A DNA stretch of 22,400 bases from Nitrospinota bacterium (GTDB lineage: Bacteria > UBA8248), in the NCBI GenBank assembly GCA_030754595.1, contig JASLZZ010000047.1, positions 1 through 22,400 of the forward strand, written 5' to 3'. Of this stretch, positions 1-22,400 are shown piece after piece; positions within the stretch are counted from its first letter, which is position 1; each line of letters opens with the position of its first letter. Both the position numbers and the translations under genes were made by a program. The notes beneath the pieces are model-generated. The model worked only from the letters and a program-made list of their open reading frames with translations, was not told where the DNA came from and did no database searches.

Positions 1-138
1 CGCCACCTCCTCGGCGCCGCCCGACTCGGCAAGACGCTTCGTGATCGCCGCCGTCAGCGTTGTCTTACCATGGTCAACGTGTCCGATCGTCCCTACGTTC
101 ACGTGCGGCTTTGTCCGCTCAAACTTCGCCTTCGCCAT
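1..138 (-). CDS. tuf: Elongation factor Tu, N-terminus (runs off window)
   Basis: Manual translation from ATG at 138: [34 protein letters not shown], with the G1 motif GHVDHGKT. Lies downstream of the tRNA cluster. Confidence 0.98.
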
Positions 139-198
139 GGCTTCTCTAACTCCAATTCAAGGAAGTGAATAATTTCAAGCTTGTCCGCGCCGCGGTGG

Positions 199-274
<76 letters not shown>

Positions 275-439
275 ATGCCCCTCAAACCCGGATCAAAACC
301 TGCTGAATGAAACTCCCGATAATTGGACAACGCGGCTGGCTGGGCCGGCCCCGCCGTCAAAACCCATTCTCCTAAGATAAAGCCGAACCTCAGAATAAGC
401 CGAACCGCCCGGTTTCGAAAAGTACCGCCCCGTATAATC

Positions 440-515
440 TGGAGCGGGAAACGGGACTCGAACCCGCGACCCTCAGCTTGGAAGGCTGATGCTCTACCAA
501 CTGAGCTATTCCCGC
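440..515 (-). tRNA. tRNA-Gly(TCC)
   Basis: Begins GCGGGAATAGCTCAGTTGGTAGAGC, anticodon TCC, GTTCGAG T-loop, encoded CCA. Confidence 0.96.
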
Positions 516-557
516 CCAAGCCATCATGCCGAAATCCACAACCGCCAATAAAAAATA

Positions 558-642
558 TGGTGGGGAGGGGAGGATTCGAACCTCCGAAGGCTGAGCCATC
601 AGATTTACAGTCTGGTCCCTTTGACCACTCGGGAACCTCCCC
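558..642 (-). tRNA. tRNA-Tyr(GTA)
   Basis: 85 nt with long variable arm, anticodon loop CTGTAAA, GTTCGAAT T-loop, encoded CCA. Confidence 0.96.
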
Positions 643-692
643 AGACCTATATCTTCATACATCCGCGAAGGCCCCTTCGCGCTCCATAATAA

Positions 693-767
693 TGGAGCTG
701 GCGAGAGGAATCGAACCTCCGACCCGCTGATTACAAATCAGCCGCTCTACCGCTGAGCTACGCCAGC
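693..767 (-). tRNA. tRNA-Thr(TGT)
   Basis: Begins GCTGGCGTAGCTCAGCGGTAGAGC, anticodon loop TTTGTAA, encoded CCA. The Thr-Tyr-Gly-Thr-tuf order matches the tufB-type operon. Confidence 0.96.
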
Positions 768-782
768 CAGCAAAGGCGCGTT

Positions 783-811
783 AAAATAGGGCTAACTTCC
801 CTGCATGTCAA
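783..811 (-). promoter_or_regulatory. Sigma70 promoter of the tRNA-tuf operon
   Basis: TTGACA (811-806), 17 bp spacer, TATTTT (788-783), then a GC-rich discriminator (AACGCGCC) just upstream of tRNA-Thr. Confidence 0.8.
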
Positions 812-830
812 GCCTTTGCGCAATCGGATT

Positions 831-1613
831 TCACGTTTTCCGGGCGCCACGGTCCGGGTTAGCCGCCCCGGGCCGGGAAATGACCTCAAAGAGCAGAATC
901 CCAGCGGCTATCGATACATTCAAGGATGATACTATACCCCCCGAAAGAGGGATTCGCACCCCGATATCGCAATTTTTTCGCACCAGCCGCCGGACGCCCT
1001 TTCCCTCCCCGCCCAGGACCAGCGCTGCGGGCCGGGGCAGTCCGGTCCCCCCGCCGAGGGCGGTATCACCCTCCGGGTCGGCCGCAACGGCCCAGTATCC
1101 GGCCTCCTTTACCGCCGAAACGGCCCGGGCCATGTTCGTCACCCGGGCCAGGGGGAGGGTCTCGATGGCCCCGGCGGCGGCCTTTGCCACCGTGGGGCTC
1201 AAATTCGCGGCCGAGTCCTTGGGCCAAACCGCCCCGCCCGCCCCGAGCGCCGCCGCCGTCCTGAGAATCGCCCCCAGGTTGCGGGGGTCCTGAATACCGT
1301 CCAGGAGCAGGATCGGCGGCTTTTCGGGGGGCAAACCCTCCAAAAAGGCCTCGAGCCCGAATATCGGAGTGGGGTGAACCTCGGCGACCAGCCCCTGGTG
1401 CTGACGGCTTCCGGCCAACTCATCGAGACCGCCGGAGGGACATTCCTCAACGAGAATCCGCTCCCGCTCGGCCAACTGGCGCGCCTGGACCCCGGGCTGT
1501 CCCTTTCGGCCCGGCGCGATAAAAAGGCGCTTGACCCGTCCGGGCCCGCGTTCCAAAGCCGCCTGGACGGCGTGAACGCCGCAGATGAACTCACGACCTT
1601 TTTTTTTGGCCAC
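831..1613 (-). CDS. rlmB: 23S rRNA Gm2251 2'-O-methyltransferase (SPOUT, TrmH family)
   Basis: Motifs LLDGIQDPRNLGAILRTA, LVLGGEGKG and SLNVSIAAG; directly downstream of cysS. Confidence 0.92.
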   Translation of the reverse strand: MAKKKGREFICGVHAVQAALERGPGRVKRLFIAPGRKGQPGVQARQLAERERILVEECPSGGLDELAGSRQHQGLVAEVHPTPIFGLEAFLEGLPPEKPPILLLDGIQDPRNLGAILRTAAALGAGGAVWPKDSAANLSPTVAKAAAGAIETLPLARVTNMARAVSAVKEAGYWAVAADPEGDTALGGGTGLPRPAALVLGGEGKGVRRLVRKNCDIGVRIPLSGGIVSSLNVSIAAGILLFEVISRPGAANPDRGARKT

Positions 1614-1616
1614 GCG

Positions 1617-3095
1617 TCAGGGCCTTCGTTTCCAAATCGTGCCCGATGGGCCGTCCTCAAGGAGAATTCCCGCCGAGGCGAGTTCGTCCCGTATGCGGTC
1701 GGCCTCCGAGAAATCCTTCGCTCCCCTGGCCTCGTTCCTTTTCTTAATGAGGCCGTCGATATCCCGGTCGGAAAGATCCCCGTTTCCATCCTCGGCGGCA
1801 TCCTCGGCGGCGCCTTCGCCCCCTCCCCGCCAGCCCTGGCGGAACCACTCGTCCGGGTCCATCCGGAAGAGACCCAACACCTCCCCCGCCTGCGCATACG
1901 CATCGAGCGCGGGCCGGGCCGCCTCCTCGGGAATGTGCCACCCCCCCTCCTGGAGGACCACGTTGGACTCCCGCATGAAGTCGAACAGGTGGCCCATCGC
2001 TCGGGCGGTGTTGAAGTCATCGTCCATCGCCTCGGTGAAGCTCTCGCGAAACTTTCCGGAAGCGGCTTCCATTTTCTCTCTGAGCCCCCCGCCATCGCCG
2101 GAGGAGAACTGCCGGAGGCGGAGGATCGAGTTGTAGAGGCGGTCGAGGCCCTTTCGGGCTTCTTGCATCACCTGATCGGAGTAGTCCACCGGATGCCGGT
2201 AGTGGGTCCCCAGCAGGAAGAATCGAACCACCTCCGCCGGATGCTCGGCGAGAATCGCCTTGATGGTGAAAAAGTTTCCTTTCGACTTACTCATTTTCTC
2301 GTGATTGATGTGGACCATTCCGTTGTGCATCCAGTAGCGGACCCAGTCGTGGCCGATACACCCCTCGCTCTGGGCAATCTCGTTCTCGTGGTGCGGAAAC
2401 AAAAGATCGTTTCCGCCCCCGTGGATATCGAAGCTCTCGCCCAGATAGCGGCTGGACATGACCGAGCATTCGAGGTGCCACCCAGGCCGGCCCCTCCCCC
2501 AGGGACTTTCCCAGAAGGGCTCTTCCGGCTTGGCCGCCTTCCAGAGGGTGAAATCCAGGGGGTTGTTCTTCCCCTCTCCGGGCTCGATGCGGTAGCCCGA
2601 CTCGAGATCCTCGGTGGAGCGGTTGGAGAGCTTTCCGTAGCCCTCGAATTTCGAAATGTCATAGTAAACGTCTCCGGCACCGGCCCGGTAGGCGATGCCC
2701 TTTTCCTCGAGGCGGCCAATCATTTCAATCATTTCAGGGATGTGCTCGGTCGCCCTTGGGGCCACGTCCGCGCGCCGGACGCCGAGAGCGTCCATGTCGT
2801 TGTAGTACTCCTGGATAAATTCCTCGGTCAGCTCGCCCGTCGGGATTTTCCGCCGATTGGCGCGGACGATGATCTTGTCGTCAATGTCGGTGAAATTGCA
2901 GACGAACGTGACCTTCTTGCCCCTGAACTCGAGGTGGCGGCGAATCACGTCGAAGACGATGGCCGCGCGGGCATGGCCCAGATGGCAGTCGTCGTACACC
3001 GTCACCCCGCACACATACATCTTCACGTGATCGGGCTCGATCGTCTCGAGGACTTCCTTGCGGTGGGTAAGCGTGTTGTAGAGCTGGATGGCCAA
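1617..3095 (-). CDS. cysS: Cysteine--tRNA ligase
   Basis: [14 protein letters not shown] (HIGH motif), [27 protein letters not shown] and KMSKS; TTG start. Confidence 0.98.
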
Positions 3096-3194
3096 CGGAA
3101 CGGCTCCGAAATCGAGGGAAAACGGCCCAAATCATCAACCGGCCAAATATCTCAAGGGCGGGAATTTGTCATGCGGAATGGAGCCGCGTCAAGG

Positions 3195-3671
3195 CTACTC
3201 CGGGCCGAGGGTGCAAACCGCGTGGGCGGCCATCCCCTCGCCCCGGCCGGTGAAGCCCAATCCCTCGCTTGTAGTGGCCTTGACGTTCACAAACTCCTCT
3301 TCAAGCCCGAGGGCGCCGGCCAGGCGCTTCCGGATTTCGTCTGTGTAGGGGGCGAGTTTGGGACGCTCGGCGATGATGATGGTATCCACGTTTTTGGGGG
3401 TGAGACCGCGCTCAGCCGCCATCGCCACCACCTGCCGCAGGAGTTCGATGCTGTCGGCGCCGACATAACGCTCGTCGGTATCCGGAAATTGGGTGCCGAT
3501 ATCGCCCAGCCCTGCGGCGCCCAGAACCGCGTCGCAGACCGCGTGGGCCAGGACATCAGCGTCGGAGTGGCCGGTTAGCTCTTTTTCAAAGGGAATCTCC
3601 ACCCCCCCGAGGATAAGCCGCCTCCCCGTCTTGAAGCGGTGAACGTCGAAGCCCACCCCGATCCGGTTCAC
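3195..3671 (-). CDS. ispF: 2-C-methyl-D-erythritol 2,4-cyclodiphosphate synthase
   Basis: RIGVGFDVH, GHSDADV, GDIG and KATTSEGLGF motifs; GTGA overlap with ispD. Confidence 0.97.
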   Translation of the reverse strand: MNRIGVGFDVHRFKTGRRLILGGVEIPFEKELTGHSDADVLAHAVCDAVLGAAGLGDIGTQFPDTDERYVGADSIELLRQVVAMAAERGLTPKNVDTIIIAERPKLAPYTDEIRKRLAGALGLEEEFVNVKATTSEGLGFTGRGEGMAAHAVCTLGPE

Positions 3672-4408
3672 AGGACGCCTCCCACCGGCGGCGGCGCAGC
3701 TGTGCCGCCGCCTTGGGCCCGGGCCAGGTAGGCTTCGGCCATGGCCAGATCCTCGGGCGTTGTGATCTTAAAATTGAATTTGGAACCCGGAACCAGCTTC
3801 ACGCGGATACCCGCAGCCTCGAGAAGTACGGCCTCGTCCGTTCCCTCAAACCCCTCGGCGGCGGCCAGGGCGAGCGCGCGCTCGAGCAACTCCCGGCGAG
3901 CGACCTGGGGGGTTTGTGCCAGCCAGAGATCGCCCCGAGGCACGGTGGCCTCGGCGAACTCCCCCTCGTTCGCCCGCTTGACTGTATCCGACACGGGCAG
4001 AGCGGCGATGGCGGCGCCGGTCTCCTGGGCGCCGGCGAGGCATGCTTCAACGAGACCAGGCGGCAGAAGGGGACGCGCACCATCGTGAACTATCACCCAC
4101 TCGACCTCGGGCGGAAGGGCGGAGAGCCCGTTCACGACCGAGTACTGGCGCTCGGTGCCGCCGGCCACCGGCCTAACCGGGACGGGCAACCCGGCGGGAG
4201 GCTCGAAGGACGCCACTTCCGCGGCCGGCAGCGCCAGGGCGATGAAGCCCACACGGCCTTCCTCGGCGAGGCACCAAAGTGTGCGGTGAAGGATCGGGGT
4301 CCCGCCGAGCTCCCGGAATTGTTTGGCCACCGGGCCGGGCAGGCGCTCGCCTCCCCCGGCCGCCGGTACGACGGCCCCCACTTTTTCGGCCGGAGGAATC
4401 GATGTCAT
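3668..4408 (-). CDS. ispD: 2-C-methyl-D-erythritol 4-phosphate cytidylyltransferase
   Basis: PAAGGGER...KQF, VHDGARP, AQTPQ and NFKITTPEDL motifs. Confidence 0.96.
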   Translation of the reverse strand: MTSIPPAEKVGAVVPAAGGGERLPGPVAKQFRELGGTPILHRTLWCLAEEGRVGFIALALPAAEVASFEPPAGLPVPVRPVAGGTERQYSVVNGLSALPPEVEWVIVHDGARPLLPPGLVEACLAGAQETGAAIAALPVSDTVKRANEGEFAEATVPRGDLWLAQTPQVARRELLERALALAAAEGFEGTDEAVLLEAAGIRVKLVPGSKFNFKITTPEDLAMAEAYLARAQGGGTAAPPPVGGVL

Positions 4409-4451
4409 TTCGAAAATTTTCCGCCGCGCGGGGTCGCCCGAGGCGCGCGCC

Positions 4452-5540
4452 TCAGGCGCCGTTCCTGTTCGAGTCGGAACCGTCCTTGATCTTGGAAAAG
4501 ATCATTCGCCCCGCTGTCGTCTGAAGCACGCTGGTCACCGAGACGGAGACTTTGTCCCCGATGTGCTCTCGGGCTTGATCGACGACCACCATCGTCCCGT
4601 CGTCAAGATACCCGACACCCTGGCCGAGCTCCTTGCCCTCTTTCAAAACGAGAACGTTCATCACCTCGCCCGGGAGGACAACGGGCTTCACCGCGTTCGC
4701 GAGTTCGTTGATGTTCAGAACCGAAACCCCCTGAAGCTCGGCCACCTTGTTCAGGTTAAAATCGTTGGTCATGACCTTGCTGCCGGTTTCCTTGGCGAGA
4801 AGCACGAGTTTCGAGTCCACCTCGCGCACCTTGGGGAAGTCGGTCTCCACGATCCGGATGTCGAGCCCCGGGTTTTGCTGGATTTTCTTGAGGATGTCCA
4901 AGCCGCGCCGGCCCCGGTTCCGCTTGAGCGAATCCGAGGAGTCGGCAATCATCTGGAGCTCGTGAAGGACGAACTGGGGCAGGATCAGCGGCCCGTCCAA
5001 GAAACCGGCCTCGCAGATATCCGCGATCCGCCCGTCGATGATGACGCTTGTATCGAGAATTTTTTCGATCGGCTTATCGGAGCCCTGAACCAAGGAGCCC
5101 GTTTCCTGGCGAAGGTGGAACTGCTTTCCGTGCGCGGCTCCGATGGCGTTGGCCACGTAGGCGCAAATCAGGCCGATGAGAAGGCCGGCGAGGGACCGAG
5201 AGGCCGGCGGCACGCTATCCCCGATCATCGCCATGACGGTGAAGGCGGCGGCAATCCCCAGTATCAGGCCGGCGAGACCGCCGATGATGGCGCCCAGACC
5301 CATACGAACAAGCCTGGTGACGAATGCGAACGCCCACAGGGCGGCCAACGTGCCGACCAACGCTCCGCCCAGCAGGCCATTCATCGTTGAATAAAGAGAT
5401 AGTCCCAAAAAAGCGCCGAGCATGGCGGCGACAGCCACTACCATTATCCGGCCGCCGAGATGATAGTTTTTCGGTTGGCTCCCTTTCATTCCCCTAAATT
5501 CCAGAGGCCCCGCTCTCGAGCTTTGCTCCGTTTTGTCCAT
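4452..5540 (-). CDS. PIN/TRAM-domain membrane protein (YacL-like)
   Basis: N-terminal TM helices, [14 protein letters not shown] motif, RGRRGLDIL and a C-terminal TRAM domain ([13 protein letters not shown]); typical position upstream of ispD. Start codon uncertain. Confidence 0.92.
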
Positions 5541-5587
5541 GTTCCCACCTCCTGGCGGAAGGGGCAGTATTTAAGACGGAAATATGA

Positions 5588-6073
5588 TTACTCCCCTGCC
5601 CTTATGAAAGTCCCGCTTTTGCCGCCCGTCTTTCTTACGAGACGGACGGCGGAAATAGTCATTTCCTTGTCCACCGCTTTACACATGTCGTAGACCGTCA
5701 GGGCCGCTACGCTGACGGCCGCCAAGGCCTCCATCTCCACGCCGGTGCGGTCCCGCGCCCTGACGACGGCCTCCACCTCGAGAGACCCTTTCTCCTCGGC
5801 GGGCTCAAAGTTCACCTCGACGCTGGTCAGCCTCAGGGGGTGACACATCGGAATCAGACCGGAGCAACCCTTCGCCGCCATGACGCCGGCAATCCGCGCC
5901 GTTCCGAGGACATCGCCCTTCGGAAGGCCGCCCTCAAGAATCAGCCGAAGCGTACCGGGTTCCATCTCGACGCGCCCCCGGGCGATTGCCTCGCGGGCGG
6001 TTTCGGGCTTCTCGCCGACCTCGACCATCCGCGCTCGGCCCTTATCGTCGAGATGGGTCAATTCCTGTGCCAT
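5588..6073 (-). CDS. moaC: Cyclic pyranopterin monophosphate synthase
   Basis: LTHLD..G.ARMV, LIPMCHP, TGVEMEAL, YDMCKAVD and KTGGKSG motifs; SD GGAGG. Confidence 0.97.
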   Translation of the reverse strand: MAQELTHLDDKGRARMVEVGEKPETAREAIARGRVEMEPGTLRLILEGGLPKGDVLGTARIAGVMAAKGCSGLIPMCHPLRLTSVEVNFEPAEEKGSLEVEAVVRARDRTGVEMEALAAVSVAALTVYDMCKAVDKEMTISAVRLVRKTGGKSGTFIRAGE

Positions 6074-6138
6074 GCGTCCTCCAAATTAAGGCAATTCAAT
6101 CTCTTATTCGGCCCCCGCTCAAAAACTGGGCTCAGGGC

Positions 6139-6167
6139 ATTATACATCCCTCCGATCATAAACGGAA
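6139..6167 (-). promoter_or_regulatory. Candidate sigma70 promoter for moaC and downstream genes
   Basis: Perfect TATAAT (6144-6139) with a weak -35 (TTCCGT) 17 bp upstream. Confidence 0.45.
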
Positions 6168-6327
6168 AGAAATCGATCCCATGAAAACAGGGGGGGCAGG
6201 GGGGGAATTCATGTAATCGATTTGAAATGTACGAGTTACACAGACTCAAGTTGCGGCGGGAAAGTTCGGAGGGAGGCCGGTGCCATCTGCCCCCCCCCCC
6301 CGCGCCGGGGGAGGCGGGGAGGTATCT

Positions 6328-6882
6328 CTAGAGCTTGGGCAGGGTGAGTCCCTGCTGGCTCTGGTATTTCCCCTTTTTGTCGGCATAGGAGGTTTCGCAA
6401 ACCTCGTCGCTCTCGAAGAAGAGCACCTGTGCGATTCCCTCGTTCGCATAGATTTTCGCCGGAAGGGGGGTGGTGTTGGAAATTTCCATCGTGACGAAAC
6501 CCTCCCACTCGGGCTCGAAAGGGGTGACGTTCACAATGATTCCGCACCGCGCATAGGTGCTCTTGCCCACGCAAACCGTCAGGACAGTTCGCGGAATACG
6601 AAAGTATTCGACCGTGCGCGCGAGGGCGAAGGAATTCGGCGGAATGATGCAGGTATCGGACTTAATCGAAACAAAAGATTTTTCATCGAAATTCTTGGGA
6701 TCGATGATGGTGGAGTTGACATTCGTGAAAATCTTGAATTCATCGGCGATTCTAATGTCATAGCCATACGAAGACACGCCGTAGGAAATTTTTCCGTTAC
6801 GCACCTGATTCGCCTCGAAGGGCTCAATCATATTTTTTTCGCGAGCCATCTGGATAATCCACCGGTCGGACTTGATGCTCAT
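6328..6882 (-). CDS. dcd: dCTP deaminase
   Basis: [38 protein letters not shown] and YADKKGKYQ motifs. True start is ATG 6882 with SD AGGAGG; the ORF track over-extends to 7035. Confidence 0.96.
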
Positions 6883-7094
6883 CGCGCCTCCTGAATCCGA
6901 AAAACCTTGTGTCGAAGTTGGTTTCTTTGGGAAGTATCCTGGACAAATCGGGCTGGACAAAAAGGGAAGGTAAAAAAGCCTCTGAAGGAGGGAGGAGACT
7001 ACGCCCCCCCCTGCCCCCAGAGCACGCGCCCCCACCCGCCCGATAGCGGAGGCGTGTGATGCGTTGATTCAAATAATCTATGCGGAGATTAAAT

Positions 7095-7150
7095 CACAAC
7101 ATCTTGTGGGTGGTCAACGAAAATCAGGGAACAAACCACAAGTTGTTGTG
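7095..7150. promoter_or_regulatory. Pair of NrdR-box-like palindromes
   Basis: CACAACATCTTGTG (7095-7108) and CACAAGTTGTTGTG (7137-7150), 42 bp apart, resembling the NrdR consensus acaCwAtATaTwGtg. Confidence 0.7.
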
Positions 7151-7201
7151 GATAAGGGGTGGAAAGCCCAGCGGAAACCCCGGCGGAAAACCTGTGGAAA
7201 A
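7147..7201 (-). promoter_or_regulatory. DnaA-box array
   Basis: Perfect TTATCCACA (7155-7147), one-mismatch TTTTCCACA (7201-7193) and three degenerate co-oriented boxes between them at 11-12 bp spacing. Confidence 0.6.
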
Positions 7202-7252
7202 GATGTAAAATCAGCTCCAGCCCCGGCCAATCCTCCGGGCTCCCGCCGCCGT

Positions 7253-7298
7253 TTTCGAGCGCCTACGGCCGCCACTTTCGAGCGCCTGCGGCCGCCAC
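7253..7298. repeat. 23-bp tandem duplication
   Basis: TTTCGAGCGCCTACGGCCGCCAC followed by TTTCGAGCGCCTGCGGCCGCCAC (one mismatch). Confidence 0.85.
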
Positions 7299-7373
7299 TT
7301 TTTAAGGAGGGATGTCAGGTTTGATTCGTCGGCCGGAAATTCCGGCGGCGGTATCTCACTTGATTCACTCGGA

Positions 7374-8291
7374 TCATTTGATGCGTTCGGGATAGATTAC
7401 CGTTTTACTCTCGCGCCGGAGTTTATCGAGAAGCGCATTGAAAGCCCTATCCTGGCGCCTTTTGGAAATGATGTTTCGCACCTCGTCCCTGACCTCTTCG
7501 AAGGAGAAATCGGCGCGCTCCCTTCTCTCGGATACGCGAACGATCTGCCAGCCCGCCGGCGTCTCGATCGGCTCGCTCTCCTTTCCGATCGGAAGAGAAA
7601 AAATCGCCTTCTCGAGATTGATATCGACCTCCCCCCGCCGGACCACTCCGAGCTTGCCGCCACGCCGGGCGGAGGACTCGAAAATCGAGCGCTTTCTCGC
7701 GACTTCCTCGAAGGAGGCCGCCCCGCGCAATTCATCAAGAGCCTCGCGCGCTTCCTTCTCGCTCCCCAAGACGATAATGCTGATGCGGGCCGAGGCCTTT
7801 CGCCTGAATCTTTTCGGGTTATTCCGGTAATAGCGGCGCATCGCTTTCTCGCCAGGAGGCCCGCTCCAGTCCGGTAACCTGTCGACAAGCTCCTGGATCA
7901 GAATCTCCCTCCGGGCCAGGCGAAGGCGCGATTGAACCTTTTCGGACAGATCCAGTTTCCGGCGCAAAGCTTCTTGATAAATAAGCTCCGTCTGAACGAG
8001 GCGGTCGAGAAACTGCTTTCGCCTCTCCAGCGCAGTCACCCCCACCTCGACCGGCAACGCCCGGAGATGGTCGGCCACCATTTCGAGAGTGATCTCCCGG
8101 CCGTTCACCACGGCGATCACGGGGCTTGAGCCGCCGCCTGATTCTTGCGCTGGCTTCTTTGGGGTGATAGCAGCCCGCTTTGGTAGCCGCACCTCTCCCC
8201 TCTCCGCCGGCTTTCTTTCCGCGGAAAAGCCGTCGGCGGCGATAAAAAGGAGGAAAAAAATCGTCCCCCATAGGCGAATAATGTTTCTCAT
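7374..8291 (-). CDS. Exported PpiC/parvulin-domain foldase (PrsA/SurA-like)
   Basis: Signal peptide, VIAVVNGREIT, FEEVARKRS...GGKLG and SEPIETPAGW motifs. Confidence 0.85.
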   Translation of the reverse strand: MRNIIRLWGTIFFLLFIAADGFSAERKPAERGEVRLPKRAAITPKKPAQESGGGSSPVIAVVNGREITLEMVADHLRALPVEVGVTALERRKQFLDRLVQTELIYQEALRRKLDLSEKVQSRLRLARREILIQELVDRLPDWSGPPGEKAMRRYYRNNPKRFRRKASARISIIVLGSEKEAREALDELRGAASFEEVARKRSIFESSARRGGKLGVVRRGEVDINLEKAIFSLPIGKESEPIETPAGWQIVRVSERRERADFSFEEVRDEVRNIISKRRQDRAFNALLDKLRRESKTVIYPERIK

Positions 8292-8366
8292 CCGTGCATG
8301 GCTCCGAAGTGGGTTTCGAAGTGAGCTTCGAGGTGGACTCCGGCCGGAATCACCGAAGTCCCGGCA

Positions 8367-8897
8367 TCACCGAAGTCCAAACTGGCGGCCAATGTACTGG
8401 TAGACCGAGTCGTGCATGAACTCCCGCTCGAGGTGAAGGGCCATGACGCACTCTTCGAATTTATCCGTCAGCTTCCGGTAAAAGCTGGCCGAGGGCCGCA
8501 GGGCATCGATCTCGGCGACGTGATAATAAGCCGCTTTTCCCTGGGAGACATAAAAATCCGGATTCCTCTTTCTGTGTTCGAGGTTTTCAGGGTAAAGGCC
8601 CGCGAAGAACAGGCACACATCGCCCATATGCCTTTTCAGCTCACGCACGGAGGCGTTGTCCATCCCCTGGGCATCGGTGAGGAAATCCACGACATGCTCC
8701 AGATGCTCTCCCGACTTCCGGCTGCGCCGGAAGAGTTGATCGACGTGGACGAACCGCAACAGCATTTTCCAGACATACTCGATGACTTCCCGATCCCGGA
8801 AACCGACGGCGTTGAAGGCGGACTCCGTCGAGGAGCGCAGGAAGCGGCCCAGCGAATGCGTCTCGGAGATTTGACCGGATTTGCCGATATCAAACAT
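8367..8897 (-). CDS. Conserved hypothetical protein
   Basis: 176 aa ORF with an SD-like GGGAG. The motif HMGDVCLFFAGLYP...FYVSQGKAAY resembles an uncharacterised family I recall from other bacteria. Confidence 0.75.
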   Translation of the reverse strand: MFDIGKSGQISETHSLGRFLRSSTESAFNAVGFRDREVIEYVWKMLLRFVHVDQLFRRSRKSGEHLEHVVDFLTDAQGMDNASVRELKRHMGDVCLFFAGLYPENLEHRKRNPDFYVSQGKAAYYHVAEIDALRPSASFYRKLTDKFEECVMALHLEREFMHDSVYQYIGRQFGLR

Positions 8898-9005
8898 TCA
8901 TCGGACTCCCTTCAGGCGGGTGGTCCCGTAACCCCTCCATGATATGAAATGCCTTTTTCCGCCGTCAAATTCCAATTTTCAGCCGACAAACCGAAATAAG
9001 TTTGA

Positions 9006-9968
9006 TCACAGATAATAAACGGTGAGCAATACCAGGTAGATCAGATAGATCGAAAAGAATATCGCTCCTCCCCGACGGCCGATTCTGCCCCGGGACACCG
9101 CCAGAAAAACAACGAGGGCCATTAAGACGCCCATGACAGGAAACTCCAGCGCGAAAAGCTGCCGCTCGATGCCCATCGGAAGTATCGTCGACGCCCCGCC
9201 GAGCACCAGGGTGAGATTGAGCACGTTGGCGCCGATGACGTTTCCAATGGCGATGTCGCCGTGCCCGCGCAGGGAAGAAGATATGGCCGTAACAAATTCG
9301 GGGAGAGAGGTTCCCAGCGCCACCAGCGTAAGCCCGATAACCAACTCGGACACCCCCGCCGCGTGGGCGAGGACCGCCGCATTCTGAACGATCAACACGC
9401 TTCCGCCGGCGACGCATCCTCCGCCGGCGATAAAGTGCCGGACGGTTGGCCCCCAGTCGCTCGGGGCGGTCTCGGGCGCCGGCTCACCGTTGCCCCAGCC
9501 GGACTGACGCAACATGACCCAAAGATAGACACCGGCGCCCACGAGCAGGAGGAGGCCGTTCCATCTGCCCAGGCCGCCGTCCCACCCCAGAGCGGCGACC
9601 GCCGCCCCGGCGGCAATCATGGAAAACCCCTGTACCATGCCGATCGTCCGGGGCACCTTGACCGGTTGAATCAAAACCGCCAGCGAAAGGATGAGGCCGA
9701 TATTACAAACTGTCGATCCCACTGCGTTGCCGACAGAGGTCGCGGGCCGGTTAAGCAAGGCCGCGATATAGGAAACACTCATCTCGGGAGATGTCGTCGC
9801 GAGGCTGACGATGGTTGCACCGATGAAAATCTTCGGAACACCGGTGGCGTCCGCTATTCCCACGGTGCCATCGGTGAACCACTCGGCCCCCTTGATGACG
9901 GCGCCAACCCCGGCCGCGAAAACCACCAGGTTCAGCCATATCGGAAAGCTCTGGAAAAAGGATTCCAC
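9006..9968 (-). CDS. Ca2+/Na+ antiporter (CaCA, YrbG-like)
   Basis: Two alpha-repeats: ATTSPE...GNAVGSTVCN and GTSLPE...GNVIGANVLN. Confidence 0.93.
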   Translation of the reverse strand: MESFFQSFPIWLNLVVFAAGVGAVIKGAEWFTDGTVGIADATGVPKIFIGATIVSLATTSPEMSVSYIAALLNRPATSVGNAVGSTVCNIGLILSLAVLIQPVKVPRTIGMVQGFSMIAAGAAVAALGWDGGLGRWNGLLLLVGAGVYLWVMLRQSGWGNGEPAPETAPSDWGPTVRHFIAGGGCVAGGSVLIVQNAAVLAHAAGVSELVIGLTLVALGTSLPEFVTAISSSLRGHGDIAIGNVIGANVLNLTLVLGGASTILPMGIERQLFALEFPVMGVLMALVVFLAVSRGRIGRRGGAIFFSIYLIYLVLLTVYYL

Positions 9969-10402
9969 TCGGTTTGCGTCCTCAGGCGATCTCCGGCCTC
10001 AGCCGGTGCGAAAAGCTTTGATTTCCATGGGAATCGGCCATTTTGACAGCGCTCGCCGCCACAAGACGGCCCCCGCTCCCCCACACCGGGCCTTATGAGT
10101 GGTTCGAAACCTTGATTTTCTTGTCCCATATGGGAAAAATAAGATATATTGATTGGGCACGAATGGCCAGAACCATCTCAGGCGAATCAGCACATTTATC
10201 CGCCCGGAAAGAATATTCCAAACATTGACGGTGAAGTTGACGCCTGATAAAAATTGGCGAGAATATGCCCATGGGCAGAGTTTGTCTCTTTGGGAAAAAC
10301 GAGAAAAAAAGTATAATTCTCAGAGGGGGGTTCGCCCATTCGTGTTGATGCGGACGATGTTGCGTTCAAAATTTCCACCCTCCCGTAATAAGGAAACTCA
10401 GC

Positions 10403-11026
10403 GTGCAGAGCCAAGATTCCGTCATCAAGATTTATGACCGTTGGGGAAACATCTACGACTTCTTCTTCAAACGGGTATTCCGCGAGGGCCGGGACGTCGG
10501 AGTCCGGATGCTCGACCTCAAGCCGGGCGAGACGCTCCTCGAAGTGGGCGTCGGAACGGGTCTCTCCCTGCCCCTCTATCCACGGCACAACAAAATCACC
10601 GGGATCGACATTTCCTCCAAAATGCTCGACAAGGCGGGGGAAAAAATCGCCGAGCACCGGTTGACCAATATCGATCTCGAGGTCATGGACGCCCAGGACA
10701 TGAATTTCCCCGACAACAACTTCGACTGCGTGACGGCTTGCTACGTTGTCAGCGCCGCTCCCGACCCGCTCAAGGTCGTCTCGGAGGTATGCCGCGTCTG
10801 CAAGCCCGGCGGGCGGATCGTGTTCATCAATCATTTCAAGAGCCGCAACCCGCTCCTCGCGTTGTTCGAAACCCTCATCAACGGGGTGTGTAAGAAATTC
10901 GGATGGGAGACCACGGTGGACCTGGACGCGCTCCTCGTGGCGAACAATCTCTCGCCGCGCGCCCATGAAAAAGTGAACATGTTCGACTATTGGCAGGCGG
11001 TTCTCGCCATCAACCCGGACAAATAG
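10403..11026 (+). CDS. Class I SAM methyltransferase, PmtA-like phosphatidylethanolamine N-methyltransferase
   Basis: LEVGVGTGLSL, ITGIDISSKML and RVCKPGGRIVFINHF motifs; N-terminal Y.RW...YD. Confidence 0.8.
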   Translation: MQSQDSVIKIYDRWGNIYDFFFKRVFREGRDVGVRMLDLKPGETLLEVGVGTGLSLPLYPRHNKITGIDISSKMLDKAGEKIAEHRLTNIDLEVMDAQDMNFPDNNFDCVTACYVVSAAPDPLKVVSEVCRVCKPGGRIVFINHFKSRNPLLALFETLINGVCKKFGWETTVDLDALLVANNLSPRAHEKVNMFDYWQAVLAINPDK

Positions 11027-11131
11027 ACTCCTCTCCGCTACCGGCCCGCTCCCTATACTCCGGGGCCCCTATTTGCGCCCCGCCTTTTTCCCGTCGTCCC
11101 GGCCCATGGGCCTGAGGAATTCACCGATCGC

Positions 11132-12013
11132 ATGACAGGGGTTCTTTTCGCCGCCATCGCCGCGCTCTCCTGGACGGTTTTCAACTTCACCCTGAAAACC
11201 GCCTTCCGGGACGCTTCTGTCTTCAAGGCCACGGCGGTCGCCACCGGGCTGAACGCCCTGTTCGTCACCGTAGTCTCCCTGCTCATTATCCCCCCGGCCG
11301 AATTCGTGCCGAAAAACGCCGATACCATCCTCTATCTCGGGCTCGCCGGCGTATTCCACGTCGGCCTGGCCCGCGCTTTTTTCTACACCGCGATTCACCG
11401 CCTGGGCCCGTGCCGGGCAACCCCGTTCGCGATGAGCTACCCGATAGTCACCGCCCTGACCGCCGCCTGGTTTCTCGGCGAGCCGGTCACGGCGGCCATC
11501 ATCGGCGGCCTGGTTCTCCTCCTCGGAGGCATCGCCCTCATCGTCCAGGCCGACCCGGCCCGGCCAGAGACCGGCCAGAGCGCCGCACCCTCGTGGCGAA
11601 TCGTCGGCTGGGCCTGCGCGGCCACCACAGCCCTTCTCTGGGGAATCGCCGCCACCTTCTTTAAAAAAGCGGCCCTGGAGGTTCACCCGCTGGCCGTGAC
11701 CTCGATTGCCCTCTGGGTCGGCTTCGGCGTCTCCTTTTTGATCTCGAGGTGGATGGACCCCGAAGGCCGGGTTTCGGGGAACGCCAGGCGATGGCTCCTG
11801 CTCTCGGCCGCCCTCCAGACCATCGCCGTCCCGTGCTACGTCCTCGCCTTCACCCACACGCTCGCCGTCCGAGTATCGGCGATCGTCTCGATCCAGCCCT
11901 TCCTGGCGATACCGATCGGCTGGCTCATCATGCGCGAGGCCGAGAACATCACATCGCGCCTCGCGGTCGGGGCGGCCCTCGTCGTCGGGGGGACGATACT
12001 CGTCATCCTCTGA
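11132..12013 (+). CDS. DMT/EamA family transporter
   Basis: About 10 hydrophobic helices in two repeats, with FLGEPVT and GWLIMRE motifs. Confidence 0.88.
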   Translation: MTGVLFAAIAALSWTVFNFTLKTAFRDASVFKATAVATGLNALFVTVVSLLIIPPAEFVPKNADTILYLGLAGVFHVGLARAFFYTAIHRLGPCRATPFAMSYPIVTALTAAWFLGEPVTAAIIGGLVLLLGGIALIVQADPARPETGQSAAPSWRIVGWACAATTALLWGIAATFFKKAALEVHPLAVTSIALWVGFGVSFLISRWMDPEGRVSGNARRWLLLSAALQTIAVPCYVLAFTHTLAVRVSAIVSIQPFLAIPIGWLIMREAENITSRLAVGAALVVGGTILVIL

Positions 12014-12069
12014 CGAGGCGCGCACCCCCGGAATCATCTCCTCGGGCCGTATCCCTCCCAAAAAGCAGG

Positions 12070-12078
12070 TGGTAAGAT
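12070..12078 (+). promoter_or_regulatory. Candidate extended -10 promoter for the OsmC-family gene
   Basis: TGgTAAGAT about 40 bp upstream of ATG 12118; strong SD AAGGAG at 12105-12110. Confidence 0.4.
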
Positions 12079-12117
12079 CCCCTCCTTCAATACACTTCAT
12101 CGAAAAGGAGACAACCG

Positions 12118-12594
12118 ATGGGAGAAGTCGTTCACGTCACCAAGGCCAGAGTGGTGAAGGAGCCCGGGAAGGGGATGAAAACCGCCTACCTTGAAGCCTT
12201 CCCCGAGGAAGCGATCCCCTACGGGATCCACGGCGGCATCATGAACTACTACAAGGCGAAACCCGAAGTGGAGCGGCCCGCGACGCTGGACCATCTCGTC
12301 GCCGCCGTCGCCGGCTGACTCACCGGCAATATGGGAGGCGCGCTGGATGCGCGTGGGATAACGAGTTCACCGGACAACCTCGTCGGCCACGTCGAGGGAA
12401 TTATCGAGGACGTGGACGGCATGGCGCTAATCACCAAGATCAAGATCAACTACAAGGTGCGAATCCCCAAGGGCAAGCGCAAGGAAGCCGAGCGCGCGCT
12501 GTCGGTCCACGACCTGGGATGCCCCGCGAGCCAGAGCGTTCAGCGCGGGATCATCGTCGAGCACACAGCCGAGTTCGAGGAAGTGGACGAATAG
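12118..12594 (+). CDS. OsmC/Ohr-family peroxiredoxin-like protein, probable selenoprotein (Sec67)
   Basis: The 66 aa and 87 aa ORFs are in the same frame and separated only by TGA 12316-12318 (context HLVAAVAG-U-LTG). The second catalytic motif GCPASQSV is present. Full length 158 aa. Confidence 0.85.
12319..12357 (+). promoter_or_regulatory. Candidate bacterial SECIS element
   Basis: Hairpin GCGCGC-TGGAT-GCGCGT (12338-12354). The apical loop starts 25 nt after the UGA and has G at loop position 2. Confidence 0.55.
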
Positions 12595-12609
12595 AGCCCG
12601 CAGTTCACG

Positions 12610-12650
12610 AAAAATCCCCCGCGTCTTTCGTCGGCGCGGGGGATTTTTTT
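12610..12650. terminator. Bidirectional intrinsic terminator
   Basis: AAAAATCCCCCGCGTC-loop-GGCGCGGGGGATTTTTTT between the convergent OsmC and SSS genes. Confidence 0.88.
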
Positions 12651-12687
12651 CCTGTCCCGATTTCAATCCCTGAAGTTATTCCTCGTT

Positions 12688-14613
12688 TCAGGGGCCCTTT
12701 CCCGCCCGCCGGTCTTGCGCCCGCCGGTCAGACGCCCCCCGGCCCTCGACCCGCCAGCCAAGCACCCGCCGGTCCTCCACCCGCCGGTCCTCCATCTCCT
12801 GGCCCGGCGCCTGCCAGCCAAACATCCATAGCCCGCCGCCAGCAATGAGAAGCGCAAGCGCGTAGCCCGCCACCCCCGCCCAGGTGCCGATGAGCAGCGA
12901 ACCCAGGCAAAACATCCCGGCGAAGACCATCAGGCTCGTGAGCGCCCACCGGGCCAAGAGCCCGCCCACCGGCGCTCCCGCCTCGCCCGGCTCCCGGACC
13001 GGTCCCCATGCGCCGGGCGGCTTGGCTTTCGCGTAAAAGGCGCGCAGCGTTTCCCGCTCCACCGGGCGGCTGATCAGCGTCGCCGCCAGCATCGCCGCCC
13101 CCCCGGCCACGACCTCCCAGAGCAGGAGCACCGCGAACTCGGGCGGGCGATCGCCCATGTTGAGAACCATCGCCGTCGCAAACGCGGTCACCATCCCCGC
13201 CACCTCGGTCCAGGCCGTCGTCCGCCACCAGAGCCAGCGCAGGATCACCGGCAGCCCCAGCCCCGCGCCGAGCGAGACGTTGAACTTCCAGGCCCACTCG
13301 ATCGAGGTGATTTGAGACGCCACCGCGAACGAGCCCAGCGACATCAAGAGCACCACCGCCCGGCTCGCGCGTACGGCCTCTCGCGCACTGGCTTCCGGGC
13401 GCAGAAAGCGCGCATAAATATCGTTGATGAGATAGCTCGTCCCCCAGTTGAGGTGGGTGTCCACCGTGCTCATGAACGCCCCGAGCAGCCCCACCAAAGA
13501 AAGACCGAGCAGCCCCGCCGGGAGCAGGTGACCCATTAACAGCGGATAGACCGCCTCGCGGTCGGCGAGGACCCGCGCCGCGAGAGTGCCCGCAGGAGCC
13601 TCCATCCCCTTCGGGAAGAGGACGAGGCCGACGAGGCCGATGAGGATCCAGGGCCAGGGCCGGACAACGTAATTCACGACCGCGAACCAGAGCACGCCCT
13701 TTTGGGCGTCCCCGGGGGTGGCCGCCGCGCTCGTCCGCTGGGCCATGTAGCCCCCGCCGTCCGCGTTTCCCTGCGCCCACCAGACCACGAACAGATAGAT
13801 CAGGATCACCTGCCAGCCCGCCCACTCGGCCCCCTCGGGCGGGGTGAAGGAGAGGATGTCCGCCGCCCCGGCCGCCCCGTAAATCTCGGTCAGCTTACCG
13901 GTCAGCCCAGAGAGCCCGCCCACGTGCGCCACCGCCACCCAGGCGAACATCACCGCGCCTGCGAGTGCGATCACGAACTGAAAAAGGTCGGTCAGCATGA
14001 CCCCCCGGACCCCCCCCGCGCTCGAATAAATCCCGACCAGGAGCACCAGCGCCGCCACCGTCACCGTCTCGTTCAGCGTCCCCATGACCAGCATCCCTGG
14101 CCAGCCCGCCTCGACCGCACCCCAGACCCCGGCCGGCAGGATTTCATTCCACCTCAAAAACGGGGCCGCGATTTTGCCCATCGCCCTGAAAACCCAGCCC
14201 ATCACGATCAGGTTCACGACGAGGGATGAATAGATCGCCTTGAATCCCCGGAGCCAGCTCCCGGGCCCCGGCCCGTAGCGCCGCTCGACGATCTCGGCGT
14301 CGGTCACCACCCCCGCCCGCCGCCAGAGCGGAGCGAAAAACGTCGCCACCCCCACCGCCCCTATCGCCCAGGCCCACCAGAACCAGTTTCCCGATATCCC
14401 CCGGTTGGCCACGATCCCCGCCACCACCAGCGGGGTGTCCGAGGCGAAGGTGGTCGCCACCATGCTCGTCCCGACCCACCACCAGGGGAGCGACCTGTCC
14501 GCCACGAAATAGGAAGCGATGCTCGTCGAGGAGGCTTTAGAAGTCCAGATGCCGACACACACCGCGAACGCGAGATAGGCGAAGATCAATGACCAGTCGA
14601 TGAGGGTTAGCAT
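12688..14613 (-). CDS. Sodium:solute symporter (SSS family)
   Basis: YFVADRSLPWW..GTSMVATTFASDTP, GVMLTDLFQF and AFMSTVDTHLNWGTSY motifs; many TM helices. Confidence 0.92.
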   Translation of the reverse strand: MLTLIDWSLIFAYLAFAVCVGIWTSKASSTSIASYFVADRSLPWWWVGTSMVATTFASDTPLVVAGIVANRGISGNWFWWAWAIGAVGVATFFAPLWRRAGVVTDAEIVERRYGPGPGSWLRGFKAIYSSLVVNLIVMGWVFRAMGKIAAPFLRWNEILPAGVWGAVEAGWPGMLVMGTLNETVTVAALVLLVGIYSSAGGVRGVMLTDLFQFVIALAGAVMFAWVAVAHVGGLSGLTGKLTEIYGAAGAADILSFTPPEGAEWAGWQVILIYLFVVWWAQGNADGGGYMAQRTSAAATPGDAQKGVLWFAVVNYVVRPWPWILIGLVGLVLFPKGMEAPAGTLAARVLADREAVYPLLMGHLLPAGLLGLSLVGLLGAFMSTVDTHLNWGTSYLINDIYARFLRPEASAREAVRASRAVVLLMSLGSFAVASQITSIEWAWKFNVSLGAGLGLPVILRWLWWRTTAWTEVAGMVTAFATAMVLNMGDRPPEFAVLLLWEVVAGGAAMLAATLISRPVERETLRAFYAKAKPPGAWGPVREPGEAGAPVGGLLARWALTSLMVFAGMFCLGSLLIGTWAGVAGYALALLIAGGGLWMFGWQAPGQEMEDRRVEDRRVLGWRVEGRGASDRRAQDRRAGKGP

Positions 14614-14701
14614 GGGGGTGCGATCTATGGGCGGGGGCAGCAGGAGAATTTGGGAAATGCTAACTCAAAATAGTTTCGATGCCCAATTACTCAAAAAGGT
14701 T

Positions 14702-14790
14702 GTCATTCTGAGCGAAGCGAAGAATCTGCTTGAAAGGGAAACAGGTGCGCGGCGGGCACGAAGATTCTTCGCCCCGCGCTTCGCTCGGAG
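14702..14790. repeat. REP-like palindromic element, degenerate
   Basis: Left arm GTCATTCTGAGCGAAGCGAAGAATCT (14702-14727). Right arm AGATTCTTCGC[CCCGCGC]TTCGCTCGGA (14762-14789) with a 7-bp insertion. Confidence 0.7.
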
Positions 14791-14827
14791 CCCAGAGCCC
14801 GGAACAACGGCCCCCCGCGTTCCCCCG

Positions 14828-16027
14828 CTACCAGCCTTTCACATCCTCGCCGGCGAGGGCGCGGGCGACCTTGAGCCGGAGCATTTGGTGGGTCCCGCCC
14901 GAGTGGAGGAGGGTGACGGCGTCGCGGTGGATTTTTTCTATCGGGGAATCCTTCATGATGCCGGCTCCGCCGAAGATCTCCAGGGCCTTGATCGACACCT
15001 CGACCGCCATCTCGCAGGAAAACACTTTCGCGAGGCGGGGGAGATTGGGGTCGAAATCGAGCTGATGATCAACGGCCCAGCCCAGGCGCCAGATGAGGCT
15101 GCGGGAGGCTTCGATCTTCATCAGCATGTCGGCCAGCATCGACCCGACGGCCTGGTGCTCGATGATGGGGCGGCTGCCCTGGACGCGCTCCCGGGCGTAG
15201 CGGAGGGCCGCGTCGTAGGCCGCGCGCGCCACGCCCAGGGCGGTGCCCGCGGTTTTCAGCACGTTGGCGAAGCTGACCCGCCCCAGGCTCCGCAGGCCCC
15301 CGTTCACCTCGCCGATGCGGTTCGCGTCGGGAACCCGGCAATCCTCGAAAATGAGCTCGGCGTTGTTCGCCATGCGCTGGCCCATCTTGTCGTGCACCCG
15401 GCCCGTGGTGAAGCCGGGCGCGCCGGCGGGGACGGCGAAGAGGGTGGTCCCCTCCATGATGATCCTGGCGGAATCGGTGCGGGTGGTGAGGAAAACCAGC
15501 TTGGCGATCTCGCCGTTGGCGATGAAGTGCTTGCGGCCGTTGATGACCCATTCGTCCCCCTCGCGCCGGGCGGTGGTGGAGACGCCGGCACGTGGGTCCT
15601 CGTTGGGCAGAAGGTTGTCGGAGCCGGCGTCGGGTTCGGTGAGGCCCTGGGCCAGCATGAAAGTGTCGTCCTCGAGGAAGGGCGGGATGAAACGCGCCTG
15701 CTGCTCTTCGGTCATGAGCTTCGACATGACCTGGCTCCAGGACAAGGTGGTGTCGAAGCTCTCGGCGAGGCCCAGATCGCCGTAGGCCATCTCCTCGCAG
15801 ACGATGAGGAGGGTCAAAAAATCCCCTCCCCGTCCTCCGAGGCTCTCGGGCAACCCCAGGGTCCGCAACCCGAGGCGCGAGGCCTTCCGGACCAAGTCCC
15901 AGGGATACGCTTCGCCGGGGTCGGGGATCCGGTCTCTTTCCCGTGCGACGGGTATCACATCGCGCCGGACGAATTCGCGCACCATTTCCCGGATGGCGAG
16001 CTGGGGCTCTGAGAGCTGAAAATCCAT
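14828..16027 (-). CDS. Acyl-CoA dehydrogenase-fold flavoprotein
   Basis: Likely start MDFQLSE (ATG 16027); LTEPDAGSD, WVINGRKHFIANG, DKMGQR and IFGGAGIM motifs. Confidence 0.9.
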   Translation of the reverse strand: MDFQLSEPQLAIREMVREFVRRDVIPVARERDRIPDPGEAYPWDLVRKASRLGLRTLGLPESLGGRGGDFLTLLIVCEEMAYGDLGLAESFDTTLSWSQVMSKLMTEEQQARFIPPFLEDDTFMLAQGLTEPDAGSDNLLPNEDPRAGVSTTARREGDEWVINGRKHFIANGEIAKLVFLTTRTDSARIIMEGTTLFAVPAGAPGFTTGRVHDKMGQRMANNAELIFEDCRVPDANRIGEVNGGLRSLGRVSFANVLKTAGTALGVARAAYDAALRYARERVQGSRPIIEHQAVGSMLADMLMKIEASRSLIWRLGWAVDHQLDFDPNLPRLAKVFSCEMAVEVSIKALEIFGGAGIMKDSPIEKIHRDAVTLLHSGGTHQMLRLKVARALAGEDVKGW

Positions 16028-16138
16028 GGCTGTCCTCTTTTTTCCAGGTTCCGCTTTAACCGGGAATTTCCACCAAGCCGGCCTCGCGGGCGGCGGTGAT
16101 TGGGTAAGGCGCGCCTCCCGCCCACCCAACGTGGCCGC

Positions 16139-16531
16139 TTACTCCTTCGGTTGTAAAAACTCGATCGCGACGCCCTCGGGGGTGCTGACAAAAGCAACGA
16201 AATTCCCGGAGGAGCCGGTGTGAACGGGATCGGTGAGCGCGCCGCCGCAATCGACGACGCGCTTAATGGCGTCCTCGATGTCGTCCACCATCAGGCCGAT
16301 GTGGTTGATGCCCAGGACGGCGGGAGCCTCATCACCGGGTGGGTCCTCGCCCGCCCGGAGCCCGCGCACCGAGAGCTTCGCCTCGCCGAGGGTCAGCGTG
16401 ATGCTGAGGGCGTTCTTTTTTTCACTGCGGCCCGCGACCTCGGCGCCGAGCGCCTCTTGATACCACGCCGCCGCGGCCTCGGGGTCGCGGCTGACGAGGT
16501 GGACATGATGAAACCCTCCGTAAACGGTCAC
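16139..16531 (-). CDS. VOC/glyoxalase family protein
   Basis: GTG start with SD GGAGG; FHHVHL, INHIGL.VDDI and FVSTPEGVAIEF metal-binding pattern. Confidence 0.85.
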   Translation of the reverse strand: MTVYGGFHHVHLVSRDPEAAAAWYQEALGAEVAGRSEKKNALSITLTLGEAKLSVRGLRAGEDPPGDEAPAVLGINHIGLMVDDIEDAIKRVVDCGGALTDPVHTGSSGNFVAFVSTPEGVAIEFLQPKE

Positions 16532-16643
16532 TTGATTTTCCTCCGAAAATTCGTGGATTGCGGAGCCGTATCCGTGGATAAGTACCGCGCTACCTGCACC
16601 GGCTAGGCTTTGTGTACTGGCCGAACTTACCGTACCGGCCAAT

Positions 16644-17639
16644 CTACCTGTACTGGGAAACCTCGACCACCTTGCCGCTCGCCGCGCTCTCGATGATGGC
16701 CTCCTGAACCGCCACCACCTCGATCCCCTCGGGACCGCCTGTCTCGGGGGCGCCTCCCCCGCGAACGCAGCGCGCGAACTCGGCCATCTGGTCCGCCAAG
16801 GCGTCGCCCGCCTCCACGGGCACATCCTCGCGGGCCTGCTGATCTTTTTTCTGGAAATAGAGCTTTGAGCCCTCCTCGTCGGCCCAGGCGCTGGCCTCGG
16901 TTCCGAAGGCGGCGGTCATGCATATTTTCGGCAAAACTAGCGAGCAGCTAAAGTAGCCCAGCGGCCCGCTCTCGAACTCGAGGATGATCGTGGTGGCGTC
17001 GTCGAGGTTCCCCGCGCCGAGCAGCTTCTTGCTGAAGGAGCAGACCCGCTTCACCGGTCCGGCCAGATAATGAAGGTTGTCGATCATGTGAACCCCCAGG
17101 CCGGTCAGACCGCCCGTGGGAACCTCCTTGGGGTCGTTGCGCCAGCCCGGCCCCGGGTTCTGCCCCATCGGAAGAGAGAGGTTCGCCTCGAGCTGGTGGA
17201 GCATCCCCAGGTCGCCGCCGTCGATCATCTCGCGGATCCGCCGGTTCGCCCCCTGCCGGCGGCGGTTGTGGCCCACCTGAAGGGTGACGCCCGCTTTTTG
17301 CGTCGCCTCGTAGCCCCGCTTTCCCTCGGCCGCGGTGAGCGTCAGCGGCTTTTCGACGAAAACGTGCTTGCCCGCCGAGGCCGCGTCGCAAATCATGTCG
17401 GGGTGGGTCGAGTGCGGGGTGGCGATGATAACGCCCTCCACCTCCGGGTCGCCCAGCAACTCGTCCAGGCTCGCCGCCTGGCGGCACCCGAATTTTTCGG
17501 CGAACGCCTTCCGGCTGTCCTCGCTCCTCGCGAAACAGCTGACCACCTCGGCGGCTCCGCTCCTGTTCACCGAGTCCACCAGCATGCCGCCCCACCAGCC
17601 CAAGCCAATCGAAGCCAGACGTACCTTATCGCCAGCCAT
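16644..17639 (-). CDS. Gfo/Idh/MocA family oxidoreductase
   Basis: IGLGWWG Rossmann motif, ATPHSTH, GKHVFVEKP, VGHNRR and GVHMID. Confidence 0.93.
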   Translation of the reverse strand: MAGDKVRLASIGLGWWGGMLVDSVNRSGAAEVVSCFARSEDSRKAFAEKFGCRQAASLDELLGDPEVEGVIIATPHSTHPDMICDAASAGKHVFVEKPLTLTAAEGKRGYEATQKAGVTLQVGHNRRRQGANRRIREMIDGGDLGMLHQLEANLSLPMGQNPGPGWRNDPKEVPTGGLTGLGVHMIDNLHYLAGPVKRVCSFSKKLLGAGNLDDATTIILEFESGPLGYFSCSLVLPKICMTAAFGTEASAWADEEGSKLYFQKKDQQAREDVPVEAGDALADQMAEFARCVRGGGAPETGGPEGIEVVAVQEAIIESAASGKVVEVSQYR

Positions 17640-17830
17640 GTTCTCTCCCTCCGGGTTTCATATTACTTAAATGAGATTGCGCCACGGCGCCCGGAAGCGT
17701 CCGGGCTGCGCTGCAGCGTGATTCGGAAGATGAACAATAGATCAAAGAGGGGATTTTAGGAAAGTAGAAATTTTGGGAAAGTGTGAAAAGCGAGAACCGA
17801 GGAAACGCGGACTGAGCCGCCCTCCAAAAC

Positions 17831-17863
17831 AAAAAAAATCCCCCCGCCTGGAAAGCGGGGGGA
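17831..17863 (-). terminator. Intrinsic terminator
   Basis: On the minus strand, TCCCCCCGC-7 nt loop-GCGGGGGGA followed by T8. Confidence 0.85.
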
Positions 17864-17967
17864 AATAAATAATGGCACGGCGGCGGAGAGCCGAGCCAAT
17901 CGGCGTCTCCAGCCGCCTACCGGAAAGAGCGTGCCGCCTTAACCGCTCAAACCGGCGTTGTTTCTGC
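17831..17967 (-). ncRNA. Candidate sigma54-dependent small RNA (about 137 nt)
   Basis: Bounded by a -24/-12 promoter and a terminator, and contains a 21-bp interrupted hairpin and an AU-rich linker. Confidence 0.55.
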
Positions 17968-17977
17968 CCCATAAGAT

Positions 17978-17993
17978 AGCAATTGCCATACCA
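17978..17993 (-). promoter_or_regulatory. Sigma54 (-24/-12) promoter
   Basis: TGGTATGGCAATTGCT is GG-N10-GC and close to the consensus TGGCAC-N5-TTGCW. Confidence 0.7.
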
Positions 17994-18297
17994 TTCATTG
18001 AATTTTCATAAGTCCTTGAAAAAATAATGGAAAAAGAATTCGGCCATTTATCGGAATTGTCATAATGTCCTGCTTCAGGACCGGATCGGGAAATTCCGTT
18101 AATTCGGACTGCCAGTGTGGCATTTTCCCGGCCCTTCAATCACAAACGAAAAGAGCTTTTCACTAGCAAGCGAAAAGCCCCGCCCGGCTCGGCTACATTC
18201 AAAAACAGAAGAAAAATCCGAAGGATGAGAGAGACAATCCGGGCGCATTGCGGATACGCGGACCCGAACATCTGGAATCAAGAAGGTCCGGGTGAAA

Positions 18298-18891
18298 TCA
18301 GGGAGGCCCGGTCAGGTCCGCGAGCGCTTCCTCGACCGCCGCGAGCATCTCGTTGCCCTGGCCGATGAGGGTCTCTCCCTCGGCCCGGGATTTCCAGAGA
18401 ACCGACCCCCCTTCGGCGTCTATCAGCTTCATCTCCACCTCGGCCACACAGTGGTGGATTTCCCGGCACTCGCTCCGGCCCCGGAGCATCAGCACCGCCT
18501 CCGCACCCGACGTCAGCACCTTGAGAAGGGCGGCCCTGTCCCCGGCCTCCGGAGCCTCCTCCCTCCATATCATTTCTCCGGCGGCGGCCGGCCATTTCAG
18601 GACCTCATAGCCGCGCGCCACGAGAACACCCTCGGGCAGGAAAGTCGCCTCGATGCGCTCTACCTTTTCCTCGGCCGGCGGATCAATCTCCGCCGACCTG
18701 TAGATGCCTCTTAAGAACCCCGTCCAGCGGTGGGGATAGCGGAAGGGCGCGACCGTCACCGACCGGACCCGGGCCAACCGCTCGGGGTTGATAATCTCGG
18801 CGGTGCGGGACAAGCCGTAGGCGCACCCGCCCGCCCCCATCAGCAAGACCAGGCCCCCGGCGCGGAGAGCCACGGCAAATTTTCCGATCAT
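18298..18891 (-). CDS. Putative lipoprotein
   Basis: ATG overlaps the upstream stop (ATGA). Hydrophobic signal ending AGGC (lipobox-like), with VTVAPF and KLIDAEGGSVLWK reminiscent of CsgG/LpoB-like folds. Confidence 0.65.
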   Translation of the reverse strand: MIGKFAVALRAGGLVLLMGAGGCAYGLSRTAEIINPERLARVRSVTVAPFRYPHRWTGFLRGIYRSAEIDPPAEEKVERIEATFLPEGVLVARGYEVLKWPAAAGEMIWREEAPEAGDRAALLKVLTSGAEAVLMLRGRSECREIHHCVAEVEMKLIDAEGGSVLWKSRAEGETLIGQGNEMLAAVEEALADLTGPP

Positions 18892-19622
18892 GTCCGCGCC
18901 GCCCATGCGAGACCGGCGCGGACCCATTCCCGGACCTGCTCCGCGCTCCAGGCGTAGGCCCCCGCGCTCTCGCGCACAAGATTCTCCCAGAGCGGCTCGA
19001 GAAGCCTCACGCCTCCCACGGCGGCGATTGCGGCCCCGCCCGTCAGCAGCGCCCCGATCATGTAAATCACCGGCCACGAGAAAAACCTCCCCCCCCGCTG
19101 GATGTCCGGCTGGGAGGTGGCGAGGGTGCGAAGCGTCATCGCGACATGAAACGAGAGCGCGGCCCCGGTCAGGAACGAAGTCGCCAGCCGGAGGCGCGGC
19201 TCCCCGGAGGCCCACTCGGTCGCAATTCCCGCTCCGAGCGAGATGAATGCCAGGAGCGGGAAAAAATAAGGCGACAAGGTGATGAAAGTATTCGTCCCGC
19301 TCATCGCCACCTCTCCGCTGTCCTTGGCCACCACCAGCCGGCTCACCTTTTTCCAGAACAGTAGCGCGAACAGGAGGTGAGTCATTTCATGGGCGAATGT
19401 GTAGAGAAACTCCGGCGGGCGAAGGCGGTGCCAGAGGAGATATAGGGCGGCGCCCCCGGTCAGCGCCCAGGCCTCCGGCGTGAGCCCCCAGCCGTCCGAA
19501 CCGGGGGAAAGTAAAAAAGCCCCCGGAACCGTCCGGTAGAGGGCGAGGGTGACCGCCCAGCAGGCGGGCAGGAGGGCCAGCCCGGCGGCCCAGGCCAAAA
19601 AGCGCGAAAAAACGAAAGGCAA
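18888..19622 (-). CDS. Membrane zinc metallopeptidase, M50B-like
   Basis: TFAHEMTH (HExxH), SGEV, LSPYFFP and SQPDI motifs within TM helices. Start uncertain: TTG 19622 has an upstream SD-like sequence, but the ORF is open to 19763. Confidence 0.75.
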   Translation of the reverse strand: MPFVFSRFLAWAAGLALLPACWAVTLALYRTVPGAFLLSPGSDGWGLTPEAWALTGGAALYLLWHRLRPPEFLYTFAHEMTHLLFALLFWKKVSRLVVAKDSGEVAMSGTNTFITLSPYFFPLLAFISLGAGIATEWASGEPRLRLATSFLTGAALSFHVAMTLRTLATSQPDIQRGGRFFSWPVIYMIGALLTGGAAIAAVGGVRLLEPLWENLVRESAGAYAWSAEQVREWVRAGLAWAART

Positions 19623-19879
19623 TCTCAGGGCCTCTCTTCCAGGGGCGGGCCGGGCGGCGGGGCGGTTCCGAAAGAATACCCGCCGGGGCAGCCGATTCCA
19701 ATGGGCATCGTCCAACTCACTACCCGCGCGGACAAATCGCCACCGGAGCGGGCAAGACACCACCCGAGCTGGCCATAGGAATAATGTAAATACCTTGAAA
19801 TTGTCTAATGCGATTCAAACACAAAGAACAACATATATTAACTGGAAAAATGCGCCGATTGAGCTGGTACGGGGGGGGA

Positions 19880-20218
19880 TCAGGATATATCGCCGAGGAG
19901 TTTCTCTAAAAGAGTCTCGAAATGTTCTCGTTCTCGGCCGGACATCTGGAAGGCGAGGCCGATCGTCCATGTTCCGGGTTCGGTCAGGTTGTTTTTGATC
20001 CACTTCACCAGGGCCCGGCACTCCTCGAATGTTTGATTGAGAATCATGACGGTGCAGTCGAAATCGTCGTTTTCCTCCGGCCGGTTATCGACAATAAAGG
20101 AGAAGCCGCCCGTGCTGACATCCTCGGGCACCAGGGGAACGTCCGAGAGCGCAGGCACCTCGATAATAATGGGGAGGGTGAAACGCTCGAAACTTCTTTT
20201 GGTCTTCTCATCGGCCAT
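19880..20218 (-). CDS. Stand-alone PilZ-domain protein
   Basis: RSFER (RxxxR) and DVSTGG (DxSxxG) c-di-GMP motifs, plus VKW and IGLAF. Confidence 0.85.
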   Translation of the reverse strand: MADEKTKRSFERFTLPIIIEVPALSDVPLVPEDVSTGGFSFIVDNRPEENDDFDCTVMILNQTFEECRALVKWIKNNLTEPGTWTIGLAFQMSGREREHFETLLEKLLGDIS

Positions 20219-20257
20219 CGAAGAATCTCCGAATCTGAATGGGTGCGGGCAGGCGGG

Positions 20258-21956
20258 CTATTGAGACTGCAGTTCCACGTCGGGAATCTGGCTCATCCAG
20301 GCCCGAACCTTTTTGTGCAGCATCTTCGCCGGCGAATATTCTTCGTCGAGCGATATGGCACGGCTCAAAAGAGGAAGTGCCTTTCCAAACTCTTTTTTTC
20401 TAACGTGGATCAAGGCCTTGTTGTAGAAAAGCCTCGGGTCGAGCTGGTAAGTCGAGATGAGCTGATCGTAGGCCCCCAGGGCGGCTTCGTAGTACTCATA
20501 GCGGCAGGCGATCAGGCCAAGCCGCATGAGCAATTTCTGTTTTCCCGTCGATTCAGGCGAGGAGATGGCTTGTTGAAACGCCTCGTTTGCGCCGTCAACA
20601 TCACCCAGACCGTGGCAACTTTCTCCCAGCCCGATGAAGGCTTCCATGTTGATCTCGTTCAGGGTGAGGGCAGTTTTGTATTCGGATTTGGCCTGGTCGT
20701 ATTTTTTTCCTCAAGCAGTTTCGTCCCCCGGGAGACACACTCGTTCGTCCGCTCGCTAAATCTGGTCCCGATGTCGGGAAAAATATTCCGGCCCTGTTCG
20801 GACAGGCCCTCGGCGGATTTTTTGTCTCCTCTGTCGAGATACACCTCCGTCATCGTCATCAGGAGTTCGAAGAAAGAATCGACGAATGGCGCGTCGGCGC
20901 CTTTGTAGATGCCCGCTTTTTTCATAACGAATACAGCGCCGATCGATTTGGAGGCGATGTCCAGGCAGTGTGCGGAAATATTCTGGATTTCCGATTTTGA
21001 TTGAATCCTTTTATTCAGAATCGACTCGATGGCATCCTGGAGATGTTCCGCTTTCGTGGGCCGATCGATAGATGCCGTCGCGCCGCTACGCAGGTCCTCG
21101 TTGGCGAACGCCCTGTCTTTAGAGCCGTGTATCATGACAATCGGAACGTCGGGGTTCGTCTCTCCGGCTCGAATGGCGGCGAGAACCTTCATGCCCGACA
21201 TGTCGGAGATGTGGTAGTTCAGGAATACCAGATCGAAAATCTTGGCATCGTCTTCGCGGAGAGCATTGAGTCCGTCGCCGACGAAAGAGACGTTTCCGAG
21301 TTGGAGTTCGCTGAAAAATTCCCTATAAATCGCCAGGGAATTGTTATTGCTGTCCACGACGAGTATGGATATCTGCGGGACGATCTTATCGGCCGGGGCG
21401 TCCACGCGGGCGCCGGCCCCGTTGTCGAGGGTCTCCTCGGGCGCCCTTCCGGCGCGGTTCTGAAAATCGTTCTCCAGCCGCGGGAAAATACTCTTCCCCT
21501 CGCGGATAATTCGTTTCGCTTTGTCGTGGTCTTCCCGGACGTCGTGCAAACTCGATGAGGCGAGGAAAAACTCCCCCAGGGTTTCCACGAATGCCGACTC
21601 GGCTTCCTCGGTTTTTCCGTCCCAGCGCAGATTCTTCACTTTATCGACGGAGGTCTTGAACCTGTCGACGAAAATGCTGACGAGTTCTTCTTCCTCGCTC
21701 TTGGTTACGATGCGCTTGTTGAGCAGTTTTTCGAGTGTTTTATGGAATGTTTTTTTGTTGACGGGCCACTGGAGAGAGGCCGTAGCACCGGCCCGCATCA
21801 CCTTCTCGGCGTTCTCCTTGTCGTTCGCGTTGTGCATGAAAAGAATGGGCGTTTCCTTGTTGTCTTCGTCGCTTCTGAGCGCAGCGACGACTTTCGGGGC
21901 ACTCATGCCCTCAATCGAGCTGCCGAGAATGAACAGTTCGAAGTTCGTGGATTGTT
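20258..21956 (-). pseudogene. Tandem atypical receiver-domain plus TPR protein, truncated at the 5' end by an IS and frameshifted at an A7 run
   Basis: Two receiver-like repeats in 20659-21906, with the reading frame continuing upstream to the IS end. The TPR ORF 20258-20647 joins after a -1 shift at 20702-20708. Confidence 0.7.
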
Positions 21957-22400
21957 TGATCCTCCCCCTCCAAACCGGTCCATGCTGAATGAGAGGATTT
22001 TAGATACTTTTTCGGTGTGACCGGCCAATCTGGGGGGGGATTTTTATGAGCAAGAAGCGCCATACACCCGAGCAGATCATATCCAAGCTGAGATAGGCCG
22101 AGATCCTGCTATCTCAAGGACAAAGCGTACCTGTGGCCTGCAAGCGCATTGAGGTCTCAGAGCAGGGATGCGGGATGAACTCTTAAATCTAGAGAGATTC
22201 GATACCCTACACGAAGCAAAAGTGCTGGTGGAGCGCTGGCGGCATATCTACAATAGGATCAGGCCGCACGGTTCACTGGGCTATCGGCCCCCAGCACCTG
22301 AAACGAAAGAACCATGGCCTCCGGGCTTCGCTCTGCTTCGCCCGTCGTCCATGGTTCCAGAACCCTCGTAACTAGTGGTACTACAAATGGGGGGAGGTCA
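21957..22400 (+). mobile_element. Internally deleted IS3-family element (IS407-group-like), 444 bp
   Basis: Ends TGATCCTCCCCCT and (reverse complement) TGACCTCCCCCCA, i.e. TG...CA. OrfA start MSKKRHTPEQIISKLR*AE at 22046; integrase C-terminus RDELLN...YNRIRPHGSLGYRPP at 22168-22371. Confidence 0.88.

Follow-up and report, generated by a model that had tools for sequence, protein, structure and literature searches.

The locus at positions 12118–12594 raises the question of whether its internal TGA ends one small gene ahead of another, or encodes selenocysteine (Sec) within a single gene. It lies on the forward strand of the window, by which we mean the whole stretch of 22,400 nucleotides analysed here (contig JASLZZ010000047.1 of the Nitrospinota assembly GCA_030754595.1). 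The table 11 ORF list gives an ORF of 66 aa (12118–12318) and another of 87 aa (12331–12594) in one common frame. The TGA at 12316–12318 (codon 67) is the sole internal stop of the span, TAG at 12592–12594 is its terminal stop, and read-through yields a protein of 158 aa. A Shine-Dalgarno-like AGGAG (12106–12110, forward strand) is placed 7 nt before the ATG. An intrinsic terminator-like hairpin with A- and U-tracts (12609–12649, assigned to neither strand) sits between this gene and a convergent sodium:solute symporter gene, and it probably serves both directions. It has 17 bp and a z-score of −5.2, and 0 of 200 shuffled sequences were equally stable; a terminator scan also reported it, with 2 sites found against 2.4 expected by chance. 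Thus the two same-frame ORFs, the single TGA, the 158-aa read-through product, the Shine-Dalgarno sequence, the gene's own terminator and a hairpin 20 to 36 nt after the TGA were all found as the preliminary description had them. The gene is single-copy in its own genome by tblastn.

On strong comparative support, we regard it as very nearly certain that the UGA at 12316–12318 is a Sec codon, because the Sec machinery, the conservation of the codon, the Cys homologues and a putative SECIS hairpin all agree. Our search of the genome (3.55 Mb, 96.9% complete, 6.4% contamination) found selA, selB, selD and tRNA-Sec (selC), all over their cut-offs, with selD itself carrying one TGA. The machinery needed for the Sec residue proposed earlier is therefore in place. 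Among the 51 genomes of the phylum, selA is present in 49 (48 of the 50 others), and the two in which it was missed are incomplete bins, at 67% and 79%.

By profile search, 47 of the 51 genomes of this Nitrospinota-labelled phylum carry the gene, with 48 full-strength matches of one TGA apiece and three weak matches without a stop (E about 1e-12). Its close database entries are split in two, most of the 77 close matches being C-terminal halves of 86–89 aa and 22 stored proteins stopping at residue 66. The gene is single-copy in 46 of the 47 genomes carrying it. The four genomes without it (G008, G009, G027 and G028) all have selA. In an alignment of 42 loci, some genomes being counted twice, codon 67 is TGA in every one. 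The amino-acid sequence is kept on both sides of the TGA even though synonymous sites have diverged: the two halves of one related gene (L052) are 80% and 76% identical to those of the window gene in amino acids, with identical synonymous codons at 0 of 17 and 7 of 36 sites.

Analysis of the homologues showed Cys at position 67 in 69 of the 90 rows spanning the site (one protein counted twice). The other 21 rows have R (4), G (4), S (4), W (3), L (2), A (2) or D (2), and some of them look like frameshifted fragments, whereas others are distant members lacking both Cys. The nearest Cys homologues are about 50% identical to the window protein. The in-frame UGA is thus aligned with a conserved Cys, including the Cys of OsmC in 1ukk and 1qwi, and the expected alternation of Cys and TGA is seen across the homologues. 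Together with the machinery, this bears out the placing of Sec at the peroxidatic position. A non-Cys residue such as Trp had been named as evidence against Sec; the residue is mostly Cys, but three Trp rows do exist in the protein databases.

The predicted bacterial SECIS element is at 12338–12354 on the forward strand, with a GC stem of 6 bp (12338–12343 with 12349–12354) and a 5-nt loop, UGGAU (12344–12348), which has G at its second position. It occupies +20 to +36 after the UGA, where the preliminary description placed it, and its loop starts at +26. The bacterial SECIS model in PMC13188914 has a stem of 4–16 bp, a loop of 3–9 nt, G in loop position 1 or 2, and a loop 16–37 nt from the UGA; the hairpin agrees with all of these, as scored with our own rule and not with bSECISearch. 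Folding of 12316–12370, as suggested earlier, gave a weak z-score of −1.5. Over the stretches folded the energy gave z from −1.0 to −2.2 (−2.2 for 12328–12365), and the 101-nt stretch 12300–12400 folds differently, with z 0.0. We therefore dropped folding energy as proof of a SECIS element, and the support given here comes from conservation instead.

Codons +8 and +11 after the UGA are GCG in 48 of 48 distinct Sec genes, and codon +9 is CTG in 47 of 48. The 77 distinct Cys genes show no such constraint at +8 and +9, although +11 is still GCG in 70 of them. Sampling a single gene from each of 13 genera gave 34 conserved codons of 4- or 6-fold degeneracy; five of them were invariant, four of these within the hairpin. 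The hairpin rule, which was written after the hairpin had been seen, is satisfied by 48 of 48 Sec genes, by 19 of 77 Cys genes, which form one clade of close relatives, and by 5 of 145 ordinary TGA stops of long ORFs, a rough control because some of these ORFs are likely to be spurious. Four of the six stem pairs are invariant and two vary on one side; two-sided compensatory change was found in 0 of 6, so that covariation was dropped as proof of the stem. Shifting the stem partners lowered pairing from 99% to 2–81%, and the shuffle control was uninformative. Only one Sec gene has a broken stem at the original hairpin, L073 (the second copy in G025, 1693–1742), and it has an 8-bp hairpin with a GGGG loop shifted towards the UGA (z −2.4).

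The read-through product of 12118–12594 (forward strand) is predicted to be a selenoprotein with the OsmC/Ohr fold. It scores 31 bits against the Pfam OsmC model PF02566 (cut-off 27.5), and its structure model has a pLDDT of 96.8. The best fold matches are OsmC, Ohr and Ohr-like structures (Foldseek E 1e-9); the match to 2onf has Z 14.9 and rmsd 2.1 over 139 residues, while the first unrelated fold has Z 7.3. The predicted Sec67 (12316–12318) and Cys135 of the GCPAS motif (12520–12522, the resolving-Cys position) align with the two catalytic Cys of OsmC, so score, fold and both catalytic positions place the protein in PF02566. In our alignment of 54 family members (A2), position 67 is Cys in 52 rows, the query being counted as Cys, and position 135 is Cys in all 54.

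The residues around this pair differ from those of the Ohr and OsmC peroxidases. In Ohr the catalytic Glu lies 10 residues before the peroxidatic Cys (Glu51 and Cys61 in XfOhr; PMC5962072). Here position −10 is Leu57, and its column has L in 42, I in 5, F in 3 and Y in 3 of the 54 rows, Glu not being among the four commonest residues. The catalytic Arg of the β1–β2 loop (Ohr) or the β3–α1 loop (OsmC) is also missing, as no Arg is conserved at the 60% threshold in residues 1–66 of the alignment. The loop Arg was judged on sequence, and an Arg such as Arg79 or Arg126 may reach the site from elsewhere. The residues conserved in the family are Gly36, His38 (42 of 54), Asp58 (52), Gly70, Arg79 (49), Arg126 (46), His131 (47) and Cys135. 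His38 (12229–12231, forward strand) is in a GxHG motif, in the loop region where OsmC has its catalytic Arg. Asp58 (12289–12291, forward strand) belongs to a TLD motif 9 residues before Sec, and is Glu in the remaining 2 rows. His131 (12508–12510, forward strand) lies one helical turn before Cys135, in helix 121–134 of the model. His38 and His131 are candidate active-site helpers. Four distant proteins (P0183, P0185, P0197 and P0200) have both catalytic positions replaced, by Gly or Ser at 67 and by Ser or Ala near 135, and are possibly a non-redox sub-branch.

At a little better than an even chance, we read the gene as encoding a 158-aa Ohr-like selenoprotein, made by SECIS/SelB-dependent read-through, that reduces organic hydroperoxides with the pair Sec67 and Cys135. 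SelB would bind the hairpin at 12338–12354 and bring Sec-tRNA to the UGA of codon 67. The protein would act as a homodimer with its active sites at the interface, as is usual for Ohr and OsmC (PMC5962072). Comparison shows the positions of Sec67 and Cys135, and the two would form a redox pair: the selenolate of Sec67 would attack the organic hydroperoxide, the resulting selenenic acid would condense with Cys135 to give a selenenyl-sulfide, which would be re-reduced by lipoylated proteins or by some other dithiol. Since the usual Arg and Glu are missing, activation would rely on the reactivity of Sec and on the conserved His38, Asp58 and His131. Organic hydroperoxides are favoured because theirs is the only activity that we found reported for the fold, and because the genome has four biotin/lipoyl-domain matches.

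The peroxidase function is the weak step of this interpretation. The seleno-peroxidase of the preliminary description is not established, as the protein lacks the Glu and Arg on which Ohr and OsmC depend for this activity, just as the Ohr-like/YhfA group does. For that group peroxidase activity is described as uncertain (PMC5384416, PMC8945050), and YhfA-type proteins as remaining to be studied (PMC8945050). PMC5384416 states that both Arg and Glu are required for peroxidatic activity; its authors saw none in a Trichomonas Ohr-like enzyme without them, in which, as the same paper reports, another group had detected it. Nor do the Sec genes lie beside stress genes: their neighbours encode an EamA transporter, a methyltransferase, a Na/Ca exchanger and a symporter. 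At the 19 Sec loci compared, the neighbours are housekeeping or transport genes, syntenic within the family and different in other families, and no redox operon was found.

The absence of Arg and Glu, and the presence of another conserved set (His38, Asp58, Arg79, Arg126 and His131), would also suit a true selenoprotein with the Sec67/Cys135 pair that is not mainly a peroxidase but a reductase of disulfides or persulfides, or an S/Se carrier, possibly tied to sulfite or nitrite reduction. We consider this a serious contender, though below an even chance. Its further support comes from the metagenome loci of a Cys branch (L127–L206), which are the best 80 of 218, found by Cys-containing patterns, so that no Sec:Cys ratio can be derived from them. 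Ahead of the gene there lies an unnamed gene of about 200 aa in 70 of 70 loci whose upstream flank is 300 nt or longer, as well as a NirA/sulfite-reductase-like gene in 51 of 51 whose flank is 1000 nt or longer; a PrdB-like gene occurs too in 2 of the 80. However, these 80 loci are 74–93% identical to one query and represent one lineage, and none of the three neighbours was matched at any Sec locus tested. The reductase homologue of the own genome is on another contig, and no homologue of the 200-aa gene was found there. A full-text literature search found no paper joining Ohr-like and OsmC proteins with sulfite reductase.

In this Cys branch, whose Atlas cluster is mostly Acidobacteriota, the reductase-like gene is about 750 aa long (e.g. 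L205:1118–3964), the 200-aa gene has no Pfam or NCBIfam match, and the Cys-form gene is often followed by a gene for cytochrome c oxidase subunit II. PrdB/GrdB-like genes are also found in the own genome of the window, at C94:27952–28551, C108:6858–7544 and C109:5428–6039.

A wider proposal, which we think unlikely though worth stating, is that Sec was gained independently in the window branch (and perhaps in a third branch, L233), that a site of His38, Asp58 and His131 replaced Arg and Glu, and that the protein serves non-peroxide S/Se redox chemistry with a sulfite/nitrite reductase partner in its Cys relatives. If true, the OsmC fold would have a function new to it, and nearly all of a marine phylum would share a selenoprotein family that the catalogues lack.

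It is very improbable that the TGA is instead a real stop, whether between two small genes (of 66 and 87 aa, the downstream one from the ATG at 12331), in a pseudogene or through an assembly error. In favour of a stop, most entries close to the gene in the databases are cut at the TGA, TGA is an ordinary stop in this genome (it ends 145 of 428 long ORFs), and Met72 is an ATG in 40 of 48 Sec genes. But all 66 loci with a stop at codon 67 have TGA there, none having TAA or TAG; codons 68–71, which would be non-coding, keep their amino acids, and 8 of the 48 genes lack the ATG. The break sits exactly at the catalytic residue, and the Cys homologues carry the same domain unbroken. Nor is the TGA an assembly error, because DNA runs of two other studies carry the same codon: among 4 of 24 matching runs examined, two span 11900–12800 and show no other letter at codon 67, so that the TGC or TGT considered in the preliminary description did not appear. 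Two RNA-library contigs (X15 and X17), which as contigs show neither transcription nor strand nor level, also cover the UGA with no variant listed at the codon. All the runs holding at least half of the sampled words (14 of 24 rows) are marine or seawater samples.

Least probable of all is decoding of the UGA as Trp or some other standard amino acid, by an altered code or leaky read-through, since TGA is an ordinary stop in those 145 long ORFs and ends the upstream EamA gene, the sole tRNA found with a UCA anticodon is tRNA-Sec and tRNA-Trp has the anticodon CCA, against which stand only the three rows with Trp at position 67 (P0059, P0084 and P0131, of 90). These Trp residues may be TGA codons translated by annotators under another code; for P0059 this is suggested by C-terminal pieces of 58–61 aa in the same cluster.

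TGA-bearing forms of the gene extend beyond this phylum. They were found in both genomes of a small second phylum (that of G039), in which a second TGA serves as terminal stop; family members were found in 0 of 120 genomes in the phylum of G036. A plasmid collection searched with P0080 gave no match. ESM Atlas, with the Cys homologue P0006 as query, returned only automatic 'OsmC-like' clusters. Half-proteins of the family also occur, as protein records only, under the labels Gemmatimonadota, Tectomicrobia, Acidobacteria and Thalassobacillus cyri. The last of these, WP_093045702.1 (P0104), is an 89-aa C-terminal half starting at position 68, and is a candidate Sec form in a cultured bacterium.

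Elsewhere in the window, positions 1–770 (reverse strand) hold the 5′ end of an elongation-factor-like GTPase gene with a Thr-Gly-Tyr-Thr tRNA cluster at the contig start, a cluster that is the usual arrangement before tufB. A 176-aa ORF without a Pfam match (8367–8897, reverse strand) appears to be conserved near the gene in relatives.

OsmC-like selenoproteins as such are already known. They were predicted in 2005 from the Sargasso Sea (PMC1088965) and again in GOS (PMC2398784), and they form one entry (PF02566, motif UxxT, MCS5647933.1) among the 119 prokaryotic selenoprotein families in Table 1 of the 2026 catalogue PMC13188914. This published type is NCBIfam NF041052 (OsmC_like_Se). Like the window protein, it belongs to the superfamily with Sec at the first-Cys position, the second Cys kept and a hairpin after the UGA; both are known from prediction, with no experiment listed. 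They differ in motif: every published sequence compared, namely 3 of 3 from the Sargasso Sea, 2 of 5 from GOS and the deep-Sep representative (PMC1088965, PMC2398784, PMC12013277), has GF-U-LLT, whereas the window protein has AG-U-LTG, which is UxT and not UxxT, together with GIHGG and TLD motifs. U-[LM]-T-G is present in 42 of 42 loci.

The NF041052 model (cut-off 95 bits) gave no match to the window protein at E≤1, and the gene is absent from its 7 matches in the genome. Weak matches to the model were given by 32 of the 54 window-family members (best E 1.7e-8), and BLASTP of the window protein against 14 members of the NF041052 clade reached a best E of 3.2. NF041052 itself occurs in 48 of the 51 phylum genomes at 1–11 copies. 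The own genome has two full members over the cut-off, C45:9969–10394 and C131:5518–5910 (both forward), and a fragment, C50:28151–28324 (reverse), all with an in-frame TGA.

In a tree of 111 rows, 86 belonging to the window family and 14 to the NF041052 type, the two form separate clades with SH-aLRT 99 each, in what is a quick LG+G4 analysis with long outgroup branches, L237 left out and the groups set by searches beforehand. The confirmed Sec forms of the window family lie among Cys forms. This suggests only that Sec arose separately in the two branches: holding all Sec forms as one clade is not rejected by the AU test (p-AU 0.122), and since one shared origin still stands, independent gain was dropped as an established result. 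One further TGA-bearing OsmC-domain gene, L233 (G030:C6:216723–217040, motif GLGL-U-TVVT), lies outside both Sec clades and is possibly a third Sec branch; in its genome, 8 of 11 OsmC-domain matches carry TGA.

By its motif, its miss by NF041052 and its separate clade, the window family is distinct from the published OsmC-like selenoproteins compared, in line with the divergent subfamily supposed earlier. No member of it turned up in motif searches of the supplements to PMC1088965, PMC12013277 and PMC2398784, and we did not find it described in the OsmC and selenoprotein literature, where the supplements of PMC13188914, the BSepDB family table and the neighbourhood paper of Haft and Tolstoy might hold it. 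BSepDB lists three genomes of GTDB UBA8248, which is probably the phylum of the window, with 48–54 selenoproteins, this lineage being among the richest (PMC13326102). It may miss the window gene, because it was built by tblastn from representatives of known families (PMC13326102). PMC13188914 treats Sec motifs that differ within a single domain as distinct subfamilies, so the window branch would be a further entry.

Compared with E. coli OsmC (TIGR03562) and Ohr (TIGR03561), which are lipoyl-dependent organic hydroperoxide reductases, the window protein shares the fold (Foldseek E 1e-9; HH-suite probability 89% for E. coli OsmC) and both Cys positions align. However, it scores only 21 and 13 bits against the two models (cut-offs 86 and 89), and at −10 it has Leu instead of Glu, with no Arg conserved in the N-terminal loops. 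It resembles the Ohr-like/YhfA structures 2onf (TA0195), 1ml8, 2pn2, 2d7v and 1lql in its fold (Z 13–15), in the spacing of the two catalytic positions (68 residues here, about 60 in theirs) and in the absence of both Arg and Glu. It differs from them in having Sec for the first Cys, a short helix 39–45 and conserved His residues of its own, at an identity of only 12–16%. The OsmC fold, the two catalytic positions and the lack of Arg and Glu nevertheless make the window protein a member of PF02566 and of the Ohr-like group, which is defined by exclusion (PMC5384416), and not of NF041052, TIGR03562 or TIGR03561. Our analysis thus points to a well-supported selenoprotein gene that represents a second Sec-bearing branch of the OsmC superfamily. 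The role of Ohr-like proteins without Arg and Glu is a stated gap in the Ohr/OsmC literature, and the natural Sec and Cys forms of this family, at about 50% identity, offer a clean pair for probing them.
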